A stretch of DNA of 63,681 nt, filler included, from an uncultured Methanosarcinales archaeon (lineage in GTDB: Archaea; Nanobdellota; Nanobdellia; Woesearchaeales; GW2011-AR9), in assembly GCA_964434885.1 (NCBI GenBank). It is 5 parts of 5 records of this genome, joined end to end, with 100 filler letters (N's around TTAATTAATTAA, not from the genome) between each part and the next. Parts side by side here need not be neighbours in the genome. Positions count along the whole stretch, not along the records: positions 51,676 to 63,681 come from CAYSWQ010000030.1; 4 more parts are not named here. The stretch is one strand, 5' to 3'. The position numbers and the translations under genes are program-made. A model generated the notes under the pieces. That model did not search any database. It saw only the letters and a program-made list of their open reading frames with translations, and was not told the DNA's origin. Numbering within the stretch: the stretch's first letter is position 1; the number at the start of each line of letters is the position of its first letter. Positions 1 through 63,681 of the stretch are shown here, one piece after another.

Positions 1-1828
1 AAGCTAAAGTCTTCTTAGTCTTCTGTGTTTCATCTGTCTCATCATTAATTGCTTTCAGTTCTTTATTATATTGTTTTGTAAAAGAAGGTCTCTTTTTCAT
101 CTCTTCTAAAACTTTATCTGTTTTCTTACTTTTCAAATCCTTTTCCCACCGCTCATATGTTTTCATCCAAGTAGCTCTTTCCTTAGCGGCCTGTTTCCAC
201 ACTTTAGCACTAAACTCATCATATTGCCAAGTATCTTTTTTAATACTTTTAGGTATTGTCTTAGCTATCTTCTTCTGCACACTCGCATAATCAATTTTTT
301 TATCTGCAGGTTTAGATTTAACTGCTGCAGATTTAGTTTTTGCAGATTCAGTTACTTTCTTTTGTAAATATTTACTCGCATCTTCTCCGGTCCCACCTGC
401 AGATTTAACTGCAGATTCCAACGTATCTTTTATTGTTTCTTTCTTTTCTTTTATTTTTTTCTCTAATTCCTCTTTCTGTTTTTGCAAAGTACTCAATACC
501 TTAGGATTATTTCTGTTTTTAGAATCATCTATCTCAGACTTTTTTCTCACTAAATCTTCCTCTAAACCTTTTAAATCAGAATACACCTTACTCAATTCAG
601 TTTTTACTTTTTTAACTGATTTCCATTTTTTTTCTCGAATTGCTTTTGCTTTCTCATTATAATCTTGACGTTCTTTTTTTGCCTTTGTAACCGCATCTCT
701 AGCTTTTTCCAATTCTTCTTTAAATTTAGTTACTGAATAACTATGAGTTTTTCCCCTTTCTTCTAATTCACTTTTTATTTTTTCATCATATTTTTCAAGT
801 TCATCTTCACTAGCCCCTTCACCTAAAGCCTTTGATTTAAGCGTACGAAGTTGTTCAACTGTAGCAGTATGCTTTGCAATTTTATCTTTTTCCCATTTTT
901 CTCTTTTTCTATGAACAGTTTGAACTGCTTTCTCCAAGTTATCAACAACCCCTTCTTGCTTTTTCTCTTTACTTATCAATTCTTTATATTTAGTATCATA
1001 ATACTCTTCAACAAACTTTTCTGGTGTTTTACTAACATATGGTGCTGTTGATTGTTGTGTAGTTCCAGTTGTTACAGGGGCAGGACTAGCAACCGGAGCA
1101 GGTTTGGCTTTATCTATTGCTTTTTTAAACGCAGATTCTATTGCCACTACACCTTCACCCTCTTTTTTAGGCTTAGTAAATTTACCTTTGCTAGCTTCAC
1201 TTCTTACATAAACAACTTTCTTAGTTTTCGGATCCAATAAAACTTGTATTCCGCTATCTGTAGAATAAGATAAATATTCTTTAGTCCCATGTTTTACAAT
1301 GGTTGGATTTTTTAAAGCCACATCACCCCTAGTGGTCGGACTTTTATAAGTAAAAACTGAAGGGCTATTTTGTAATATTCTTCCTTGTTCTACTGTAGCA
1401 CCAGATTTTCCTTTCTTTGTATAAACTTGAACTACTTGGTTATTTTCTTTCATTTTCATAACCAAAAGACCTTCTTTATTTACTTCGTAAATAAAACCTG
1501 CTTCTTCAACTTTACCTTTTTCTTCCAATTCTTTTAATTGAGGAGCAGTCAATTCAGATACTTTTGATTTCTGCTCATTTGTCAATTTCACACTTCCAGA
1601 AGAACCTGTTGCTTGAGCTTGTCCTGTAGCAGCAGGTTTATTACTTGTACCAAAAATTCCTTTTCCCACCAAAGGTTTCCTTTCTTCAGAACCAAATAAA
1701 ACACAATTTAATTTATTCCAAAAACCAACACAATTTTTCTCATTAAACTCACTAGACAATGTTTCATCAACAGCAAAAACACTAAATACCAAAACCAGTA
1801 CAAGTCCCAACATCACCATCTTTTTCAT
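1..1828 (-). CDS. Large secreted or surface protein with long Lys/Glu-rich coiled-coil region; partial, runs off the window start
   Basis: ATG at 1828 overlaps the stop of the upstream gene (ATGA). It reads MKKMVMLGLVLVLVFSVFAVDE (signal peptide) and appears open to position 1. It is absent from the ORF track because it has no stop in the window. Confidence 0.8.
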   Translation of the reverse strand, partial: MKKMVMLGLVLVLVFSVFAVDETLSSEFNEKNCVGFWNKLNCVLFGSEERKPLVGKGIFGTSNKPAATGQAQATGSSGSVKLTNEQKSKVSELTAPQLKELEEKGKVEEAGFIYEVNKEGLLVMKMKENNQVVQVYTKKGKSGATVEQGRILQNSPSVFTYKSPTTRGDVALKNPTIVKHGTKEYLSYSTDSGIQVLLDPKTKKVVYVRSEASKGKFTKPKKEGEGVVAIESAFKKAIDKAKPAPVASPAPVTTGTTQQSTAPYVSKTPEKFVEEYYDTKYKELISKEKKQEGVVDNLEKAVQTVHRKREKWEKDKIAKHTATVEQLRTLKSKALGEGASEDELEKYDEKIKSELEERGKTHSYSVTKFKEELEKARDAVTKAKKERQDYNEKAKAIREKKWKSVKKVKTELSKVYSDLKGLEEDLVRKKSEIDDSKNRNNPKVLSTLQKQKEELEKKIKEKKETIKDTLESAVKSAGGTGEDASKYLQKKVTESAKTKSAAVKSKPADKKIDYASVQKKIAKTIPKSIKKDTWQYDEFSAKVWKQAAKERATWMKTYERWEKDLKSKKTDKVLEEMKKRPSFTKQYNKELKAINDETDETQKTKKTLA

Positions 1829-4800
1829 TTAGTTGTTCCTCCTGTTGTTGCTGTACTACTAGTTAAAGGTACACTTTTTGAAGTAGTTGGAGCTGTTCCA
1901 CTAGTCGGTGTTCTCCCAGTACTCCCACTAGTTCCACCCGTAGTAGAAACTACTTTCGCTCCTGTGGTTCCAGTAGTAGATTTGACTGGAGCAGTTGTAG
2001 TTTTCTTATCTTTAGCTTTATCTAAATCTTCCACCATATCACAATAAGGTGCTCCAGTAACATCTGGCCTATTCTTAACTAAACCAACCACAGTATTAAC
2101 AATATCTAAAATCTGATTAATAAATTTGACAGCTTTACATGGCAACATTACTGAACTTCCATGTTGTACCCAACATCCTGCTGCACAAGCAACTAATTCT
2201 GTTAACCCAGCCACTAAACCAACTGGACTGGAAAAAGCACCTTTTAATGCATCACCCAATGTATTCCATAACCCCGAAGGCAATATCTCTAAAAAAGGAC
2301 CAGTAAAATATTGACACTCCATCAATTCAAATAAATTATCACATGATTGTACTGTAGCTATCCCTTGAGGAACTTCTTTTTGTAAACATACTATTTTTCG
2401 ACAATGAACTTCCCTTAACTTCTCTAAATTATAAATCACTCCGGGAATACATAATCCAATAATAGAAAGATAAAAATTATCATATAAACTAGTTGCTGGA
2501 ATTCCTAAATATTTTCTAGCCGTAATAGTATTATACCCATCTAAAATATATCTTTGATAAGCAAAATACCAATTATTTTCTCCTAATGCACTTTCCAAAC
2601 CAGAAGAAGTATACTTTTTCCCTGTTTTCTTACCAGTAATTGGATCCACAGCATCGATTGCTGCCCCACCTGGCTCACAACTTAAAATCTGGATTGGAAT
2701 TTGTAAATATTTAACATACTTTAAAACACCATCTTCTGAAGTTTGTACTGTAAAACAAGTACCTTTCAAAACATTAGCTGCTACTGCTAAAGGCCCTTTC
2801 CCTTCTAATTCACTAGCTGCAGTATTAACAGTACTAGATACTAAATCATATATTCCAATCAAACCTTGAATCACATTAACAATCCTTCCAACATATCTAA
2901 CCCAATCCAAAACTTTCTTCACTACTCCAATCCATTCTGTATGGTCATAATATTCTGCTTTAGCATCATCAATTTTCTTCTTCAAATTCTCATCTAAAGA
3001 ACCATAAGAAGTAAAAGCAAAAGGTATTGGTACACCAACTTCTTGCACTTCAGCATTTTGCAAAGCAGTACTTCCAAGTTTAGAATAAATATTAAATTTA
3101 CAAGTGTAATTTACATATGCTGTCTCAAAATAATCTTTATCTTGTCCTATCTTCAAATAACTTCTAGAATCAAAAGGAGACATTTCTACAATTAAAAGTG
3201 GAGTTGGTGTCGCCGAAGTAGTACCTCCTAAATTATCAAACAAAATTTCCCTCGCTTTAGCACTAAATCCTGATTCGGGAGTACAACCAACTAAATCAAT
3301 TTTACCTGCCTCTGCTCGAGAATCTGTCTTCAATGCTATCTGCATAGCTATTCTTGAAGAAATTTGCTGTGTAGCATCAATATCAATGAAATCTCCAATC
3401 CCATAAGTAGAAACCGAAGCCACTTCCCAATAATCTGGATTTGCTTCATTGGCCACTCCCAAAATATTAACTTTATAACTTCCTTTTGATCCAGATTTAA
3501 CATTTTTAGGTTCTCTTTTCCATGTAGCAGGATTTCCTGCTGTATCATAAACCTCAATCTCCAAAGCAGCTGCCGGATCAGGACCACTTTTAATACTACT
3601 TGTTTCTAACTTACATTCCCAATATTTCTTTCCTGCATTACAATCTTGTTCAGTAAATACTGCCCAGCCAGAATAATCCATTCTATCTGCATAACCAGAA
3701 ATATCTGCTTCTGGAAATTTCTCTTTAACTTTACTATCTGGATATTTTGTTTTAGCATCTTTAACAATCTCATTCAAATCTACAAGTAACAATAAACCAT
3801 TTCCTTCATTAATTTTAAACTCCAAATTCAATTTATCAGCACTCTGCAAATAATTCTTTTTTGTAGCCGTAGAAGAAGTACCATAAACTTCCATGCTTTC
3901 TATAATTGGACCACTACTATCTACATTAACATGAATCTTAGGGATTAATTTAGAATCATAATTACCGACTTTATCTTGAAATTTAGATAAACCCACTAAA
4001 ACCTTAGGGCTTCCCCCACCATAATCAATATTCCAATTAGCCACCAAAGTGGTATTATTAAAAAAATCAGGTAATTTATCATTCTGACCATCTAATCCAG
4101 CCAAACTAGCCAACAAATCATTCTTATCTATTCCTGCTCCTTTCTCACTAATCTTTAACACTAACTGATTCATTATTCCTTTCTTTCCACTTACATAACT
4201 AACTTTTTGATAAGTTCGAGCTGTACCAAAATAAGTAGCTATGGGGTTGCTTTTATCTACATTCAAACTAGTGCTTATGGTTTGATTAACTTGATTTCCC
4301 ATTTCATCTTCAGCAGTAACAATTAAAGAAATAGTACTAGCTGGAATTACTTCAATATTATTCCAAGTACAAGTCCAGGCTCCTACAACTTTACTATCTT
4401 GAATACAACTGGCTTGACTTCCTTCGATTTTCGCTTGAGAAGATGTTGCTGTAACTTTTTTTAGATTACTTTTTTCAGTAACATTAAGACTAATATCAGT
4501 TGTATCTTTAAACTGACCAATATAAGTTCCAAAATCTTTTAATTTCAAACTATTTTTATCAATTACTGGTTTAACAAAATCGGAATAAAAACTGGTTGCT
4601 CCCGTAGTATATGTATGGCCTAAATTATCTTCTGCCCGAATCTTAATCCATCTTTTTCCTTCTCCTGTCAAATTAAGAGACAAATAACCAGAACTAGCCG
4701 TATCTAATCGATAATCATAATCACAATCTCCTGCTGAAAAATTTTGAATTGTCTTTAAAACTCCTGCCACACTATCAATAATCTCAATCTTTTTTATTCC

Positions 4801-5352
4801 AGAACAATAAGCTTTATCTTTATCTTCCACTGTAAAATCCAAAATCAATCCTTGACTAGCAGAGTTTTGTTTCACACTTTTCAGTTTAATTTGCAATGCA
4901 TCTGTAAAACCATCACTCAATTTAGTTCCATCAACTTTAATTTTATCTGAAGCACTTACACTCTGATTATTACCTAAAGAATCCAAAAAATAATAAAAAA
5001 CACTAAAATCATAAACGCCTGAAGTTATCCCATCTTTTAAGGGACTTACATATTTGCAAGTAGTTCCTAATGCTCCTCCCGAACAAGAATTAAATGAATC
5101 TTCTCTTCCCTTAACATTAATTTTAACTTGTTTAGGATCAATTGTTCCATTCGTTCCATTAATGGCACCACTTATCAAACTTTCAACTACCCAAGTATCT
5201 CCAGCCCCATCAATAAAACCTTTAAATTTTTTATCTCCGTGATTTGCAGTAATAGAAATTGAAGCAGCATAAACATCTGCTACACAAAAAGGAATACTCA
5301 TTACCAAAGCGATTATAAACAATCCAATTCCATTTAATCTTCTTTTATTCAT
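1825..5352 (-). CDS. 1175-aa secreted or surface protein: beta-rich Ig-like repeats, Cys-rich hydrophobic C-terminal region, Thr/Gly-rich tail
   Basis: N-terminal signal peptide, recurring 'AED..G/DTAGN' Ig-like ends, many Cys, T/G low-complexity tail; translationally coupled to both neighbours. Confidence 0.75.
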   Translation of the reverse strand: MNKRRLNGIGLFIIALVMSIPFCVADVYAASISITANHGDKKFKGFIDGAGDTWVVESLISGAINGTNGTIDPKQVKINVKGREDSFNSCSGGALGTTCKYVSPLKDGITSGVYDFSVFYYFLDSLGNNQSVSASDKIKVDGTKLSDGFTDALQIKLKSVKQNSASQGLILDFTVEDKDKAYCSGIKKIEIIDSVAGVLKTIQNFSAGDCDYDYRLDTASSGYLSLNLTGEGKRWIKIRAEDNLGHTYTTGATSFYSDFVKPVIDKNSLKLKDFGTYIGQFKDTTDISLNVTEKSNLKKVTATSSQAKIEGSQASCIQDSKVVGAWTCTWNNIEVIPASTISLIVTAEDEMGNQVNQTISTSLNVDKSNPIATYFGTARTYQKVSYVSGKKGIMNQLVLKISEKGAGIDKNDLLASLAGLDGQNDKLPDFFNNTTLVANWNIDYGGGSPKVLVGLSKFQDKVGNYDSKLIPKIHVNVDSSGPIIESMEVYGTSSTATKKNYLQSADKLNLEFKINEGNGLLLLVDLNEIVKDAKTKYPDSKVKEKFPEADISGYADRMDYSGWAVFTEQDCNAGKKYWECKLETSSIKSGPDPAAALEIEVYDTAGNPATWKREPKNVKSGSKGSYKVNILGVANEANPDYWEVASVSTYGIGDFIDIDATQQISSRIAMQIALKTDSRAEAGKIDLVGCTPESGFSAKAREILFDNLGGTTSATPTPLLIVEMSPFDSRSYLKIGQDKDYFETAYVNYTCKFNIYSKLGSTALQNAEVQEVGVPIPFAFTSYGSLDENLKKKIDDAKAEYYDHTEWIGVVKKVLDWVRYVGRIVNVIQGLIGIYDLVSSTVNTAASELEGKGPLAVAANVLKGTCFTVQTSEDGVLKYVKYLQIPIQILSCEPGGAAIDAVDPITGKKTGKKYTSSGLESALGENNWYFAYQRYILDGYNTITARKYLGIPATSLYDNFYLSIIGLCIPGVIYNLEKLREVHCRKIVCLQKEVPQGIATVQSCDNLFELMECQYFTGPFLEILPSGLWNTLGDALKGAFSSPVGLVAGLTELVACAAGCWVQHGSSVMLPCKAVKFINQILDIVNTVVGLVKNRPDVTGAPYCDMVEDLDKAKDKKTTTAPVKSTTGTTGAKVVSTTGGTSGSTGRTPTSGTAPTTSKSVPLTSSTATTGGTTK

Positions 5353-7814
5353 ATAAACCTCGGTTCTAAAGCTTTTCTAATTTTAGGCATTCTGGAAATG
5401 TTATTCATTTCTCCAATTATCTGTATATCTTCTATCACTTTTCCATTAATCTGCAATGGCTCTGATTTACAAGAATCGAATGCGCATCCTGCTCCAGTTA
5501 AACATAAAAACCCCTGACATTTTTCACTAGTCCAATTTAATTTCTGTGGAATTCCTTTGATGTCTTGAGCTGGCAAATAAATTATTAGCTCATCAGAACC
5601 ATACAATTGTTCTGGAGTAATTCTCAAATATGTAGCAGGTGTATCCCATTCCAGCATTCCATTAACATATTTTGACATATTAGTTTGATTAAAATTTTCA
5701 CAAGTTTGTTCTGCCCAGGTTAAAATATCATAACTAGTGCATCTAGTCTCAGCTGGAAAACTAACCAATTCTTTTAACACCATGCTCCCAGTAACCTTAT
5801 AAATTCCCGGAACTAATCTAACTTCTTTTTTCTGACTACCTCTAAAATTATCAGAGACAGAAAATACTTCTGATTCTACTTTTCTATTTTTTCCAAACAT
5901 TCTATCCAAAAAGATAGTGGCTTCTTCTTTTTTATCTAAAGCTTCTACTCCGGGAGTGAAATAATAATTATTATACTTACTTATTGATCCATTTACTTCC
6001 ATATTAAAAATTGGTTTATCTTCTGCAAACAAACCTTTATCAAAGAAACAAACTTCTTTTCCTTTCTCACAAGAAATATCTTTATAGGGAATTGGCAATA
6101 ACAAAGTAGTAATAGAAAAAGGATCCAAGGTATATTTACAATTCAAAGGTTGCATACATTTTTTCAAATTTCTCTTTTTCACAGTTACATTAATCGCTTT
6201 GACCCTATGTAATTCAACCACTTTATTAGGCATATCTTGAGATAAACCAGCTACAGGATAACCAATTAATGCAGATTTATTTCCACGATATTGGTAAGTG
6301 TCAATAGGATAAAAATTCATCAAATAATCATCTTTAAAATACGTAACTTCCCCCCCATAAATAGCTGGGTAATTACTTTCTAAATTACCTTGTTTGTTAG
6401 TAAATCCAATTTGACAATCATCTTGGTCAGGAATACTAAAACCAATTTGTACTTTTTCAATTGGTTCTTTAGTAAAACTATCTACAACTACTGTTTTTAA
6501 TATTCCTGTATCCCAATGATTCTTATCACAAGCTAACCGAGGCAAAGGTTTGGGAATGGCTGAAACAAATTTCCCTGGTTCTGGTTTTTTATTATTTCTA
6601 ACATTTCCTTCTAAAGCAAAAACAAAATCATAACCTTCTCCTCCAAAAGCTGCTGGGTCTTTCAAAGATACTAATACTGGAAAACTAATATCATAATTAG
6701 TTTCATAATGTTGTTGTCCCATCTTAAAAACACCGTATTTAACAAAAAAATGAAATGGTTTAATAACTCCTTTTTTGCTATTGGTTTTCAAATAAACTGG
6801 CCAATGAAAATAATTAAAATTGACATTTACTCCTTTTGCTCCTTTTAAAGTTAAAACTGATTGATCATAAACACCTTGATAAAAATTACTTAATGTACCA
6901 TCTGGATAAATATGGCCATAAAAATTATTGCTACCCAAAAACCTAAGTAATGGAATATAAGAAGTAAATAATCTTTGTAAATCCTTCTTAACTTTGGTTT
7001 CTGTCCAAAAAAAAGTTGGTACACTACTAAATCCAGTTGCCACAGTAGGTGGTAATTTTTGCATATCTACTCCAGAAAAAGAAGAAACAATATTCATTGC
7101 ATGGTTTTCTAAAAATGAATAATTCTTTTGAGCCTGAGTTATATGAGTGGCCAATTCATAATATTGCTTTAATTTCAAAGGTAAATTGACATAAAAAATT
7201 TTCATCTTTGTAGTAGATTCTCCTTTGGTGGCAGTTACCATCATTGTCAATTGAAAATTAACTGAACTAGTACCAACTCTTGTAAGAACTTGTTTTGACC
7301 CATATTTAACTTTAAATCCTTGGTTATCAAATACTGTATAATTTTGTAAACAATCATCTAGTTTTTCTTTAACATATCTATTCATCTGAGTTTCTATGCT
7401 CAATGAAGAATCATCTTTAGCATACAATTTTGGTTGTAATGTAGAAAAAACAATCTTATCTTCTCGATTTTGTGGAGAACTATAAAACCAGTAAGGTACT
7501 TTAGTTGGTTGTAAATTTATTCCTGCCGAATCAGTTGGTTTAACTGTAGAATACTTGCCTAAAACATCTGGATTAATATACCCTCCTTGCTGACCCAAAA
7601 TTATTAAACCCCTTTTTCCCACACTTCTTAAACAATTTTCTGTATATTTTTGAATTGGAGAAAAAGTTAAAGGGACTTTTTGTGCTACTGGAACTCCTTC
7701 TGTAGTTATCGTTTCTTTAACTGTATTTTTAGTGATATAAAAAATTCCTGCAGATAAAAATAAAAGAACTATTCCTACTATTATGAAAACTGTAATCTGT
7801 CCCCTTTTTTCCAT
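5349..7814 (-). CDS. 821-aa protein with class III (archaeal pilin-like) signal peptide
   Basis: N-terminus MEKRG|QITVFIIVGIVLL fits the PibD/FlaK-type cleavage pattern followed by a hydrophobic helix. Confidence 0.75.
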   Translation of the reverse strand: MEKRGQITVFIIVGIVLLFLSAGIFYITKNTVKETITTEGVPVAQKVPLTFSPIQKYTENCLRSVGKRGLIILGQQGGYINPDVLGKYSTVKPTDSAGINLQPTKVPYWFYSSPQNREDKIVFSTLQPKLYAKDDSSLSIETQMNRYVKEKLDDCLQNYTVFDNQGFKVKYGSKQVLTRVGTSSVNFQLTMMVTATKGESTTKMKIFYVNLPLKLKQYYELATHITQAQKNYSFLENHAMNIVSSFSGVDMQKLPPTVATGFSSVPTFFWTETKVKKDLQRLFTSYIPLLRFLGSNNFYGHIYPDGTLSNFYQGVYDQSVLTLKGAKGVNVNFNYFHWPVYLKTNSKKGVIKPFHFFVKYGVFKMGQQHYETNYDISFPVLVSLKDPAAFGGEGYDFVFALEGNVRNNKKPEPGKFVSAIPKPLPRLACDKNHWDTGILKTVVVDSFTKEPIEKVQIGFSIPDQDDCQIGFTNKQGNLESNYPAIYGGEVTYFKDDYLMNFYPIDTYQYRGNKSALIGYPVAGLSQDMPNKVVELHRVKAINVTVKKRNLKKCMQPLNCKYTLDPFSITTLLLPIPYKDISCEKGKEVCFFDKGLFAEDKPIFNMEVNGSISKYNNYYFTPGVEALDKKEEATIFLDRMFGKNRKVESEVFSVSDNFRGSQKKEVRLVPGIYKVTGSMVLKELVSFPAETRCTSYDILTWAEQTCENFNQTNMSKYVNGMLEWDTPATYLRITPEQLYGSDELIIYLPAQDIKGIPQKLNWTSEKCQGFLCLTGAGCAFDSCKSEPLQINGKVIEDIQIIGEMNNISRMPKIRKALEPRFI

Positions 7815-8029
7815 GCAAAAAGGATATATCCTTCATTTATAAAGTTAACTATATTTTACGACTATAAATCTTCTAATTTTTAATCAAAAAAAATCACCCA
7901 AAAACGTAACAACAAAAAATTTATTAATTAAGAATTTTTCCTTCCCAAAAAATCAATTACTTAATCACATCATTCTTACCAATAAATTACAAAAACTTTA
8001 TTAATCATGAACTTTTTTAACAGAAACAA

Positions 8030-8101
8030 GCGGCAGTAGTATAGTGGTTAGTATTCGGCGTTGCCAACGCTGTGACTCGGGTTCAAATCCCGACTGCCGC
8101 A
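8030..8101 (+). tRNA. tRNA-Gly(GCC)
   Basis: Acceptor GCGGCAG/CTGCCGC, anticodon arm CGGCG-TT GCC AA-CGCTG, T-loop GGTTCAAATCC. Confidence 0.97.
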
Positions 8102-8230
8102 TAGAGTGAAACGAAATGCGCGTAGTCGGTCCAAAGGGCGAAGTCCCTTTGTATACCGACTGCCACATTCTTTTTTTATTCAATTCTCCAATTTAGAAAA
8201 ATATATAAACCCCAAAATATTTCTTCTAAA

Positions 8231-8326
8231 TAGCAATCAAGTTCGAAAGAAAAGGTTGAGCTTGTCAAATCCAATTGGTTAACCTTCGAGGTTATAAAAC
8301 CTATATATCGAAAGTCTTGATTGCTA
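8231..8326 (+). ncRNA. Candidate structured small RNA (three-way junction)
   Basis: TAGCAATCAAG(8231-41) pairs with CTTGATTGCTA(8316-26), extended by TTCGA/TCGAA. There are two internal hairpins and a TATA-like ATATATAAA about 25 nt upstream. Confidence 0.4.
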
Positions 8327-8436
8327 AAATTTTATTTCTAAATATCAATTATCTTTTCCCAGTTCAAAGAACTGATTGACAGAATTGATTGCTAAAATTT
8401 TATTTCTAAATATCAATTATCTTTTCCCAGTTCAAA
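8317..8436. repeat. 52-bp perfect direct repeat (8317-8368 and 8385-8436)
   Basis: TTGATTGCTAAAATTTTATTTCTAAATATCAATTATCTTTTCCCAGTTCAAA occurs twice. Confidence 0.9.
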
Positions 8437-8438
8437 AA

Positions 8439-8723
8439 TTATTCCAACAAGAAACCATCCACACTATAAACTTCATTAAACCCTTTTTTAAGCATTATCA
8501 ATTCAGCCATAGAACTCCTATTACCAGAACGACAATAAACTAAATATTTTTTATTTCTATCTAACTTATCAATTTCTTCCTCAAAAGAAGAACTAGTTAA
8601 ATCTAAATTTATTGCTTTAGCTATGTGTTTTTCATCAAATTCTTCTTTAGTTCGAACGTCTAAAATAATTATAGAAAAATCATTTTGAATTAATTCTAAA
8701 GCTTTCCTTACAGATATTCTCAT
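8439..8723 (-). CDS. Single-domain rhodanese-like protein
   Basis: LDVRT.EEF..HI..A and active-site loop YCRSGNRS. Confidence 0.92.
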   Translation of the reverse strand: MRISVRKALELIQNDFSIIILDVRTKEEFDEKHIAKAINLDLTSSSFEEEIDKLDRNKKYLVYCRSGNRSSMAELIMLKKGFNEVYSVDGFLLE

Positions 8724-8734
8724 TTTAAAAAATA

Positions 8735-8870
8735 TGGCCCTGAGGAGATTTGAACCCCCGACCTCTGGCTGACTCAGCTACTTTTGATTTTTGACATTGT
8801 TTCAAAAGCAGTCATATAAGACTTACGCTCCTTTCGGATCAGCGCTCCAACCAGACTGAGCTACAGGGCC
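8735..8870 (-). tRNA. tRNA-Ile(UAU) with two introns (29/30: 8823-8839; 37/38: 8771-8814)
   Basis: Removing both introns gives GGCCCTG..GAGCG-CTGGT-CT TAT AA-GCCAG-AGGTC-GGGGGTTCAAATCTCCT-CAGGGCCA. Both introns form bulge-helix-bulge motifs. Confidence 0.88.
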
Positions 8871-9082
8871 ACTAATATCGGCAAACCAACCTCATTTAAA
8901 AATTTTTGTTTTTTAATCAACTTCTTCTACCACATAAAAAGATAAATTAACTTATAAATAAATTACAGGTTAAATTAGGAAAAAAAATTCACATCATTTA
9001 TAAAAAACAAGCAAAATAAAGATTTTCTACTTAATAATTAAAACAAAAGTATATAAACTATAATTCCCGTTCCTAATTCAAA

Positions 9083-9970
9083 ATGAACTTAAATCAAATC
9101 AAAAAATTAATGGAAAGAAAAAAAGGCGCCAAAAAAGGAGAAAATGGCTATTTACTAATAATTGGGGGTTCAGAAGATTACGCAGGAGCTCCTGCCTTAG
9201 CTGGTTTAGCAGCATTAAGAACAGGTTGTGATTCAGTTACTATTGCTGCCCCTGAAAAAGTAGCTTGGACCATAAACAGGTTATCTCCAGACTTAATCAC
9301 TAAAAAATTTCCAGGTTCATACTTTACTTTAAAACACGCTAAAGAATTAACTAAACTAAGTGATCGTTTTACTGCTATGTTAATCGGCAATGGTTTTTCT
9401 AGCAAATCTAATCGTTGTACTCAATACATTGTCAGAAAATCAATGCGTTTAAAAGTTATTGATGCTGATGCCTTAAAAGCACTTTCATTTAAAGACCCTC
9501 ACAACTCACTATTAACTCCTCATTTTAAAGAATTGGAACAAATGTTAATTAATAGTCGTAAAGATTTCTTATTACCAAAATTAAGAATGTCCAATCCAAA
9601 AGAAATTGGAGAAATCTTACAAGGTAATTTAAAATATTTCCTTCAAAACAACAATGTTTTAATGATTAAAGGGGCTACTGACATAATTATCTCCCGTAAC
9701 AAGATCACTTTAAACAAAACAGGCAATCCGGGAATGGCTAAAGCCGGTACTGGAGATGTGTTAGCGGGTTTAGCTGCTGGATTCTTAGCAAAAACAGAAG
9801 ATCTTTACAAAAGTGCGGTTGCTGCTTCTTTTGTTAATGGTTATGTAGGGGATCTTTTACTAAAAAAGAAAAAAGGTTATTCTTTTATCGCTTCAGACAT
9901 AATTACTGATTTAGCCAATATCAGCAAGGCAAAAGCAATTAAAAAGAAAAGACGTAAAAAGAAAGCTTAA
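9083..9970 (+). CDS. nnrD: ADP/ATP-dependent NAD(P)H-hydrate dehydratase (YjeF C-terminal family)
   Basis: KG..G..LIIGGS..Y.GAP, VIDADAL, LTPH..E and GNPGMA.AGTGDVLAG motifs. Confidence 0.92.
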   Translation: MNLNQIKKLMERKKGAKKGENGYLLIIGGSEDYAGAPALAGLAALRTGCDSVTIAAPEKVAWTINRLSPDLITKKFPGSYFTLKHAKELTKLSDRFTAMLIGNGFSSKSNRCTQYIVRKSMRLKVIDADALKALSFKDPHNSLLTPHFKELEQMLINSRKDFLLPKLRMSNPKEIGEILQGNLKYFLQNNNVLMIKGATDIIISRNKITLNKTGNPGMAKAGTGDVLAGLAAGFLAKTEDLYKSAVAASFVNGYVGDLLLKKKKGYSFIASDIITDLANISKAKAIKKKRRKKKA

Positions 9971-10380
9971 ACTATTTTTATTTCTAAATCAAAAAAACGA
10001 CTCATTATTTTATTAGTTAATTTTATGTTCTCTCCACCCCGACCACAAATTAACCCTTTTACTTTACGATCCTCACCTTTAATCATTACTTTCTCACCTT
10101 CTAAAACTACTTCTTCAGCTCTTAAAGGCCGAATCAAATTTTTAACAAATTCAACTGGATCGGAATTGTATTCAAACACCTTAACTGGTTTTCGTAAAGC
10201 TTCTTTAACTTTCTTAATTATCATTCCCCCTTTTCCAATCATTAATCCCACATCTCCTTTCTCAACAATAATAAAATAAGTATCTCCTTCCAAAAAGCAA
10301 TCTTTGACTCTAGCTCGAGAGATATTACTAAGTATCTTCATAATTCCAAGAAGTTCTTGATTAAAAACAATCTTCCCCAT
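9967..10380 (-). CDS. nusA: Archaeal NusA-like transcription factor (KH domains)
   Basis: IGKGG and GRGG KH loops; conserved position after rpoA''-rpl30e. Confidence 0.93.
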   Translation of the reverse strand: MGKIVFNQELLGIMKILSNISRARVKDCFLEGDTYFIIVEKGDVGLMIGKGGMIIKKVKEALRKPVKVFEYNSDPVEFVKNLIRPLRAEEVVLEGEKVMIKGEDRKVKGLICGRGGENIKLTNKIMSRFFDLEIKIV

Positions 10381-10383
10381 TCT

Positions 10384-10671
10384 CTATCTCTTTTTTACAC
10401 CCATTACTGAAACAAAAAATTGTTTTTTACAAAGACTGCCAATTTCTTCATTATCCATTTTTAAAATAATTACTGGAACATTTAACAAACCAGCATTATA
10501 AACTATATCTTCTTTAACCGCTTTCGGACAATTTTTTGCTAAATATACTTTACTCAATAAACCTTCTTTTAACTGTTTCAATGAATTTTTATTACCTAAA
10601 ATAATTCTTTTTTCTTCTAATTCTTTCTTCAAATCCACAATTTCTGGACTGATTTCTTTCTTTTTTGCCAT
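10384..10671 (-). CDS. rpl30e: 50S ribosomal protein L30e
   Basis: LG.K..LK, LA.NCP and E.G.LCKK.F.VSV motifs; operon context. Confidence 0.92.
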   Translation of the reverse strand: MAKKKEISPEIVDLKKELEEKRIILGNKNSLKQLKEGLLSKVYLAKNCPKAVKEDIVYNAGLLNVPVIILKMDNEEIGSLCKKQFFVSVMGVKKR

Positions 10672-10682
10672 TTTTCATCAAC

Positions 10683-11825
10683 TCATTTCATCTTAGTAAT
10701 CAAACCCGGTAATCCTGTTCCTAAGGGTACTGGTTGATTTACCATTACATTTTCTACTACTGAATTTAATTTATCTTCTTCACCAACTAAAGTGGCATTA
10801 ATGATATGAACGATTGGAGTTTCAAAAGAAGCCCTAGCTAAAACCGAAGCTTTTTCACTAACTACTCCATAACGAGTAATTCCTTTAATATTTCCTCCAA
10901 TCACCATTGTATCTGCTACCAACATAATATGTCTTAAATCGATATTTAAACCTTGGGCATTAATAACTTTACAAGCTTCATCAATAATTGCTTGTCTAGC
11001 TGCTTCTACACCTAAAACTTTACAAATTTCATGAAGGTCATTTGTATTAGTTCTAACAATATCAACTTCATCCATTTCCAAAATACTTTGTAATGAAGTT
11101 CCCGCTGTTAAAACAACAAATTCATCATCTCTTTTAACTGGAAGAACTTGGGTAATTCCCTTCAAACCTTTTAACTTAATAGTTTTAATCTTATCTCCAG
11201 CACTATAAATTTCTTTAATCTCATCAATCTTACCTGTATAATTCAATACAAAAGTATTATCTTCGATATTAATAGTAAAATTCTTAACTTTCTTTTTAAT
11301 CAATTTAGTAAGATCGGTCATCTCCATTCCCAAATCATCTAAAGCACCAGCATCAACTTTAATTTTTAAAACCTGATCCATCAAACTTACTTCTGGTGAA
11401 CCTAAAATAATATCTCCTAATGTAGTTTCTTTAATACTAGCAGCAAACTTTTTAACTTGATCTGCAGTCATTTTTTTCTTAAAATAAATTTCCATTGTTG
11501 GAGTACTAATTGTTTTTCGCGCATCAAAAATCTCTATTAATCGAGGAAGACCCATTGTTACGTTCATCTCCGCAACTCCCGCGAAGTGGAAGGTTCTCAA
11601 AACCATCTGTGTTCCTGGTTCCCCAATACTTTCTGCCGAAATTAATCCAATACATTCACCAGCATGAATTTTAGCTTTATTATGTGCTAACATAACCTTA
11701 TCCATAATTTTATCTAATTTATCTTTAGTAATATTATCTGGTAAATTTTCTTTAATTTCATCTAGTATCTTCGGTGGTAATTTCCCTTTGTATGAATCAA
11801 CTTGAGTTTCGATTTCTTTTTTCAT
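10683..11825 (-). CDS. rpoA2: DNA-directed RNA polymerase subunit A'' (Rpo1C)
   Basis: SIGEPGTQM.LRTFHFAGV, GLPRLIE, DLRHIMLVAD and RASFET motifs. Confidence 0.97.
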   Translation of the reverse strand: MKKEIETQVDSYKGKLPPKILDEIKENLPDNITKDKLDKIMDKVMLAHNKAKIHAGECIGLISAESIGEPGTQMVLRTFHFAGVAEMNVTMGLPRLIEIFDARKTISTPTMEIYFKKKMTADQVKKFAASIKETTLGDIILGSPEVSLMDQVLKIKVDAGALDDLGMEMTDLTKLIKKKVKNFTINIEDNTFVLNYTGKIDEIKEIYSAGDKIKTIKLKGLKGITQVLPVKRDDEFVVLTAGTSLQSILEMDEVDIVRTNTNDLHEICKVLGVEAARQAIIDEACKVINAQGLNIDLRHIMLVADTMVIGGNIKGITRYGVVSEKASVLARASFETPIVHIINATLVGEEDKLNSVVENVMVNQPVPLGTGLPGLITKMK

Positions 11826-11845
11826 TTTTCAAATTTTAATTATAG

Positions 11846-13637
11846 TTATTTCAAACTTGCAGTTTCAATTATTCTTTTAACGTTAACAATTCCACCTTCT
11901 GTTCGAGAAACATCTAACCCGTCGTCTCCAAAAGTAAATTGCACGATTCTTTTATTTGCATCTCTTACAGTTTGATCATATTCAACTTTCAAATCCTGCA
12001 TAGCGTTCGACAATCTTCTATATAAATATCCAGATTTTGGTGTCCGCAAAGCAGTATCCATTAATGAGTCTCTTCCTGTCATCGCTCCGAAGAAAAACTC
12101 ATATGGTTTTAATCCAGACTTAAAACTGTTTTTAATAAATCCTCTCGCTCGAGGTGTTAAATCGCCTTTCTTAAAATATGATAAAGTTCTGTCTTTAAAT
12201 CCTCTCTCAATTCTTTTTCCTCTCAAAGCTTGCTGACCCACAACTGCAGTCATTTGAGCAATATTCAAAATATTTCCTCGAGAACCACACTTTGCCATTG
12301 TTAAGATTCCACTCTCTTTTACTTCTTTCATAACAATGTCTCCACTCTCGTTTCTTACTTTATTTAAAACTTCTAAAATTCTTAATTCTAATGTTTCAGC
12401 CATATCTAATCCAGGCAATAATTCTAAAGAACCATCTTTACTTTGAGCAATTAACTGGTCAATTTTTTCTTCTGCTCTATCCAAAACACCTTTCACATCA
12501 TCTTGTGTTTTTTCAACAATATCGATATCTCCGATTCCTACAGAAAAACCTTTTTTCAACAAAACAGCCACACCTAACTTAGCAATTTTTTCCAGTAAAT
12601 CGGCAGTAAAAGCATCTCCATACTGTTCAAAAATATTTCTCAACATTAATCCACTTTCTTGACCTAAATTTGATTTATCCATTACTCCACTTTTCAAGAT
12701 ACCATTAACAATCTTAACAATTGTTCCACTTTTATCTTTTCCAACAAAATCAAATCCTGCCGGCAATAAAACCGAAAACAATTCTTGTCCATTTATTTTA
12801 GGTTTATCTGGTAATTTTGAAAAATCATTAACTCCTGCTTGATACAACATGTCAATTGCATCTTCTCGAGAAAAATTATCGTCTGTAGTAATTAAAAAGT
12901 TTCCAGTAATTGCGTCTTGAATACAACCAACAACACTTAAACCATATCTTGGACTAATAATCTGAGTTTGAACTAACATCAAAACTTCTGCTTCTGCTCT
13001 AGCTTCTTCTGTCTGCGGAATATGTAAGTTCATCTCGTCCCCATCGAAATCCGCGTTATATGGATTACATACTAAAGGATTCAATCTTAATGTTCTTCCT
13101 GGTAAAACTTTAACTTGATGACACATCATACTCATTCTGTGTAGAGATGGTTGCCGGTTAAACAAAGCAATATCTCCATCAATCAAATGTCTTTCTACCA
13201 AAAAACCAACACTTAATTCTTCTAAGATTTCTTCTTGAGTTTCAGAAGTAATTGCTTTTCTTTTTCCATCTGGTCTGATTACATAATTTGCTCCTGGGTA
13301 TTTTGTAGGTCCATTTTCAACAAATTTTTTCAAATAATTAAAATTCCATTCAGTTACTCTTTCTGGCACAGTTAAATTATTAGCCATATCTTGTGGTACT
13401 CCAACTTCATTAATCTTCAACATTGGGTCTGGACTAACAACAGTTCTAGCTGAAAAGTTAGTTCTTTTTCCGGCTAAGTTATGTCTAATTCTTCCTTCTT
13501 TACTTTTAATCCGATCAGTTAAAGTCTTTAACACTTGACCACTTCTATGTCTTGCCGGCGGAATTTGGGTAACTGCATTATCAAAATAAGTAGTAATATG
13601 ATATTGTAATAAATCCCAAAGATCTTCAATAATAACT
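11846..13637 (-). CDS. rpoA1: DNA-directed RNA polymerase subunit A' (Rpo1N); 5' part truncated by assembly gap
   Basis: Catalytic YNADFDGDEMN, NRQPSLH and LMDTALRTPKSGY. The frame stays open upstream (DLWDLLQYH) to the gap at 13638. Confidence 0.97.
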
Positions 13638-13737
13638 NNNNNNNNNNNNNNNNNNNNNNNNNNNNNNNNNNNNNNNNNNNNTTAATTAATTAANNNNNNN
13701 NNNNNNNNNNNNNNNNNNNNNNNNNNNNNNNNNNNNN
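13638..13737. other. Assembly gap with artificial stop-codon linker
   Basis: 100-nt spacer of Ns containing TTAATTAATTAA. Confidence 0.97.
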
Positions 13738-13824
13738 AAAGAAGGAGTATAGGGTTGAAGATGGGAAAAGTAAGTTTGCATTACTCTTTTTACTCCCAAA
13801 CTTAACTTATCAACCAAATACATT

Positions 13825-14400
13825 TTATTGTTTTCTTAGATTAGCTCTTCTACTTGGTCTTGCTTTTTCTGCGCCTTTACCTTTGTTTCTTAATCCACGC
13901 ATTTTTCGACCAGCACTAGTTTTTCCTCGGAAAACTCTACTTCTGTGTTTTTTATCACAGATCCAGTTGATTTTCTTATCAGATTTGATTACTGGGTGAG
14001 CTGGATCTACTAAAATAACTTCAAACCAATAATATTTTCCATCTTGGGCTACCCAATATGAATTTAGAACAGATAAATTTTTGAATTTTTTCTGACATCT
14101 TTCTTCAGCAATAACTTGATAGTTTTTTCTTAAGCTTAATCTTTGACCATAGTTTTTACTTCTTCTTCCTTTTTTAATCATTGGTCTTCGATGTCCACCA
14201 CGTAAAACTCTTTGTCTAACAACAACAATTCCTTGTTTAGCTTTATATCCTAATGATCTAGCTCGATCAATTCTTGTTGGACGTTCTAATTTAACTGTAG
14301 AATTCTCTTTTCTCCAAGCGATTAATCTTTCTCGCCATAATCCACCTAAATTTTCTTTAGGTCTTTTCCAAAGTTCTCTTACTTGTTTGTATAAACTCAT
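13825..14400 (-). CDS. rpl15e: 50S ribosomal protein L15e
   Basis: [37 protein letters not shown] and RVFRG.TSAG motifs. Confidence 0.97.
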
Positions 14401-14465
14401 TTTATGTACCCTCCGTTGTTTTGTACTTATTGTATAGATTCAGGGAAGGTAGTCCCCACATTTCT
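14401..14465 (-). promoter_or_regulatory. Long structured 5' leader of rpl15e (candidate ribosomal-protein autoregulatory leader)
   Basis: GC-richer leader GTGGGGACTACCTTCCCTGAATC...GGAGGGT lies between a TATA-like box and the start codon. eL15 leaders are described in Euryarchaeota; a match was not verified. Confidence 0.4.
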
Positions 14466-14509
14466 ATATTTATTATCAAAATGATTGTTATTTAAAAAGA
14501 TTTGGTAAA

Positions 14510-15178
14510 TTATTGTTGTGGTAAAGTGAAAGCTGTCCTTAATGCATCAGTTGAGTATTTTAAATCTAGTTTTTCGATTGCTTTTTTGGCGTGGTGGATG
14601 TTTTGACTAGTGTTATTTCTGAATAGATAAGGTAGTACATCTGTTCCTTGGTGTGATAATAAGAAGTTAAGAATTGCAATCGCACCAGTACATCCACCTA
14701 AGAGAGGATTTGTTGCTATAACTAGGGGAGAATATATTCCATTTAGTAGAAATCCAAGATTTAATCTTTTGTTAATTTTATGGTTTAGATTTTCTTTTTG
14801 GCCAAGTATCAAATATGGTAAGTTACTTTCTAAACTTCTTTTTTCTTTTTTAGAAATTTGAGCGTAGAAGTGATTAGGGAAAGTTAAACAAAATTTATTT
14901 TCAGGGCCTAAGATTGTTCTTCCTTCAATTAAAACATCATTATTTTCTTCGTTTTCTCTAGTATAAGCTACTGCTTGGCCGTCTTTGAAATATTTGCTTT
15001 GAACATCTTTAGATGAGTAACCCAATTCACAAAGCAAGTCTTGAAATTCTCCAGATTTATGTAAATCTAAAATCTTTTTACTTGCTCTGTCATCTACTTC
15101 ATTAGCTTGATTAAATAGTGATTGAAAACGTTCGATTTTTGTTTCTAATCTTACATCTCTTCTATAAATATCTGTCAT
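14510..15178 (-). CDS. Hypothetical protein with C-terminal hydrophobic segment
   Basis: 222-aa ORF, no recognised motif. Confidence 0.7.
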   Translation of the reverse strand: MTDIYRRDVRLETKIERFQSLFNQANEVDDRASKKILDLHKSGEFQDLLCELGYSSKDVQSKYFKDGQAVAYTRENEENNDVLIEGRTILGPENKFCLTFPNHFYAQISKKEKRSLESNLPYLILGQKENLNHKINKRLNLGFLLNGIYSPLVIATNPLLGGCTGAIAILNFLLSHQGTDVLPYLFRNNTSQNIHHAKKAIEKLDLKYSTDALRTAFTLPQQ

Positions 15179-15285
15179 TTTTGACTAAAAACGACGTATA
15201 TTTTTAAGGTTTCTTGATGGTTTTTATCAAAAATCATCATTCTTTAGTAGATACCTTTAAATAATGCTCTTAATTTTGGATATAA

Positions 15286-15639
15286 ATGGGAAAGATTGGA
15301 AATTTTAGAATGGCGGTGGCGGGATTAGTGTACTTAGTTAGTAATGCAACTGATTATTTTGATACAGTTAACCATCTGGATTATTTGAAAAATAGGGAGC
15401 AAGAAAGAAGCCTATATCATAAAAAAGAGATGGAGAGATTGAAAGGAATTGAAAAAAGAGTTAATGAACTTTCCAAGGAATTAGATCAAATTGAAAAGGA
15501 GCAGGCTAGTGGTGTGATGGAAAAAGGGTCAAAGCTTTTCTATTTAACCAGAGAAAAGGGAAAACTAATAGTTAATTGGAAACATAATGGGAAAAAAGTA
15601 TATTGGACTCCTGAGGGGAAAGAAATCCAGGTGAATTAA
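15286..15639 (+). CDS. Hypothetical coiled-coil protein upstream of the cyclase
   Basis: 117-aa ORF ending 1 nt before the cyclase start. Confidence 0.65.
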   Translation: MGKIGNFRMAVAGLVYLVSNATDYFDTVNHLDYLKNREQERSLYHKKEMERLKGIEKRVNELSKELDQIEKEQASGVMEKGSKLFYLTREKGKLIVNWKHNGKKVYWTPEGKEIQVN

Positions 15640-15640
15640 A

Positions 15641-17215
15641 ATGGCGAAAGCAATTGCAAAATTAACTAAAAGATTACGATCAAAAGAAATTCAATCTAAA
15701 ATTTTAGATGATTTAGATAAGATTAAGGATTTGACAAATGATAAAGATGAATTCTTAGAATATATTCAAGAATTGGTGATTAGGATTTTTAAAACTGATT
15801 ATTGTTTTTTAATTATGAAAGAAAATAATTCTTTAAATATCAAAAATACTAACTATCCAAGAGAATTTAATGAAGATTTATTCTTAAATTTAGCAGAAGA
15901 TTTGATTAATGAAAGAAAATATTTGGTAGTAAGTAATACAAGTAAACACAAGAATATAAAAAAACACAAAATCAAATCTTTATTGGCAGCTGGAAATAGT
16001 TCGAAAGGACAAGAATTAGTAATTGTTTTAGGTGGTCGGAAAAAAAGAAAATGGAATAAAGCTGATTTAGATAAGTTAATGACTTTATTAAAAGGTTCTT
16101 TAAAATCATTAGAAAGTTTAGGATTAAAAGAAGAATTAGGAACAAAAAGCAGAGAATTAGAGTTTATTGATCGAATTAGTAAATTGAGAGATACAATTAC
16201 AGATTATGATAAATTAGTAGTAGAGATATTAAAAGAAATTAAGAAAGAGATTAAATGTGATTTAAGTTATTTCTATTTAGATGGAGAAGAATCAAGGTTT
16301 TTAGTGGCGGGAAAACCAATGCAATCTGATTTTATTCAAGGAAGTAAAAGAAAGATAAACTTGTGTAATCGAAAAGCCACAGAAGAAGCAAAAATGTATC
16401 AATTTGAAGGATTGAATGAATATATTGATGATTTGGCTTGTGTTCCTTTTTTGATTTCTCAGAAATCTCATGGAGTTATTGGGGTTGTAAATTCGGAAAA
16501 ATCAGTTAAGATTTTACCTACAATTGCTAAACAAGTTAATTTAGTTTTATCTGAAAATTGGAAGCAATCTAAGATAAAAAATGTTTTTTCAAATTATGTT
16601 TCTCCGGAAATTATTGAAATGATGTTGAGAAATAAAGAAAAAGACTATCTTCAGACCAAAAAGGAAGAGATTACAGTGTTGTTTTCAGATATTAGGGGAT
16701 TTACCAAGCTTTCAGAAAAAGTGCCTCCTGAGAAGATTGTGGAGATGATGAATGAGCATCTTAATATCATGACAGAGATTATTCTTAAGAATAAAGGAAT
16801 GGTTGATAAATTTGTAGGGGATGCGATTATGGCAGTTTGGGGAGTTCCGGTTTATCAAGAAAGTCATGCTTATCGGGCAGTTAATGCTGGTTTTGAGATG
16901 CAGAAAGCACAAAAGAAATTAGAAAGAAAGTATGCTAAAGAAGGTTTGAAGTTTGTGATGGGTGTGGGAGTGAATACTGGGGAAGCAATTGTTGGCAATA
17001 TTGGAAGTAATTTGAAAATGGATTATACAGTGATTGGAGACATGGTAAATACTGCTAGCCGTATTTGTGGGGCTGCTGATTCGGGGCAAGTTTTGATTTC
17101 AGAAGAAACTTTTCGGGAAGCACAAAAAAGTGTGAAAACTGTTAAGTTAGATCCTATTTCCGTTAAGAATAAGAGTAAGAAATTACAGATTTATGAAGTT
17201 AAAGGGATAAAATGA
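15641..17215 (+). CDS. Class III adenylate cyclase with N-terminal GAF-like domains
   Basis: LFSDIRGFT, DKFVGDAIMA, GVNTG and DYTVIGDMVNTASR. The Lys/Asp specificity pair indicates ATP. Confidence 0.92.
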   Translation: MAKAIAKLTKRLRSKEIQSKILDDLDKIKDLTNDKDEFLEYIQELVIRIFKTDYCFLIMKENNSLNIKNTNYPREFNEDLFLNLAEDLINERKYLVVSNTSKHKNIKKHKIKSLLAAGNSSKGQELVIVLGGRKKRKWNKADLDKLMTLLKGSLKSLESLGLKEELGTKSRELEFIDRISKLRDTITDYDKLVVEILKEIKKEIKCDLSYFYLDGEESRFLVAGKPMQSDFIQGSKRKINLCNRKATEEAKMYQFEGLNEYIDDLACVPFLISQKSHGVIGVVNSEKSVKILPTIAKQVNLVLSENWKQSKIKNVFSNYVSPEIIEMMLRNKEKDYLQTKKEEITVLFSDIRGFTKLSEKVPPEKIVEMMNEHLNIMTEIILKNKGMVDKFVGDAIMAVWGVPVYQESHAYRAVNAGFEMQKAQKKLERKYAKEGLKFVMGVGVNTGEAIVGNIGSNLKMDYTVIGDMVNTASRICGAADSGQVLISEETFREAQKSVKTVKLDPISVKNKSKKLQIYEVKGIK

Positions 17216-17448
17216 GTAAATTAGAATTGTTTTATGAAGTAACTGAGGATCGGATGAAATTATATTGCCGAAAGAATCTAGGAACAGGAGATGAATTTTT
17301 ACATCCAATTGGGGGATGTTATCATGTTGGTGATGATGTGGAAGAATCTGTAGAAACAATTTTGAAAAGAATGGATTATGATACTCTTGATTATGTTGTT
17401 ACAGAATTAGTTGTTGGTAGAAGAAGTGAAGGTGAATTGAAAAAATGA
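17212..17448 (+). CDS. Small hypothetical protein coupled to the cyclase
   Basis: ATGA overlap with the cyclase stop. Confidence 0.6.
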   Translation: MSKLELFYEVTEDRMKLYCRKNLGTGDEFLHPIGGCYHVGDDVEESVETILKRMDYDTLDYVVTELVVGRRSEGELKK

Positions 17449-17718
17449 TTATAATTTAGCAACTTCCTTTTTGAATTCTGCTGCTTGTTTTTTGATACCT
17501 GCGAGAGCTTTTTTTAGTGCGTCTCTTGGTTCAATTCCATTAGTTTCGATTAAGAATTTAGGAACTCCAACTAAAGGGTGTTCTATTCGATAAGAAGCAA
17601 CATTAATTCCTTTTACTTTCCATAAAGATTCTTTTAATAAATCACAGAAAGTGTGGTCTTCGCCTTTTAATTCAAAAACCATTCTTTTTTTGCTTTCTTC
17701 TAAAATATTAATTTCCAT
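17449..17718 (-). CDS. rpoL: DNA-directed RNA polymerase subunit L (Rpo11)
   Basis: GEDHTF..LL and ASYRIEHPL motifs. Confidence 0.95.
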   Translation of the reverse strand: MEINILEESKKRMVFELKGEDHTFCDLLKESLWKVKGINVASYRIEHPLVGVPKFLIETNGIEPRDALKKALAGIKKQAAEFKKEVAKL

Positions 17719-17763
17719 TTTTACTACTAATTTGGTGTTTATTTAAATAGTTTTCGAGTAAAA

Positions 17764-18387
17764 TTAAATTTTCTCCATTCTCCATAAACTGACATCAACC
17801 TTTTTAACTGGTTTTTGATGGAATTTGAATGTTGATTTGATAGGAAATTCATAGTCATAAATAGCAGTGATATTGAATTTAAAGTCTTTGGAAATTGCTT
17901 CGACAAAATTTTTAGTTACTGATTTATGCATCGACCAGATTACTTTACCGACGACAAAAGCAGTTTCTAGAAATATTTTGTCAATGTGTTTAGTTTTAGT
18001 TCCGAAAGGAGGATTTTGTAAAACTGTGTCAACTTCTTCGTCGAATAGAGAAATGTCATGTAAGATAAATTCAGCATTTTTGATTTCATATTTTTGTTTA
18101 ATTTTTTCATAATTTTCTTGACATAATTTGATCGCTTCTTGATCTTTGTCGACGAAGAATACTTTTTTTGCCCCCATCAATAAAGCAGCAATGCCAACAA
18201 TTCCGGGTCCACAAGCGGCGTCTAAAATCGTTCTATTTCTGATGTCTCCTTTCATTGCTGCTTGCCAAATCCAATCAGCAGCGATACTTGCAGGAGTAGC
18301 ATATTGTTCTAATTCCCAAGAAGGATTTTCAAAGTCTTTTAAAGACGACAAAACTAATTCTAAATCTTTTTTTGAACGAATAGACAT
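17764..18387 (-). CDS. METTL5-like N6-adenine RNA methyltransferase
   Basis: LEQYATP, DAACGPG and QNPPFG motifs. Confidence 0.9.
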   Translation of the reverse strand: MSIRSKKDLELVLSSLKDFENPSWELEQYATPASIAADWIWQAAMKGDIRNRTILDAACGPGIVGIAALLMGAKKVFFVDKDQEAIKLCQENYEKIKQKYEIKNAEFILHDISLFDEEVDTVLQNPPFGTKTKHIDKIFLETAFVVGKVIWSMHKSVTKNFVEAISKDFKFNITAIYDYEFPIKSTFKFHQKPVKKVDVSLWRMEKI

Positions 18388-18456
18388 AAAGGTTGTAATG
18401 TATTTGTTTTTATTAACTTTTTTATTTAGATAGTGTAAGAACAGAAAGAATATAAA

Positions 18457-18942
18457 TTGGACTTAAATTTTTATTTTATGGTTAGTCAAAAACTCTTTAT
18501 TGTTGATAAAGGATTGGAAGTTTGGGTTGATCTTTATAGTCGACAACAATCTAAAGAATATATTCTAGGAAAGAAAGGGTGGATTTATCAATCTCAAGGA
18601 CATTTTAGTGAGAAGAACCAAGAAAAAGAAATTACTACTGTTTTTGGAGCAGTGATTAATAATTGTTTAGAACAAATTGGAGAAATTGTAGGAATTGATT
18701 ATTCAAATTTTAAACAATTTGCTTATATGTTAGGAATTACCGATGGTGAAAATGGTTATTTTGGTAAACATTTTGATGAGTGTTATCAAGAAAAATTAGT
18801 TAGGTTTAATTCTGGTTATGGGAAAGAAGCAGTTTTTTTTCCGACCCGTAAAATGATGGATAAAATGTATCTAAAAAAATTAGGACCAATAATAGAACCT
18901 AATCCAGTTTTAGATGCATTAAAGACGCTAAAAAGAAGATAA
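18457..18942 (+). CDS. Hypothetical protein (start more likely ATG 18478)
   Basis: 161-aa ORF, no motif recognised. Confidence 0.6.
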   Translation: MDLNFYFMVSQKLFIVDKGLEVWVDLYSRQQSKEYILGKKGWIYQSQGHFSEKNQEKEITTVFGAVINNCLEQIGEIVGIDYSNFKQFAYMLGITDGENGYFGKHFDECYQEKLVRFNSGYGKEAVFFPTRKMMDKMYLKKLGPIIEPNPVLDALKTLKRR

Positions 18943-19054
18943 ATTTAGTAACCACTGGCTAGCACTCCCGAAACATATTTAAATGCAAAGGAAATCCAAA
19001 AAGTTAGGGTGGTAGGATATTTTGGGTAGTGAAAAGTAGATAAAATAATAAAAA

Positions 19055-19576
19055 ATGAAAAAAAAAGAATGGATCGAGTTTGATGAAAAATTCAAAAAAA
19101 ATCTATTAGTTATTAAACAAAATCTTTCTGAGCATCTTTCTGCAATCAACGAAAACACTTCTGAAATTCAAGGCGTATTTGATTATTTTCATGAGTTGGA
19201 TGGGAAACTAGAAAAATTAGGTCAAAGGTTAGATCAAATTCAAATGGAGAATGGTGTTGATAAGGAAAAACCTTTTGTTGCCCCATTAGACCAAAAGGAA
19301 AAGAAGATTTTTTTAGCATTGTATACAGAAGAAAAACCATTGAATAGTTTTGAGTTATCTGAAAAAGCAAAAGTTCCACTTTCTATTGTAAGAGATTTAT
19401 TGTCAGTAATTATCCAAAAAGGAATTCCAATAAAAAGAAGTTTTATGAATAATCATACTTATTATCAAATTGATTCTGAATTTAAAGAATGGCAAGCTAA
19501 AGAAGGAATTCTTAATTTATCTTTGAATGAATTTTTAGAAATGCCAGTACAAACAAAATTAAAGAATTATGTTTGA
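19055..19576 (+). CDS. Coiled-coil plus C-terminal winged-helix protein
   Basis: Heptad N-terminus; L...EKKIF..L...L...ELS.K.....SIVR..L..I..KG HTH pattern. Confidence 0.7.
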   Translation: MKKKEWIEFDEKFKKNLLVIKQNLSEHLSAINENTSEIQGVFDYFHELDGKLEKLGQRLDQIQMENGVDKEKPFVAPLDQKEKKIFLALYTEEKPLNSFELSEKAKVPLSIVRDLLSVIIQKGIPIKRSFMNNHTYYQIDSEFKEWQAKEGILNLSLNEFLEMPVQTKLKNYV

Positions 19577-19749
19577 TTTGGTTTATGATATTTTGGATCG
19601 TGTGTTTTACTTTGATATGGGAATAAACCGTGGTCGTAGTTTTTTTCTAGATTATCGAAAAATTCTTCTACAATTTTTTCACCAGTTAAACCTTTGGTAG
19701 CTGAATAGAGTTTATGTGCTGTGGATTTAAATAAATCTGTAATGGTCAT
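19567..19749 (-). CDS. Small hypothetical protein
   Basis: 60-aa ORF with an upstream TATA-like box. Confidence 0.5.
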   Translation of the reverse strand: MTITDLFKSTAHKLYSATKGLTGEKIVEEFFDNLEKNYDHGLFPYQSKTHDPKYHKPNQT

Positions 19750-19821
19750 TTTTAATTATTATAGTTGAGTATATATAAATTCTACGGATTATTTTCGGGG
19801 ATTTTTCTTAGTTCTAATTAA

Positions 19822-19939
19822 AATAAAACTTTTAATCAAAGATAAAATCTTTTATTGTAAAAAGTTAGTAGAATTTTTAGTAAATTATAATATGTTTTAT
19901 TCTTGAAAGTTTTAAGCAATTCTTTTAGATTTTTTATTT
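19822..19939. repeat. 118-bp direct repeat, left copy
   Basis: Identical to 21418-21535 (AATAAAACTTTTAATCAAAGATAAAATC...TTAGATTTTTTATTT). Confidence 0.92.
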
Positions 19940-20007
19940 ATGTTTTTTACTTTTGAGTTGTTAAGAGAAACATAATATTTATAAAATTTTGAAATTTAGT
20001 TAGGAAA

Positions 20008-20547
20008 ATGTATGATAGATATGGTTTGTTGGAAAAAGTAGTTAAAAATAATAATTTGCCGATTTTGGTATTAAGTCCTCCAAATAGTCCTGTCGAGAGT
20101 AAGTTTAAAGGTATTGTTGGAAATAGAATAATTGGAATTGAAACTAAATTGGCTGTTTCTTCTACAGATTTGAGAGTTTATTCTAAAATTCGAAAAGGAG
20201 AAGGTTCTTTGTTAGTTTGTGGTGTTGATAATAAAGAAATAAATGGTTATTCTAATAATGGAGTAGACATAAGAGAAGGAGTTCATTTTTTAAGAAATGT
20301 TGAAAAAATGGGGTTTCCCACTATTTTGTTAACTTATTGTCTTAAACAGAATAATTATTTTAATAGGGGCAGTAAAGGTAATAATCCAACATTGAAACAA
20401 ATGGTTGATGAGATGCCACATGTTTTATGTTCATCTTTAGAAAAAAAATTTGAAGAAGATCTGCTTTTTGTATTGGGGTGTTATTTGAAAGGTGAATTTA
20501 TTGCTGCAGGTAAAGACACTTCTTTTTATCAAAAAGGATTAAAATAA
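20008..20547 (+). CDS. Hypothetical protein inside the repeat-flanked module
   Basis: 179-aa ORF with alpha/beta character. Confidence 0.65.
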   Translation: MYDRYGLLEKVVKNNNLPILVLSPPNSPVESKFKGIVGNRIIGIETKLAVSSTDLRVYSKIRKGEGSLLVCGVDNKEINGYSNNGVDIREGVHFLRNVEKMGFPTILLTYCLKQNNYFNRGSKGNNPTLKQMVDEMPHVLCSSLEKKFEEDLLFVLGCYLKGEFIAAGKDTSFYQKGLK

Positions 20548-20745
20548 TGGCTTAAATAGATGGGTTTTAAGCGATTTTTATTGATGATGCTGATTAGTTC
20601 TTGTGTTTTGAAAAGAGTGTTGAGAAAGTGTTTAAATGCTTCATTTTCTTAAACGTAACACAATAGCCAAAACATGACATAAAATGTAATAAAAAGTACT
20701 TAAAACGTAACATTTAAATAATTCATTACCTTTTCTTTGAAAATT

Positions 20746-21363
20746 ATGGAAGGAAAGGTGAAAAGAGGACATTCTCGTAGCGAATTTAAATTAACTATTG
20801 AACAGATTAAATTGTTAATTAAACATACAGAAAAGTTAAGAGACAAGATAATTATCAAATTATTAGCATATTGTGGTTTACGGCGTTTTGAGTTAGCAAA
20901 GATTAAAATTGAAGAAATTGATTTTGAAACTAATAAAATTCAAATTTTGGGTAAAAAGAATATTTCTCGGTTAGCAACAATTTTTTCTGATCAATTAATT
21001 GATGATTTGAAATTGTATATTCAATATGTTTTGGGAAATAGTAAACAAGGTTATTTGTTTCCAGCTGTTTCTAGTTTGAATAAGAAAGGACATATTTCTA
21101 CTACTGAAATTAATCGGATTGTAGCAAAATCAGGAAATCGAGCACAAATAAATAATCCTAATCCTGAATTGAAGAATATTAATCCACATATATTAAGACA
21201 TAGCTGTGCTAGAATGTTAAAAGATAAAGGTTTAAGTTTAGAAGTAGTGCAAAGAGTATTGGGCCATTTATCTTATAAGACGACAATGGATCTTTATGGG
21301 AAAAAGACAATTGATGAAATGGATGAGGAATTACAGGAGAAAGTAGGGGATGTTTTTGGTTGA
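20746..21363 (+). CDS. Tyrosine recombinase/integrase (catalytic domain only)
   Basis: Full catalytic set: GLRRFEL (R), GKK (K), HILRH, LGH and C-terminal Y (MDLY); about 205 aa. Confidence 0.93.
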   Translation: MEGKVKRGHSRSEFKLTIEQIKLLIKHTEKLRDKIIIKLLAYCGLRRFELAKIKIEEIDFETNKIQILGKKNISRLATIFSDQLIDDLKLYIQYVLGNSKQGYLFPAVSSLNKKGHISTTEINRIVAKSGNRAQINNPNPELKNINPHILRHSCARMLKDKGLSLEVVQRVLGHLSYKTTMDLYGKKTIDEMDEELQEKVGDVFG

Positions 21364-21417
21364 ATTTTTTGTATTGTAAATGTAATGTTTTCGTAATGTT
21401 TTTAAGATTTTATTTGG

Positions 21418-21535
21418 AATAAAACTTTTAATCAAAGATAAAATCTTTTATTGTAAAAAGTTAGTAGAATTTTTAGTAAATTATAATATGTTTTATTCTT
21501 GAAAGTTTTAAGCAATTCTTTTAGATTTTTTATTT
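21418..21535. repeat. 118-bp direct repeat, right copy
   Basis: Identical to 19822-19939. Confidence 0.92.
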
Positions 21536-21654
21536 GCGAGTGTTACATTTAGATGGTATATTTGAGTAGTTATTATTTAGTGGTTTGTTGAGTAATTATT
21601 AAACAATAGTTAAAATCATAAAATTTATATAATTTATTTTAAAAAGTAATTGTA

Positions 21655-22149
21655 ATGGTAAGGGTAAATCAATTTAGTGTTTTTAATTATATTCCAGCTG
21701 AAGCACCTTCTTTGGAAAGACAAATTAATGATTTAGATATTGTTATTTACGGTCTAGATCATATGCAATTTAGAGTAAGAAAAGATCATGATTCTACAGT
21801 AAATTTAGCACATATGGTTCCGGTTGGAGGATGTAGTATTAATAGAATATTGGTTCCCCTTAGTGAGGATTTAAGTTGGTTAGTTTTTCCTGATAAATAT
21901 AAAGGGCCAGAAGGTGTTTTTGCAGCACGAATGGCAGGTACTGGAATGACTTATGGAAATACTGGTTGGATTGGAGATAATAACTATTTTGTTTATAATT
22001 CAATGTTGGAGGTAAGTACTAAGAAAGACGATGATTTTCAATTATTAAAAATCTGGTTTAATGAATGGAGTTATACAAAAAGACCAGAAAACCCACCTAT
22101 TATTCAAGATAAAGGAACAGTTGATTTAAGGTTAGTAAATCCTTCTTAA
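21655..22149 (+). CDS. Hypothetical protein
   Basis: 164-aa ORF with upstream TATA-like box. Confidence 0.65.
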   Translation: MVRVNQFSVFNYIPAEAPSLERQINDLDIVIYGLDHMQFRVRKDHDSTVNLAHMVPVGGCSINRILVPLSEDLSWLVFPDKYKGPEGVFAARMAGTGMTYGNTGWIGDNNYFVYNSMLEVSTKKDDDFQLLKIWFNEWSYTKRPENPPIIQDKGTVDLRLVNPS

Positions 22150-22412
22150 ATATATTTTTTAAAGATCTCTTTTCTTTTTTTATAAAAACCTTTAGAGATG
22201 CCAATTTTTATGAACCATATTCCAGATAGAAGAATAAGGATGGTGTGGGTTAAAGAAGGGATAGTTAACCAGTTGAAATAGTCATTAATGGCAATTAAAA
22301 TAAGAAGAATACCAAAAACAAAAAAGATTTTTGGAAAGTAGTGTTTTTTGTGTTCCTTAGGTTTTGCTTCTACTTTTGGTTTTTCTTTTTTTTCTGGTTT
22401 CACATCTGCCAT
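22146..22412 (-). CDS. Small two-TM membrane protein
   Basis: Two hydrophobic helices flanked by basic residues. Confidence 0.7.
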   Translation of the reverse strand: MADVKPEKKEKPKVEAKPKEHKKHYFPKIFFVFGILLILIAINDYFNWLTIPSLTHTILILLSGIWFIKIGISKGFYKKRKEIFKKYI

Positions 22413-22425
22413 TTTTTATTTGGTT

Positions 22426-23133
22426 TTAACCAACATAACTTAGCTTTTTCTTATCATTCACCGTTTCTGCTTTTTGACCTTTTTCCATGATTCCTTTGAG
22501 TTTCTTTTCAAATTCTTCTGCTTGTTTTAGTAATGGTTTATAGTCAACTTCTATTCCAGTATAAGCGTCTAAAACTTTAATTATTTCGGCAGCAGCTTTA
22601 CTATCTGGCATGTTGCTTTTAGCTTCAGCAAATAAAGCAATAATTGGTGTTTTGATATGTTTTGCTAGTAATGCACCGGTTACTCCAACAATAATGCCTT
22701 CCATTAGTGGGTGGGCAACACCTTTTAGTTTTTCAGTTCTTGCCCCATTAGCAGTGTTGTAGAAAAAGATTCTAGATTGAGTTGGATTAGGACTACCAAC
22801 TCCTTCTAAAGAAATAATTTCTTTTGCTTTTAGTTGATTAGCAAGATCTTCGATGACGTTTGCTAATTTCCAACCTAAATTTTGTCCAATATTGATAGCA
22901 TGAACTAAAACTAAGTTGTATTTTTTATTATAATGAATAGAAATTGGTTCAATTACTTTATTTTGATGAACAGCAATCATTGCTGGAATATCATCCATTT
23001 CTACAATTCCGATTTTTTCTGTTTCTAGATGTTCTAATAAAAATTCAGTAGCAATGGTTCCGATTAAACCAAACCCGGGAAAACCTTCTATAATTGTAAC
23101 ATTTTTTGGAACTTTATTTAAAATTAGCTTCAT
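22426..23133 (-). CDS. PAC2-family proteasome assembly chaperone-like protein
   Basis: IIEGFPGFGLIG.IA..FL, I.GVTGALL and PDSKAAA motifs; ends in a YVG tail. Confidence 0.9.
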   Translation of the reverse strand: MKLILNKVPKNVTIIEGFPGFGLIGTIATEFLLEHLETEKIGIVEMDDIPAMIAVHQNKVIEPISIHYNKKYNLVLVHAINIGQNLGWKLANVIEDLANQLKAKEIISLEGVGSPNPTQSRIFFYNTANGARTEKLKGVAHPLMEGIIVGVTGALLAKHIKTPIIALFAEAKSNMPDSKAAAEIIKVLDAYTGIEVDYKPLLKQAEEFEKKLKGIMEKGQKAETVNDKKKLSYVG

Positions 23134-23225
23134 TTAGTATCACCTGTTTTTATTATGTTAAATAGGTATTTGTAATTGTATTTATATGTTTTGGTTTTAG
23201 AAAATAAAGAAAGTGTAAGTGTTTA

Positions 23226-24125
23226 TTATTTTTGAGTTAAAATTACCAAATCTCCATTTTCTTTGTTGTAGTTTTTTATGTTAAATCCTGCTCGAATTAA
23301 ATATTGAGGATCTAAGGAAACTGTGTTGGACCAAGAGTGGTCTTCTCTTTGCTCAGGAGATAGATTTTCAAACCAATTAAAATGTGATGGACCTAAAGCA
23401 CCCATTTCTAGAGATTGTATCCAGGTAGAGAAATCTAGAAAAACAGGATGAAAATAGGTGTAAGTAACAAAGTGGAATCCTTTTCCATTGTTTGCAGTTT
23501 GTTCGTACATGTTGTAGGCAATCCTACTGGAGTCTTCATGATTAATACAGGCAGTGGCAAAAACATCACTCGAATAAATAATGTCAAATTTTTGATCTCC
23601 AACTAATTCAGATAAGTTTAAGGCGTTTCCATATTTTATGTCCAAATCTGGAATTCTGTTTTTATATTTGTTTCTTAATTCAACTCCTGTTACTTCTGCA
23701 CCTAAATCTTGGAAAACTTTTAACCCGAATCCAGGACCACATCCAATTTCTAATAGTTTTTTGTCTTTTAAAATGTCTTGAAGAGATTCTTTTAATTCTT
23801 CTGGAGAGTCATAATCAGGACCATTAAATTGTTGGTGTAATTGAAATAAGAAGTGTGAGTCAACATGAGATGATTCGGTGTAAATATATCCAAAAGAAGT
23901 GGTGGTTTGGTAATTTGCTGGAAAGTGAACTTCTTCTTCAAAAATTACATCCTGATTTTGAACAAATTTTTTATAGGCAGGATCATAATCATGATTAGAA
24001 TAATGACCTAATTCTCTACCAACAAAAGCTAAAGCTTCATGGGGATGCATCGCACCATTTCGTACCATGGCCTTGATTGGTTCTAAAGCCATCTCGGCTA
24101 TAATTCTAGGTATATCTCTGTCCAT
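23226..24125 (-). CDS. Class I SAM-dependent methyltransferase
   Basis: LLEIGCGPG, GVE and FDIIYS motifs. Confidence 0.85.
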   Translation of the reverse strand: MDRDIPRIIAEMALEPIKAMVRNGAMHPHEALAFVGRELGHYSNHDYDPAYKKFVQNQDVIFEEEVHFPANYQTTTSFGYIYTESSHVDSHFLFQLHQQFNGPDYDSPEELKESLQDILKDKKLLEIGCGPGFGLKVFQDLGAEVTGVELRNKYKNRIPDLDIKYGNALNLSELVGDQKFDIIYSSDVFATACINHEDSSRIAYNMYEQTANNGKGFHFVTYTYFHPVFLDFSTWIQSLEMGALGPSHFNWFENLSPEQREDHSWSNTVSLDPQYLIRAGFNIKNYNKENGDLVILTQK

Positions 24126-24246
24126 GTAATTATGATCAGTTAGGAGTTTATTATGCTTACTGATATGTTATTACTAAATAGTTAAAATTAATATTAAAAA
24201 AGTATTACCAAAAGATTTATAAAAGATAAATATATTCTAAGTTGTT

Positions 24247-24330
24247 ATGTACACAAAAGCACATAGTAGATTTGGTATTAAGATTTTTCTAGATACACCT
24301 ATCTATACTAATGTGTTGATGTGGTGTTGA
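24247..24330 (+). CDS. Candidate 27-aa leader peptide (MYTKAHSRFGIKIFLDTPIYTNVLMWC)
   Basis: ATG lies about 25 nt after the TATA-like TTTATAAAA (24216), and the ORF precedes the RelA-like gene. Confidence 0.35.
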   Translation: MYTKAHSRFGIKIFLDTPIYTNVLMWC

Positions 24331-24359
24331 TTCGTCCGTGATAAGAACGGGGAACTTTC

Positions 24360-25388
24360 TTGGTGACTATCATGGCCGAAAAGACTTCTATGTGGAACAG
24401 AACTGATGAAACGGAATTAACAAATGATGTTGTTAACAGCATGGCTTTAGAAGCTATGAAACAAGAACAACCTGTTCAAAGATTAGCCACACTTGATAAT
24501 TTACAATATGGTGGGCTTAATGGAAGAGGAAGAAATGATGGTCAAATAGAAGTTGTTTCTAACTTAAGTGGACCTTTTTTAGATCGAGTTTTAACTGAAT
24601 TAGAAAGACAAGATCGTTTGAATGGAATTTTAGAACCAAGTAAGAATTTAGTTGTAGTAAATCGAGATCCAAATCATTTAGAATATGTTTTAGGACAGTT
24701 GTTTCCTGAATACTTAGCAAAATCAAGTCATGAAACAAAAGTAACTCAGTTAGCACACCATAATTTACCTTCAGCACAAGAAGTATACAATGCATTAAAT
24801 GGTTCTTTAATAAGAGCAGTTTATGCTAGATGTAAAGGTGTCGATAGTATAACAGAAAAGTTAGCTAGATTGTGTGCTAATCGAGGAGGAATGGGATATA
24901 CTGATGAAACACAAAAAAGTTTAGAAGAAAAAGAATCAAATGAAAGAAGAATTTTATTGCCTGGACACGTAGCTTTAGAAGATACTTATGGAATAACTGT
25001 AGTTTGTAGTACTGAAGCAGATTGTTTAGCAGTAGAAAGAGATCTTTCAAATCATCCTCTTTTGGAGTGTATCGAAACTGAAGATTACTTTGCTAAACCT
25101 AAAAATGATGTGGGAGGATATAGTGCTCTACATAAGACTTACGTCTGGATGGGTAATCACATTCCTACTGGTACTTTATTAGAAGTCCATTTCGAAACTG
25201 AAGAAGGGCATTTAAAAAACCAGTTAGGTGGGAATGATCCACGTCGAAGTCACGTAAATTATGGTAATAGTAAGTTGGATAAACCCCACACAATGGAAGG
25301 ATACCAAGTTTTTGTTTTAACTGGGATCAGAGAACCGATCCTACTTGATTCTTATCACAATCTTCATTCTCGAATTCTTAAAAACTAG
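24360..25388 (+). CDS. RelA/SpoT-like nucleotidyltransferase (small alarmone synthetase-like); start probably ATG 24372
   Basis: R.K...SI.EKL (ARCKGVDSITEKL), D..G (EDTYGITVV), DY...PK..GY..LH and E.H.ET in canonical order. Confidence 0.75.
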   Translation: MVTIMAEKTSMWNRTDETELTNDVVNSMALEAMKQEQPVQRLATLDNLQYGGLNGRGRNDGQIEVVSNLSGPFLDRVLTELERQDRLNGILEPSKNLVVVNRDPNHLEYVLGQLFPEYLAKSSHETKVTQLAHHNLPSAQEVYNALNGSLIRAVYARCKGVDSITEKLARLCANRGGMGYTDETQKSLEEKESNERRILLPGHVALEDTYGITVVCSTEADCLAVERDLSNHPLLECIETEDYFAKPKNDVGGYSALHKTYVWMGNHIPTGTLLEVHFETEEGHLKNQLGGNDPRRSHVNYGNSKLDKPHTMEGYQVFVLTGIREPILLDSYHNLHSRILKN

Positions 25389-25422
25389 TTTTATTGGAAA
25401 AAATATTTAAAATTTAAAAACT

Positions 25423-25791
25423 TTGAATAGAAACATGTCTTTAACAAAGACACAACAACGGATTCTGTATAGTTTAGGTCAATGTTATCAGAATTTGAAT
25501 AAACCTTATGAAGGGAAGCCATTGAAAGTTAGAATTTCTAAGATTGCTTTTATTGAATTGATTAAACAAGCAGATTTTGTACAGAAAAAAGAAAGGGCTT
25601 TGTATAAAAATTTAGAGTTATTGGAGAAAAGAAAATTGATAGAATACGTTGATAAAAAAATAAGATTAACTCCTAAAGGAAATCGATTTTTTAATAAGAT
25701 TGAGAAAGAAGTTAAACCTTGGGTTAAGATTAAGGATTTTTGGAATCAGAGTTTGAAATCAGAAAGAGGAATACAAACTTTTATGAGATAA
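25423..25791 (+). CDS. Winged-helix protein
   Basis: ALYKNL..LE...LIEY....IRLT.KG pattern. Confidence 0.7.
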   Translation: MNRNMSLTKTQQRILYSLGQCYQNLNKPYEGKPLKVRISKIAFIELIKQADFVQKKERALYKNLELLEKRKLIEYVDKKIRLTPKGNRFFNKIEKEVKPWVKIKDFWNQSLKSERGIQTFMR

Positions 25792-26310
25792 TTAGAACAT
25801 TATTTGAGCGACAATATTTTTTCTTTGTTGGGCTGGATTTTGATTAACACCTGTAACTGGATGAAAACCTACTTGAAAACCAGTGGGTAAAGGATAATAA
25901 TCGTTGTTGATTGCCCATTCATATAAATGTACATTGGTATGGTAGGGAAAATCAGTAAGAAGTTCTAAGATGGCTCTTTCACTACCTATTTGTTTGGCGG
26001 AAAAAACAAATTCTGGGTGTCTTCTGTATATTCCAGAATCAATTAGTTTTCCATAAGAACGAACATAACCGAACATAGTAGCACTTTGTGATAGATTATG
26101 GGTGGCATTCATTTCTTGTAAACCTTCAACATACAATTTTACTACTCTATCTAATGCATCTATCTTATCAAAATCATGTTTTCTAGTTGTGGTTTTAAAT
26201 AAGGATTCATTAATTTCAGAAGTTGTTGTTATTAAAGCATTTCTTGTATTTTTACTTAGTGCTTTTTCGAAATCTGCTAATAATTGGATATGTTGCTGTG
26301 GATTTCTCAT
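25792..26310 (-). CDS. Hypothetical protein
   Basis: 172-aa ORF. Confidence 0.65.
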   Translation of the reverse strand: MRNPQQHIQLLADFEKALSKNTRNALITTTSEINESLFKTTTRKHDFDKIDALDRVVKLYVEGLQEMNATHNLSQSATMFGYVRSYGKLIDSGIYRRHPEFVFSAKQIGSERAILELLTDFPYHTNVHLYEWAINNDYYPLPTGFQVGFHPVTGVNQNPAQQRKNIVAQIMF

Positions 26311-26425
26311 AATATTTGTTATTTATTAGTGATATTTATATTTTTTATGATATTTTAGTTGATTATTGAGTTCTATTATCCCGAAACTGGGGCACATCCC
26401 TAAACTAAGGCACAATTAGATCATC

Positions 26426-26525
26426 NNNNNNNNNNNNNNNNNNNNNNNNNNNNNNNNNNNNNNNNNNNNTTAATTAATTAANNNNNNNNNNNNNNNNNNN
26501 NNNNNNNNNNNNNNNNNNNNNNNNN
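26426..26525. other. Assembly gap with artificial linker
   Basis: N spacer containing TTAATTAATTAA. Confidence 0.97.
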
Positions 26526-26873
26526 GATTATGAAAAAACCAGTCACATTTTAAAAAATAAATTTGACCTTTACAACTGGATTAACCACCAACCAGATGAA
26601 GTTGCATATTTTCTTACCGAAACTGGATCCAATTGCATTAATTTCTCCGAATTTAAAACTCCAGCTAAATTTCATTTGTGGTTGGGAAAAAAGGGCTTTA
26701 TCATCGGAGTAGAACAACTAGGAAAAACTTTCAACGCTGAAAAAATAAATCAAAACAAAATCAAAGACAATGAAGGAGCCGCTTTTGATTTCTATCGCAA
26801 CTCCCAATCATCAATCTTCTTTGATAACAATCAAGAAACCAGAATTGTTTATCTGGAATGGATTAAGAGGTAA
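26526..26873 (+). CDS. 3' half of a gene whose 5' half is at 51676-51881 (-); possibly a degenerate GHKL/HATPase-like protein
   Basis: The frame starts DYEKTSHILKNK, and the same DYEKTSH ends the 51881 ORF; there is a 23-nt exact reverse-complement overlap. Confidence 0.75.
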   Translation, partial: DYEKTSHILKNKFDLYNWINHQPDEVAYFLTETGSNCINFSEFKTPAKFHLWLGKKGFIIGVEQLGKTFNAEKINQNKIKDNEGAAFDFYRNSQSSIFFDNNQETRIVYLEWIKR

Positions 26874-26877
26874 TAAA

Positions 26878-27144
26878 ATGGAATTAGAAACAATAAGAAA
26901 AGAAATTGATTTTTTAGATAATGAATTGTTAAAAATAATTACTAAGAGAATGGCTTTAATGCCAGAAATAGTAAAAATAAAGAAAGAACTAAATTTACCT
27001 ATTCATCAACCTAAAAGGGAAGCTAGTTTATTGGCTGAAAGAATGGCTGTCGCTAAGAGTTTAGATTTAGATCCAGAGATGGTGAAAAAACTATTTCAAC
27101 TCATAGTTGCCAATGCACGAAAAATCCAAGAAGAAATAATCTAA
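26878..27144 (+). CDS. Monofunctional chorismate mutase (AroQ type)
   Basis: L..IR.EID..D..LL..I..R......I...K...LPI..P.RE pattern; start at ATG 26878. Confidence 0.9.
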   Translation: MELETIRKEIDFLDNELLKIITKRMALMPEIVKIKKELNLPIHQPKREASLLAERMAVAKSLDLDPEMVKKLFQLIVANARKIQEEII

Positions 27145-27218
27145 CAAAGGAAAACAAGCCAACATTTTAATTATCAACAATGGAAAAATATTTAAAAAAA
27201 TAAAACTTTCAACAAAAA

Positions 27219-27287
27219 ATGCAAACAAAAGCTAGAGTATTGGACTTGCAATATAGTACTACTAGCTTGACTTATTTCTGGCAATAA
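27219..27287 (+). CDS. Candidate 22-aa leader peptide (MQTKARVLDLQYSTTSLTYFWQ)
   Basis: ATG lies about 25 nt after a TATA-like box and is followed by several hairpins. Confidence 0.35.
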   Translation: MQTKARVLDLQYSTTSLTYFWQ

Positions 27288-27424
27288 GCCACGAGTTGAT
27301 ATAAATTTCTACTTGATTTCAGAGCTAAACTCCGAGATTAAAGAGTTACGAAAATCAACTTCTGAATTTTAATGGAGCTACAGCATTCAATTTTCTGTAG
27401 CTTCTAAAATATGGAGGTAAAAAA

Positions 27425-27580
27425 ATGAAACAAATAGCTGAAAAGCTACCCATTGCCATAAACAACTTTTATGCGTGTACAATCCCACAATCTGGGAAAG
27501 ATCATGCTGTGGAAGAGAATATCCGCATCAATCGAGCATTACACGAAATAAAAAAAGGGTTAATGGGTAAGGGGGCATAA
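27425..27580 (+). CDS. 51-aa peptide, candidate radical-SAM RiPP precursor
   Basis: Strong SD (GGAGGT, 27414-19). Reads MKQIAEKLPIAINNFYACTIPQSGKDHAVEENIRINRALHEIKKGLMGKGA, directly upstream of the rSAM/SPASM gene. Confidence 0.6.
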   Translation: MKQIAEKLPIAINNFYACTIPQSGKDHAVEENIRINRALHEIKKGLMGKGA

Positions 27581-27590
27581 GCCCCCTTTT
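27569..27590 (+). terminator. GC hairpin with short U-tract between the peptide and rSAM genes
   Basis: AAGGGGGC-ATAA-GCCCCCTTTT. Confidence 0.6.
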
Positions 27591-27597
27591 ATTATAA

Positions 27598-28602
27598 ATG
27601 GAGATTAAAATGAAAATCGAACATAAGAAACCAATTTTTGGAGTGATTGAAGCAACCTTAGCTTGCAATCTAAAATGTATTCATTGTGGATCAAATGCTG
27701 GTTGTCCGAAACCTAATGAACTTTCCACTACAGAAATGAAAGATGTTATTGATCAATTCGCCGACTTGGGTTGTGTGATTATGGCATTCAGCGGTGGCGA
27801 ACCATTGATGCGACCGGACTTTTTTGAGATAGCAGAGCATGTCAAGAAAAAAGGTTTGGAAGTAAGTATTATTTCCAATGGTTCGTTGATTGATGAGAAG
27901 ATGGCTCAGAAATTGGAGAAATTGAAACCGGTGGCTCTTTCGATTAGCCTAGATGGAATTGGTAAAACACATGATACTTTCCGGGGCATCCCTGGATCTT
28001 TTGATCGTTCAGTGCAGGCGTTAAGAACATTAAAAAAAACTACAGTTCCTCATTGCACTATCACTACTGTTACTAAAAGCAACTTTGACCAATTGGAAGA
28101 ACTCTTTAAATTAATGTTGGATTTGGATGTCTGGACTTGGCAGATTCAGATTGGGGCTCCAATCGGACGTTTTCCTAAGAATTTGCTTTTAGATATGAAT
28201 GAAATTCAAGAACTATCTAAATTCATTGCCCAAGCTAGAAAGAAAGCCAAGGGAAAAATCGAAGTTGTTGCGGCAGATTGTATTGGTTATTTTGCTGATA
28301 TTGGCTTACGTGAGATCGATTGGGCTGGTTGTAATGCAGGTTTATGTTTGATGAGTGTTACTTGCGATGGTAATGTCAAAGGTTGTTTGTCAATGCCAGA
28401 TTCAACCATACAAGGAAACGTAAGAAAACGTAAACTCAAAGACATTTGGGAAAATGAATTTGATTTCGCTAGAAACTTCGATCTCAGAAAACTAAAAGGC
28501 AAATGTAATGGTTGTCAAAAAGCTAAAGAATGTCGGGCTGGCTGCAAAGCAATGTCTATGGCTTTTGGAGAGATGTATGAGTTTCCTTTGTGTTTGAGGT
28601 AA
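27598..28602 (+). CDS. Radical SAM/SPASM-domain protein
   Basis: CNLKCIHC, GGEP and SPASM Cys motifs (C.AG...G.V.GC; C..C.....C.AGC...C). Confidence 0.93.
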   Translation: MEIKMKIEHKKPIFGVIEATLACNLKCIHCGSNAGCPKPNELSTTEMKDVIDQFADLGCVIMAFSGGEPLMRPDFFEIAEHVKKKGLEVSIISNGSLIDEKMAQKLEKLKPVALSISLDGIGKTHDTFRGIPGSFDRSVQALRTLKKTTVPHCTITTVTKSNFDQLEELFKLMLDLDVWTWQIQIGAPIGRFPKNLLLDMNEIQELSKFIAQARKKAKGKIEVVAADCIGYFADIGLREIDWAGCNAGLCLMSVTCDGNVKGCLSMPDSTIQGNVRKRKLKDIWENEFDFARNFDLRKLKGKCNGCQKAKECRAGCKAMSMAFGEMYEFPLCLR

Positions 28603-28615
28603 ATTCAAGAATAAA

Positions 28616-29269
28616 TTAAACGTTATTTTTTATTAATTTTTTTAATATTTCAAAACTCTTGGCTGTATCTTCTTCTTTAACCATGAAAGTCATTTCTGTT
28701 AAAGTCGAGACAATATCTATGATGTTGATGTTTTCCCAGTTTAATGCACGAGTAACAATATAAAATAAACCAACTGTTTCAATTGCAGTAATGGGGATGT
28801 TGACAGTAAGACTGCTTAAATTTTTAATTCTTTTTTTGATTTTTGGAAACAATTTAACAATTTTCTTCTCATGTTTTTGATTGGTAATAATCATTACTTC
28901 ATGTAAACCTTGGGTGATCATCAATATATCTCCTTGATTGAAATCAACTAAATCATAGGCGAGTTTAATTTTTTTTTGAATATTGTCTCCTTTGTATACA
29001 GTAATTTCAACCAAATCAGATTTGATGGAAATATCCGTATTGTCATCAAATTTGGTTGTTGCAACAAAACTTTTACTTAGTTTCTCACTTAATCGACGAA
29101 TGGCCATATTGACAGCAGAAAACTTAACTCTTTTTTTCAATTCTTTCTCAATTTCAGGAAGCAATTCTTCTGCTAATGCTGCATTGTTGACAATCCCTTT
29201 ACTCAGAGCTTCTTGTAGGAAAGGCTTCTGTGCAATGATTTTTTCCACCAAATGTGCTACTGTAACCAT
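28616..29269 (-). CDS. HTH plus ACT-domain amino-acid-sensing regulator-like protein
   Basis: N-terminal P.L.EAL..GIVN..ALA...AV.MAIRR; C-terminal ACT (G....V...L....INI..IVST.TE). Confidence 0.8.
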   Translation of the reverse strand: MVTVAHLVEKIIAQKPFLQEALSKGIVNNAALAEELLPEIEKELKKRVKFSAVNMAIRRLSEKLSKSFVATTKFDDNTDISIKSDLVEITVYKGDNIQKKIKLAYDLVDFNQGDILMITQGLHEVMIITNQKHEKKIVKLFPKIKKRIKNLSSLTVNIPITAIETVGLFYIVTRALNWENINIIDIVSTLTEMTFMVKEEDTAKSFEILKKLIKNNV

Positions 29270-29299
29270 TTTACATTTATCTTTTATTTTGTAAATTAT

Positions 29300-29314
29300 T
29301 TTACATTAAGTAAA
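29300..29314. promoter_or_regulatory. Palindromic operator candidate in the divergent promoter
   Basis: TTTAC-ATTAA-GTAAA, with additional TTTAC/GTAAA half-sites across 29270-29340. Confidence 0.5.
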
Positions 29315-29362
29315 TATACTATATAAATTTTTTGGTAAATAAAACAAAATTGTGAGGGAAAA

Positions 29363-29674
29363 ATGAACTTAATAACATTATTTGCAGGAGCCGGACTATT
29401 CGTAACGGCAGGAGATCTCATCTTGGCCCAATGGGCCAGGACTAGCAATTGGTCTTTGTTAGCTATTGGCCTGGTCCTTAATTTATTAGGGATTGTTTGT
29501 TATGCCAACACCCTTCGTTTTACTGGAGTAGGAATAGCTACCGCAATATTCCTTGGGGTAAATATTTTAGCAGTTGCTCTAGGAGGAATGTTATTTTTTC
29601 GAGAGACTCTTTCCTTCAGGACAATTGCAGGATTGGTTTTTTTGTTGACTGCGATAGTGTTGGTAGAGGTGTAA
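29363..29674 (+). CDS. SMR/DMT-family small 4-TM transporter
   Basis: 103 aa, four TM helices, G..FF.E.LS....G..L motif; contains no Lys. Confidence 0.85.
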   Translation: MNLITLFAGAGLFVTAGDLILAQWARTSNWSLLAIGLVLNLLGIVCYANTLRFTGVGIATAIFLGVNILAVALGGMLFFRETLSFRTIAGLVFLLTAIVLVEV

Positions 29675-29712
29675 TCTAGTCAAATAGACTTAAAATGTGG
29701 AGATAACAGAAA

Positions 29713-30780
29713 ATGACAACACAATTAATTGATCAAGTAATAGTTGGAAGTTCCGACCAAGAAATATTATTTAGAGGGTCACCTTTATATTGGGAAACAA
29801 CAAGAAATACTAGTTTAGGAATTAATGAATTAGATTTTCTTTCAATTAATCTTAGACCTATTTGCAATTATCGTTGTGAGTCTTGTTTTTCAGGAATGGG
29901 CACGCCTCAGGAAATAACTGGAACTTTGACTACAGAAGAAATACAAAATTTGATTAGCCAAGCTAGAGAATTAGGGGTTTTATCTATTGAAATTTCTGGA
30001 GAAGGAGAACCTTTGGTAGACCGAAGAAGACTTGAAGAAATAATTCAGTACAATAATCAACTAGGGATCATTACTACTCTTTTTTCTAATGGGTCATTAC
30101 TAGATAGAGAAATTTTAGAATACTTTGCTGATAACAATGTTTCTTTAGCAATTAGTATGGATTATTTTGATCAAAGTGATTACGAACAACATAATTGTCA
30201 AGATGGGTCGTTTGATAACATAATGCGAAATATCAATTTAGCTAGGGAAATTTATTCTCAACATCAAGAAGAAGAAAATGATTATCAAATCAGAAGATTG
30301 GCTATTCATTCAGTGGCTAATGCTAGAAATTTAAATCAGCTTCATTTAATTGCAGAATTTTGTGCTGAAGATATATTTTACAGTATTGCCCCATTAGCTA
30401 ATGTTGGTAACGCAACTGAACATCCTGAATTAATTCAAATGGATCAAGAAAGTATACAACAGATTATTAGTAAGTACTCTGATGGAAATTTAATTTTGTC
30501 AGATTCAGCAAGAGAAGAACACGGTCAAGATTTGTGTGGAACTTTCATTTATGGAATTGGTATTAGGCATGATGGTGAAGTGTTGTTTGATGCTCATGCA
30601 TTTGATACTGCTGGGATAATTGGAAATATTAGGGATTTTGAATTAAGAAATTTAATCCAAAGACAGAGAGAAGTTAGAACTTTATTTTATGAACAGTTTG
30701 CTACTTCTGGATTTTGTCCTTTAAGAGATCCCAACTATCAAACTTTTGTCCAACATCTCATGGGTGGTTTAGATGTGTGA
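29713..30780 (+). CDS. Radical SAM enzyme (Lys-depleted)
   Basis: CNYRCESC, SGEGEPL and SNG motifs; Twitch-like C-terminal Cys; one Lys in 355 aa. Confidence 0.9.
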   Translation: MTTQLIDQVIVGSSDQEILFRGSPLYWETTRNTSLGINELDFLSINLRPICNYRCESCFSGMGTPQEITGTLTTEEIQNLISQARELGVLSIEISGEGEPLVDRRRLEEIIQYNNQLGIITTLFSNGSLLDREILEYFADNNVSLAISMDYFDQSDYEQHNCQDGSFDNIMRNINLAREIYSQHQEEENDYQIRRLAIHSVANARNLNQLHLIAEFCAEDIFYSIAPLANVGNATEHPELIQMDQESIQQIISKYSDGNLILSDSAREEHGQDLCGTFIYGIGIRHDGEVLFDAHAFDTAGIIGNIRDFELRNLIQRQREVRTLFYEQFATSGFCPLRDPNYQTFVQHLMGGLDV

Positions 30781-31630
30781 GCAAACAGAACAAATTGAAA
30801 CAATAATCCAACAACATCTCAATGGAAATTATTCGGATTCATTAACTCGGTTTAGTTATTTGAATGGGGGAGCAGAACAATTTATTAGATTAACTCAAAA
30901 TCCAGATTATACTAGTTATGATCGAGAATTAAATTTAATTCAAAATGTTTTACCCTTTCTTCAAAATTTAGATAGTTTACAAATAATTGATTTTGGGGTG
31001 GGTGATGGTCGAAAGATGAATTTGATAATTCCTAACTTATCGAATGTATCTTATCTTGGCCTAGATATCAGTCCTGCCATGATTGATTTTGCTCGAGATG
31101 ATAATAACTATAGAACCAACTATTTCCTTTATGATTTTAGTGATGTTGCAGAATTACAGAATCTCTTTCATTCATTACCACAACCTCGTTTGATAACAAT
31201 GCTGGGAAACACAATCACTAATGAAATTGATGTGGGAAATTATTTAGAATCTCTGAGAACATTAGATTCAAATTATTTGTTGATTGGTTTGGAATTATTC
31301 CAAGATAATACGGATGAAATAGTCAGAGAATATAGATCTGAAGAGAACTATAATCTCACATTTAAACCATTAGAAATGATTGGAATTCCAAGAAGCCATG
31401 GAGATATAGAAATAAATTATAATTCTGAACAGCAAAGAATTGAAGAATGGTTTGTTTTTAATACCTCTGGACAAATAAAAGATATTCAATATCGATCTGG
31501 AGATCAGATTTTATTATCTGTCACCCATAAACCAACTTTTGAACAAATCCAAGAGATAATTCATAATAGTGGGTGGAATGAAGAAGTAACAATAGTAGAT
31601 GAAAGTTATGCTTTATTTTTACTTTCATAA
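30773..31630 (+). CDS. EgtD-like (Methyltransf_33) amino-acid N-methyltransferase
   Basis: DFGVGDG.K, LDIS..M, LGNT..N, LIG.EL and YN....RIE pattern typical of the EgtD family. Confidence 0.8.
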   Translation: MCEQTEQIETIIQQHLNGNYSDSLTRFSYLNGGAEQFIRLTQNPDYTSYDRELNLIQNVLPFLQNLDSLQIIDFGVGDGRKMNLIIPNLSNVSYLGLDISPAMIDFARDDNNYRTNYFLYDFSDVAELQNLFHSLPQPRLITMLGNTITNEIDVGNYLESLRTLDSNYLLIGLELFQDNTDEIVREYRSEENYNLTFKPLEMIGIPRSHGDIEINYNSEQQRIEEWFVFNTSGQIKDIQYRSGDQILLSVTHKPTFEQIQEIIHNSGWNEEVTIVDESYALFLLS

Positions 31631-31640
31631 AATTCTTGAG

Positions 31641-32093
31641 TCATTTCTCATGAATAACTACCAAAGACTGTGTCTTGTCAATCCCTTTTATTTTTTGTAA
31701 TTTTTTTAACAAGAAATTATCATATGCTTCAACATCTTTAATTCTAACTCTCACTACAATATCTGTTCCTCCAGTAACTACATCAACTTTGGTAATCTCT
31801 GGCAGCCTTTTCAATTCTTGTGCTAGCTGATGTTGATCTTTCTTTAATTCTCTTAATAATTTATAGTCAACAGAAACCATAATAATTACCGAAAAACCTT
31901 TCTCGACTTTTTTATGATCTAGATCAATAGTAAATTTCTTAATAATCTTTTCTTTCTTTAATTTTCTTATCCGATTATGGATAGTAGTTACCGGCAATAA
32001 TGTCTTTTTAGCGATCTGCCGAGTAGTATAATCTCCGTGTTCTTCCAAAACTTCAATGATTTTTTGGTCTTTCTCGTCTAATTTATAGCCCAT
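31641..32093 (-). CDS. Lrp/AsnC-family transcriptional regulator
   Basis: LDEKD.KI...L, IA.......T.HNRI.KL and VTG..D motifs; divergent from the asnA operon. Confidence 0.93.
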   Translation of the reverse strand: MGYKLDEKDQKIIEVLEEHGDYTTRQIAKKTLLPVTTIHNRIRKLKKEKIIKKFTIDLDHKKVEKGFSVIIMVSVDYKLLRELKKDQHQLAQELKRLPEITKVDVVTGGTDIVVRVRIKDVEAYDNFLLKKLQKIKGIDKTQSLVVIHEK

Positions 32094-32095
32094 AA

Positions 32096-32111
32096 TGGAA
32101 CAAATGTTCCA
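32096..32111. promoter_or_regulatory. Palindromic operator candidate (AsnC/Lrp box)
   Basis: TGGAACA-AA-TGTTCCA, with further TTCC-N7/8-GGA(A) sites in the same intergenic region. Confidence 0.5.
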
Positions 32112-32261
32112 AATAGTATATAAATCTTTCTATTTTTTATCATATTTTCCATTATTTTGGAGATATACTTATTAATAAATTCCCCTTTTGGAATAGTATA
32201 ACTAAAAAAGATACGTAACGGATGTCTAAGACATCTAATCGATCTACCGGAGGAAAATAAA

Positions 32262-32762
32262 ATGACAACAGATTTTACAATTTACACAAAAATAACAGCG
32301 CCTGATTGCACCAGTTTAGGATGGGCTATCGGAGATGCAACTGGGGAAAGAGCGGCCAAAACTAGATATTGTGGGGGAGCCACTGGAATTAGAGCGGTAA
32401 TTGTTGATACAAGTAAAGTATCTCCCGAAACTGCAGCAAGCTTTACCCCAAAATCTATTGATCGTATTGAAGGGTTATATTTAGGGGCAGAAAAGATGGT
32501 TTCTGAATTAGATAGACATTTGCCAACTGGTAGTATTATTAGTTTGCGAGGAAGCTGGGCCCCTTGGGAATTAGGAAGTTCTTGGATGCCTGGTTATGGA
32601 GAAAGACCCATAGAAGAAAGGAGATTTCTTGAGGAAGCATTATCTAGTTCTCATTTGGCCGATTTTTTTCCAGTTGGGGCAGCAGATAGGGAAACTAGGA
32701 TTATGGGAATTATCCCAGAATATATCAAAGCCAGTAGCTTAAAATTGGAGGAAATAAAATGA
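32262..32762 (+). CDS. Hypothetical protein, first gene of the asnA operon (no Asn or Gln)
   Basis: GGAGG SD; 166 aa. Confidence 0.75.
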   Translation: MTTDFTIYTKITAPDCTSLGWAIGDATGERAAKTRYCGGATGIRAVIVDTSKVSPETAASFTPKSIDRIEGLYLGAEKMVSELDRHLPTGSIISLRGSWAPWELGSSWMPGYGERPIEERRFLEEALSSSHLADFFPVGAADRETRIMGIIPEYIKASSLKLEEIK

Positions 32763-32875
32763 AATCAGAAATCGATAAAAAATATAAAGAAGAATGTAGC
32801 ACTTTGTTAGAAATCAGAGAAGAGATTGAATCAAAGACAACATCTGGAATGCTGCCTTGGCGTAGTATTTCATAA
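32759..32875 (+). CDS. 38-aa small protein in the asnA operon (no Asn)
   Basis: GGAGG SD and ATGA overlap; MKSEIDKKYKEECSTLLEIREEIESKTTSGMLPWRSIS. Confidence 0.55.
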   Translation: MKSEIDKKYKEECSTLLEIREEIESKTTSGMLPWRSIS

Positions 32876-32893
32876 AAAAGGAGGAATAATAAA

Positions 32894-33922
32894 ATGAAAA
32901 TCTTACCACAAACATACAAACCAAAACTAGATTTTTTCGAAACTGAAAAAGCAATTAAGTTAGTGAAAGATACATTCGAGAAAAAACTAGCGGATAAACT
33001 GAAATTACTAAGAGTTTCTGCTCCTAGGTTCCTAAAAACTGGAAAAGGTTTACAAGATGATTTAGCTGGAACACAAACCCCTGTTGGTTTTAAAGTTGGT
33101 TTTACTGACAAGCGCTTAGAAATAGTTCATAGTTTAGCGAAGTGGAAAAGATTTGCTCTAGGAAAATATGGTTTCAAATTAGGTACTGGTCTGTATACAG
33201 ACATGGATGCTATCAGAAAAGATGAAGAACCTGATGCAATTCATAGTTTGTATGTTGATCAATGGGATTGGGAAAGAGTAATTTCTAAAGAAGAAAGATC
33301 AATTCCTTTTCTCAAAGATATTGTCAAAAAAATTTACGAAGCCTTACTAGAAACAGAGTCAAAAGTAGAAACCATTTTCCCTACACTCTCAGCTAGCCTA
33401 CCAAAAGAAATCACTTTCATTCACTCAGAAGAAGCAGAAGGACTCTATCTAAAATTATCTCCCAAAGAAAGAGAATCTGCTTTAGCCAAAGAATATGGTG
33501 CAGTTTTTCTAATTGGTATTGGTCACCCATTAAAATCTGGAGAACCGCACGATTTAAGAGCAGCTGACTATGATGATTGGTCTACAGAGACTTTAGCAGG
33601 CAAAAGAGGCTTGTGCGGAGATATCTTGGTCTGGGATAAAGTAAGAGAAGAAGTCTTAGAATTGTCTTCGATGGGAATCAGAGTTGACGCCTCAGCATTA
33701 TTAAAACAATTAGAAATGATGGACTTAATCCAAAAAAAAGAATTAGATTTTCACAAAGCAGTAATCGATGATAAAATTCCTTTATCTATTGGTGGGGGAA
33801 TTGGACAATCTCGGATCTGTATGTTTTTGTTACAAAAAGCCCATATTGGAGAAGTACAAAGCTCAGTTTGGCCAAGAGTAGTTGTGGAAGAGTTTGAAAA
33901 GAAGAAGATTCCTTTACTTTAA
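32894..33922 (+). CDS. asnA: Aspartate--ammonia ligase (asparagine synthetase A)
   Basis: EIVHSLAKWKR, HS.YVDQWDWE, HD.RA.DYDDW, ELSSMGIRVD and IGGGIGQSR motifs. Confidence 0.96.
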   Translation: MKILPQTYKPKLDFFETEKAIKLVKDTFEKKLADKLKLLRVSAPRFLKTGKGLQDDLAGTQTPVGFKVGFTDKRLEIVHSLAKWKRFALGKYGFKLGTGLYTDMDAIRKDEEPDAIHSLYVDQWDWERVISKEERSIPFLKDIVKKIYEALLETESKVETIFPTLSASLPKEITFIHSEEAEGLYLKLSPKERESALAKEYGAVFLIGIGHPLKSGEPHDLRAADYDDWSTETLAGKRGLCGDILVWDKVREEVLELSSMGIRVDASALLKQLEMMDLIQKKELDFHKAVIDDKIPLSIGGGIGQSRICMFLLQKAHIGEVQSSVWPRVVVEEFEKKKIPLL

Positions 33923-33959
33923 CCATAACTTTATATATTGTTTTTATTTTATTTATACT

Positions 33960-34229
33960 ATGATGAATGCAAAAGAAGTTGAGAATGAAATTAGTCAAAT
34001 AAAAGTTAGAAATAAAAAAGTTGAAAGAGACAAGGCTTGGGAAACAAGTTGGTCAAGGAAAGTTTTAATAGTGATTTTAACATATATTGTAATCGTCATC
34101 TTTTTTTACTTTGCTGGATTACCAAAACCATTCATCAATTCAATTGTTCCTGCAGTAGCTTTTGTCTTATCCACAGCCACATTACCACTTTTTAAGAAAT
34201 GGTGGTTAAATATAATTTACAGGAAGTAA
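33960..34229 (+). CDS. Small two-TM membrane protein
   Basis: RN.KVE.DKAWETSW.R followed by two TM helices. Confidence 0.75.
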   Translation: MMNAKEVENEISQIKVRNKKVERDKAWETSWSRKVLIVILTYIVIVIFFYFAGLPKPFINSIVPAVAFVLSTATLPLFKKWWLNIIYRK

Positions 34230-34263
34230 AATTTTATAAAAACAAACAAAATAACTAAGAAAA

Positions 34264-35559
34264 ATGAAATTCCAATCAATTCAAGAAGCTATGAAAAAAG
34301 GTTCAGGTCAAGTATCAATTCGAGGTTGGGTACACCGAGAAAGAGGTTCTAACAAATTAAAATTTATTGTTTTAAGAGATGTTTCTAATACCATTCAATG
34401 TGTTTTGAAAAGAGATCAGTTTGAACAAGAATGGGAAGAAATTGATAAAATTCAAATTGAAACTTCTATAGAAATCACAGGAGAAATCAAAAAAGACGAA
34501 AGAGCCCCTACTGGATATGAAATCCAAGTTAAAGAATTTAAAATCGTCGGAAAAAGCGACAATTACCCAATTACTAAAGATCAATCTGTAGAATTTCTAG
34601 CAGACAACCGACATCTATGGTTAAGATCTAGAAAGATGACTAATATCTTAAAAATCAGAAGTACAGTCTTTCAAGCCATTGATGAATATTTTAAGAAAGA
34701 AAACTTTTACGAATACCATTCACCTATTTTTCAATCAGTTCAGTGTGAAGGTGGATCAACATTATTCAATGTACCTTATTACAACAAAAAAGGAGTTTTT
34801 CTAGGACAAACCTGGCAACTATACGCCGAACCAGCCATTTTCGCACTAGAAAAAATTTACACCATTTCTCCTTCTTTCCGAGCTGAAAAAAGCAGAACTA
34901 GTAGACATCTTTCCGAATACTGGCATGCTGAAATGGAAGCCGCCTGGATTACTTTTGATCAATTACAAGATTACGGTGAAGCGTTAGTTAAATATGTATT
35001 CAAAAAAGTACTAGATACCAATCAAAAAGAATTGGAAGAATTAGGCAGAGATCTCAAAAAAATCAAACCAATTATTGAAAAACCATTCAAAAGAATGACT
35101 TACACTGAAGCAATTGAACTTCTAGATAAGAAATGTGATATGAAAGTAGCTTGGGGAAAAGATTTGAGAACTATTGAAGAAGACAAACTTACTAGTCTTT
35201 ACGATGTCCCTATCATTGTTACTAGGTATCCAAAAGAAGTTAAGGCTTTTTACATGACTGAAGATCCAGAAGATCCAAGAGTGGTTTTAGGATTTGATTT
35301 ATTAGCTCCAGAAGGTCACGGAGAAATCATTGGTGCTTCCGATCGAGAACCAGATATAGAAAAAATCAAACAAAGATTGAAAGAAGATAACGAAGATCCT
35401 AAAGAATACACTTTTTACTTAGATACTAGAAAGTATGGGTCTGTCCCTCACGCTGGTTTTGGTCTAGGAGTAGAAAGAGTTATTAAGTGGGTTTGTGGTT
35501 TGGATAACATCAAAGACACTATTCCTTTTCCGAGAACGATGGAGAGATATAGACCTTAA
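34264..35559 (+). CDS. asnS: Asparaginyl-tRNA synthetase
   Basis: OB-fold RGWV, RHLWLRS, EGGSTLF, FRAEKSRTSRHL.EYW..E and PHAGFGLG.ER motifs. Confidence 0.93.
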   Translation: MKFQSIQEAMKKGSGQVSIRGWVHRERGSNKLKFIVLRDVSNTIQCVLKRDQFEQEWEEIDKIQIETSIEITGEIKKDERAPTGYEIQVKEFKIVGKSDNYPITKDQSVEFLADNRHLWLRSRKMTNILKIRSTVFQAIDEYFKKENFYEYHSPIFQSVQCEGGSTLFNVPYYNKKGVFLGQTWQLYAEPAIFALEKIYTISPSFRAEKSRTSRHLSEYWHAEMEAAWITFDQLQDYGEALVKYVFKKVLDTNQKELEELGRDLKKIKPIIEKPFKRMTYTEAIELLDKKCDMKVAWGKDLRTIEEDKLTSLYDVPIIVTRYPKEVKAFYMTEDPEDPRVVLGFDLLAPEGHGEIIGASDREPDIEKIKQRLKEDNEDPKEYTFYLDTRKYGSVPHAGFGLGVERVIKWVCGLDNIKDTIPFPRTMERYRP

Positions 35560-38477
35560 CGAATCAAATAACCTTTATCTTTTCTCAAAAAAGAAACTGC
35601 CAACTCTAATTTAAATTTATTCTCAGCATAAACAGTGTAAAGAATATCTCCTTTTTTCACTTTATCTCCTACTTTGCGATTGATATACATTCCTGCCCCT
35701 TTATCCCCTGGTGCTCCAGCAATTCTGGCAATCTTAGCAATAATTTTGTTGTCAATTCCTTTAATTTTACCTGCCTTATTACTTTTAATTATTCGTTTAA
35801 ACTCCCCTACCTTCACTCTTCTCACTCTTCCTTGGGATTTGATAATCTGGTTCATTTTAACTAATGCTTTACCAGATTCTAATATCTCTGAAGCTTTGGC
35901 AATACCTTGACGTAAAGAGTATTTACCAGTCATTTTTAACAAAGTTCCAGCCATATACAAAGCTTTCTTTTTCAAATCCTCTGGCGCTAAAACATCATCT
36001 TTAAGCACCGCCATTACATCTAAAGATTCTAATAAAGGACCAATTCCAAAACCGATTGGTTGGGTTCCATCAGTAATAATCACTTTTACTTTCATATCTA
36101 ATTTTTCACCAATCTTCTCAAACATTTTCTTCAAACGCTTTGCTTGTTGTCGATTCTTGGCTTTTACTTGCGGACCCATGGGGATGTCAATCAAAACATA
36201 ATTCGCAGAAACAGAATATTTTTTAGCCATTACTGAAGCTAACAATTGTCCTTCCGCATCAATTGACAAAGGATGTTCCACTTCAATAATCTTATCGTCA
36301 GCTGGAGCTAGATTCATTGATCCACCATGAACAACACAAGCCCCAGTTTTTCTAATCACTTCTTTAATTTTATTCTGAGATAATTCTACTTTCGCTAAAC
36401 ATTCCATTGTATCTGCAGTTCCGGCCGGAGAAGTGATTGCCCGAGAACTGGTTTTGGGAACAGTAAAACCAGCAGCTGCTAAAATTGGGATAACTAACAT
36501 GGTTGTTCTATTTCCAGGAACTCCCCCGATACAATTATGGACAGCCATCGGAGCGGTTCCAGCCATGAATTTATTATATCCTTCCACATAAAAATCATAA
36601 ACATGCTTAGTATCTGAGTCAATTGTTCTATTCTCTTTCACGGGTAAAACAGATAGATTTCCATTGACAAATTTTTGAATATCTGGGCTGGGAAAAGCAT
36701 AATAAAAATCTTTAAGCTTGTTTTTTGTAATGAATTTTTGTCTTTTCAAAGTTCTTCTAAATTCCCAACCGACATTTTTATCTTCTACTGGCCCTAATTC
36801 ATTAATTGGAAGTAAATTAACAAAAGATACATTTGCCTTTTCTCTTTTGCCATAGATCTCTCTGGCTTGAGTATAAATATAAAAACTTTCTCCAACAGCA
36901 TATTCACCAGTCGGAAACATTCTTTTCCCTTTGCCTTTGTAAGACAAAGAAACAGAAATTCCCAATAATGAGAGTAAATATTGTAAATCCAAATACAATT
37001 GTTTGGATGCAGTAACATAAATGGCTTCATAACCTCTCCGAACATAACCATCACATTTAAACAATGCTTGCAAAAATTCTAATTGCAACTCTCTGTCTAA
37101 ATCAAAAACAAATGAAGGGATATTTTTTTCTAAAGCATTCTTTCCAGCTTTTATCCTTTCATTAAATAATTTTGATGTTAGCTGTGAATAAACAGTAACT
37201 CTAGTAGCAGTTTCATGAGGAATATTGATTGTTGGGCTAAAACCTAGGACTTTTTCTACACACTTTTTTGCATCTTCAATAAGATCTTTTTCATGAGAAC
37301 CAAAGTTAAGATAAATTCCTTGATCATTTGTAAAACCTTCAGCAATATAATAGGCCAACAACTTGACAAATTCTGAATTGATTTTTATATTTTCAAATCT
37401 TTTATGTCTTCCATTTTCAAACCAGTTTTCATCAATTTCAATCTCTTGCAAAGGAGAGGAATACTTCTCGAAGCCAGTGGGAACAACCACAAAATCATTT
37501 TGATTTAAGTCTTTAGCTGGAATATTTGTTATTTTTCCATTTTTCAGAGTAAACACAGTATGATCGGAAGTAATTTTGATTTTTCTGTTTCCTAACAAAG
37601 TTATTTCTTGTAGTTTTTTTGGAGATTTTACTCTGAAAAAACCGGAAACTGGAGCAAATTTTACCTTGCCATTTCCTTCAAAGGTTAAAACTTGAATATT
37701 TTTTGGATTTTTTTCTAAATACTCAGCTCCATCCTTCCAAGTAACATCCTCTGGGCTATTTTCGAAGAGATTGTCAATTACATGTCCAATATTTCTAATC
37801 TTGACTTTGGAACTATTTCGAATTATAACTGGAACNNNNNNNNNNTCAGCAGTTCCAGCAGGACTAGTAATAGCACGAGAGCTAGTTTTTGGCATTGTTA
37901 ATCCAAGCGAAGCGACAATTGGAATAATAATCATAGAAGTCCTATTGTTAGGTACTCCTCCGATACAGTGTTTGTCTAAAGTTAATCCAGGAAATTTTAA
38001 TTTCTGACCAGTATTTACCATGGCTTTAGTCATGTCGATTACTTCATCCACATGCCAACCATGAACAAAACCCGCAGAAACAAAATAGGTTTTTTCAATA
38101 TCTGTTAAACGATCATGAGTGATATCATCAATAATATGGAAGATATCTTGGTAACTTAATTTTTTACCAAATAATTTTTCTCTAATATGGATAACTGATT
38201 CTGGCTTACCGGTAAATTTTAGAGTGATTGTAGCTCCTCTTTTAATTTTTAATTTATCTAGAACTTCTTCAAACAATCCAATTTTTCCAACCGGTACTGC
38301 TTTTTTACTTTCAGAAATATCTAATACGCAAGTAGTTTCGTGTTTTCCATTCCGAACTACAACCCGGTCTCCAGAACTTAAATCTAAACGTTCTGCATCT
38401 TTAATATTTAGAATGGCGATTAGAATACCTCCACTAGTAATATCCATATCCTTTACTTTAAATTTCATATTCGCCAT
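35556..38477 (-). CDS. AMP phosphorylase (thymidine phosphorylase family) with intein; spans a gap and looks chimeric
   Basis: DKHCIGGVP, PKTSSRAITSPAGTAD, LAPADD and QP.G..IGP.LE motifs; the post-insertion extein segment appears twice. Confidence 0.88.
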   Translation of the reverse strand: MANMKFKVKDMDITSGGILIAILNIKDAERLDLSSGDRVVVRNGKHETTCVLDISESKKAVPVGKIGLFEEVLDKLKIKRGATITLKFTGKPESVIHIREKLFGKKLSYQDIFHIIDDITHDRLTDIEKTYFVSAGFVHGWHVDEVIDMTKAMVNTGQKLKFPGLTLDKHCIGGVPNNRTSMIIIPIVASLGLTMPKTSSRAITSPAGTAXXXXVPVIIRNSSKVKIRNIGHVIDNLFENSPEDVTWKDGAEYLEKNPKNIQVLTFEGNGKVKFAPVSGFFRVKSPKKLQEITLLGNRKIKITSDHTVFTLKNGKITNIPAKDLNQNDFVVVPTGFEKYSSPLQEIEIDENWFENGRHKRFENIKINSEFVKLLAYYIAEGFTNDQGIYLNFGSHEKDLIEDAKKCVEKVLGFSPTINIPHETATRVTVYSQLTSKLFNERIKAGKNALEKNIPSFVFDLDRELQLEFLQALFKCDGYVRRGYEAIYVTASKQLYLDLQYLLSLLGISVSLSYKGKGKRMFPTGEYAVGESFYIYTQAREIYGKREKANVSFVNLLPINELGPVEDKNVGWEFRRTLKRQKFITKNKLKDFYYAFPSPDIQKFVNGNLSVLPVKENRTIDSDTKHVYDFYVEGYNKFMAGTAPMAVHNCIGGVPGNRTTMLVIPILAAAGFTVPKTSSRAITSPAGTADTMECLAKVELSQNKIKEVIRKTGACVVHGGSMNLAPADDKIIEVEHPLSIDAEGQLLASVMAKKYSVSANYVLIDIPMGPQVKAKNRQQAKRLKKMFEKIGEKLDMKVKVIITDGTQPIGFGIGPLLESLDVMAVLKDDVLAPEDLKKKALYMAGTLLKMTGKYSLRQGIAKASEILESGKALVKMNQIIKSQGRVRRVKVGEFKRIIKSNKAGKIKGIDNKIIAKIARIAGAPGDKGAGMYINRKVGDKVKKGDILYTVYAENKFKLELAVSFLRKDKGYLIR
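36534..37835 (-). mobile_element. Intein with LAGLIDADG homing endonuclease, inserted at the KH|CIGG site; N-terminal residues lost in the gap
   Basis: Block B IT.DH.VF, LAYYIAEG and FLQALFKCDG blocks, block F VYDFYV, and terminal HN followed by Cys+1. Confidence 0.92.
37836..37845. other. 10-N scaffold gap within the AMP phosphorylase
   Basis: N run without linker. Confidence 0.95.
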
Positions 38478-38506
38478 CTTTAATTATAAAAAAAGAAAAA
38501 AAATAA

Positions 38507-38881
38507 TTACTTTTTAGCCATCACAAAGACAGACTTCAAAGCAACAATTATGGTAGCAGGAATAAACAAAGTTAGTATTCCTTTTAAGATGTTTAAGATT
38601 GTCGGAGCTAATCCTTTAAAGATTCCTACTTGAATCCCTAAAAAAGATACTAATACCAAAATAGTACTACTGGTTAAAAAAGCACCAACTTCAGAAGCAC
38701 CAACATTTAGTAAACCCACTACAATCCCTAATCCAAAGACAACCCATAGAACCGTTCCTTGGTATTGTCCACTTAAACCTAATCCTAAGATTATTGCTAA
38801 GACCAGACCAACCAAAAAAGACCAACTCCCTAAAAGATTTTGACCTCGAATTAGTTCCCGATTTATTTTTTTCTTAGCCAT
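38507..38881 (-). CDS. Four-TM membrane protein
   Basis: G.W.F..G...A, G..VGLLN...E...FL and PA..IVALK motifs. Confidence 0.8.
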   Translation of the reverse strand: MAKKKINRELIRGQNLLGSWSFLVGLVLAIILGLGLSGQYQGTVLWVVFGLGIVVGLLNVGASEVGAFLTSSTILVLVSFLGIQVGIFKGLAPTILNILKGILTLFIPATIIVALKSVFVMAKK

Positions 38882-38980
38882 GAAATATCACCTCTTTTAA
38901 TTAAGTAAATTTTTTCCATTTATAATGATTTTGTTTTGTTTGGAAAAGTTTTATAAATAATCTCTAGATTTAAGATATAT

Positions 38981-39028
38981 CCCTTCATAGTTCAGTGGCT
39001 AGAACGCCCGGCTGTAGAAACTTTTTGG
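38981..39028 (+). tRNA. tRNA-Tyr(GUA), intron-containing; truncated by gap
   Basis: CCCTTCATAGTTCAGTGGCTAGAACG-CCCGG-CT GTA G then intron start; C1 is typical of archaeal tRNA-Tyr. Confidence 0.8.
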
Positions 39029-39128
39029 NNNNNNNNNNNNNNNNNNNNNNNNNNNNNNNNNNNNNNNNNNNNTTAATTAATTAANNNNNNNNNNNNNNNN
39101 NNNNNNNNNNNNNNNNNNNNNNNNNNNN
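39029..39128. other. Assembly gap with artificial linker
   Basis: N spacer containing TTAATTAATTAA. Confidence 0.97.
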
Positions 39129-39414
39129 ATTCGGCATCAATTTCTTCGTTTGTTTTCAAAGGAGTTTCTTTAATATCATATTCTGAAGCTTTAGTGTTAA
39201 TTTTAGGTTCTTCAGCAGGAGCGATTTCTACTTTATTTTCTGTAGTAGTTGGACTTTCTGAATGAGAAGGAGATTCAGAAGATGGTTGGTTATTAGTTGG
39301 TTGTTGTGAACCACCATGCATAGATGAATCAGGTTGTTTGTATTGGTTATTTTCTTGATTATTGTTGTAAGAAGTTCCCTCTTTTTTCTCACCATAATTA
39401 TTATAATTATCCAT
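39129..39414 (-). CDS. Partial protein with N/Q/S-rich disordered N-terminus; truncated by gap
   Basis: GAGGG SD; frame open into the gap. Confidence 0.65.
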
Positions 39415-39518
39415 TTTGTCTATCCCTCACTTGTAAATAGAAAATCAGAGGCACCACTTGTATATAAAGATTATTGGTTTGTAGTAGATTATGGTTTGTA
39501 ATCTAATCGTAAGAAAAT

Positions 39519-40406
39519 TTAATCTAAAAGAAATCTTAATTTAGTTACATAATCTTCAATGGTCTTGGAAGGAATATCTCTTAGGTTTTTTATTTCACAA
39601 GTTACTGGAAGATTACGTCTTCTAATTCCTCTAATATAGCTGTTAAAATGTTGTAAGTTGTTATATTGAGCAAATTTATGTTCATCATCTTTGTGTCCGG
39701 TTGGATGTAAAATTCCATTGTTGGTGTGAAAATGAAGAGAAACCACTTCGCCTAAAGAAAACATTGCTGAAACAGACATATCTTCAGATAATAAACGATG
39801 ACCAGAATCTACTGTTAATCCAATTGATTCAGTAACGCCTAATAAATGTTTTAAATGAGCAGGAGTGTATCCTAGTGTATGACTATCTTTTTTTGGATCA
39901 CCCATATTTTCCAAGCCAATATCAAAACCCCATTTTTGAGCTTTTTTTTCTTGGTCTAAAGAATACAAAAATTCTCTACCATGTTCTAATCCATTATGAT
40001 AACTACATAATTGTATTCCTTTAGATATTAGCTGAGGGGGGTGAATAACTACAACTTCACCAATTTGATATTGATTATACATTTCAGCAAGCATTTTAAA
40101 TCGATCTAGTAATAATTGATGATGTTCTTTTATTCCATAACACAAGCCAGTTTCTTTATTGGGATCAGAACAATTTTCATATGGCAAATGGATTTGTACT
40201 TGAATATCTCTTTTTTGGCAGAAGTCACGTATTCTTTTAGCTAGATCCTCATTGATTTTGAATTTTTGATCTTCAAAAGAATATAATTCACCACCATTTT
40301 TCTTCATTTTATCTGGTTTCAATTCAACTAAATTGACTCCTTCAATATCTCGTATTCTGTTTAATTCAGGTACACTTTTAATATGAAAACCAATTCTACG
40401 AGTCAT
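39519..40406 (-). CDS. Xylose-isomerase-like/AP-endonuclease-2 TIM-barrel metalloprotein
   Basis: H.PY, V.HP, LENM, D.GH, H.H, D.H and C-terminal E metal-ligand pattern. Confidence 0.8.
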   Translation of the reverse strand: MTRRIGFHIKSVPELNRIRDIEGVNLVELKPDKMKKNGGELYSFEDQKFKINEDLAKRIRDFCQKRDIQVQIHLPYENCSDPNKETGLCYGIKEHHQLLLDRFKMLAEMYNQYQIGEVVVIHPPQLISKGIQLCSYHNGLEHGREFLYSLDQEKKAQKWGFDIGLENMGDPKKDSHTLGYTPAHLKHLLGVTESIGLTVDSGHRLLSEDMSVSAMFSLGEVVSLHFHTNNGILHPTGHKDDEHKFAQYNNLQHFNSYIRGIRRRNLPVTCEIKNLRDIPSKTIEDYVTKLRFLLD

Positions 40407-40466
40407 ATTTTTTTAGAGATTAACTAGTTGATAAAGCTTATGATACAAAGAAGAATAAAAAGAAAA

Positions 40467-41189
40467 TTATTTTTTTGGTTTAGTAAATGTAACTTCTTTT
40501 ATCTTAACAATGTCAATTAATCTTTTCTTTAATTCTTCGAGAATTGGTTCGGGTAGATCCATAGGCAAGGTTACTTTAGCTTTGTCTTCTTTTACTTCTG
40601 CTTTAACGCCCGGTAAGTTAAGAGCTAATCCCAAATAAGCTTCTAATTGTTTTTGTTTATCGGTAATTTTTTTATTGATTTTTATATCATAAACAACTGG
40701 TCTTCCTGCTAAAGGATGATTGAAATTAACCATGATTCTCCCACCAGAAGCTCTAATGATAGTGGCTACATGTCCATCCATATCAATTTGCATTCCAGGT
40801 TGGGGATTTATGTTTTTCTTTCTAAATTCTGCTAAAGGAACTAACCTAATTTTTTTAATATCTTTTTTACCAAAAGCTTCTTCTGGAGGTAAATCAATAG
40901 TATAATCTTTACCTATTTCTTTATCGATTAAAGCAGCATCTAGGCCACCAATTAATTGTCTTTCTCCAACACAAATAATTGTTGGTTCATATTTCATTTG
41001 AGCAGAAAAGATCCCATTATCTTGAGCAATCTTTTTATCATTAGTATCAAAAACAGTTCCATCTGTTAATTTTCCAGTATATTCTACTTCAATGAAATCA
41101 TGAATAGCAATTTTGTTAGAAGTTGTTGCAGGTTTATTTTTTGTGTTATTTACTGCTTCTTTGGTTTCTGGTTTTTTATCTTCTGTCAT
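40467..41189 (-). CDS. Archaeal long-type FKBP peptidyl-prolyl isomerase
   Basis: EYTG.L.DG.VFDT, PPEEAFG and VNFNHPLAG motifs. Confidence 0.93.
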   Translation of the reverse strand: MTEDKKPETKEAVNNTKNKPATTSNKIAIHDFIEVEYTGKLTDGTVFDTNDKKIAQDNGIFSAQMKYEPTIICVGERQLIGGLDAALIDKEIGKDYTIDLPPEEAFGKKDIKKIRLVPLAEFRKKNINPQPGMQIDMDGHVATIIRASGGRIMVNFNHPLAGRPVVYDIKINKKITDKQKQLEAYLGLALNLPGVKAEVKEDKAKVTLPMDLPEPILEELKKRLIDIVKIKEVTFTKPKK

Positions 41190-41253
41190 ATTTTAGTTTG
41201 AGAAAGTGTTGATTTATAAGTTTTTTGTTCGAAAGGAAGATTTTTAAAGAGAA

Positions 41254-41892
41254 TTGGTTTTAGTATTAGTTATGGTTCACAGACCTTCAGGACCCTATCG
41301 TAGTAGTGAAGCAGATTTGAATCCGTTGCAAAAAGAAGTGGCAGCAAATATTAGGGCATTGGGAGATATTGCTAATTATACTTGTGGTCAAGGAAAAAAA
41401 GATGAGAAATTCCAATTAGGTTTTCTTTTAGCAGTCAAGGAATTGGAGAAACTGGGTTTCGAAAAATTGTTTGACTTTGTTGTGTTAGAAAAACCCAAGA
41501 ATGTGGGAGGTTTACCAGGACGCACCCATTATGAGCGAAAGGGCATAAGGTATATTTACTGGGCTAATGAGCAGAATCTTTTTTTTATTTATTACTATGT
41601 GGATATGGTTACTCATTATGGTGAGGAGTTCTTAATTCAGTGTTTGGATTCGGCGGTGACAGGGAAAAGAAAAGAGCTTACCCGGGTTTATTTTTTATTC
41701 CAGGAAAAAGAATTGATAAGAAAAATCAAAAAAATGGTCCCATTAAGATTTAGGTTTTGGAAGAGACCACCTAGATTTTATCGACAATATGAAGCTAATT
41801 ATGTTGGTAAATGGGATGAGCTTAACGATATAATTACGAGTAAATCCAAAAAAATCAAATTTTATCAGGCTTGTTTGAAAGCGATGGACTAG
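41254..41892 (+). CDS. Hypothetical protein (start probably ATG 41272)
   Basis: ORF of about 206 aa. Confidence 0.6.
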   Translation: MVLVLVMVHRPSGPYRSSEADLNPLQKEVAANIRALGDIANYTCGQGKKDEKFQLGFLLAVKELEKLGFEKLFDFVVLEKPKNVGGLPGRTHYERKGIRYIYWANEQNLFFIYYYVDMVTHYGEEFLIQCLDSAVTGKRKELTRVYFLFQEKELIRKIKKMVPLRFRFWKRPPRFYRQYEANYVGKWDELNDIITSKSKKIKFYQACLKAMD

Positions 41893-41896
41893 GTAA

Positions 41897-42442
41897 TTAT
41901 TTTTTTAGAAATTCAATTATTTTTTCAGTTACTTCTTGGGCAGAAATTGTAGAGGTGTCGATAACTAAATCATAATTGGATTCTTCATAAGGATTAGTTT
42001 GGTAATATTGTTGGTATCTTTTCTTTTCGGATTCTTCTCGACGTTTTAATTCTTCAATTATTTCTTTTAGATTTTCTCCTCTTTCTTCTTTTCTGATGTT
42101 TTTAATTGTAATATCTTTCCAAATTCTTTCGGCTCTATCTTTGAGTTCTGCAGTAAGAAATATTTTGATGGAATTAGGAATAAAATGATATCCTAAACGA
42201 GCATCAATAACAAATCGATCATTATTTTTTCCTAGTTCAATTTGTTTTCTATCTAAAGTTTGATCAATGGATTTATCTCCTTCAGCAATTCTTCCTAAAT
42301 CTTCTAGAGAAAGATTTCTTTCTTTAGCAATTTGACGCATGAAATCCCCAATAGAATAATGTTTAAATTTTAATTGTTGGGCTAGTAATTTTCCAACTGT
42401 TGATTTACCAGAACCAGCTGTTCCAGAAATTGTGATAATCAT
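41897..42442 (-). CDS. cmk: Cytidylate kinase, archaeal type
   Basis: ITISG.AGSGKST, IFL.A....RA.RI, RE.SE..RY..YY and YDLVIDT motifs. Confidence 0.92.
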   Translation of the reverse strand: MIITISGTAGSGKSTVGKLLAQQLKFKHYSIGDFMRQIAKERNLSLEDLGRIAEGDKSIDQTLDRKQIELGKNNDRFVIDARLGYHFIPNSIKIFLTAELKDRAERIWKDITIKNIRKEERGENLKEIIEELKRREESEKKRYQQYYQTNPYEESNYDLVIDTSTISAQEVTEKIIEFLKK

Positions 42443-42575
42443 ATTGGTGGGAAGAAGAGGAAGTTTAAATAATTATTTGTTTAGATTGATTATTGAAGTG
42501 AAAGGAATAAATTTAAATTAGTTTTTGATGTTGTTTTTAGAAACCAATATAAACAATAAAGGATTACTTAGTTGA

Positions 42576-44228
42576 ATGAATTTATTAAAAGAGGTAAAAA
42601 CATTAAGAAAAGAGACTAGAGAGGCTTTAGAGTGGTTAGCTTCTGAATTTAGTTTTTTGAAAGAGTTAGATGATTATATTTCTAAGCTTTATTTGAAAGA
42701 TAATTTAGCTGAAGAAAAAAAAGCTTATCGTAAAGCAAACAAAGCATTAAGATATGTAAAAAGATCTGAAGGTAAAGCAGAAAGACATATTTCACATTTA
42801 AAAAAGAAAATTAAAGAATTTCCTTTTTTGCAAGCAATTGGAAGTAAATTAGATATTTCAGAAGCACAGTTGGTAAAAGCATTTTCTTTTTATGCTGGTG
42901 ATTTTCAAGATGAAATGCAGAAGGTAGTTGATACTTTGGATGAAAAAAAGAAAGATTTAAGACAGCTTAAATTAGCTACTCTTTTTTCAAAAGATAAAGA
43001 AGAAATTGATAAGTTAGAGAAGAAAGTTGCAGGTGCTGGTTCTGATTTGAAGAAAGTAGCTAAAGAAATGGAAGAGAAGATTGATGTTTTGATTAGATGG
43101 GTAGAATCTTTAGGGGCTCTTTTAAAACAGATTAAAGAAGAAGAAAGTAAGTTAGATGAGATTTTTGCTGAAAAGATGACTAGAAGAAGAGCAATGGAAT
43201 TAGTGGGAAAAGGATTAATTGCAGCGGGTTTAGGAATTCCTTCTACTTCCGAAGCATTTACTATGGTTAATAAGTTAAGTAAATGGGACAAAAAAAGACC
43301 AAAAAGAACCAAAACTAGTTTTATTATATTACATACTACGGAAGGGGCTGGTCCTGGGTCTTTATACCGAATTAAGAGGCATGGTTTAGCTAATTATATG
43401 TTAGATACTGATGGGACAGTTTATCGTACAATTTCTTCAAATAAGATTTCAAAACATGCAGGGAGAAGTATGTGGAATAATGTTCGAAATATAAGTAATG
43501 TTTCTATAGGTATTGAAGTAGTAGGATACCATAATAAGGATTTGACTGCGGCTCAATACAAAGCATTGAGGGAACTTTTAAGTGTATTGAAAAAGAGCTA
43601 TGGTGTTGCTGATAAGAATGTTTTAACACATTCTATGGTGGCTTATGGTGCACCTAATCGTTGGCATAAAAAATCCCATAGGGGTAGAAAAAGGTGTGCT
43701 ATGTTAATGGGAACTGTTGCTGTTCGGAAGAAATTGGGTTTGAATAGTAAACCAACTTTTGATCCTGATGTTAAGGCAGGTCGTTTAGTAGTCGCAGATC
43801 CACCTTTAGAAAAAATATTGTATGGGACACAACCTAAGGTTATTCCCAAACCTAAGCCAGAAATAAAAGAACCTAGGGGTTTTGAAGGATTTAATGTTCT
43901 TAAAAAAGGACAATCAGCTTTTGATATTGCTCGAGATGAAGCCAAATCATCTACTACTATTTATTTTCTTACCAATGGGTGGGTTAGAACAGGGACAGCT
44001 TTAGTTAAAGAAAAACTATTTACAAAACTTCAACCAGGAACAAAAATTTTAGTTGGTTATGTTTATGGAGGGTTTATTACTGCTAAGAGAAGTGTAAGTA
44101 GAATTTGTGGAGCACAATGGAATTATCCTTCGACTTTTTATCGTTATGCTAATGGCAAGATTGTTTCTGGGGATGAAGTAGAAGCAACAAACATTCCTAA
44201 AGGAACATTGGTGTTTTTTAGGAATTAG
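42576..44228 (+). CDS. N-acetylmuramoyl-L-alanine amidase (Amidase_2) with N-terminal coiled coil and internal twin-arginine-like segment
   Basis: IILHTTEG, HAG, N..SIGIEV.G, Q..AL..L and LTHS..C motifs; TRRRAMEL..GLIAAGL..SEA at about aa 200. Confidence 0.85.
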   Translation: MNLLKEVKTLRKETREALEWLASEFSFLKELDDYISKLYLKDNLAEEKKAYRKANKALRYVKRSEGKAERHISHLKKKIKEFPFLQAIGSKLDISEAQLVKAFSFYAGDFQDEMQKVVDTLDEKKKDLRQLKLATLFSKDKEEIDKLEKKVAGAGSDLKKVAKEMEEKIDVLIRWVESLGALLKQIKEEESKLDEIFAEKMTRRRAMELVGKGLIAAGLGIPSTSEAFTMVNKLSKWDKKRPKRTKTSFIILHTTEGAGPGSLYRIKRHGLANYMLDTDGTVYRTISSNKISKHAGRSMWNNVRNISNVSIGIEVVGYHNKDLTAAQYKALRELLSVLKKSYGVADKNVLTHSMVAYGAPNRWHKKSHRGRKRCAMLMGTVAVRKKLGLNSKPTFDPDVKAGRLVVADPPLEKILYGTQPKVIPKPKPEIKEPRGFEGFNVLKKGQSAFDIARDEAKSSTTIYFLTNGWVRTGTALVKEKLFTKLQPGTKILVGYVYGGFITAKRSVSRICGAQWNYPSTFYRYANGKIVSGDEVEATNIPKGTLVFFRN

Positions 44229-44462
44229 TGGAAATTCGAGTAGTTTTGATTAGTATCATAATAAAAAAGAATTTTTTGATGTATTTTATTGCTTTTTGAA
44301 AAGTTGGATACATAAATTTTATAAATAAAGATAACTACTTCAAAGTAGATGTTTAAATGGAATTAAATTGTGATAATTTAATTAAGATTACAGAACAAAT
44401 TTTAATATTTTTAATAAAACCAACAATGAACTGAGATTATCCAGGAAAAAACATATTAAAAA

Positions 44463-46142
44463 ATGACTGAAGAATTTATTTTAGGTATTAATGGGTGGGA
44501 AGTGAGAGGACATGATGCTTCGGCGTCTTTAATTAGATGTTCTTCTCAAGGTATAGAAGTGATTGCGGCAGCAGAAGAAGAGAGATTTACAAGGGAAAAA
44601 CATGCTTATGATTGTTTACCTCATCAAGCAGCAAATTTTTGTTTAGAAGAAGGGGAGATAAATGTTGAAGATTTATCGGCAGTTGCTTTTTCGTGGGACA
44701 TGCCCAAAAGATATTCAGAAAGAAAAATTGATTTTGACATAACAGATAAAGGTTTAATTGAATTTTTATTTAGAAAAAAACCAAAAAAATATCCACAGTT
44801 AAATTTTATTGACCATCATTCAGCTCATGCGTTAAGTACTTATTCTCCATCTCATTTTGATGAAGCAACTATTTTAGTTATTGATGGTCAAGGAGAAACA
44901 GATTCTTTAACAGTATGGGAAGCCAATAAAAATAAATTATATTTGTCTTCCAGATCACAGATAAATTCTTCTTTAGGGTATTTTTATGAAGCACTTTCTG
45001 AATTTGTTGGGTTTGCTGCTAACCAAGCAGGTAAAACAATGGGGTTAGCACCTTATGGGAATAGTGAAAGATTTTTAGAAGAACTCATGGATTTTTTTGT
45101 TGTTGATGGTCCTGTTTTAGATGTACCTGAAATAAAATTGGAATTAGGTAAATCAATGGGGAAATATCTTCCACTAGATGAACAAGAACAAACAAGGGGT
45201 TTTTGGTTAAATTTTTTCTCTTCACTTGTTGGTGTTGGTCCAGCAGAAAAATCTCAGAATTACAATTTTCGTGATTTTCCAGAACCTTATTTAAGTTTAG
45301 CTGCTTCAGGACAAAAAGTTTTAGAAGAACTGGTTTTAAAGATAGCAAAAGAAAATCGAGGAGGGGGAAAAATTTGTCTTGCTGGCGGTGTAGCACTTAA
45401 TTGTGTTGCTAATGGAAAACTAATTCAGGAAGGTTTTGATATTTATGTACAACCAGCAGCCAATGATGCAGGTACATCCCTTGGGGCTGCTTTAGAAATT
45501 GCCAGACAAAAAGGTTATCCAATTACTAATGTTTCTATGAGTCCGTACTTAGGTAAATCTTATTCGGATGGAGAAGTTAAACAAGTATTAGATAGTGAAG
45601 GAGTAAAATATAATGAGGAAGAAGATTTATCCGAAACCATCGCAGAACATGTTACAAGAGGAGAAGTAATTGGGTTGTTTCAAGGTCGTTTTGAGTTTGG
45701 TCCAAGAGCATTAGGGAATCGTTCTTTCATTGCAGACCCTTCAAATGCAAAGATGTTGGATTATATAAATAACCATATAAAATCTAGGGAAGAAGGAAGA
45801 CCATTAGGTCCAAGTTTATTACTTTCTGAAACCGATAAGTTTTTTGAAGGTGGAGTTCGTGGTCCACATATGACTATTGTTTACCCCGTTAAAGGAAATA
45901 TGTCGGCAATTACTCATATCGACGGTACAACGAGACCACAAATACTTACTAGAGAAGATAATCCTGTTTACCACCAGCAGTTAGAAGAGATTAAAAAGAA
46001 AACTGGTACTGGTGCAGTAATCAATACCTCTTTAAATTTTAAAGAACCAATCATTGCTTCCCCTTATGAAGCATTGTCTCTACTAAAAAGAACTGCTGTA
46101 GACCATATTGCATTCAATAATAAATTTATAATACGTAGGTGA
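44463..46142 (+). CDS. Carbamoyltransferase (NodU/CmcH/TobZ family)
   Basis: HDASA, AAEEERF.R.KH, HH.AHA, IDG.GE, GK.MGLA.YG, GGVALNC.ANG, EFGPRALGNRS and NTS.N motifs. Confidence 0.95.
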   Translation: MTEEFILGINGWEVRGHDASASLIRCSSQGIEVIAAAEEERFTREKHAYDCLPHQAANFCLEEGEINVEDLSAVAFSWDMPKRYSERKIDFDITDKGLIEFLFRKKPKKYPQLNFIDHHSAHALSTYSPSHFDEATILVIDGQGETDSLTVWEANKNKLYLSSRSQINSSLGYFYEALSEFVGFAANQAGKTMGLAPYGNSERFLEELMDFFVVDGPVLDVPEIKLELGKSMGKYLPLDEQEQTRGFWLNFFSSLVGVGPAEKSQNYNFRDFPEPYLSLAASGQKVLEELVLKIAKENRGGGKICLAGGVALNCVANGKLIQEGFDIYVQPAANDAGTSLGAALEIARQKGYPITNVSMSPYLGKSYSDGEVKQVLDSEGVKYNEEEDLSETIAEHVTRGEVIGLFQGRFEFGPRALGNRSFIADPSNAKMLDYINNHIKSREEGRPLGPSLLLSETDKFFEGGVRGPHMTIVYPVKGNMSAITHIDGTTRPQILTREDNPVYHQQLEEIKKKTGTGAVINTSLNFKEPIIASPYEALSLLKRTAVDHIAFNNKFIIRR

Positions 46143-47029
46143 AAAAAATGAAAAAAGAAATTATGCCCAGTGTAGGAAAATTAAATCAACATTTTTTGAT
46201 TGATCAAGAAGTGTTAGATTGTATGGTATTAACACCTGATTTAACTAGAGAAGATGTAGTTTTAGAGATTGGTCCAGGTAAAGGGATAATGACCGAGAGG
46301 TTAGCAGATCTGGCTGGTCAGGTCATAGTTGTAGAATATGATTCTAGACGCATACCTGATTTGGAGAGTTTATCTGAAGACAAAGGCAACATTGAAGTTA
46401 TCCAGGGAAATATATTGAGAATGAAATTACCAGATGTTGACTATATTGTCTCCAATATTCCTTTTAATATAACTGAACCTTTGGTAAAAAAATTATTTGG
46501 TGCTAGGGTTAAATCATCTACTTTGTTAGTTGGTCAGAAATATGGGCAAAGCATTGTTGGAGAGGAGCCCTCTAGTCGTTTAGCTATTCTTACACAAGCT
46601 TATTTTAGGACAGAATATTTAAGAAATGTTTCTAGTAGTTGTTTTAGTCCTGAACCATCAACAGATGGAGCTATTGTAAGTCTAACTCCCATAAGTAAAC
46701 GAGACCCTTCTTGTGATTTTAAAAAATATATGATTAGATGTGTTTGGGATCAAAAAACACGTCCGTTAAAGGATGCGCTTCAGGCAGGGATCTCTCAGTA
46801 TTCTTCAATCAAAGGGGGAAATTACACAGGGGAAGAAAAATTTCTTAGACAATTAAGTCAAACTTTTCCTCATTCATTAGATTCAAGGGTAGATAATTTG
46901 TCAAATCCTGAATTTATGAACCTTTATGAGGCATTAAGTAAATTAAAGATAAAAAAATTATTTGGGGGCCATAAACCTAGGGGGGGAGCTAGAAATTGGA
47001 GATCGAAATTTGCTGAATATTTAAAATGA
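46139..47029 (+). CDS. KsgA/Dim1/Erm-family rRNA adenine dimethylase-like protein
   Basis: QHFLID, VLEIGPG.G..T, SNIPFNI and F.P.P..D motifs. Confidence 0.85.
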   Translation: MKKMKKEIMPSVGKLNQHFLIDQEVLDCMVLTPDLTREDVVLEIGPGKGIMTERLADLAGQVIVVEYDSRRIPDLESLSEDKGNIEVIQGNILRMKLPDVDYIVSNIPFNITEPLVKKLFGARVKSSTLLVGQKYGQSIVGEEPSSRLAILTQAYFRTEYLRNVSSSCFSPEPSTDGAIVSLTPISKRDPSCDFKKYMIRCVWDQKTRPLKDALQAGISQYSSIKGGNYTGEEKFLRQLSQTFPHSLDSRVDNLSNPEFMNLYEALSKLKIKKLFGGHKPRGGARNWRSKFAEYLK

Positions 47030-47988
47030 ATAAAGACTTTTTACCATTAACAGTAGTTATGCCTTCAAGTGGAAGAAAAAGTTTAGAAACAACCTTAAGA
47101 AGTATAACTGATTGTGTAGACCAGATATGTGTTGTGCTTAATAATCATCCAGTGGGTAGAAAAAGTGAAGTAGAAGAAATGTATTTTGCTTCTGGAGTTG
47201 AAAGATTTTGTGAAGATTTTGAAATACTGGAATCTGCTATTCCTGGTCTTGGAAGAGCATACAATTTGGGGATAAATTTTGCAAGAAATAATTGTACAAT
47301 TATTATTGATGATGATTTAATTGTTATGCCAAAAAACTTTAGTCGTTTGTATTCTACTCATTCAAACTTTCCTGATGCTTTAATAAAAGGAAAAGTATCT
47401 TACCCTAGACTAAAAGAATGGGAGGATTCTTTAAAGAATGTTTTAGGAGATAATTTTTCACCATACAAAAAGAAGACATTAGAAAAATTATTCATGGGTT
47501 TTCAGACTTATTTTACTTGTGGGTCAAGACTGAGAAATACTACTAATGCTGATGCTGCTTACATGCCCAATGTTCTTGTAACTAAAACGATACTACAAAA
47601 ATTAATGAAGACAGATGGGTATGGGTTTAATGAAGAATTAACAAGTGCTGATCCAGAATTTATTTTGAGGGTCGATTCTTTAAGGACACCAACAAGATGG
47701 GTAGATGATGCAGTAGTTTTGCATCAACCCATGGACATAATTTCTGATTTAAAAAGTTCTTGGTGGTATGGTGATAACAAAGCAAGAAGAGTTTTGAAAG
47801 AACTTTCTAAAAAAAGCCCATTGCTACCAGATGAGAAGGATTTTAGACTCAGAGATATTTTTCCTATTCCTTTTGAACATTTAAGAAATAATGAATTATT
47901 GTTGGGTCTTTATCAACTAGCTTGGCAATTACAACAATACAGAGGTTATCATCATTTCAAGAAAAAAAAGGGAGTGAATATAAAATGA
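47026..47988 (+). CDS. Glycosyltransferase family 2-like protein
   Basis: VVMPS, A.N.GI..A, IDDD, F.E...D.EF..R and V.H motifs. Confidence 0.8.
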   Translation: MNKDFLPLTVVMPSSGRKSLETTLRSITDCVDQICVVLNNHPVGRKSEVEEMYFASGVERFCEDFEILESAIPGLGRAYNLGINFARNNCTIIIDDDLIVMPKNFSRLYSTHSNFPDALIKGKVSYPRLKEWEDSLKNVLGDNFSPYKKKTLEKLFMGFQTYFTCGSRLRNTTNADAAYMPNVLVTKTILQKLMKTDGYGFNEELTSADPEFILRVDSLRTPTRWVDDAVVLHQPMDIISDLKSSWWYGDNKARRVLKELSKKSPLLPDEKDFRLRDIFPIPFEHLRNNELLLGLYQLAWQLQQYRGYHHFKKKKGVNIK

Positions 47989-49172
47989 AAATGTCAGATT
48001 TAGTTGACCAGAGAAAAGAAAATTCTTCAGTAGTTCTTGTTACAAATAATTTTTGCCCCACTTCTCCCATTAAAGAAAGCAACTCATACATATTGAATTT
48101 TACAATTGGAGATGAGGAGCCTCATCCTCAATCTGATCAAACTTTCGATTTAAGCCATACACTGAGAATGATTTCAAATAAAGGGCCTTCTTGGAGTAGT
48201 AATTTATTTTTAACTACTTTGGCAGTAGCTCGAGCAGAATCATTAGGTTCTTCCAAAGTATTTGTTCCTTCTGGTTTCTTTCCTAAGGAATATGTAAGTA
48301 ATAATTTTAATTTTAGATTAAATAACTTGGTTAATGAAGGGACAGATAGAGAAACAGAAATAGAAGTTATTTTTTACCCTTCCATAAACCAGACACATAT
48401 GGGCAAAGCTATTCTTGGACCGAAGAAGAGTTTAGTTCTTGCTTCTGGAGGTACTGACAACACTGTTGCTGCTGCTTTGAAGAAAAGATTGGGTTCAAGA
48501 ATTGGGATGTTTCAAGTAATCTATGGGCAAGCAGCAAGATATCAAGAAAAATGGTGTGTTGATGAGTTAATGGAAGATTTAGAATTAATCCAATTAACTC
48601 GTTTAGAATTAGATGTTCTTAAGCATTATGGGGGGTCTGCTTTATTAAGAGATGATATGCAATTGAAAGAAGACAACTTATTTTTGGAATATGTTCCTTT
48701 TCGTAATAGTATTTTTCTTGCTTCGGGATTAATGGTGGCTAATCAAGAAAGTTATAATTCTCTTATTCTTGGAGCACATCCTGATGATACAATGGCACCA
48801 GATGGAACAAGAACTTATGTTGATTCTTTCAATGATCTTTTAAATTGTTTTAATTTTAATACTCCTTCTATTGAAGCCCCTTTACTTTACTATGGTGGAA
48901 AACCAGAACTTATTGAGTTGGGTTTGGAATTAGGTGTTGATTTCAGTCATACTTGGTCTTGTCACACTTTCGTTCCTGAATACGATGCAGGTAATAAAGC
49001 AGAAGCATGCGGAACTTGTGGCAATTGTATTACTCGTTATTCAGCTTTTGAGAAACTCGGAAAAGTTGACCCAGTCGAATATAAAGAAAAACCTCCATTA
49101 AGAAAAAATTGGGCAGGCAAGAAAGAAGATCACCATCAATTAAGAAAAAAACTTCTTTTGAGCGACAATTAA
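47985..49172 (+). CDS. QueC-like PP-loop ATPase with N-terminal extension
   Basis: SGG.D.T, YGQ...E, YVPFRN.IFL and TWSC...CGTCGNC..R; start at the ATGA overlap 47985. Confidence 0.85.
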   Translation: MKMSDLVDQRKENSSVVLVTNNFCPTSPIKESNSYILNFTIGDEEPHPQSDQTFDLSHTLRMISNKGPSWSSNLFLTTLAVARAESLGSSKVFVPSGFFPKEYVSNNFNFRLNNLVNEGTDRETEIEVIFYPSINQTHMGKAILGPKKSLVLASGGTDNTVAAALKKRLGSRIGMFQVIYGQAARYQEKWCVDELMEDLELIQLTRLELDVLKHYGGSALLRDDMQLKEDNLFLEYVPFRNSIFLASGLMVANQESYNSLILGAHPDDTMAPDGTRTYVDSFNDLLNCFNFNTPSIEAPLLYYGGKPELIELGLELGVDFSHTWSCHTFVPEYDAGNKAEACGTCGNCITRYSAFEKLGKVDPVEYKEKPPLRKNWAGKKEDHHQLRKKLLLSDN

Positions 49173-49889
49173 ATACCTTTCAGAATTAGTCTTGATTCCT
49201 TTTTCTGTTTTGTTTTCTTTTTCAAGTTCAGTTATTTTTTCTTTATCTTTTTCTAAGTTGAAATTAGGTATTATTGGCGTGTGTTGTAAAAGAAATAAAA
49301 TATCTCTGATGTCTTTGTAATATTCTGTAGCATTATAATAATCTTTTTTAATTATCTTGAAATGATAATGTATTAATTGATTAATCATTTTATTTATCAT
49401 AGTTCCTGTTCTTTCTCCAAAATACTGCCCCCTTCCAAATATTTTTTTGATGTTGATTTTGTCTTCTTCACCTACTTGTTGTGTTATGAAAAATCCTCCT
49501 TCTTTTAATACTCTAGAAATTTCTTTTGTATTGAATGGAGAATGTCTACAAATTACTAAATCAAAACTTTTTTCAGGAAAATTAAGATTGTTAATGTCTG
49601 CCTGAAAAAATTCAACATTTTTTTTCCTAGTTTTATTTAAATTTTCAATCGACTTATTAATCATTCCAGAAGAACTATCAATCCCTACTATTTTTTTACA
49701 ATGGTCAGCTAGTTTTAATGTTTTCTCTCCTCCACCAGAACCGAGATCTAGAACAAAATAATCTTCTTTAAGATAAGATTTGATTATTTCTAGAAAAACC
49801 CATTTCTTATCTTCAATAGACAAATTTTTCTCAATTTTACTAAAATTCCAACCTATTTTCTCTCCCACTTTATCATAAAATGATATCAT
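49140..49889 (-). CDS. Class I SAM-dependent methyltransferase
   Basis: GWNFS, LDLGSGGGE, FDLVI.RH and RVLK.GG.FITQQVG motifs. Confidence 0.88.
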   Translation of the reverse strand: MISFYDKVGEKIGWNFSKIEKNLSIEDKKWVFLEIIKSYLKEDYFVLDLGSGGGEKTLKLADHCKKIVGIDSSSGMINKSIENLNKTRKKNVEFFQADINNLNFPEKSFDLVICRHSPFNTKEISRVLKEGGFFITQQVGEEDKINIKKIFGRGQYFGERTGTMINKMINQLIHYHFKIIKKDYYNATEYYKDIRDILFLLQHTPIIPNFNLEKDKEKITELEKENKTEKGIKTNSERYLIVAQKKFFS

Positions 49890-49976
49890 ATATATCTTTT
49901 TAATATCTTTAATTTATAAAATATTTGGTTAAATTAACATAAAATTTATTAACAAGTTACTACTTTAAGATAATGG

Positions 49977-50318
49977 ATGGTTATTACAAAAGAATTTACT
50001 TTTGATTCTTCCCATAAATTAGATTGGGAACTTGGGAAATGTAAAAATTTACAGGGACATACTTATAAACTTCATGTTTCGATTAAAGAGGAAGTAAATG
50101 AAAATAGAATTGTTTTTAATTTTAGTGATTTTAAAAATATAGTCAATGAAAATATTATTAAGTTATTGGATTATAAACATTTTAATGATATTATCTCAAA
50201 TCCTACTGCAGAAAATATTGTGAAATATATTTGGAGGTTTCTTAAAGAAAAACTACTTCTTTATGAAATAAAGTTGTGGGAAACACCGATAAGTTTTGTT
50301 AATTTCAGGGGTGATTAA
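49977..50318 (+). CDS. queD: QueD/PTPS-family protein, possibly degenerate
   Basis: F.FDSSH, C..L.GH.Y, PTAENI and LWETP motifs; HGH reads QGH and LDH reads LDY. Confidence 0.8.
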   Translation: MVITKEFTFDSSHKLDWELGKCKNLQGHTYKLHVSIKEEVNENRIVFNFSDFKNIVNENIIKLLDYKHFNDIISNPTAENIVKYIWRFLKEKLLLYEIKLWETPISFVNFRGD

Positions 50319-51086
50319 ATGATTGATGTTCAAAGTTCAGAGCCCGACTCAAAAATTAACATCAATAAAGTTGGTGTTAAAAATTTAAGATATCCTTTAA
50401 TTGTTCTTGATAAAGAGAAAGGAAAACAAAGAACAGTAGCTAAAATTTCATTGTATGTTGATCTTCCTAAGAGATATAAAGGAACTCATATGAGTCGGTT
50501 TATTGAGATTATTGATGAGTATACAGAGAAGGTTCTTACAGTAGATATTTTAAATAAATTAGTTAAAGAAGTAAGAAAAAGATTGGGTTCTCAAAAAGTT
50601 TATCTAGAAATATCTTTTCCTTATTTTTTAAGAAAAGAATCTCCTATTTCTAAAAAGAAATCATTTTTAAATTACACTTGTAAAATAATTCGTAGTTTAG
50701 ATAATTGTAAAGTTAAACATTATACTGAAGTCAAAGTTCCTATAACTTCTTTATGCCCTTGTAGTAAAGAGATAAGTACTCGGGGTGCACATAGTCAAAG
50801 AGGACATGTAACTTTGAGAGTTTTACTTGATGAATTCATTTGGATAGAAGATTTAGTTAAGTTGATAGAAGAAGAATCCAGTTGTGAAGTTTATTCTCTG
50901 TTAAAAAGAGAAGACGAGAAATATGTTACGGAAAAAGCATACAGTAATCCCTCGTTTGTTGAAGATATTGTTAGAAAAATAGCTAAGAAAATTAAAAATG
51001 ATCAAAGAATTATTTCGTTTAAGGTTGAATGTGAGAATCAAGAAAGTATCCATAATCATAATGCTTATGCATGCATAGAATCTTAG
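50319..51086 (+). CDS. folE2: GTP cyclohydrolase IB (FolE2)
   Basis: KGTHMSRF, TSLCPCSK, AHSQR, LLKR.DE, FVED.VR and ESIHNHNA motifs. Confidence 0.95.
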   Translation: MIDVQSSEPDSKININKVGVKNLRYPLIVLDKEKGKQRTVAKISLYVDLPKRYKGTHMSRFIEIIDEYTEKVLTVDILNKLVKEVRKRLGSQKVYLEISFPYFLRKESPISKKKSFLNYTCKIIRSLDNCKVKHYTEVKVPITSLCPCSKEISTRGAHSQRGHVTLRVLLDEFIWIEDLVKLIEEESSCEVYSLLKREDEKYVTEKAYSNPSFVEDIVRKIAKKIKNDQRIISFKVECENQESIHNHNAYACIES

Positions 51087-51198
51087 TTTGTGTTATTAAT
51101 TAATTAATTAATTAATACCCATTGCTGGGCTTGAAACCATTTTGACCAATCCATGGGATTTTACACTGAGTCCCATCAAAATGGTCAAGAAGGTAGTA

Positions 51199-51353
51199 TG
51201 CCCCCGCCGAACAGAGACGTTTTCTGCATAATCCAAGGGATTTCAAAAGTCCCCAAGAAAATGCAGAAAATAAAAGTGCCCCGGCCGAACAGAGACGTTT
51301 TCTGCATAATCCAAGGGATTTCAAAGTCCCATCAAAAATGCAGAAAATGAAAC
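51199..51353 (-). repeat. Two tandem 77-78-bp units downstream of tRNA-Glu, each ending in a copy of the tRNA 3' end and containing a stem-loop
   Basis: Units 51199-51276 and 51277-51353 begin TGCCCC(C/G)GCCG like the tRNA end at 51354; internal TTTTCTGCAT...GGGA..TCCC...ATGCAGAAAA. Confidence 0.9.
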
Positions 51354-51468
51354 TGCCCCGGCCGGGATTTGAACCCGAGTCATTGCCTTTCTCTGAAAGG
51401 TTCCGAAAATCTTGTATTTTCGATATCTCGAAAGGGCAAGATGATAGTCCGGACTACACCACCGGGGC
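51354..51468 (-). tRNA. tRNA-Glu(UUC) with canonical intron (51389-51428)
   Basis: Acceptor GCCCCGG/CCGGGGC, TTGCC-CT TTC G^A-GGCAA, T-loop GGTTCAAATCC. Confidence 0.92.
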
Positions 51469-51575
51469 ATTAAAGAGTCAATTTCTGAACTAATTTAAAA
51501 ATCTTTCCTATTCTTAACAAATGTAGTATCACGTTTTAAGGGCACAGTATAATACATCTTGGTGATGTATTATGT

Positions 51576-51675
51576 NNNNNNNNNNNNNNNNNNNNNNNNN
51601 NNNNNNNNNNNNNNNNNNNTTAATTAATTAANNNNNNNNNNNNNNNNNNNNNNNNNNNNNNNNNNNNNNNNNNNN
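51576..51675. other. Assembly gap with artificial linker
   Basis: N spacer containing TTAATTAATTAA. Confidence 0.97.
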
Positions 51676-51881
51676 ATGTGACTGGTTTTTTCATAATCTG
51701 TTAAATGAGAATTGATTAAATCAACTACTTTCCACATTTGTTCTCCATATAAGTTAATGATATCTTTGTTTTTTATTGGGCAAATTTGTTTTTCTTCTAA
51801 ATGGATGTTGAGTTCATGATATTCTTGAAAGTTAATATTTATTAAAGCTTGTTGTAAGTTTTTTTGAAAGTGAATAGCCAT
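51676..51881 (-). CDS. 5' half of the split gene continuing at 26526 (+)
   Basis: Ends ...LTDYEKTSH at the gap; overlaps 26526-26548. Confidence 0.75.
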
Positions 51882-51955
51882 ATGCTGTGGGTTATTGGAG
51901 AATATAAAAAGATTACGAGAAAAGTATAAAAATGGGTTGGTTTTTTTATAATTAC

Positions 51956-52093
51956 GGACCTGTGGCCAAGTCTGGATACGGCGATAGCCTCCTAATCCGC
52001 TAATGATGATAACTTTTATTTCCGCAAGGATAATCGAAGTAGGCAGAAGCTGGAGCGAGCTATAGATCGGGAGTTCGAATCTTCCCAGGTCCG
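51956..52093 (+). tRNA. tRNA-Arg(CCU) with 63-nt canonical intron (51995-52057)
   Basis: Acceptor GGACCTG/CAGGTCC, ATAGC-CT CCT A^A-GCTAT, BHB helix CTCC/GGAG. Confidence 0.92.
51998..52050 (+). ncRNA. Candidate box C/D guide sRNA nested in the tRNA-Arg intron
   Basis: C box ATGATGA (52003-09), D-like box CAGA (52044-47), closing GCT/AGC stem, and two 11-12-nt guides. Confidence 0.65.
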
Positions 52094-52158
52094 GTTTTTC
52101 TTAAAATGCTTTCTTTTTCAACAAAAACTTTATTTACTTCTTTCATTTCTGACAAAGT

Positions 52159-53250
52159 ATGTCTAATGTAACTCTTTATTTTAACTTTGCTCCAAAGATA
52201 TTTTTCCGATCATTAAAATCTAGGTTTTTTCCAAAAAAGTATCCGGGAAAGGCAAAAGAAATCTGTCATAAAGTTGTTGATGATTGTTGGAATGGACAAT
52301 ACTTTCAAACTTCTACTATTAATTTTCCTCAATTTTGGACTAGGGATTTTGGTTGGTGTTGTAAATCTTTAATGGAATTGGGATACAAAAAACAAGTACA
52401 TCAAACGTTGAGATATGCAATGGGTCGATTTCAGCAAGCTCGGGCAATTACAACAACTATAACTAGTAAAGGTAAAGCATTTAATGTTCCTTTACCAGCA
52501 GTTGATTCTTTACCTTATTTTATTCATAGTTTGAGGATTTCAGGTTTTCCATATCGGGCTTTTTCCAAGTTTTTAAATTGGCAAATTAGAGAATTCTACG
52601 AAGATTTTATTGATCCCATTACTGGATTAGTAAAACCAAAACATTTTTCCTCAATGAAAGATTTAAGCATTAGAAAGAGTTCTTGTTATGATAATTGTAT
52701 GGTAGCGATGTTGGCTAATGATTTAAAAATGATGAAATTGAAAAGTCCTTTTGATAAGTATAATTATCCTAAGTTAATTAAACAACATTTTTGGAATGGT
52801 AAGTTTTTTTATGATGATTTAACTAGAGCAAATTATGTGGCCGGAGATGCAAATATTTTTCCTTTCGCTTTGGGAATTATTCAGGATTTAGAAATGTTAG
52901 AAAGTGCTTTAAATGAAATTCAGAAAGCAGGTTTGGATTTACCTTTACCATTAAAATATACAAATTCAGAAGCCAAGCCAAAATTTATTTGGTCTGAAAT
53001 CTTTGCTAAAAATTATGAATTTGATAGTGTTTGGACCCATATGGCGATGTTATATATTGGTTTGATGAAAAGAGTTGATTCTAAACTAGCAAAAAAATAC
53101 ATGGGAGATTATGTTAGAGTGATAGAAAAAAACAAAGGTTATTTAGAAGTTTTTTCTGTTAATAAGAATAATGAATTAAAACCATTTAGTTCTCCTTTTT
53201 ATTATTGTGATCGGGGGATGTTATGGGCGGCTAATTATCTAACGTTGTAA
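52159..53250 (+). CDS. Six-hairpin glycosidase-like protein (amylo-alpha-1,6-glucosidase/GH15-like fold)
   Basis: FWTRD..W, FW.G.FF.D, Y....VW and E.F patterns. Confidence 0.65.
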   Translation: MSNVTLYFNFAPKIFFRSLKSRFFPKKYPGKAKEICHKVVDDCWNGQYFQTSTINFPQFWTRDFGWCCKSLMELGYKKQVHQTLRYAMGRFQQARAITTTITSKGKAFNVPLPAVDSLPYFIHSLRISGFPYRAFSKFLNWQIREFYEDFIDPITGLVKPKHFSSMKDLSIRKSSCYDNCMVAMLANDLKMMKLKSPFDKYNYPKLIKQHFWNGKFFYDDLTRANYVAGDANIFPFALGIIQDLEMLESALNEIQKAGLDLPLPLKYTNSEAKPKFIWSEIFAKNYEFDSVWTHMAMLYIGLMKRVDSKLAKKYMGDYVRVIEKNKGYLEVFSVNKNNELKPFSSPFYYCDRGMLWAANYLTL

Positions 53251-53510
53251 TCTTGGGCTCTTAGTAAATGCATAATTTCTTCTAAAATGTCTTTTGATAA
53301 AGGTTTGTCGCATCTTCTTAAACCGAACTCTTTAGAAGTTATGTTGATTTGTAATTGGTCTTTTGGGAATTTTTCAAGATTTCTGTAAAAGCCTTCTACT
53401 ACCATCTGGGCATCTAAGCCCATGCAACCAGTACTGTAAATACCATCGGGAAAAGCAATATCTCCACAAATACCTGGAGGGGCATGATATAGTTTTATTT
53501 TTAGCTTCAT
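53235..53510 (-). CDS. Hypothetical protein
   Basis: Likely start ATG 53510 (MKLKIKLYH...). Confidence 0.55.
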   Translation of the reverse strand: MKLKIKLYHAPPGICGDIAFPDGIYSTGCMGLDAQMVVEGFYRNLEKFPKDQLQINITSKEFGLRRCDKPLSKDILEEIMHLLRAQDYNVR

Positions 53511-53630
53511 TCCTGTTTTTTGGAATGAGGGAGTTATAAATATTATGATACATAATTCAAATATATTGGTAAAATTATATTTCACAGAACAATAATTATT
53601 AAAATACCAGAGTATTGCTGATTAAAAAGA

Positions 53631-54341
53631 GTGTTTATGATGGAAAAAGAGAAAAGGCCGCAACTTTCTGTGATTATCCCGGCTCACAATGAAGAAAAGT
53701 ATTTAGGGAAAACATTAGATAGTCTGAGACAACAGAATTTTTTGAATTATGAAACAATTATTGTGTGTAATGGGTGTACAGATAAGACAGAAAATGTTGC
53801 GAGCAAGTATTTTAATCAAAATACTAAAATCCTTTCCATTAATGAAGCTAATGTTTCTTTAGCGAGAAATAAAGGGGCAGATTTAGCCAAAGGTAAGACT
53901 TTGGTTTTTTTAGATGCAGATACTTTATTAGAGAATAATGCCTTGCAAACAATTTTGAATGAGTTTATTGGAGGTTGTTCTGTAGGGACAACAAGAACTA
54001 AACCAGATATTGCCAAATTTAAATATAATTTGGCTTTGGGTTTAAAGAATTTTTATAATCAAAGTGGGTTGTATAAAGGTTGTAGTGGTGTGTTGATTTG
54101 CAAAAAAGAGGATTTTCATTCAGTAGGAGGATATCCTTTATTTCAAGTAAAAGAACATCGAAAATTAACTATTGCTTTGAAAAAGAAAGGAAATTATAAA
54201 GTGATTAAAACTAATGCTATTACTTCAATGCGTCGTTTTGAGAATTGGGGTTTAGTTGGTTCTGGATTATTTTGGGTAAAACAATTTTGTAAAAATTATC
54301 TTTCTGATTTGAAGAAAGAGAAATATGAAATTATTCGTTAA
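53631..54341 (+). CDS. Glycosyltransferase family 2
   Basis: SVIIPAHNEE, ARN.GA, FLDADT and TS.RR motifs. Confidence 0.93.
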   Translation: MFMMEKEKRPQLSVIIPAHNEEKYLGKTLDSLRQQNFLNYETIIVCNGCTDKTENVASKYFNQNTKILSINEANVSLARNKGADLAKGKTLVFLDADTLLENNALQTILNEFIGGCSVGTTRTKPDIAKFKYNLALGLKNFYNQSGLYKGCSGVLICKKEDFHSVGGYPLFQVKEHRKLTIALKKKGNYKVIKTNAITSMRRFENWGLVGSGLFWVKQFCKNYLSDLKKEKYEIIR

Positions 54342-54371
54342 GATTATAAAGGATAAAAATTTAATAGTGGT

Positions 54372-55118
54372 ATGCAAATTAGTTTTTTTGAAGAATTTCC
54401 GACTGTGGAGAATTTGAATAAATTGAAATTAGTGCGATTTCCAATTAAATTGTATGTGGCGGCGCACAGCTACAATGAATTTTTGAAATTAAAAAAGAAA
54501 ATTAGAGATTATAAAACTGGAAATATTAGAGAAATAATTTATTGGGCAGTGTTTTCTAAACAAGAAGGTTATTGGATTTCTCCATTTACTAAAAGAGAAG
54601 CTTTGTTAAGGGTGTTTGGGGAACTGGGACGAAATGATGATTCAGTGATGTTAGATTTAGAATTGCCCACTACCAAAAACTTGAGTTTATACGTAACACA
54701 ACTGTTTAATTTCTTTCGTAATAAGAAATTGATTAGAGATTTTATTGGAAACTACAAAGGAGAAATTTATACGGCAGAATATTTTCCAACCGGATGGTTG
54801 AAATTGAAGTTGATGAAATTCCTGGGCTTACATTTTGAAGGAGTTAAAGTGATAAAAATGTTATATCATTCAATGTTAAAGTTGGGAGATAGGTTTTTTA
54901 GGATGGAATTGAGGAAAGGTCAAGAGTTATTTGGTAGTAATTATTTAGCAGGTTTTGGAACAATTGCTAAAGGGATAATGGGTTGGGAGCCAATTTTAGA
55001 TCCCGGACAATTAGAAAAGGATTTGCAAACTGCTAAGGAGGTTGGGGTTAAGGAAATAGTTATTTTTAGATTAGGTGGATTGAATAAAGAGTATGTTCAG
55101 TTGTTGCAGAAGATTTAA
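54372..55118 (+). CDS. Hypothetical protein, possible TIM-barrel
   Basis: LDLELP and terminal IFRLGG patterns. Confidence 0.65.
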   Translation: MQISFFEEFPTVENLNKLKLVRFPIKLYVAAHSYNEFLKLKKKIRDYKTGNIREIIYWAVFSKQEGYWISPFTKREALLRVFGELGRNDDSVMLDLELPTTKNLSLYVTQLFNFFRNKKLIRDFIGNYKGEIYTAEYFPTGWLKLKLMKFLGLHFEGVKVIKMLYHSMLKLGDRFFRMELRKGQELFGSNYLAGFGTIAKGIMGWEPILDPGQLEKDLQTAKEVGVKEIVIFRLGGLNKEYVQLLQKI

Positions 55119-55122
55119 ATAA

Positions 55123-55488
55123 GTGTTGAGTTGGTTATTTTTGATGGCAGGAGATTTTATTTCATCGATTATTTGTAGGTTGAATTATTATAGAAATGAT
55201 GTGGAGGCAGCTAAGAAGGATTTGGTAAGAAAAGAAGTTTTTTTTGATCAATGTAAAGGCGAATTAGAAGATGAAGTTTATCGAGTTTTTGGTGAGTTTG
55301 TGGGGGCAAATATTGATGGTCCTGAGAGAATCGACCAATGGAATGTTGAATATTTAGGTGGGATAGAACCATTACTTAGAGTTTCTGTTACTGGAAAAGG
55401 ACTTTCTTCAGAGGAAACTGATATTTTTCAAGCTTTTGGTGAAAGTTATCCGATGCCAGTACAAGTGTTTTATGATGAGAAGAAGTAA
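55123..55488 (+). CDS. Hypothetical protein
   Basis: ORF of about 115-121 aa. Confidence 0.55.
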   Translation: MLSWLFLMAGDFISSIICRLNYYRNDVEAAKKDLVRKEVFFDQCKGELEDEVYRVFGEFVGANIDGPERIDQWNVEYLGGIEPLLRVSVTGKGLSSEETDIFQAFGESYPMPVQVFYDEKK

Positions 55489-55532
55489 ATTTGACCCATT
55501 CTTTTTTAAATGATTAGTGGTTTTATTTTTAG

Positions 55533-57416
55533 ATGATTGAATTATTATTGCCGGCAGGTGATTGGGATACATTAAGGGCAGCAGTAGAGAATGGGGCAGA
55601 TGCTGTTTATTTGGGTGTGGATCGATTTAATGCTCGACGTCGTGCTAGTAATTTTCAGTTGTCTGAAATTGGGAAAGTAGTTGATTATTGTCATAGTGCT
55701 GGGGTGCGAGTTTATATAACTATGAATATTTTAGTTAAGAATAGTGAATTGGTTGATTTTTTTGAAACTATTAAAAAATTGTATTTAGGTGGCGTGGATG
55801 CAGTAATAATTCAACAGTTATCTTTTGTTTCTTTGATTAAGAAAAAATTTCCTGGTTTAGAAGTACATATCTCTACTCAAGCAGCAATTAGTAATACTGG
55901 TTTTTTAGATTTGATTAAGAAAGCAGATAAAATAATTTTGCCGCGAGAGTATTCCAAAGAAGAGATTAATGATTTTATTGTTAAAACTAAGTTGGCTACT
56001 GAGATATTTGTGCAAGGGGCTTTGTGTTTTAGTTATTCTGGGAAGTGTTTATTTTCTTCTTTTTTAGGAGGTCGTTCTGGAAATAGGGGATTGTGTGCGC
56101 AACCTTGTCGGAAAAAATATAATAAAAGTTATTTGTTGAGTATGAAAGATCTTTCTTTGATTAAAGAAATTCCAGAGATTATTAAGATGGGAGTAAGTAC
56201 AGTGAAAATAGAAGGGAGATTGAGAAGTGTGAAATACATCAAATATGCAGCACGGGTTTATCGTCAAGCAATTGATTCTCATTATGCTGGGAAATTTAAG
56301 ATTAATGAAAAAGATTACAAGCAGATGAAATTAGCTTTTAATCGAAAATTTACCTGGGGATATTATTCAGGTGCTAAGAATTTAGTTTCTTCGGATCGGC
56401 CAATGGGTAGAGGATTATTTTTGGGTGAGATGGAAGTTGGTGGGTTGATTAAGTTGGAAGAGGATTTAAGTGTTGGTGATGGGGTAGGAATCTGGTTGCC
56501 AAAAAAGGTTGATGGGGCAGTGATTAAGAAAATTGAATTAGACGGTGTTATTGTTGATAAGGCTTTGAAAGGGGACAAGGTTAAATTATTTATTCGAGCT
56601 AAACCAGGAGTGAAAATATATAAGACAAGTACTAAGGAAGAGGAAGATTTTGTTTTTAAGAAGAAGAAAGCGATTAAGATTGTTGGACGGAAGGTTAAAG
56701 AACTTGTGTTGCCAGAGTTTGAAAGTAAAAAAGGTTCTTTTGAATTGTTGGTTAAGGTTTATTCTAAAGCTGATGGTTTAAAAGCTTTGAAATATACTCG
56801 AAAGGTTTTCTATAATATTTTTGCTAAAGATTTTTCTAACAAGTTTTGTGCCTATATTCCTAAGTTGTTGAATGATGAGGAAGTGGAGAAAGCTGTTAAG
56901 TTAGTGGAGAAGTTTGGTGTTAAGAATGTTTTGATTGGAGATTTAGGAGTTTATAGTAAGTTGAAAGGAAAAAATTTGTATATTGATTATTCCAATAATA
57001 TTTTTAATGATATGGATGTTGATTATTTTAATGGGGTTTCTGTGATTAGTCCAGAACTTTCTTTTTCAGAATTGAAAGAATTTGTTAATAAGAATTTTGC
57101 CGTGTTGGTACATGGGAAAGTAGTAATGATGAATACCAAATATTTAGATTTACCTGCGCGATTAAAAGATGAGAAAGGTTATGTTTTTAGAGTGCGTCGG
57201 GAGAATAGTTGTTTTCAGATCTTGAATAGTATTGACTTAGGACTGGGAGAGTTGGTGTTAAAGTTGAAAGAGATTGGAGTTCAGAAATATTTTTTAGATT
57301 TAGATCATGGAGTAGATAAGTATTTGAGGATTTATTCTAAGATTTTAACTGGGAAGAAAGTTGAGTTTCATAAGTTTAACTTTACGAAAGGACATTGGGA
57401 TAAAGGAGTTAGTTAG
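55533..57416 (+). CDS. Peptidase U32-family Fe-S protein (RlhA/TrhP-like RNA hydroxylase)
   Basis: ELL.PAG, GADAVY.G, H.STQ, E.FV.GALC..YSG.C...NRG.C.QPCR and KIEGR motifs. Confidence 0.92.
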   Translation: MIELLLPAGDWDTLRAAVENGADAVYLGVDRFNARRRASNFQLSEIGKVVDYCHSAGVRVYITMNILVKNSELVDFFETIKKLYLGGVDAVIIQQLSFVSLIKKKFPGLEVHISTQAAISNTGFLDLIKKADKIILPREYSKEEINDFIVKTKLATEIFVQGALCFSYSGKCLFSSFLGGRSGNRGLCAQPCRKKYNKSYLLSMKDLSLIKEIPEIIKMGVSTVKIEGRLRSVKYIKYAARVYRQAIDSHYAGKFKINEKDYKQMKLAFNRKFTWGYYSGAKNLVSSDRPMGRGLFLGEMEVGGLIKLEEDLSVGDGVGIWLPKKVDGAVIKKIELDGVIVDKALKGDKVKLFIRAKPGVKIYKTSTKEEEDFVFKKKKAIKIVGRKVKELVLPEFESKKGSFELLVKVYSKADGLKALKYTRKVFYNIFAKDFSNKFCAYIPKLLNDEEVEKAVKLVEKFGVKNVLIGDLGVYSKLKGKNLYIDYSNNIFNDMDVDYFNGVSVISPELSFSELKEFVNKNFAVLVHGKVVMMNTKYLDLPARLKDEKGYVFRVRRENSCFQILNSIDLGLGELVLKLKEIGVQKYFLDLDHGVDKYLRIYSKILTGKKVEFHKFNFTKGHWDKGVS

Positions 57417-57450
57417 ATTTACCATTAATTTTATATAGTATTATTGTTTA

Positions 57451-58494
57451 GTGATAAATATGACTCTCAGTGAGAGGGAAAGAAGACTTTTGTATTCAAT
57501 CCGGGTAGCTTCAGAGAATGACCCAACTAAACCGGAATTTCCACCAAATAATCCAAAATTTCCAGCTACCCCTACTTATAAGATTAATGTTCCTGGGTTT
57601 AATAATGTCTGGTTTAAAGATGAATCACATAACCCAACAGGAACACATAAAGACCGATTAGCTTGGGAAATGGTTGTAAATTATAGGGACATTCTATTAG
57701 CGAAAAAAGATGGACGAGTTAAAGAAAAATTACCTCAATTATCCATTTTAACTTCAGGAGCGGCGGCAGTAGCAATACAAACGGTTTTGAACAAGTATAA
57801 ATTACCACCTTTAAAATGTTTAGTAGATTTAGATTTAAAAAAAGAGATTGTAGGGTGTTTAGAATCTTTAGGTTGTGAGCTTTACTTTACTGATTTATCA
57901 AGGAAACCATTATCTTGGAAAGAAATTTTGGAATTAACGGAAAATACTTATGGGGTTGATGTTACATCTAGTGAAGGTCTTGATCCCGAGATTGTATTTT
58001 ATGATTGGTTAAGCTATGAAGTAATTAATCAATCACCAGATTATTGTTTTATTCCTTTTGGTAGTGGCCATCTTTACAAGAATATTCTGAACACAAATAA
58101 AAAAGAAGTATCTACTATTCATCATGATCCGAGATTTGAAGGAGATGTAAAAAATTTAAAAAATTGTAATTTTATTGGAGCCACAGTTAATAATCCTAGA
58201 AGTAAAGCAGATAAATTGTTTGCCCATCATCGGCCTTTTGCATTGTTTGATGAACAATGGCTTTTATGCTATAAATTAAGAGGTTTTTGTGGTCCGGATT
58301 CTAATGTTCATTTATTACGAGAGCACTTTTTGGATGAAGCACTAAAATTAGCAAAAGAACAAAATTTAAATTGTGAACCATCTGGAATTGCAGGATTAGG
58401 AATGTTGTTGCAAATGAAGGATAAGATTCCAAGAAATAAAAAAATTTTGATTGTTAATACTGGTAAATCTAAGATTCAAATTAATGATTCATAA
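57451..58494 (+). CDS. PLP-dependent fold-type II enzyme (threonine synthase/dehydratase-like)
   Basis: KDES.NPTGTHKDR, P.GSG, EPS..AG and VNTG motifs. Confidence 0.88.
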   Translation: MINMTLSERERRLLYSIRVASENDPTKPEFPPNNPKFPATPTYKINVPGFNNVWFKDESHNPTGTHKDRLAWEMVVNYRDILLAKKDGRVKEKLPQLSILTSGAAAVAIQTVLNKYKLPPLKCLVDLDLKKEIVGCLESLGCELYFTDLSRKPLSWKEILELTENTYGVDVTSSEGLDPEIVFYDWLSYEVINQSPDYCFIPFGSGHLYKNILNTNKKEVSTIHHDPRFEGDVKNLKNCNFIGATVNNPRSKADKLFAHHRPFALFDEQWLLCYKLRGFCGPDSNVHLLREHFLDEALKLAKEQNLNCEPSGIAGLGMLLQMKDKIPRNKKILIVNTGKSKIQINDS

Positions 58495-59435
58495 GCAATA
58501 ATTCTTAAATTATAATTAAATTGAGGCAAAAGATTAGCTGCTTGAATTGTTAATGGGTCATCTAATGTTTTGGTAAATTTTTCCAATTCTTCTCTTTTTT
58601 CAGAATATTTTCTTAAGAATTCGTGGATTTCAGGTAAAGATTTATTATGGATGGCATTCATGAGATTTTGATAATTTTTTAATAATTTAGCGACTTTCTT
58701 TTGAAATAATTTCATGTCTTTTCTTTTACAATCTAAAAAAAGAAATAATTGACCTAAATCTCTTAAAATTAAAGAGATATTCATAAACGCCTGAGAATAA
58801 GTCTGTTCTTTAAAAATTCTTAAATGATTAGTATGGATGCTTTTCATTAACTGTGGATGTTCTAAAAGTTTAAGAATGCTTTTTTTAGTGAGAATAAATA
58901 ATCTTCTATTCTGTTCATTTAATTTTTGTAATTCGAAAAAATCTTCTTGAGAAAAATTACCTTTGAAAAATAATTGTAATTGTTCAAAACAGGCACGATT
59001 GATTATATCCATTTTTTTTACTAAAATAAAAGGAGAAGTTTCATTATCTAAAGTGAAGAAGTTTTTTACAACAATGCTATTGGTACTTTGTTCGATAACA
59101 TCTAATCCAATGAATGATCTTACTTTTTCTAAAATTTGACTAGTTTTAGGAACAATTTCTTTTCCCTCAAAAACAATCGAAGCTGCGTCTCTAATATATG
59201 CTGTTAAGAATTCCAAATCCATGGTGGCATTATCTTTATTATCTACTTTAATAGTTACGTATTTTGGTCGACTAATGGTTCTTCGGACAGCGGAAAGGAT
59301 TAAATCTCCTTGTTCATTTTCTAAAACAGTAACTAATTTACCTGTTTTGAGATTGTTCTTTCTCACCCAATTAATTGGAAGAGAGAGAATAAAGCTAGTA
59401 TTTCCAGATTTGACTATCTTTCTAGTTTCAGGCAT
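58476..59435 (-). CDS. AbrB-like plus PhoU-like regulator
   Basis: RKI..SG.TS.I.SLP..WV....L..G N-terminus followed by helical repeats. Confidence 0.8.
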   Translation of the reverse strand: MPETRKIVKSGNTSFILSLPINWVRKNNLKTGKLVTVLENEQGDLILSAVRRTISRPKYVTIKVDNKDNATMDLEFLTAYIRDAASIVFEGKEIVPKTSQILEKVRSFIGLDVIEQSTNSIVVKNFFTLDNETSPFILVKKMDIINRACFEQLQLFFKGNFSQEDFFELQKLNEQNRRLFILTKKSILKLLEHPQLMKSIHTNHLRIFKEQTYSQAFMNISLILRDLGQLFLFLDCKRKDMKLFQKKVAKLLKNYQNLMNAIHNKSLPEIHEFLRKYSEKREELEKFTKTLDDPLTIQAANLLPQFNYNLRIIAYESLI

Positions 59436-59509
59436 AAGTATATAAGATATGTACTAGTATAAAAATATATCGGTTAGGTATATATTTTTCCAAGTATTAC
59501 TAATATAAA

Positions 59510-59836
59510 ATGGTGCCTTCACAGATACAATTGGAATTGGATTGTTCTCAAGTTGGTGATTTTAATGAATTTGTTGAGTTTCATGGGAAGGTTGATAGTT
59601 TTCAGAAAAGTGAAAATTTGTTTTTCTTAGATTTAGTTGATCAAGAAGTAGAGGAATATAATGCTTTTCTGAAAGGGTTGAAAGAGATATATGAAGTTAG
59701 TAAACTAAAAGAAGTTAGTTTGTGTCAAGCAAAATGTAAGAATGGAAGTAAGTGTTTGAATCATGTTCAGGCAGAAGGTTGTTGTTGGAAACATGTTAAA
59801 GATATACAAAAAATTAATATATTAAATAGTATTTAA
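59510..59836 (+). CDS. Small protein with C-terminal C-C-C-H zinc-finger-like motif
   Basis: CQA..K.G..C.......C..H. Confidence 0.65.
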   Translation: MVPSQIQLELDCSQVGDFNEFVEFHGKVDSFQKSENLFFLDLVDQEVEEYNAFLKGLKEIYEVSKLKEVSLCQAKCKNGSKCLNHVQAEGCCWKHVKDIQKINILNSI

Positions 59837-59846
59837 TACTGATGGG

Positions 59847-61322
59847 GTGGTCAAGTTAGGAAGAAATATAACTTTGTTGGTTATTTTACTTTTTCTATTA
59901 ACACCTATTTCATTTGCTGCTAATTTTAATTTTCAATATGATAATAATGGGAATATCTTAAAAGATATGTATAACTTATACAAATATGATTCTTTTAATC
60001 ATTTAATTAAAGTTTATGATCTGAATAAGAAACTGATTGAAGAATATGTTTATGACCATGAAGGCAATAGAATTAAAAAAATTGAATATTTGAATTCGGG
60101 GAAAAAGATAACTTATTATCCAGATAAAAGTTTAGTAAGAGAAGTAGTTGGTTCTAATAAGAAAGACACAGTTTATTATTATGATGATGGTGGGATTTTA
60201 TTAGCTCGTAAAGACCCAGATGGTAAAAAATACTATTACCACCCAGATCATTTGGGAAGTACTACTTTAATTACTGATAGTTCAGGTAATAAAGTTGAAG
60301 AAACCTCTTATTTACCTTATGGAGATGTTTTAGCAGGAGGTAAAAAAAGTAAGTTTTTGTATACTGGTAAAGAAAAAGATAGTACTGGGTTGACTTATTT
60401 TGGGGCAAGGTATTATAATCCTGTTTTGAGACAATTTACACAACCAGATAGTTTGATACAAGATATTTATGATCCTCAAGCTTTGAATCGATATGCTTAT
60501 GCAAGAAACAACCCTTATACATATAAGGATGCCGATGGTAATTTGTTTTTTCTGGCGGCGGCTGCCTGGGCCATTGGTGGAGCAGTTGTTAGTGCTGGTG
60601 CCAATATGGTTTCCCAAATTTATAATAGTGGAGCTTCAATGTTTGATGGAAGTATGAATTGGGGTTCTGTTGGAGTTAGTTCTGCAGCAGGTGGGGTTGG
60701 AGGTTTAGTAGGTGGAATTGGTTATCAGGTTTTTTCAACTGCAGCTTCTGCGACTTTGGGTTCTGGAATAATTAGTTCCACATCAACATTAATCCCCACA
60801 TTAACTATGGCTTCAGTAGGAGAGCAAGCTACTTCTAATTTATTTTCAGGTAATTCCATAACGAACAATGTTTTTGATAGTGCAATTAGTGGAGCAGAGA
60901 CAGGTGCTATTGTTGGGTTAGGAGCAGGAGCGTTAGGAAGAATTAGTAATGTAGCTAGTAAAACAAGCCAATCTTATAGTTTAACTAATGGAAATGTCCA
61001 AATGTTCCCTTTAAAACACTTATATGGAAAACATACTTTGGACAAGAATTTAATTATGACTCCTGAAAAAATTTCAGCAGGCAAAATTAAACCTCCTGCC
61101 AGAATATATAATTACGAAGGGAGATTAATAATTGATGATGGACAAGGTAGGACTGGAAGATATGCATTGCGAACTAGCAAGAATGTGGCTCCAGGTCAAA
61201 TTATGAATCCTTCTCCTAATGACATTAGGGGGTGGGAGTGGGGAAGATATTTGTGGCATAGTAATAACAATAAAAATTATCGAATGGATTTGTTAGTTGA
61301 AAAAATGAGAAAACAAAAATGA
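59847..61322 (+). CDS. Secreted RHS-core protein with Gly/Ala-rich hydrophobic linker and C-terminal putative toxin domain
   Basis: Signal peptide; YD repeats; YH.DHLGS, YTGKE.D..GL.YFGARYY.P and LN.Y.YA.NNP....D.DG. Confidence 0.92.
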   Translation: MVKLGRNITLLVILLFLLTPISFAANFNFQYDNNGNILKDMYNLYKYDSFNHLIKVYDLNKKLIEEYVYDHEGNRIKKIEYLNSGKKITYYPDKSLVREVVGSNKKDTVYYYDDGGILLARKDPDGKKYYYHPDHLGSTTLITDSSGNKVEETSYLPYGDVLAGGKKSKFLYTGKEKDSTGLTYFGARYYNPVLRQFTQPDSLIQDIYDPQALNRYAYARNNPYTYKDADGNLFFLAAAAWAIGGAVVSAGANMVSQIYNSGASMFDGSMNWGSVGVSSAAGGVGGLVGGIGYQVFSTAASATLGSGIISSTSTLIPTLTMASVGEQATSNLFSGNSITNNVFDSAISGAETGAIVGLGAGALGRISNVASKTSQSYSLTNGNVQMFPLKHLYGKHTLDKNLIMTPEKISAGKIKPPARIYNYEGRLIIDDGQGRTGRYALRTSKNVAPGQIMNPSPNDIRGWEWGRYLWHSNNNKNYRMDLLVEKMRKQK

Positions 61323-61681
61323 ATAAATGTGTTGAATGTGGAAGTAGTAATCTAGTCAAAGAAAGAATAGGCCAGTCGGATGAAAAAAGAGTAATCTGCA
61401 AGGATTGTGGCTTATTGCAGATAAAAAAAGAAGAATATTTATTGAGTATAAATAAAGAAAAAGAGAAAATCAGATTTTACAAAATAATGAGGACTAACCA
61501 AATAAAACAACTATTATCCAAATATAAAGAAGGAAAAATAATTTTAGATATTATTGATAAAATAGATGATGAATATCAAGGAGGATTGATGGTTAGTTTC
61601 TCTAAGTTTGAAGAGTATTTAGAAAAACATGATCTTGAAAAAGAATACCTGAAAATTTTGAGGGAATTGAATGAAAAATAA
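61319..61681 (+). CDS. Candidate immunity protein with N-terminal zinc ribbon
   Basis: ATGA-coupled to the RHS gene; C..CGS...C..CG. Confidence 0.6.
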   Translation: MNKCVECGSSNLVKERIGQSDEKRVICKDCGLLQIKKEEYLLSINKEKEKIRFYKIMRTNQIKQLLSKYKEGKIILDIIDKIDDEYQGGLMVSFSKFEEYLEKHDLEKEYLKILRELNEK

Positions 61682-63681
61682 AATAATTATTGGAGTTGTA
61701 TTATTCTTTTTAGGAATTGTGGCTTTCTCATCAGCTGATCCTTTAGAAAACTTAAAACTAATTTCACAAGGACAATATCAAACTGATTTGTTTTCTGGGG
61801 CAGCGACATATTCTTATCCACTTATTGTTCCGCCAGGTGTTAATGGGTTGGAGCCGAAATTATTTGTTTCTTATAATCATCATGCAACTAATTCTCAGCC
61901 AACTCTTTTTGGGAATAGTTGGAATCTAAATCACAATCGGATAATTAGACATACTAGCCATACTCGTTCTAACACTGCGGATGATTATCACATCTTACAA
62001 TTAGATGGATTAAGTTCAAAATTGGTTTATGTTGCTAGTGAAGGAAGATACCATACAGAAATTGAATCTTATTTACACATCAAAAAGAAAACAGGTGGTA
62101 ACAACCAGAAAAAAGAATATTGGGAAGTCAAGAAAAAAGATGGGACCACATATCGTTTTGGATATAATCAAGATTCAGAATTAGTTTCTAACTTAGAAAA
62201 TTATGTGGTACAATGGAGTCTAGATTCTGTAAAAGATACTCACAACAATGAAATTAAATATGCTTATGTGGAAAATCTAGGAACTAGTCAAGGAGTAGCT
62301 TATCCTTACAAAATCACTTATGGTCAAAACATAATTGATTTTAGTTATAATTCTAACAAACTAAAAGAAAGAGATCTTTACCAACTTGGGAACAAAGTTA
62401 AAAGATCATTAATTATTGAAAAAATTAATATTAAGAATCAAAATAAATTAGTTCGTAGATATGACTTCACTTTTACTTCAAAAGGAGAAAATATTTTTAT
62501 ACAAAAAATTAGGCAGTTTGATTCGAAAAGTGTTACATCAATGGATACTATTTTTGATTATTATCCAGAAGTTAAAGGTTGGAGTTTAGATAGTAAGTGG
62601 CAAATTCCAAGTGATGCTTATTTTGGGACAGACAAAGACCAAGGTACTCGTATGTTTGATGTTGATGGTGATGGAAAGGTTGATATTACTAAGATGAAAG
62701 ACACTAGTACTCTTTCTTATTGGCAGAATAAAGGTTCTGGTTGGAATGCTAAGCAAACACAGAGTAGTTCATTTACAGGAGGTTTTGTAGATAGTAATGG
62801 AGTTGATAATGGGGTGAGGTTTGTTGATATCAATGGAGATACTAAAATAGATATGTTAAAAATTTCTTCTGGAACTGGGGCAGAAAAGAAATTGATGGTT
62901 AATTTAGGCAATGGTTGGAAATCTCAGTTACCAAGTTTACCTTCAGAAGTTAGTTTTGTGGAAAAGACTAAGAAATCAATTTTAGTTGGTAATACTGGGT
63001 ATTATGAACCTTGTAAAATATATTCTTGTTCGTATTGTACAGGTTCAAAAAAAGTTTGTGATCCTAGTGCCAAAGAATGTTATGTTAAATGTACTAGATA
63101 CTATTGTTGGGATTATTATGGAATTACAGATCTTGTTTGTTCTCCTTCATCATGTCCTTCTGGAACAACATCAGTACAAAAGAAAACCACAACAAAAACA
63201 TGTACTATGAATTATGTTTCTAAACCAACCTACAAAACCGTCGATATTGCTGTGGACAAAGGTTATAGATTGGCAGACGTTAATGGTGATGGGAAAATTG
63301 ATATTATTAAAGGAACTCCAACTGATCGGAAAACTTGGATTAATAAAGGTAGTTCTTGGAGTGTTGATAGTAATTGGCAAATTCCTAGTGGGTCTCATTT
63401 TGTAGATAAAGATGGAAAAGACCAAGGAATTAGATTAGCAGATGTTAATGGTGATGGAAGAGTTGATATAATTCAAGGAAAAGATAATGCCCAGGCTACT
63501 TGGCTTAATAGCGGAAAAGGATGGGTATTGGATACTAATTGGAAACTACCCACTGGAATGGTTTTTATCAAAAACGATAATCGACAAGGTGTTGTTTTTG
63601 CAGACATTAACAAAGATGGGTTGGTTGATTTTGTACATGCCAAAGGATCAACTGGTGTAAGTTGGATTAATAAAGGGAAAG
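61671..63681 (+). CDS. Secreted SpvB/TcB-like protein with FG-GAP repeats; partial, runs off the window end
   Basis: MKNKIIIGVVLFFLG signal peptide, TDLFSGAA.YSYPL.VPPG..GLEP.L...Y, repeated D.NGDG..D motifs and a Cys-rich insert. Confidence 0.88.
   Translation, partial: MKNKIIIGVVLFFLGIVAFSSADPLENLKLISQGQYQTDLFSGAATYSYPLIVPPGVNGLEPKLFVSYNHHATNSQPTLFGNSWNLNHNRIIRHTSHTRSNTADDYHILQLDGLSSKLVYVASEGRYHTEIESYLHIKKKTGGNNQKKEYWEVKKKDGTTYRFGYNQDSELVSNLENYVVQWSLDSVKDTHNNEIKYAYVENLGTSQGVAYPYKITYGQNIIDFSYNSNKLKERDLYQLGNKVKRSLIIEKINIKNQNKLVRRYDFTFTSKGENIFIQKIRQFDSKSVTSMDTIFDYYPEVKGWSLDSKWQIPSDAYFGTDKDQGTRMFDVDGDGKVDITKMKDTSTLSYWQNKGSGWNAKQTQSSSFTGGFVDSNGVDNGVRFVDINGDTKIDMLKISSGTGAEKKLMVNLGNGWKSQLPSLPSEVSFVEKTKKSILVGNTGYYEPCKIYSCSYCTGSKKVCDPSAKECYVKCTRYYCWDYYGITDLVCSPSSCPSGTTSVQKKTTTKTCTMNYVSKPTYKTVDIAVDKGYRLADVNGDGKIDIIKGTPTDRKTWINKGSSWSVDSNWQIPSGSHFVDKDGKDQGIRLADVNGDGRVDIIQGKDNAQATWLNSGKGWVLDTNWKLPTGMVFIKNDNRQGVVFADINKDGLVDFVHAKGSTGVSWINKGK

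Follow-up and report, generated by a model that had tools for sequence, protein, structure and literature searches.

Gene content of the locus

The stretch of DNA analysed here (the window; 63,681 nucleotides) consists of five contigs of a metagenome-assembled genome (MAG) of an uncultured archaeon, joined with N spacers. The operon under study is confined to a single 12.5-kb contig (window positions 26526-39028). It comprises three co-oriented genes for a small SMR/EamA-like membrane protein, a radical SAM enzyme and an EgtD-family methyltransferase, and is transcribed divergently from a gene for a putative regulator (Table 1). Besides these genes, the contig encodes an Lrp/AsnC-family protein (Pfam AsnC_trans_reg, 64.6 bits, and HTH_24, 44.6 bits; the NCBIfam models AsnC, 1.8e-17, and LysM, 1.5e-16, both stayed below their cut-offs), which probably belongs to the adjacent asnA unit.

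Table 1. Features of the operon and its immediate surroundings (positions along the window).
Feature	Position	Strand	Remarks
Divergent regulator	28616..29269	-	217 aa, 12.9 % Lys; four-helix N-domain and C-terminal tandem ACT (residues ~72-217)
Divergent control region	29270..29362		93 bp, between regulator and SMR gene
Outer inverted repeat TTTAC-N16-GTAAA	29270-29295		sequence pattern
15-bp palindrome TTTACATTAAGTAAA	29300-29314		candidate operator, 5-5-5 form
TATA-like element TATATAAA	29320-29327		candidate promoter element, by sequence reading
Shine-Dalgarno-like GTGAGGG	29352-29358		by sequence reading
Small four-helix SMR/EamA-like membrane protein	29363..29674	+	103 aa, 0 Lys; Pfam, weak PDB matches
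Radical SAM enzyme	29713..30780	+	355 aa, 1 Lys; CX3CX2C at C51/C55/C58; C-terminal extension
EgtD-family (Methyltransf_33) SAM-dependent methyltransferase	30773..31630	+	285 aa, 4 Lys; start overlaps radical SAM gene by 8 nt
Lrp/AsnC-family regulator	31641..32093	-	150 aa, 17.3 % Lys, 1.3 % Asn; convergent with the methyltransferase gene, divergent from orf166-asnA

Lysine depletion of the operon

The three operon genes are true genome-wide outliers in their lysine content, and the depletion is specific for the reading frame. An exact recount agreed with the counts made by eye in the original prediction (0, 1 and 4 Lys), i.e., no Lys in the SMR-like protein, a single one in the radical SAM enzyme (K254, codon AAG) and four in the methyltransferase (K81, K198, K236, K253), together 5 Lys in 743 residues. 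The surroundings, including the divergent regulator, are Lys-rich, as had also been claimed. In a genome-wide comparison based on a crude ad hoc ORF set (n = 1039 ORFs of at least 80 aa, median 10.7 % Lys), the suspected outlier position of all three genes was confirmed: of the 784 ORFs with 150 aa or more, the one for the radical SAM enzyme is the poorest in Lys and that for the methyltransferase the third poorest. The binomial P values at the genome Lys frequency of 0.105 were 3.5e-16 for the radical SAM enzyme, 1.1e-9 for the methyltransferase and 1.1e-5 for the SMR-like protein. Among 17,780 protein-by-residue tests, the first two ranked 3rd and 10th, the higher rows being mostly large or signal-peptide-bearing proteins. 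The 36 small hydrophobic ORFs of the genome have a median Lys content of 5.9 %, and the SMR-like protein is the only Lys-free one among the 23 that start with ATG; taken by itself, its depletion is a weaker result than that of the two enzymes. The protein with the second lowest Lys content among the 784 ORFs is a secreted YadA-head repeat protein.

In frame, AAA and AAG account for 1 of 355 codons (0.3 %) in the radical SAM gene and 4 of 285 (1.4 %) in the methyltransferase gene, whereas the same triplets make up 9.0 and 5.6 % or 7.7 and 5.3 %, respectively, in the other two frames (genome values per frame: 10.4 % in frame, 12.3 and 7.7 %). As the GC3 of the operon genes (17-19 %) and their Arg codon usage are host-like, the depletion is due neither to base composition nor to recent transfer. 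A halophile-like or other low-Lys donor lineage is ruled out by these features together with the Lys-rich flanks.

Putative functions of the encoded proteins

The SMR-like protein scored slightly above the Pfam cut-offs for EamA (30.2 bits; cut-off 28.2) and Multi_Drug_Res (PF00893, 23.9 bits; cut-off 23.7), and far under cut-off with the NCBIfam SMR models. Weak matches (E 0.013-0.05) align its residues 35-99 with residues 34-98 of Gdx-Clo and residues 40-101 with the same positions of EmrE. T15, G17 and D18 are invariant in five of five homologues, Asp18 being membrane-embedded in helix 1. SMR relatives move cationic substrates.

The second protein belongs to the radical SAM superfamily (PF04055, 57.7 bits; gathering threshold 29.5) and reached no NCBIfam model. 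All 26 aligned members of its clade have C51, C55 and C58; beyond this core motif only C275 and C335 are invariant cysteines, and no invariant Lys is present in this alignment. The best PDB matches of its structural model (pLDDT 88.3) were SkfB, EpeE, CteB, MoaA, SuiB and viperin (TM 0.5-0.63, E 1e-12 to 1e-9). A SPASM domain (PF13186) was undetected in the enzyme by Pfam search; the C-terminal extension may still hold a reduced twitch-like domain. No precursor peptide gene is evident within the operon. PF13186 was detected in the product of a neighbouring gene (27598-28602).

The third protein matches PF10017 with 67.1 bits (cut-off 23; residues 25-278 on positions 18-294 of the 304-position profile) and lies outside EgtD proper, reaching 51.3 bits with the egtD equivalog model TIGR03438 (cut-off 290.9). 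A profile of its family aligned over nearly the full length with the EgtD structures 7scf and 4pim (E ~1e-11), while a PDB search with the single sequence gave no match. The equivalents of EgtD Tyr39, Phe47, Tyr56, Thr163, Asn166 and Tyr206 are kept, and Ser284 is replaced by Thr. Four of these positions, Tyr56, Tyr206, Ser284 and Asn166 (here Y46, nearly invariant; Y187; T251; and N150, invariant), are described in the available part of the EgtD literature as binding the α-carboxylate and α-amino groups of the substrate (PMC8593015). Judged by these residues, the protein is predicted to be an EgtD-like amino-acid N-α-methyltransferase. Two of its four lysines, K81 and K253, occupy nearly invariant positions of the family.

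Regulators and control region

The original prediction had placed the operon under an ACT-domain regulator with TTTAC/GTAAA palindromes in the divergent intergenic region. Both elements are present. The Pfam scores of the regulator (DUF7523, 24.4; ACT_9, 20.2; ACT_7, 17.3 bits) are all under the cut-off of 27, and the protein sits in DUF7523/ACT_7 clusters of the Atlas. Its AlphaFold model (pLDDT 87.7) retrieved aspartate kinase regulatory domains with Foldseek (E ~2e-8, TMt 0.65-0.71), and VIA-align gave Z scores of 14.3-11.3 to nine aspartokinase or stand-alone tandem-ACT entries (5yei_C with Z 14.3 and rmsd 2.8 over 138 residues; eight further entries with Z >11). In the model, the C-terminal domain is thus an aspartokinase-type tandem ACT, i.e., an amino-acid-sensor fold, by fold though below the sequence thresholds. 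An identity of only 10-17 % to the tandem-ACT structures is too low for deducing the ligand from them; Thr is a further ligand of aspartokinase ACT domains, and CASTOR proteins bind Arg. The N-terminal 67 residues, modelled as four helices, form a DUF7523-like domain that is presumed to bind DNA, and the conserved palindrome upstream of the operon supports this function. No characterised member of the DUF7523 family was found.

In 7 of 11 intergenic regions linked to the regulator, a palindrome of the same 5-5-5 form occupies the corresponding place, with TATA(T/C) immediately behind it. These regions are those of the window, L003, L018, L019, L021, L027 (imperfect) and L053 (near-identical to L018); the remaining four (L020, L035, L037, L039) have different palindromes. 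The loose pattern TTWAC-N5-GTWAA is not over-represented genome-wide (16 found, ~20 expected), and the weight therefore comes only from the conservation of the palindrome in orthologous promoters. In the closest relatives (L015-L017), the DUF7523-ACT regulator is replaced by an Lrp/AsnC regulator. For the L015 protein, the only one compared, the closest solved relative is FL11 (PH1519), which is Lys/Arg-responsive according to the available part of a review (PMC2995911). Both regulator types, tandem ACT and Lrp/AsnC, carry amino-acid-binding folds.

Distribution of the operon and conservation of its lysine depletion

The operon is an accessory one that occurs rarely in DPANN archaea and has remote relatives in CPR bacteria. 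Among 401 genomes sampled from the phylum, 12 matched the radical SAM enzyme (E <=1e-20), only G379 closely (49 % identity). In a sample of 401 genomes from the order, six matched the methyltransferase profile; the five besides G000 scored 113-170 bits compared to 433 bits and are general EgtD-like proteins (one of the five, G321, is flagged as unpublished and enters this tally only). A contig search with the single radical SAM protein revealed only one weak, unrelated locus (25 % identity), and no relative was found in the viral contigs searched. The extra ORFs beside the operon in its relatives (L003, L015, L017, L035/37, L056/59) have no family common to them.

Whether homologous operons are likewise Lys-poor and linked to the regulator had been raised with the original prediction. 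They are linked to the same regulator family, and a low Lys content prevails: 29 of the 35 closest radical SAM homologues contain at most 1.5 % Lys (13 of them none at all), and 20 of 21 homologues of the methyltransferase stay at or below 4.1 %. The Lys poverty does not extend to the orthologous operon L027, which has the same architecture and 10-12 % Lys, nor to 9 of 21 representatives of the methyltransferase family (7-13 % Lys). Homologues of normal Lys content had been named beforehand as evidence against the original prediction, and in part they do count against it. As such Lys-normal orthologues exist, the trait depends on the lineage rather than on the enzyme chemistry.

The flanking genes on the homologous contigs encode proteins with 7-14 % Lys in every locus. 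In nine of the ten methyltransferase-linked loci with flank data, the Lys content of the radical SAM enzyme is less than half of the flank median, and in six it is less than a fifth. Furthermore, the Lys contents of the radical SAM enzyme and the methyltransferase co-vary (Spearman 0.85, 11 loci, with a P value that is overstated because the loci are related), which points to an operon-wide pressure rather than to a pressure on each protein. In 28 alignment columns where Lys-rich relatives mostly have Lys, the residues of the Lys-poor clade include R (25 %), E (20 %), Q (10 %) and D (9 %). In the Lys-poor radical SAM clade, whose hosts are AT-rich, Arg is raised to 6-11 %. The net charge in this clade varies between -1 and -31, with Lys remaining close to zero; the conserved trait is the absence of Lys and not the charge.

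Lysine supply and the asnA precedent

Searches of the 92 % complete genome gave no DapA, Asd or HMGL-like family, and its only AA_kinase is the archaeal UMP kinase. From this gene content, the genome appears to lack a lysine pathway and the organism to be unable to make lysine. DapA was also absent from the search of G379. No class I LysRS turned up in the MAG, and the matches over cut-off in the class II LysRS search are AspRS (by motif reading) and the AsnS of the window. The sequencing runs that contain the stretch are labelled as marine or seawater metagenome, not brine, and none is RNA among the runs listed.

An in-genome precedent for the eradication of a cognate amino acid is provided by the adjacent asnA: the Asn avoidance ascribed to it in the original prediction was borne out by a count of 0 Asn in 342 aa, and AsnA proteins from 10 genomes of the family (that of the window included) contain 0-6 Asn. 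This fits the Asn cognate bias reported in the part of PMC4209129 available to us. The same part of that survey (up to 1,790 genomes, 1,470 for lysine) gives canonical Lys biosynthesis without a low cognate bias (median +2.3).

Proposed role of the operon

We tentatively propose, as quite possible if short of probable, that the operon is proofed against lysine scarcity, stands under the control of an amino-acid sensor, and produces an N-methylated cationic amino-acid derivative for export. The operon would encode an SMR-type cation exporter, a twitch/SPASM-like radical SAM enzyme and an EgtD-family amino-acid N-α-methyltransferase. The substrate of the methyltransferase would be an amino acid, probably with a basic side chain, that is methylated at its α-amino group; the radical SAM enzyme would modify the N-methylated compound or its precursor; and the SMR protein would export the cationic product. 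The divergently encoded sensor, with its helical DNA-binding domain and tandem ACT, would bind the 5-5-5 palindrome abutting the TATA-like box, and in the closest relatives the Lrp/AsnC-type sensor may take over transcription control. Selection has purged Lys codons from the coding frames of all three genes, and under this proposal the Lys-poor proteins could thus be completed despite scarce lysine or charged tRNA-Lys in an apparent Lys auxotroph. Reportedly, the sulphur-depleted phycobiliproteins of sulphur-starved cyanobacteria follow the same principle of nutrient avoidance. We infer that Lys is the sensed ligand and that its shortage induces the operon, as well as the substrate, the product and the direction of transport. 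Several points speak against this proposal. Nothing ties the enzymes to lysine metabolism, and an N-methyltransferase and a radical SAM enzyme make no obvious lysine route. Zero Lys in ~350 aa is more typical of lysine deserts, where even one Lys does harm, than of the modest published cognate biases. The survey result for canonical Lys biosynthesis, the Lys-normal orthologues and the other ligands of ACT-type sensors (Thr, Arg) also count against it.

A bolder version, which we regard as highly doubtful, would see a Lys-free emergency operon of a Lys-auxotrophic episymbiont, which on exhaustion of lysine would make and export a quaternary-ammonium amino-acid derivative acting on the host or community so as to restore the lysine supply (as a demand signal or as an antimetabolite of the host's Lys feedback), or alternatively an unrecognised radical SAM route to lysine itself.

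Alternative explanations

Lysine could also be avoided as the target of a Lys-directed tag (SAMP/ubiquitin-like conjugation followed by the proteasome) or of another Lys modification, which would inactivate or degrade the three proteins. Lysine deserts are defined, in the part of PMC13696103 available, as Lys-free runs of at least 150 residues or of at least 50 % of the protein. The radical SAM enzyme (a run of 253 of 355 residues) and the SMR-like protein (103 of 103) fall under this definition, and the methyltransferase, with a longest run of 116 of 285, misses it. To have no Lys or just one in ~350 aa is indeed the all-or-none pattern of desert proteins, Arg often replaces Lys with the charge kept, and genes for an E1-like ThiF protein and for both subunits of the 20S proteasome are present in the genome. 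However, there is no reason why this operon alone among ~1000 genes should be protected, with the regulator and the neighbours remaining Lys-rich; moreover, a four-helix membrane protein has the trait too and some orthologues have lost it. We consider this explanation unlikely, though deserving serious attention.

If the operon forms an amine-reactive intermediate or product, the enzymes and the exporter, meeting it at high local concentration, could have lost their Lys side chains in self-protection. The affected proteins are only the three that would handle the compound, and radical SAM chemistry can yield reactive species. However, operons of the same architecture (L027) and members of the methyltransferase family have a normal Lys content, the purge spans whole proteins rather than just surfaces near the active site, and the methyltransferase retains its two conserved, probably active-site lysines. 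Self-protection therefore appears improbable.

The strictly in-frame depletion of both AAA and AAG would fit selection at the level of decoding as well, e.g., if the operon had to be expressed during an attack on tRNA-Lys or on in-frame Lys codons by anticodon nucleases or ribosome-dependent mRNA interferases, or if its own product blocked Lys charging. Such an attack is very improbable, with regulators of the metabolite-sensor type and no relatives found in the viral contigs searched. That the proteins are merely acidic (as an adaptation to a cationic substrate, solubility or salt) or stem from a low-Lys donor is scarcely credible, despite the strongly negative net charges of the window proteins (-31 for the radical SAM enzyme, -26 for the methyltransferase): the frame specificity of the codon data and the Lys-rich flanks speak so strongly against this explanation that it is already refuted for the most part, and it is at odds with the varying charge and raised Arg of the Lys-poor clade, the host-like GC3 and Arg codons, and the marine, non-brine runs.

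Significance

Our search of the literature on lysine-free or lysine-depleted prokaryotic proteins, cognate bias and radical SAM plus EgtD clusters found, among the papers listed, no description of this operon or of a lysine-free starvation operon. Likewise, no characterised member was found for the pair of a radical SAM enzyme and an EgtD-like methyltransferase or for DUF7523 fused to an aspartokinase-type tandem ACT. If the proposed protection against lysine scarcity is true, the operon would be the clearest case so far of adaptive lysine eradication from a whole regulated operon, achieved in an AT-rich host against a strong mutational push to Lys codons. It would imply that the genes carried by symbionts with reduced genomes are shaped by a shortage of amino acids, and the amino-acid make-up of accessory operons could then mark the limiting nutrient of an uncultured organism.

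Comparison with known systems

The SMR-like protein resembles EmrE and Gdx in its size (~105 aa), its four helices and a conserved carboxylate in helix 1. The EmrE alignment is in register and that of Gdx-Clo is offset by one residue. In contrast to the Glu of EmrE, the operon protein has Asp, and the scores are only marginal. With the twitch/SPASM-type enzymes (SkfB, EpeE/YydG, CteB, SuiB, MoaA, viperin), the radical SAM enzyme shares the CX3CX2C core and a C-terminal extension, but the similarity is limited to the TM values given above at 15-20 % identity, with SPASM undetected in the operon enzyme.

The methyltransferase shares its fold family and the α-carboxylate/α-amino residues with EgtD, the histidine N-α-trimethyltransferase of ergothioneine synthesis. 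However, the imidazole-pocket Glu282 of EgtD corresponds to an invariant Ser249, and invariant Glu residues lie at or next to the pocket (E151, E186 and E225, equivalent to EgtD Leu167, Ala205 and Met252, the last of which presumably lines the substrate pocket). Furthermore, the EgtB, EgtC, EgtE or EanB partners of the EgtD pathway are not present here, their place being taken by a radical SAM enzyme. The regulator shares the fold of its residues ~72-217 with the regulatory domains of aspartate kinases and with stand-alone tandem-ACT proteins, and at lower scores with CASTOR2 and CASTOR1 (Z 8.6 and 7.7); where aspartate kinases have the kinase, it has a small helical, presumably DNA-binding domain.

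At the level of the whole operon, cognate bias as presented in the available part of PMC4209129 rests on the same principle, i.e., that proteins needed in nutrient shortage avoid this nutrient. However, the operon is far more extreme than the published medians, and its genes have no known role in Lys supply. Lysine deserts resemble it in their long conserved Lys-free stretches with Arg substitutions, but have been described for ubiquitin/Pup systems, toxins, and GC-rich Actinobacteria and phages; in the part of PMC13696103 at hand, the term 'archaea' occurs once, and 'starvation', 'auxotroph' and 'biosynthe' do not occur at all. As the host of the operon is AT-rich and Lys-rich, an explanation by GC bias is removed, and the operon widens the discussion of lysine deserts past GC bias and ubiquitin/Pup-linked explanations.

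Genomic context of the operon

A 12.5-kb contig (window 26526-39028) carries the operon; it belongs to a 92 %-complete metagenome-assembled genome of 1.07 Mb in 66 contigs. The window comprises five of these contigs and is not one molecule; they are separated by N spacers (13638-13737, 26426-26525, 39029-39128 and 51576-51675), and neighbourhoods across these spacers are not real. The sequencing runs containing the stretch carry marine or seawater labels. An archaeal-type UMP kinase in the genome and the sources named for homologues, such as Woesearchaeota and Nanoarchaeota, indicate a DPANN archaeon.

Features of the operon's contig (window positions)
Feature	Position	Strand	Remarks
Chorismate mutase gene			first in the gene order listed
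51-aa ORF	27425-27580	+	directly upstream of the radical SAM/SPASM gene
Radical SAM/SPASM gene	27598-28602	+	best NCBIfam matches peptide maturases and AhbD/NirJ-like, all below cut-off
Divergent regulator, 217 aa	28616-29269	-	
Gap, 93 bp			between regulator and SMR/EamA-like genes
Palindrome TTTACATTAAGTAAA	29300-29314		in the gap, five bases ahead of TATATAAA
TATATAAA	29320-29327		in the gap
SMR/EamA-like membrane protein, 103 aa	29363-29674	+	
Radical SAM enzyme, 355 aa	29713-30780	+	
Methyltransf_33 (EgtD-like) methyltransferase, 285 aa	30773-31630	+	8-nt overlap with the radical SAM gene
Lrp/AsnC gene	31641-32093	-	convergent with the methyltransferase gene
166-aa ORF	32262-32762	+	without Pfam or NCBIfam match; just upstream of asnA
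asnA, 342 aa	32894-33922	+	
asnS			last in the gene order listed

The 51-aa ORF and the radical SAM/SPASM gene (27425-28602) are a candidate peptide-maturase pair. At the metagenome locus L005 the radical SAM gene of the operon family also has a radical SAM/SPASM gene next to it, and at L051 there is one nearby.

Lysine depletion of the operon

The three operon genes are tightly packed, all on the plus strand, and the lysine counts of the original prediction proved exact: 0 in the SMR/EamA-like protein, 1 in the radical SAM enzyme and 4 in the methyltransferase (5 in 743 residues). The median lysine content of the genome is 10.7 %, calculated from a crude ORF set made for this analysis (1039 ORFs, each 80 aa or longer). 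When the 784 ORFs of 150 aa or more are ranked by lysine content, the lowest value belongs to the radical SAM enzyme and the third lowest to the methyltransferase, with a secreted YadA-head repeat protein in between. At the genome lysine frequency, the binomial probabilities are 3.5e-16 (radical SAM enzyme), 1.1e-9 (methyltransferase) and 1.1e-5 (SMR/EamA-like protein). Taken alone, the last is a weaker case, since small hydrophobic ORFs of this genome are already low in lysine (median 5.9 %); it is the sole lysine-free one among the 23 that start with ATG.

The depletion is specific to the reading frame. AAA/AAG account for 0.3 % of in-frame codons in the radical SAM gene and 1.4 % in the methyltransferase gene; in the two other frames their share is 9.0 % and 5.6 % for the former gene and 7.7 % and 5.3 % for the latter, near the genome values. 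Furthermore, GC3 is 17-19 %, and AGA is the main arginine codon, as elsewhere in the genome. The depletion therefore acts on the protein or on decoding and does not stem from base composition; the genes fit fully into their AT-rich genome. A low-lysine or halophile-like donor, the alternative raised with the original prediction, is ruled out by this frame test, the host-like codon usage and the lysine-rich flanks.

The genome's most lysine-depleted ORFs are large surface-type proteins encoded outside the window, namely a YadA-head repeat protein whose start resembles a signal peptide, with 3 lysines in 608 residues (contig C8 of this genome, G000:C8:9043-10869, +), and a 1483-aa ORF with 53 lysines (G000:C1:4055-8506, +).

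Conservation among homologues

The radical SAM homologues were ordered by similarity: the first 35 (P0002-P0036, 77-40 % identity) include 29 with at most 1.5 % lysine, and 13 of the 35 lack it altogether; 32 of the next 70 (P0037-P0106) contain 9-16 %. Among the methyltransferase homologues, 20 of 21 do not exceed 4.1 %. In a FastTree phylogeny of 103 radical SAM sequences, the lysine-poor members fall into one 45-member clade (support 95), a few members of which are back at 8-10 %. Unequal composition was flagged for this tree, so that the grouping may reflect composition; common synteny supports the clade independently.

The operon architecture was seen again among 53 metagenome loci. Radical SAM and methyltransferase genes occur together at 11 loci (10 of these and the window's own), 10 of which have flank data. 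The flanking genes encode proteins with 7-13 % lysine, and the radical SAM enzyme is below half of the flank median at 9 of the 10 loci and below a fifth at 6. The lysine contents of the two enzymes co-vary (Spearman 0.85 over the 11 loci, which are related to each other). In 28 columns that are mostly lysine in lysine-rich relatives, the lysine-poor clade has Arg (25 %), Glu (20 %), Gln (10 %) and Asp (9 %), and its net charge spans -1 to -31; the conserved property is thus missing lysine rather than acidity. Two of the four methyltransferase lysines, K81 and K253, occupy nearly invariant family positions.

The trait is not universal among orthologues. At L027:4217-6109, on a contig of 27 % GC, the regulator, radical SAM and methyltransferase genes all encode 10-12 % lysine, and in a library-wide profile search 9 of the 21 closest methyltransferase representatives had 7-13 %. 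L019 and L022 are intermediate, and remote radical SAM relatives (CPR, DPANN) range from the flank level down to about half of it. Note that a frameshift within an A-rich run breaks the L027 methyltransferase gene in two, owing either to decay or to an error of sequencing.

This is a rare operon: of about 800 genomes sampled, 2 had close copies, no relative was found in viral contigs, and our literature search found no paper describing it. In two related contigs, the SMR and radical SAM genes are separated by an additional ORF of 154-159 aa (L056:346-825, +; L059:362-826, +) with 0-1 lysine and 18 arginines; Pfam gives no match for it, and neither the other loci nor the window's genome contain a homologue. 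On a contig of 53 % GC, a remote radical SAM homologue is directly followed by a Fic/DOC-domain gene (L029:8999-9430, +).

Regulator and control region

The 217-aa divergent protein scores below the Pfam thresholds for DUF7523 and ACT; in structure comparison it matches CASTOR2 (Z 8.6) and CASTOR1 (Z 7.7). The predicted palindromes are present in the gap, namely TTTACATTAAGTAAA and an outer TTTAC-N16-GTAAA repeat. Of the 11 loci with a linked regulator, 7 have a 5-5-5 palindrome with TATA(T/C) directly behind it in the same place, and their regulators share 41-72 % identity with that of the window (four of them were aligned); the remaining 4 loci have other palindromes. Genome-wide, the pattern is not enriched (16 observed vs about 20 expected).

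At the three closest relatives (L015-L017), an Lrp/AsnC gene takes the divergent position. The one product compared (L015) has FL11/PH1519 as its closest solved relative (E 2e-13), and FL11 is described as lysine- and arginine-responsive (review PMC2995911). Lysine-poor operons are thus probably controlled by putative amino-acid sensors of two unrelated folds. Next to distant radical SAM homologues, the five divergent neighbours scanned (L024, L029, L034, L047, L050) are TrmB-family regulators of about 250 aa, and further distant loci have a divergent gene of similar size. Throughout its family, the radical SAM enzyme thus seems to have a regulator of its own.

Enzymes and transporter

The model of the radical SAM enzyme (pLDDT 88.3) is nearest to SkfB, EpeE, CteB, MoaA, SuiB and viperin (TM 0.5-0.63). 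Pfam detected no SPASM domain, only two extra cysteines are invariant, and no curated NCBIfam family was reached.

Almost all of the methyltransferase family profile can be aligned to EgtD structures. In EgtD, Tyr56, Tyr206, Ser284 and Asn166 hold the α-carboxylate and α-amino group of histidine, and Tyr39 contacts the α-carbon (PMC8593015). The methyltransferase keeps the equivalents of Tyr56, Tyr206, Asn166 and Tyr39, with Thr for Ser284 and, throughout the family, an invariant Ser for Glu282. Invariant Glu residues stand at the equivalents of Leu167, Ala205 and Met252, the last of which we take to line the side-chain pocket. From these residues we infer an amino-acid N-α-methyltransferase whose side-chain pocket is acidic, differs from that of EgtD and might suit a basic side chain.

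For the SMR/EamA-like protein, there are weak alignments to Gdx, shifted by one residue, and to EmrE in the same register; together with an invariant Asp in helix 1, these would fit the export of a cation.

Possible reasons for the missing lysine

The asparagine bias noted for the asnA operon was borne out: AsnA has 0 Asn in 342 residues, the preceding 166-aa ORF likewise 0, and the AsnC-like regulator 2 in 150, at a genome median of 5.0 %. AsnA contains 0-6 Asn in 10 family genomes, the window's own included. In this lineage, a gene required during shortage of an amino acid has therefore been cleared of that very amino acid. Among published cognate biases the one for Asn is the strongest (PMC4209129), and the pattern here is an extreme and conserved version of it. 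Outside the window, a 207-aa ORF without Pfam match and with 0 Val vs 13 expected (G000:C8:16927-17550, -) may be another single-amino-acid eradication.

Our tentative preference is that the operon was purged of lysine for translation under lysine scarcity. Searches of the genome detected no DapA, Asd or HMGL-like family; its only amino-acid kinase is an archaeal-type UMP kinase, and the score of its PLP decarboxylase falls well short of the lysA cut-off. The organism therefore probably imports lysine. The absence of these families, the sensor-type regulators, the asnA precedent and the trait being common to all three genes of the transcript and co-varying favour this reading. Against it, nothing ties the enzymes to lysine supply, and the published survey, in the part available, reports no low cognate bias for canonical lysine pathways (PMC4209129). 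The depletion itself is confirmed and strengthened; lysine limitation as its cause is plausible but unproven.

Furthermore, full eradication resembles lysine deserts, where a single lysine suffices for harm. Avoidance of lysine to evade lysine-directed tagging is a candidate, as the genome encodes an E1-like protein and a 20S proteasome, but we consider it rather unlikely. That the enzymes shed lysine against an amine-reactive intermediate or product seems more doubtful still, as the existence of lysine-normal orthologues suggests that the chemistry itself does not require the purge.

The available portion of a lysine-desert review names archaea once and does not mention starvation, auxotrophy or biosynthesis (PMC13696103). 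We found no characterised member of either the enzyme pair or the regulator family.

Follow-up and report, generated by a model that had tools for sequence, protein, structure and literature searches.

In Escherichia coli, the gene of aspartate-ammonia ligase, asnA, and that of the Lrp/AsnC-family regulator AsnC form a divergent pair with palindromic sites in between. Short regulatory peptides are known as leader-peptide attenuators, from trp, his and other systems, and as arrest peptides, such as TnaC and the fungal arginine attenuator peptide. Proteins with an RNase-H-like fold include the PIWI domain of Argonaute, ribosomal protein uS11, the central domain of Pelota/aRF1 and RuvC.

The cognate bias of amino-acid biosynthetic enzymes was reportedly described by Alves and Savageau in 2005. 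As set out in part of a 2014 study, the hypothesis is that an enzyme making an amino acid is poor in it and can hence be made in starvation, and low cognate bias is given there as strongest for Asn (median -3.1, P 1e-166, 1790 organisms; Fasani & Savageau 2014, PMC4209129). A study of Woesearchaeota MAGs reports asnA in 9/9 MAGs, with most other amino-acid synthesis pathways undetected, and expression of asparagine synthase in 5/9 (PMC11606122).

The locus described here lies in a window (the whole stretch of DNA analysed, 63,681 nucleotides) and contains asnA preceded by two ORFs, ORF166 and ORF38. Re-translation of all three ORFs upholds the statement of a preliminary description that they contain no Asn in 546 aa. 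It is considered quite probable that ORF166-ORF38-asnA is an Asn-starvation operon, with a promoter controlled by an AsnC-type regulator, and that it is free of Asn so as to be translated during starvation.

Layout of the locus and its promoter region

Table 1. Features of the asnA locus, with positions along the whole window
Feature	Position	Strand	Remarks
Lrp/AsnC-family regulator, 150 aa, 2 Asn	31641..32093	-	divergent from the operon
Box 1, palindrome TGGAACA-N2-TGTTCCA	32096..32111		7-nt arms, 100% complementary; abuts the regulator start codon
TATA-like box of the regulator	32117..32124		read from sequence; about 25 nt from the regulator ATG
Box 2, imperfect palindrome TTCCA-N5-TGGA	32147..32161		directly upstream of the operon TATA box
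TATA-like box 2 (CTTATTAATAAA), proposed ORF166-ORF38-asnA promoter	32168..32179	+	by positional homology
Palindrome GATGTCT-N-AGACATC, predicted 5' leader	32221..32235	+	unique in the genome
ORF166, orphan protein, 166 aa, 0 Asn, 0 Gln	32262..32762	+	GGAGG at 32249-32253 (-13 to -9)
ORF38, micro-ORF, 38 aa, 0 Asn, 0 Gln	32759..32875	+	ATG overlaps the ORF166 stop (ATGA); GGAGG at 32747-32751
asnA, aspartate-ammonia ligase, 342 aa, 0 Asn	32894..33922	+	GGAGG at 32880-32884
Oligo-T tract (T5, T4, T3), candidate archaeal terminator	33941..33954	+	19 nt past the asnA stop; read from sequence
asnS, asparaginyl-tRNA synthetase type, 431 aa	34264..35559	+	PF00152 and PF01336

The regulator contains an HTH domain (PF13404, HTH_AsnC-type, 3.9e-11, residues 5-46) and a C-terminal ligand-binding (RAM) domain (PF01037, AsnC_trans_reg, 7.9e-18, residues 82-148). 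Together with the palindromes at 32096-32111 and 32221-32235, these domains bear out the earlier assignment of a divergent Lrp/AsnC regulator with palindromic boxes. Against the NCBIfam AsnC equivalog NF008384 the protein reaches 63.5 bits, below the cut-off of 227, and the name AsnC is given to it from family and genomic context; it is the target genes alone that suggest responsiveness to Asn. Homologues at E <= 1e-30 are found in 29/61 related genomes, with 38-82% identity among the matches listed.

Box 1 occurs once in the genome, is recognisable at the equal position in most of the related loci printed and is probably an autoregulatory operator. When it was scanned with one mismatch over 401 genomes, matches appeared in 220, mostly by chance, and this count was dropped; an asnC, asnA or asnS homologue was present in 0/30 fetched loci with such a box. 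The TATA-like box of the regulator corresponds to an element of ATATAAAT type that is conserved in the aligned intergenic regions, and its position predicts a leaderless regulator mRNA. A box-2-like element precedes the second TATA box in most of the related loci printed, where the counterpart of that TATA box lies 25-50 nt before asnA or the first target gene. Transcription of the operon is expected to start near 32200, and the leader palindrome overlaps a 12-codon uORF (32222-32260) with one Asn codon.

The order box 1, TATA, box 2, TATA is conserved in the relatives, and in the window it stands upstream of ORF166. The sequence GGAGG precedes all three cistrons of the operon, as compared with 28/796 genome ORFs of at least 150 aa. 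Since the conserved promoter precedes ORF166, the spacings between the cistrons are 4 nt and 18 nt and Shine-Dalgarno sites are present, the three genes are probably transcribed together. Within ORF38 there are further AT-rich strings resembling TATA boxes (around 32776-32790), which makes an internal asnA promoter possible.

Oligo-T is a known termination signal in archaea, and the tract behind asnA is therefore a candidate terminator. The asnS gene, placed just downstream by the preliminary description, indeed starts 342 nt from asnA, past this tract and a small membrane-protein ORF. It probably forms a separate, leaderless transcript, as it has its own TATA-like box about 26 nt upstream; its protein contains 11 Asn (2.6%, the 8th percentile of the genome). 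The neighbouring cluster (29363-31630), for which complete absence of Lys had been claimed, is Lys-poor instead, with K = 0/103, 1/355 and 4/285 aa.

Asn content of the proposed operon, of AsnA relatives and of the regulator targets

The genome background was taken from 1173 non-overlapping ORFs of at least 60 aa, picked greedily from the 1.07-Mb assembly and not a curated gene call. In this set Asn makes up 5.24% of residues. Proteins free of Asn are rare: only 2/991 ORFs of at least 100 aa have none, and these two are ORF166 and AsnA, the next lowest content being 0.68%. At the genome frequency the probability of 0 Asn in 546 aa is 1.7e-13. Of all single-amino-acid absences among genome ORFs of at least 100 aa, that of Asn from AsnA is the least probable (log10 P = -8.0). 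The protein has 0 Asn against about 18 expected in 342 aa, which fits cognate bias. For ORF38 taken alone the zero is not significant (P = 0.13). The codon loss in AsnA is restricted to AAY, since 40 Lys (AAR) codons are kept; the protein also contains 9 Gln. Neither of the two AsnB-like genes of this genome is Asn-poor (5.7% and 7.0%).

Gln is absent from 14/991 ORFs of at least 100 aa, and Asn starvation offers no explanation for its absence from ORF166, ORF38, the ORF166 homologue P0002 or ORF164 of locus L004.

The identity of AsnA is clear from its matches to PF03590 (318.1 bits, cut-off 27) and TIGR00669 (379 bits, cut-off 292.8, residues 14-335) and, over the full length, to the structures 9v83 (E 4.2e-112) and E. 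coli 11AS (E 9.9e-91). Relative to the solved AsnA structures, all of the blocks HSLAKWKR, YVDQWDWE, SSMGIRVD and IGGGIGQSR are kept. Alignment to 9v83 and 11AS also substantiates the observation that positions often occupied by Asn read otherwise: the protein from the window has GLQDDLAG, TDMDAIR and GLCGDILVWD, where 9v83 has GLNDDLNG, TDMNAIR and GLNCDIIVWN, and the E. coli counterparts include GTQDNLSG and GLNGDILVWN. The E. coli enzyme has 3 Asn in 320 aligned residues.

The replacement extends to the near-invariant Asn of the GL-N-GD motif, which is Cys (GLCGD) in the window. Among 130 sequences with the motif, this residue is N in 112, D in 12 and C in 6. In 51/53 AsnA proteins with one Asn the remaining Asn is that of GL-N-GD. 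Of the zero-Asn proteins, 11 have D at this position and 5, that of the window among them, have C.

Low Asn content is common among the relatives. In the best 120 of 8000 scored AsnA homologues, Asn is absent from 15, occurs once in 50 and at most twice in 81. The 34 full-length AsnA proteins available from 36 loci of the order include ten with 0 Asn, nine with 1 and six with 2, that is 25/34 with 0-2. Three proteins (from L013, L025 and L027) contain 12-15, from which it is clear that the pressure to lose Asn varies with lineage. The pooled content in the loci of the order is 0.77% for AsnA, 2.04% for AsnS and 4.01% for other flanking ORFs. The related genomes compared are non-independent samples.

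Genes inserted in the slot before asnA follow the Asn content of their own AsnA. Before zero-Asn AsnA proteins they have 0/166 and 0/38 in the window, 0/164 and 0/30 in L004, and 0/201 (LysE-type) and 0/49 in L041. Elsewhere the slot gene has 2/215 in L048 (AsnA 3), 5/193 in L027 (AsnA 12) and 13/237 in L013 (AsnA 15).

The homologues of the regulator face Asn-related genes at 25/29 loci with readable flanks, namely asnA (11), asnB-type genes (4), AsnRS (6), AsnRS-like genes (3) and asparaginase (1). The asnB-type targets contain 2/471, 5/460, 4/447 and 2/455 Asn, and two of the AsnRS targets lack Asn over the part lying within the locus (250 and 209 aa). Of the AsnRS-like targets, two are catalytic-core-only paralogues and one has an anticodon-binding domain. 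The asparaginase, which is a target of a related regulator, is Asn-rich (15/163, 9%). Apart from this asparaginase, the genes behind the promoter in the relatives are Asn-poor; the constraint would belong to the regulon and go beyond the enzyme.

Selection for translation during Asn starvation, as proposed in the preliminary description, is the best reading of these data. It would account for the AAY-specific loss, its occurrence in most AsnA proteins of the order, the disappearance of the last near-invariant Asn, the extension of the depletion to genes behind the AsnC-type promoter and the Asn-rich asparaginase behind a related regulator. The organism is a marine DPANN archaeon of Woesearchaeota type that apparently makes almost no amino acids itself; glutamine synthetase was not found in its genome. 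AsnA (Asp + NH3 + ATP -> Asn) may then be its route to Asn, feeding the AsnRS encoded next door, with the operon promoter under the control of the divergent regulator. With every Asn codon lost from all three cistrons, the whole mRNA would be readable without Asn-tRNA(Asn). AsnA synthesis could thus begin with no Asn at all, which would avoid the catch-22 of cognate bias, and the Asn-free upstream cistrons would cause no stalling that might uncouple or destabilise the mRNA ahead of asnA. By the same token, ORF166 would be needed, or at least made, in the absence of Asn.

ORF38 and ORF166

ORF38 ends 18 nt before the asnA ATG, with GGAGG in between, and probably serves in translational coupling or control of asnA. 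Its C-terminal motif, G-x4-R-x-[IL]-[SC]-stop, recurs in the micro-ORFs that hold the equal position in L004, L007 and L009. Such micro-ORFs thus occur with fixed spacing in 4/8 asnA loci of the same taxonomic family, which are related loci and few, and L007 and L009 have them without an ORF166-like gene. The AsnA proteins of the motif-bearing loci are just about 70% identical. In a variant contig, the nine-residue motif span shows no change beyond R35C, which affects a variable position, and two synonymous ones; just upstream are T27K, T28I and one further synonymous change.

It is possible, though rather unlikely, that ORF38 is a regulatory nascent peptide whose C-terminus pauses or arrests the ribosome at the stop codon or near it, perhaps sensing free Asn, much as TnaC or the fungal arginine attenuator peptide do. 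The arrest would mask the ribosome-binding site of asnA, 5-9 nt downstream, and would be compatible with the starvation operon proposed above. The ribosome-binding site of ORF38 itself, the short distance to asnA, conservation of the motif at such AsnA divergence, its presence without an ORF166-like gene and the few changes in the variant contig all point in this direction. Against it, the examples are four related ones only, single-sequence folds show that the motif nucleotides can form a hairpin, so that the RNA may be the conserved element, and ORF38 could act as a small protein in its own right. The gap between ORF38 and asnA contains no T-run, and ORF38 has no Asn codon of the kind a leader for attenuation would carry; leader ORFs ending in Asn-Asn occur in sister lineages (6/36 loci). 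A complex prediction of AsnA with ORF38, run without controls, scored 0.00 and is evidence neither way.

ORF166 looks like a genuine, lineage-restricted protein-coding gene because of its native codon usage, its GGAGG site and its membership in an Asn-free family. This family has three members in 5.8 billion proteins, of 166, 161 and 111 aa, all without Asn. The homologues P0002 (pairwise E 4e-19) and P0003 are 29-38% identical and keep an open frame of similar length. The gene of P0003 stands behind a box 1/box 2 promoter and adjoins a regulator that is 62% identical to that of the window. No family match was obtained for ORF166 in Pfam, NCBIfam or PHROG; an ESM Atlas search with P0001 gave no usable match, a word-based protein search returned ORF166 itself only, and scans of metagenome contigs found none. 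The three-member profile found no relative among PDB sequences (best E 0.42).

Several candidate relatives were rejected. A match in L014 from the genome-contig scan was 16 residues long and due to chance. The L004 ORF164 shows no homology to the ORF166 family (BLASTP E 0.18, hhalign probability 0.2%), and its own weak genome matches (E about 0.004) fall within an unrelated 638-aa ORF. The X family, which is found next to AsnRS, shows none to ORF166 either (hhalign probability 0.06%).

A structural model gives a weak hint of an RNase-H-like fold. The single-sequence AF2 model was discarded (pLDDT 38.8), and the one built with three sequences is of low confidence (pLDDT 51.4, pTM 0.53); its order of elements is strand-strand-strand-helix-strand-helix. 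Z values of 7-8 are commonly reached by models that have no true match at all. The best structural matches (VIA) of this model are 1yvu_A (Z 9.8, rmsd 2.5, 98 aligned) and 9evs_J (Z 9.3), all of RNase-H-like fold, and the top Foldseek matches are RNase H1 and uS11 (E 5e-3 to 5e-2, best 4.6e-3). The nearest named ESM Atlas clusters of P0002 are RNase H (score 0.78). In a positional reading of the low-confidence model, the site that holds the first catalytic Asp of RNase H, where strand 1 ends, shows K/R/R across the three proteins, and on this ground ORF166 is probably not a nuclease; the three-sequence alignment has no invariant Asp or Glu and hence no DEDD/DDE set. A tentative suggestion from the model is that ORF166 could be a non-catalytic factor of this fold acting on RNA, tRNA or the ribosome.

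The Asn-free composition had been taken to implicate ORF166 and ORF38 in Asn homeostasis. What stands of this is that both belong to an AsnC-controlled unit and that the P0003 gene lies behind the same promoter; composition itself is silent on function, as any cistron in such a unit faces an equal codon constraint. Homologues of ORF166 were found in 0/60 close relatives and 1/400 other genomes of the order, the window has the only one among 36 asnA loci of the order, and the P0003 genome (89% complete) gave no AsnA match.

This distribution weighs against ORF166 and/or ORF38 being accessory subunits or partners of AsnA, for ammonia or aspartate delivery or for regulation of the enzyme. Their place in one operon, the tight spacing and the shared composition speak for such partners, as does, circumstantially, the fact that P0002 and an 83%-identical AsnA, P0007, list the same longest contig (10489 bases) and are maybe neighbours. 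No shared accession emerged from cluster look-ups. With no amidotransferase or other family signal in Pfam or NCBIfam, and the rarity of ORF166 at asnA loci, a partner role is improbable.

It is more improbable still that ORF166 is non-coding and represents either an insertion in decay or an open frame arisen by chance within a leader RNA, structured or regulatory; only AsnA would then be Asn-free in a meaningful sense. The lack of family matches, the extreme rarity and the low fold confidence with one or three sequences would suit this view. The codon log-likelihood, however, is positive in its own frame only (0.427 vs -0.30 and -0.66) and lies within the genome range, GC3 is native (0.26), the ribosome-binding site is well placed, and the frame is kept open in homologues of low identity. 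Rfam gave no match over 31600-34300 at E <= 1, and by our own estimate a random open frame of 166 codons at the composition of ORF166 has a probability of about 3e-5.

An origin of the Asn absence in base composition, recent horizontal transfer or chance is close to refuted: ORF166 does have 40.8% GC vs 31.7% for the genome, few Lys (4.8%) and high GC2, and a share of its Asn deficit could be due to general composition, but the probability given above is far too low, AsnA has 35% GC, 11.7% Lys and native GC3, and dozens of DPANN AsnA proteins show the pattern again, as do unrelated genes with this promoter in front, with asparaginase reversed.

Comparison with known systems

The starvation operon proposed here would be an unusually clean natural experiment for cognate bias, as the effect is absolute, overrides a near-invariant residue and tracks the targets of a regulator, in contrast to the Asn-degrading target of a related regulator, which is Asn-rich. 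It suggests a rule for reduced genomes, by which one amino acid wholly absent from a gene cluster marks its starvation regulon. Orphans to which the rule could give a physiological context include the ORF166 family, the X family and the Lys-poor cluster nearby. The locus further points to Asn supply as a recurring bottleneck in DPANN archaea that depend on a host, and it supplies candidate ribosome-sensing leader ORFs in Archaea.

A bolder reading, which we regard as rather unlikely, is that the DPANN Asn regulon holds undescribed translation-linked starvation devices, with ORF166 as a non-catalytic RNase-H-like factor and with Asn-sensing micro-ORFs. The ORF166 family would then be made only without Asn and act on ribosome, tRNA or mRNA, ORF38 and its kind would sense Asn via the conserved C-terminal peptide, and the Asn-Asn-ending leader ORFs of sister lineages, followed by a conserved hairpin, would play an equivalent part. 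If true, this would be, to our knowledge, the first case in Archaea of a leader or arrest peptide controlling the synthesis of an amino acid.

The low-confidence model of ORF166 resembles RNase-H-like proteins in the order of its secondary structure; unlike them, ORF166 has no membership at the sequence level and carries K/R/R where the first catalytic Asp is expected. ORF38 is like leader and arrest peptides in being short, in lying immediately upstream of a biosynthetic gene and in having a conserved peptide end, but unlike classical attenuators it has no cognate codons (the comparison also draws on part of PMC1183508).

Like the E. coli asnC-asnA pair, the locus has a divergent regulator of the Lrp/AsnC family, palindromes in the shared intergenic region and an Asn-poor AsnA. 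Unlike that pair, it is archaeal, with TATA-type promoters and a predicted leaderless regulator mRNA, its regulator scores under the cut-off of the AsnC equivalog, the promoter is separated from asnA by two extra cistrons, and other genomes have regulators of this type opposite asnB or AsnRS.

The principle of cognate bias is already known, and the AsnA of the operon follows it in being poor in its own product. No description of an operon-wide Asn depletion that tracks a regulator was found in the literature searched. Unlike published cognate bias, the depletion in the window is absolute (0/342), removes a near-invariant Asn and covers all cistrons, including those of non-enzymes, and in relatives it follows the targets of one regulator (asnA, asnB, AsnRS, a transporter and unknown genes); this extent, the orphan family and the micro-ORFs are what is new.

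Asparagine content of the operon and of AsnA

The ORF166-ORF38-asnA unit lies on a 12.5-kb contig of a 1.07-Mb assembly (66 contigs, 31.7% GC, 92% complete). The source organism is a marine DPANN archaeon, because the nearest AsnA and ORF166-family sequences are labelled with names such as Candidatus Woesearchaeota and Nanoarchaeota and the exact DNA of the stretch is present in marine and seawater metagenome contigs from runs of two studies. For Woesearchaeota MAGs, the available text of one study reports that most amino-acid pathways are lacking, that asnA is encoded in nine of nine MAGs and that an asparagine synthase is expressed in five (PMC11606122).

The translations of ORF166, ORF38 and AsnA bear out the preliminary description in that they contain no Asn in 166 + 38 + 342 = 546 residues. 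Asn makes up 5.24% of the residues in a greedy set of 1173 non-overlapping ORFs drawn from all contigs of the assembly, where gene calls are ORF heuristics, and at this frequency the probability of zero Asn in 546 residues is 1.7e-13. The suggested genome-wide count shows Asn-free proteins to be rare: among the 991 ORFs with 100 aa or more, only two lack Asn, the adjacent ORF166 and AsnA, and the next lowest content is 0.68%. The lack of Asn in AsnA is the least probable amino-acid absence among all ORFs of the genome. Since AsnA keeps 40 Lys (11.7%), its AAR codons are normal and only the AAY codons are missing. The genome also encodes two AsnB-like proteins with 5.7% and 7.0% Asn, which are thus not Asn-poor.

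AsnA scores far above the Pfam and NCBIfam cut-offs and can be aligned from end to end with solved AsnA structures. It was found in 12 of the 61 close relatives and, across the order, in 35 of 401 genomes. Analysis of 36 asnA loci, with one start not refinable and one gene cut at a contig end, gave 34 full-length proteins. Low Asn counts recur among these homologues, as the preliminary description had proposed to check, 25 of the 34 having 0 (ten), 1 (nine) or 2 (six); the others have 3 (two proteins), 5, 6, 7 and 8 (one each), 12 (two) and 15 (one). The best 120 of 8000 scored homologues include 15 with no Asn, 50 with one and 81 with at most two; the two sets overlap, their members are kin, and related genomes are not independent. 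In 51 of 53 single-Asn proteins the sole Asn is that of GL-N-GD, a site which in zero-Asn proteins is occupied by Asp (11) or Cys (5), the window reading GLCGD. By comparison, the 320 aligned residues of E. coli AsnA include 3 Asn, and the enzyme of known structure 9v83 has 17. Pooled over the 36 loci, Asn accounts for 0.77% of AsnA, 2.04% of AsnS, 3.64% of the regulator and 4.01% of other flanking ORFs.

Gln is also absent from ORF166, ORF38, the ORF166 homologue P0002 and the unrelated ORF164 of related locus L004 (L004:2379-2873), while AsnA keeps 5-19 Gln. Gln is missing from 14 of the 991 ORFs, among which ORF166 alone lacks both amides. Asn starvation alone is insufficient as the cause of this second absence. 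That it is linked to amide-nitrogen shortage, with GatD encoded in the genome and glutamine synthetase (glnA) not found there, is only a thought.

Predicted promoter and targets of the Lrp/AsnC-type regulator

Coordinates of the features along the whole stretch
Feature	Position	Strand
Lys-poor cluster (three consecutive genes)	29363-31630	+
Lrp/AsnC-family regulator	31641-32093	-
Second TATA-like box	32168-32179	
Palindrome overlapping the uORF	32221-32235	
uORF (12 codons)	32222-32260	+
ORF166	32262-32762	+
ORF38	32759-32875	+
Region covered by 190-nt variant contig	32804-32991	
asnA	32894-33922	+
Small membrane-protein ORF	33960-34229	
asnS	34264-35559	+
973-aa ORF	35556-38477	-
Run of N within the 973-aa ORF	37836-37845	

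The regulator and ORF166 are divergent, and the palindromic boxes reported earlier between them were found as described. The order of intergenic elements is common to 12 related loci (11 from a family-level sample and L015): the regulator ATG, box 1 (palindrome TGGAACA-N2-TGTTCCA), a TATA-like box, a CTATTTTT stretch, box 2 (imperfect palindrome TTCCA-N5-TGGA), a second TATA-like box and, 25-50 nt or more past it, the first target gene. Box 1 occurs nowhere else in the genome. The second TATA box of the window precedes ORF166, not asnA. The ORF166 stop and ORF38 start overlap as ATGA, and the ORF38-asnA gap is only 18 nt with a GGAGG site inside; GGAGG stands 8-12 nt upstream of the ATG in all three cistrons but precedes no more than 28 of the 796 ORFs with 150 aa or more. 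Past asnA comes an oligo-T tract, and a separate TATA-like box lies ~25 nt upstream of the small membrane-protein ORF and of asnS. Because of this promoter position, the tight spacing, the oligo-T tract and the downstream TATA-like boxes, ORF166, ORF38 and asnA would form one AsnC-controlled transcript and asnS a separate one. A TATA-like string within ORF38 makes an internal asnA promoter possible.

The predicted 5' leader of this putative single transcript also contains a 12-codon uORF with one Asn codon, whose last codons form the GGAGG site of ORF166 and whose stop lies one base ahead of the ATG of ORF166. This uORF lacks its own ribosome-binding site and could be there by chance.

Extra genes are found between the regulator promoter and asnA in six of 36 loci. 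In the window, ORF166 and ORF38 precede an Asn-free AsnA; in L004 these are the unrelated ORF164 (0/164 Asn) and a micro-ORF (0/30), and in L041 a LysE-type translocator (PF01810, 6e-25; 0/201) and a further ORF (0/49), AsnA again having no Asn in either. The other three carry members of the unannotated X family with 2/215 (L048), 5/193 (L027) and 13/237 (L013) Asn, next to AsnA with 3, 12 and 15, correspondingly. Judged from these compositions, the Asn constraint tracks the promoter, not the enzyme. The claims on L015 (genome G218) and L041 (G280) rest on genomes flagged unpublished.

Homologues of the regulator are found in 29 of 61 relatives (38-82% identity among the matches listed) and are commoner than asnA. 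The first genes behind the promoter were surveyed in 29 loci with readable flanks. They are asnA in 11, an asnB-type synthetase in four (Asn 2/471, 5/460, 4/447 and 2/455, or 0.4-1.1%), AsnRS in six, five of these with an unannotated ORF of ~190-250 aa ahead, and AsnRS-like genes in three, namely the catalytic-core-only paralogues of L104 and L107 and, in L103, a gene that includes an anticodon-binding domain. One locus each has a tRNA-editing-like ORF, a RelA/SpoT homologue (4% Asn), an Asn-free 278-aa ORF with no assigned function followed by peptide deformylase, an asparaginase (15 Asn in 163 aa, 9%) and no clear gene. The portions of AsnRS within L087 and L089 have no Asn in 250 and 209 aa. 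Non-asnA targets (asnB-type, AsnRS-core, asparaginase, 278-aa ORF, RelA/SpoT) occur in L091, L095, L096, L099, L102, L104, L107, L108 and L088. We infer the function of the regulator, as we do co-transcription and every role given here to ORF166 or ORF38; the regulator would be Asn-responsive, with selection tied to Asn supply, because 25 of the 29 targets are Asn-related and the Asn-supplying targets are Asn-poor while the Asn-degrading one is Asn-rich, a target pattern that is the strongest support.

The X family (188-252 aa; L011, L013, L027, L048, L087, L089 and L098, alignment A4) has the invariant blocks C-x-E-K, G-T-x-T-P-F and D-x-S-x-G-G. Its genes follow the AsnC-type promoter and precede asnA or AsnRS, except in L011, where the gene stands between asnA and asnS. 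One member has a sub-threshold match to tRNA_edit (E 0.036), a 306-aa ORF in the same slot of L090 scores 4e-4 for tRNA_edit, and no PDB sequence matches the family. The family may act as a trans-editing-like factor with a link to AsnRS.

ORF166, ORF38 and leader ORFs

ORF166 is in all likelihood a real gene. In its own frame the codon log-likelihood per codon reaches 0.427, against a genome mean of 0.359 (sd 0.112), and the other five frames all give negative values. Its GC3 is 0.26, near the genome value of 0.21 (sd 0.04), so that its higher GC is attributed to amino-acid composition (GC2 0.52) and not to foreign origin.

The profile and structure searches proposed for ORF166 returned no family match, and yielded two homologues and a low-confidence fold lead. 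P0002 (161 aa; pairwise E 4e-19, with 29% full-length identity) is the single relative in an exhaustive phmmer search of 1.84 billion representatives. The third member, P0003 (111 aa, a public Woesearchaeota hypothetical protein), emerged when 401 genomes of the order were searched with a profile, as the only relative in the 400 other genomes; a single-protein search of 60 close relatives gave none, and a profile search of 5.8 billion clustered proteins left the family at three. All three are Asn-free. P0003 is encoded after a 65-aa membrane ORF, also Asn-free, in a two-gene unit behind box 1, box 2 and a TATA box, adjoining a regulator of 62% identity. On the suggested co-occurrence with asnA and asnC, the P0003 genome (G218, 89% complete) has the asnC-type regulator and no match to AsnA. 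The family is thus tied to the regulator rather than to AsnA. That it is Asn-free even with no downstream asnA to protect points to a need for the protein itself under starvation.

The AF2 model of the family, from three sequences, has pLDDT 51.4, pTM 0.53 and the order strand-strand-strand-helix-strand-helix. Foldseek gave nothing at E <= 0.001, its top rows being RNase H1 and ribosomal protein uS11. An alignment-independent search, in which Z of 7-8 is typical of models with no true match, gave the Argonaute PIWI domain (Z 9.8, rmsd 2.5, 98 residues) and uS11 (Z 9.3), followed by Pelota/aRF1 central domains, RuvC, integrases and actin-like ATPases, all RNase-H-like folds. In the ESM Atlas P0002 scores only 0.78-0.81, and its nearest Pfam-bearing clusters are RNase H. 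The first catalytic Asp position of RNase-H-like nucleases is K/R/R in the three members, by our own alignment reading. The model gives a lead, not a result, to a non-catalytic RNase-H-like fold.

Micro-ORFs that have a ribosome-binding site of their own and end 14-37 nt upstream of asnA are found in the window, L004, L007 and L009, four of the eight asnA loci in this taxonomic family. As L007 and L009 have no ORF166-like gene, the micro-ORF goes with asnA. Aligned ungapped from the stop, the peptides share G at -9, R at -4, I/L at -2 and S/C at -1. In the 190-nt variant contig (two runs) ORF38 has T27K, T28I, R35C and three synonymous changes, asnA two replacements and seven synonymous changes, and the spacer a 2-nt deletion; both frames stay open and Asn-free. 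The ORF38 motif stretch can fold as a 10-bp hairpin, so conservation at the RNA level instead of the peptide is possible. The junction variant, from a diverged strain or species, has 19 substitutions and the 2-nt deletion in 188 nt and is found alongside the exact window sequence in runs of two studies.

Six of the 36 loci, all in other families of the order (L005, L034, L047, L042, L037 and L025), have upstream of asnA a leader ORF 20-42 codons long whose last six residues include two or more Asn, several ending Asn-Asn, against a mean of 1.37 in mononucleotide shuffles (P ~0.001) and two in the reverse-complement control. They resemble attenuator-type leaders, here in archaea. The leaders of L005, L034 and L047 (one family) are followed after the stop by a conserved GC-rich GAGCAA-TTGCTC-type palindrome/hairpin.

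Neighbouring genes and known systems

The cluster next to the regulator, which had been called Lys-free, is only Lys-poor, since against 10.5% Lys in the genome its EamA/SMR-like membrane protein has K 0/103, its radical SAM protein 1/355 and its histidine-specific-methyltransferase-like protein (Methyltransf_33) 4/285. By analogy with the Asn operon, it may be a Lys-starvation unit of the same logic. Beyond asnS, the 973-aa ORF has a ~40-residue block (…CIGGVP.NRT…TSPAGTA) repeated on either side of a long insert, which resembles an intein or homing-endonuclease segment; it would be either an intein-interrupted host gene or an assembly join.

At the level of titles and abstracts, no description was found in the literature of the complete absence of Asn with replacement of the last conserved Asn, of a bias across every cistron and the regulator's whole target set in archaea, or of the ORF166 family and the micro-ORFs. 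The asnC-asnA pairing is classical in bacteria. Low cognate bias, by which enzymes making an amino acid contain little of it, is itself published, and in the available text of that work Asn gives the strongest signal (PMC4209129).

Follow-up and report, generated by a model that had tools for sequence, protein, structure and literature searches.

A 63-nt intron in the tRNA-Arg(CCU) gene of a marine Woesearchaeota-like archaeon is, judged by sequence comparison, a member of a conserved small-RNA family of these archaea, and it is probably functional, as a box C/D sRNA with a single guide whose target in trans is 23S rRNA. What would be new here is an intron-borne guide aimed at the catalytic centre of the ribosome, conserved in many genera of an uncultivated lineage of DPANN archaea, and with sister copies which appear to have kept the splicing motif alone after leaving the tRNA.

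The genome containing the intron is a MAG of 1.07 Mb in 66 contigs, with 31.7% GC and 92% completeness. The window, that is, the whole 63.7-kb stretch of DNA analysed, joins several contigs of this MAG with runs of N between them, and the locus lies close to the start of contig C30. The DNA of the locus is present in marine and seawater metagenomes, and no RNA run with the locus was found. Positions 51900-52150 show zero differences in assembled DNA contigs (Logan) from four public runs of two studies, of which three span the whole interval and one ends at about 52073, and one of the runs may itself have supplied the assembly. Among named relatives, the fibrillarin encoded in this genome is closest to those of Candidatus Woesearchaeota / Nanoarchaeota archaeon MAGs. 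The Rfam tRNA family RF00005 matches the gene (51956-52093, plus strand) with 44.6 bits and a 65-nt insertion in the anticodon loop, and ARAGORN, when introns are allowed, returns a tRNA-Arg(cct) with a 63-nt intron. Under its default settings the same program does not call the gene at 51956-52093, and the practical lesson is that such intron-bearing tRNA genes escape default tRNA finders. The resulting parsing (exon 1, 51956-51994; intron, 51995-52057; exon 2, 52058-52093) agrees exactly, in coordinates and in string, with the tRNA-Arg(CCU) intron described in the first-pass annotation of this DNA. Between 51300 and 52200, Rfam at E ≤ 10 gives only the tRNA and two chance matches, and known sRNA families are absent. 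The TATA/box A-like element upstream of the gene is likely a promoter shared by the tRNA and its intron, and a similar element, TTTAAAAA, is found at a similar distance upstream of the tRNA-Arg genes of relatives; the T5 run following the gene is a likely terminator (Table 1).

Table 1. Features of the tRNA-Arg(CCU) locus and of its intron RNA, in positions of the window
Feature	Position	Strand	Remarks and basis
TATA/box A-like element TATAAAAA	51925..51932	+	Begins 31 nt before the tRNA 5' end; read from sequence
tRNA-Arg(CCU) gene	51956..52093	+	Anticodon CCT at 51991-51993; intron at the canonical 37/38 position
CTCC, tRNA positions 32-35	51989..51992	+	5' strand of the BHB central helix; pairs with GGAG 52052-52055; from sequence
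63-nt intron, predicted box C/D sRNA	51995..52057	+	Parsing; models R1 and R2
Terminal stem, 5' half TCC GCT	51996..52001	+	Pairs with AGC-(T)-GGA 52048-52054; sequence, RNAfold
C box ATGATGA (consensus RUGAUGA)	52003..52009	+	Sequence; AATGATGA spans 52002-52009
D' spacer TAACTTTTATTT	52010..52021	+	12 nt, 11/12 A/T; judged degenerate
Internal hairpin TCC-GCAA-GGA	52021..52030	+	Sits where D' box and K-loop belong
Segment CCGCAAGG	52022..52029	+	Between D' spacer and ATAA; sequence
C' remnant GGATAA	52028..52033	+	GGGATGA or GGGATAA in relatives (alignments A1, A2, A4)
D guide ATCGAAGTAGG	52033..52043	+	Preceded by ATAA; 52033-52042 pair with 23S C2495-U2504
D box variant CAGA (consensus CUGA)	52044..52047	+	GA retained, second position altered
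Terminal stem, 3' half AGC T GGA	52048..52054	+	Sequence; folds
T5 run	52095..52099	+	Directly 3' of the tRNA; read from sequence

The outer parts of the intron follow the box C/D plan closely. The inner pairing of the terminal stem, between GCT (51999-52001) and AGC (52048-52050), abuts the K-turn, and the C box is present as ATGA[T/C/A]GA or GTGA.GA in each of the 56 homologs tabulated below. In the same set the D box reads CTGA in 40 copies, CGGA in 6, CCGA in 6 and CAGA in 4, that is, CNGA with a free second position; in the CAGA form found here the usual U-U pair of the K-turn becomes a possible U-A. The C box, the D-like box and the closing stem proposed at first pass are all present in the sequence, and the terminal stem covaries in relatives. 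The internal motifs tell a different story from the one initially proposed. There is no CUGA-like D' box in the intron (51995-52057); a hairpin is found in its place, and the C' box is reduced to GGAUAA, without the G of the GA pair. The word CCGC, formerly taken as the D' box, turns out to be the 5' half of this hairpin, whose aligned counterparts in relatives (TCCC/GGGA, TCCT/AGGA and TTCC/GGAA) covary. The proposed C' box AAGGATA overlaps the C' remnant, which aligns with GGGAUGA in relatives. The ATAATCG form of C' is also found in five other copies (G022, G055, G058, G046, G005) among the 12 of class A, defined below by their guide. A CTGA lying within the conserved CTCCTGAGTAA of relatives was also considered as a D' box and ruled out: it stands 4 nt past the C box, and the GGGA next to it covaries with UCCC. 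Degenerate C'/D' motifs are known among accepted archaeal box C/D sRNAs, and for this reason the missing C'/D' was taken as a variant feature and not as a ground for exclusion.

The family was defined in a search set of 114 genomes from the same family of marine Woesearchaeota-like archaea, where BLAST with the gene recovered tRNA-Arg(CCU) genes with clear intronic C and D boxes. A covariance model seeded with nine RNAs, the present copy included (R1), has matches in 63 of the 114 genomes at E ≤ 0.1, and its 56 matches of at least 25 bits (50 of them distinct) are the homologs tabulated here; with R1 the present copy reaches 47.6 bits, the lowest score among the clear homologs, compared with 60-78 for most of them. 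As the present copy belonged to the seed of R1, a second model (R2) was built from 23 relatives leaving it out, and its only match in the 63.7-kb window lies at 51998-52051 (27.3 bits, E-value 2.5e-5). Moreover, all eight modelled base pairs, four in the terminal stem and four in the internal hairpin, are changed on both sides among the 56 homologs, and pairing holds in 97.3% of the cells, drops to 37-57% with partners slid and is equalled by 0 of 500 shuffles, in an alignment which, being model-fitted, favours structure. The idea that this intron harbours a box C/D guide RNA, put forward in the first-pass annotation, gains its footing from the R2 match, the spread of the family and this covariation, and the boxes are conserved among relatives, the C box in 56/56 tabulated homologs and the D box as CNGA.

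On the other hand, words resembling C and D boxes come cheaply in an AT-rich genome, where a loose C/D regular expression gives 17 matches against 8 in the reversed genome and is too unspecific to list more sRNAs. An ordinary tRNA intron with box-like words of no consequence could thus be imagined, but such chance resemblance is refuted by the independent R2 match, the homologs in 63/114 genomes, the covariation and a shuffling control on the guide (1/500, see below), and we give it practically no credit. At a wider scale, a pattern made of the C box, 25-55 nt and CGAWGTAGNCWGA gave, in 401 genomes of the order, two matches outside this genome versus two for a reversed-pattern control, and both resemble coding sequence; this order-wide search yielded no evidence of the RNA outside the family, nor any compensatory TCGATGTAG guide for the GCUACAUC variant.

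The D guide carries most of the functional argument. The 23S rRNA of the organism was not found in the 66-contig assembly, where only a partial 16S is present, and so the target sequence was taken from the 23S of genomes of the same family. The guide ATCGAAGTAG shows a perfect 10-nt Watson-Crick match to GCUACUUCGAUG / GCTACTTCGATG in the 23S of relatives, the latter placed directly 5' of the universal GATGTCGGCTC; for comparison, at least 9 bp is the published criterion given for target prediction of archaeal C/D sRNAs (Dennis 2015, PMC4644070). The nucleotide G52039, fifth upstream of the D box, faces a cytidine in a Watson-Crick G-C pair, and because GATGTCGGCTC begins at 2502 in E. coli K-12 rrlH, this N+5 cytidine is C2498 (E. 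coli numbering). The segment occurs in 39 of the 114 family genomes, as GCTACTTC in 30, GCTTCTTC in 8 and GCTACATC in one. When the 12-nt guide was shuffled against the 23S and 16S of one relative, a 10-nt match was reached once in 500 trials. The guide 10-mer occurs at three further places in the 1.07-Mb genome, which is about the chance expectation. The original suggestion that the D guide is complementary to CUACUUCGAU of 23S domain V, with C2498 as the target, thus agrees with the 10-nt pairing, the shuffles and the 23S of relatives.

Conservation points to the same target. The guide ATCGAAGTAG is identical in 12 of the 56 homologs (class A), which come from many genera and otherwise diverge widely; G022, G055, G058, G046 and G048 share all 11 guide nucleotides with the present copy, although the spacer and the loops have fully diverged. 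Each of the four class A genomes with a 23S (G046, G009, G005, G022) has the matching target, and a Watson-Crick G-C pair stands at N+5 in every class A copy. Six copies (G069-G072, G002, G054) carry the guide TCTAAGTAGG, which mismatches C2501. A compensatory change in their 23S was ruled out, since G070 and G071 retain CTACTTCGA, and it follows that perfect pairing is not strictly kept in the family. Other targets fared poorly: the complementarity to the mature host tRNA-Arg(CCU) is at most 5 nt for the D guide and at most 4 nt for the D' spacer, none above 6 nt was seen between either spacer and 18 other predicted tRNAs, and no 16S match exceeds 7 nt in the search of a relative's 23S and 16S. 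As no target is found in the host tRNA, the guide would act in trans, in contrast with that of the tRNA-Trp intron, and these short host matches lend support to the trans-acting guide that had been surmised for this intron.

The second spacer was formerly read as a D' guide to the AUAAAAG(U/C)UA segment of 23S, which would make the intron a double guide directing methylation both around 2430-2439 and at 2498. The 23S of relatives reads CUGAAAAGUUACUCC / CTGAAAAGTTACTCCGGGGATAAC in this upstream region, and the UAACUUUU part of the spacer is complementary to AAAAGUUA (E. coli 2432-2439). This site precedes the D target by 63 nt, a spacing in line with archaeal double guides, for which targets less than 100 nt apart are described as common (PMC4644070). 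This pairing amounts to only 8 AU-rich pairs, a chance level which is equalled by 89 of 500 shuffles; spacer positions 1-4, beside the expected D' box, are unpaired, and because pairing is confined to the C-box side of the spacer, the N+5 nucleotide falls at the edge of the duplex. Moreover, the spacer TAACTTTTATTT lacks the GAGTAA core of most relatives and is unlike even its nearest counterparts (G055, G119, G022). More favourable to a double guide are the D' spacers of some relatives (TCCTGGAGTAA, CTTCGGAGTAA, CTCTGGAGTAA), which pair over 11 nt, with G-U allowed, with UUACUCCGGGG / TTACTCCGGGG, the latter at about 2437-2447, adjoining the D' match site and 57 nt from C2498. By shuffling, these matches are not significant (equalled by 30, 39 and 48 of 300 shuffled spacers; for the commonest type, GCTCCTGAGTAA, by 218 of 300), so that the pairing of relatives with the TTACTCCGGGG region is only suggestive. 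Altogether, with a chance-level match, no D' box, no intact C' and an unconserved spacer composed of A/T at 11 of 12 positions, we conclude that the D' half of the present copy is degenerate; the earlier D' guide is not supported, and methylation directed by both spacers seems very unlikely.

The machinery for the release and use of such an RNA is encoded in the genome. Both the splicing endonuclease EndA (PF01974, 99 bits) and the ligase RtcB (PF01139, 562 bits) are present, as are fibrillarin (PF01269, 253 bits), Nop5 (PF01798, 176 bits) and L7Ae (PF01248, 89 bits), all above curated cut-offs; the C/D proteins on which the first reading depended are therefore in place. The bulge-helix-bulge (BHB) has a central helix of 4 bp, CTCC/GGAG, and a canonical 3' bulge CG/A (52056-52058, with the slash at the intron-exon border), and its 5' side is relaxed, with a 6-nt loop TA/ATCC opposite a single T. 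The same GGA can pair with the intronic TCC, in which case it lengthens the terminal stem of the sRNA instead of the splicing helix. With RNAfold, the splicing fold, when constrained, has -15.4 kcal/mol versus an MFE of -18.0 kcal/mol for the competing TCC/GGA conformer, which is predicted to be 2.6 kcal/mol more stable. From these models we infer that the two folds may constitute a switch, by which a precursor competent for splicing becomes a free intron able to form the K-turn.

According to the mechanism that we favour, a single precursor would be transcribed from the tRNA promoter, and EndA would cut it at the bulge-helix-bulge formed by CTCC of the anticodon loop and GGAG of the intron, after which RtcB would ligate the exons and probably circularise the intron. 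Once freed, the intron would refold, with TCC-GCT and AGC-(U)-GGA forming an extended stem and the C box AUGAUGA and D box CAGA a K-turn for L7Ae, on which Nop5 and fibrillarin would then join. The 10-nt D guide AUCGAAGUAG would pair with the peptidyl-transferase region of 23S at 2495-2504 (E. coli numbering), and fibrillarin would 2'-O-methylate C2498, the nucleotide faced by the fifth guide position before box D. The D' half would have decayed in this lineage, leaving an AT-rich spacer, an internal hairpin in place of the K-loop and the C' remnant.

Decay could have gone further than that, and the intron might be a relic of C/D sRNA descent which guides nothing at present and is simply spliced out and degraded. 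It scores lower than any other clear homolog (47.6 bits under R1 and 27.3 under R2), the D box is CAGA and the C' GGATAA, the D' spacer is 11/12 A/T in a genome of 31.7% GC, and the terminal stem, which has been rebuilt with a 3-nt insertion, overlaps with the splicing helix. Yet CAGA occurs in 4 of 56 homologs with a freely varying second position, the AUAAUCG form of C' is common to five other class A copies, the C box fits its consensus perfectly, the D box retains its GA and 11/11 guide nucleotides coincide with those of G022, G055, G058, G046 and G048 in spite of diverged flanks. A relic of this kind is in our opinion unlikely. Two symmetric K-turns are the arrangement with which archaeal C/D RNPs are usually said to work best, and a one-sided RNP could be catalytically poor and still pair with 2495-2504 of nascent 23S as a chaperone, helping it to fold without methylation. 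The degenerate C'/D' half and the C2501 mismatch tolerated in relatives would fit with such a role, which has been proposed for C/D sRNAs (PMC4644070). But in all class A copies the register of the guide has a Watson-Crick G-C pair fall precisely on N+5, fibrillarin is encoded and nothing specific points to lost catalysis, all of which leaves an exclusive chaperone function looking decidedly improbable.

The preferred reading, a spliced single guide for C2498, acquires a wider context when the whole family is considered. Only 27 of the 56 homologs reside in the tRNA-Arg(CCU) intron and 29 lie elsewhere, and all 29 non-intronic copies are bounded by a BHB with a 4/4 central helix between 3-nt bulges. 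The helix is of the type CTCA/TGAG, GTCA/TGAT, CCTA/TGGG, TCTA/TGGA or CTCG/CGAG, and with the main type the outer helix has 4-5 of 5 pairs in 18 of 24 copies. As many as 23 of these 29 copies follow a tRNA-like 3' end at a distance of no more than 60 nt, and three are followed by sequence resembling a tRNA 3' exon. Such tRNA-like flanks suggest that the non-intronic copies arose by duplication of the intron-bearing gene followed by exon decay. In addition, 26 of the 56 homologs carry a different D guide, AAGAGAGTTA (class B), with a 10-nt match to helix 69, TAACTCTCTT, in 7/7 same-family 23S loci examined; one in 300 shuffles is as good, and the N+5 nucleotide is C1920.

Taken together, these copies invite a broader and more tentative proposal, whose chances we put just short of even: that the whole family is obligatorily made by tRNA splicing and consists of portable BHB cassettes, moved between sites and re-aimed between C2498 and C1920, with methylation of the ribosome core tied in this way to tRNA. 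Under this proposal EndA would excise every copy, from intron or trailer, and RtcB would probably circularise it; moves between intron and trailer would proceed through duplication and exon decay, and the D guide would be re-aimed between two 23S cytidines of functional centres, C2498 and C1920. If true, methylation of the catalytic core would be linked to the transcription and splicing of a rare-codon tRNA. In bacteria, both of these cytidines are modified by dedicated protein enzymes.

Introns of archaeal tRNAs with C/D guides have been reported for tRNA-Trp, where they modify their host, and tentatively for the tRNA-Met of Nanoarchaeum equitans (PMC7994747, PMC3491384). In Euryarchaeota, the tRNA-Trp intron (Haloferax, and sR50 in Pyrococcus) guides modification of C34 and U39 of its own tRNA (Clouet d'Orval 2001 and Singh 2004, as cited in PMC7994747 and PMC7714728). 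As described there, the two systems share a C/D guide that makes up the body of a 37/38 intron, is released by the endonuclease and depends on the tRNA promoter, the last two being predicted for the present RNA. They differ in the host, tRNA-Arg(CCU) in our case, in the single intact guide, and in that this guide fits 23S and has at most 5 nt of host match. Closer in phylogeny is N. equitans, for which a stable 66-nt intron of elongator tRNA-Met was proposed as a C/D sRNA, together with a dicistronic tRNA-Val/sRNA8 whose downstream sRNA was proposed to be freed by RNase Z (Randau 2012, PMC3491384). Compared by description, both are DPANN cases with a C/D-like RNA in a non-Trp tRNA intron and C/D sRNAs directly downstream of tRNAs; the present case differs in that one RNA family occupies both positions and 29/29 non-intronic copies are BHB-bounded, and in having a predicted 23S target, whereas the description of the tRNA-Met intron names none (PMC3491384).

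With the archaeal double guides, as described, the present RNA shares the arrangement of C box, about 12 nt, internal element, about 10-12 nt and D box, as well as a guide of at least 9 bp with the N+5 rule; it departs from them by a Watson-Crick hairpin instead of the C'/D' K-loop and by a CNGA D box. Its predicted targets, domain V for the present copy and helix 69 for the class B relatives, are also in keeping with the hotspots described for archaeal C/D sRNAs, the peptidyl-transferase centre and helices 68-71 (Dennis 2015, PMC4644070; PMC7994747). The main texts of PMC7994747 and PMC4644070 do not mention '2498', and in the openly accessible main texts searched (PMC3218864 included) we came across neither a C/D guide in a tRNA-Arg intron nor a tRNA-intron guide to rRNA. 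If confirmed, this family would show clearly that C/D sRNA biogenesis can depend on a BHB in nature, and would provide a concrete route for the movement of tRNA introns and small RNAs. It would also mean that RNA-guided and protein-only enzymes converge on C2498, and on C1920 in relatives. In this line, RlmM, the bacterial stand-alone methyltransferase responsible for Cm2498 in E. coli 23S, would act on the same nucleotide and introduce the same modification as predicted for the intron RNA, one system being protein-only and the other RNA-guided, a likeness that would be convergent and not homologous.

The guide RNA hosted by the tRNA-Arg(CCU) intron, whose D guide in the window copy is predicted to target C2498 of the 23S rRNA (E. 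coli numbering, as below), does not keep a single D guide among its relatives. In 26 of the 56 homologs tabulated from the covariance-model search, such as those at loci L052-L063 (genus g61), L066 and L071, the D guide reads AAGAGAGTTA, which offers a 10-nt pairing with helix 69 of the 23S rRNA and indicates C1920 as the nucleotide concerned. The helix 69 match implies that an orthologous guide RNA was given a new target. D guides of an intermediate form (AAGAGAGTAGG) were also found among the relatives.

The location of the sRNA is also variable. At four loci (L055 in G086, L070 in G091, L071 in G011 and L056 in G083) a copy bounded by a bulge-helix-bulge (BHB) structure lies about 20 nt after a complete tRNA, and in three of them it is followed by sequence resembling a tRNA 3′ exon. 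Such an arrangement of tRNA, sRNA and 3′-exon-like sequence looks like a tandem duplicate with a decayed 5′ exon. An enlarged intronic copy occurs in genome G059 (L038:1409-1522): this tRNA-Arg-intron sRNA keeps its boxes and its C2498 guide and has ~57 nt inserted within the internal hairpin.

The tRNA-Arg genes of the relatives (L026, L031, L033, L035, L036, L040 and others) show D-loop, T-loop or short anticodon-loop introns, or none at all. From these gene sequences, introns seem to be rapidly gained and lost in the tRNA-Arg genes of this archaeal family. The genome itself holds 13 intron-bearing tRNAs as detected by ARAGORN -i, and no C box was seen by eye in the introns of the two tRNA genes listed in the table. 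As the window joins several contigs of one metagenome-assembled genome end to end, genes flanking the N gaps are not genomic neighbours, and the apparent adjacency of the second listed tRNA gene to tRNA-Arg(CCU), with an N gap between them, is not real.

Runs of N and further intron-containing tRNA genes along the window
Feature	Position	Strand	Rfam score (bits)	Default ARAGORN
N run	13638-13737			
N run	26426-26525			
N run	37836-37845			
N run	39029-39128			
N run	51576-51675			
Intron-containing tRNA gene	8735-8870	(-)	42.0	missed
Intron-containing tRNA gene	51354-51468	(-)	41.4	missed

Just upstream of the C2498 site, the 23S genes of relatives at L004, L013 and L009 contain insertions, each at least ~40 nt long, between the domain V segments GAGAGTTCA and ATCGACGG. 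Candidate identities for these inserts are expansion segments and small rRNA introns within the peptidyl-transferase region. Regarding the 16S, the match spans model positions 4-828 in three genomes (L001, G000:C47:5964-6911; L106/L108, G005; L107, G055), two of which additionally match positions 830-857. In G000 and G055, the two loci with a placeable end, the match stops at most ~40 nt from the contig end. That the break recurs is a hint that assembly may be halted there by a 16S insertion or intron.
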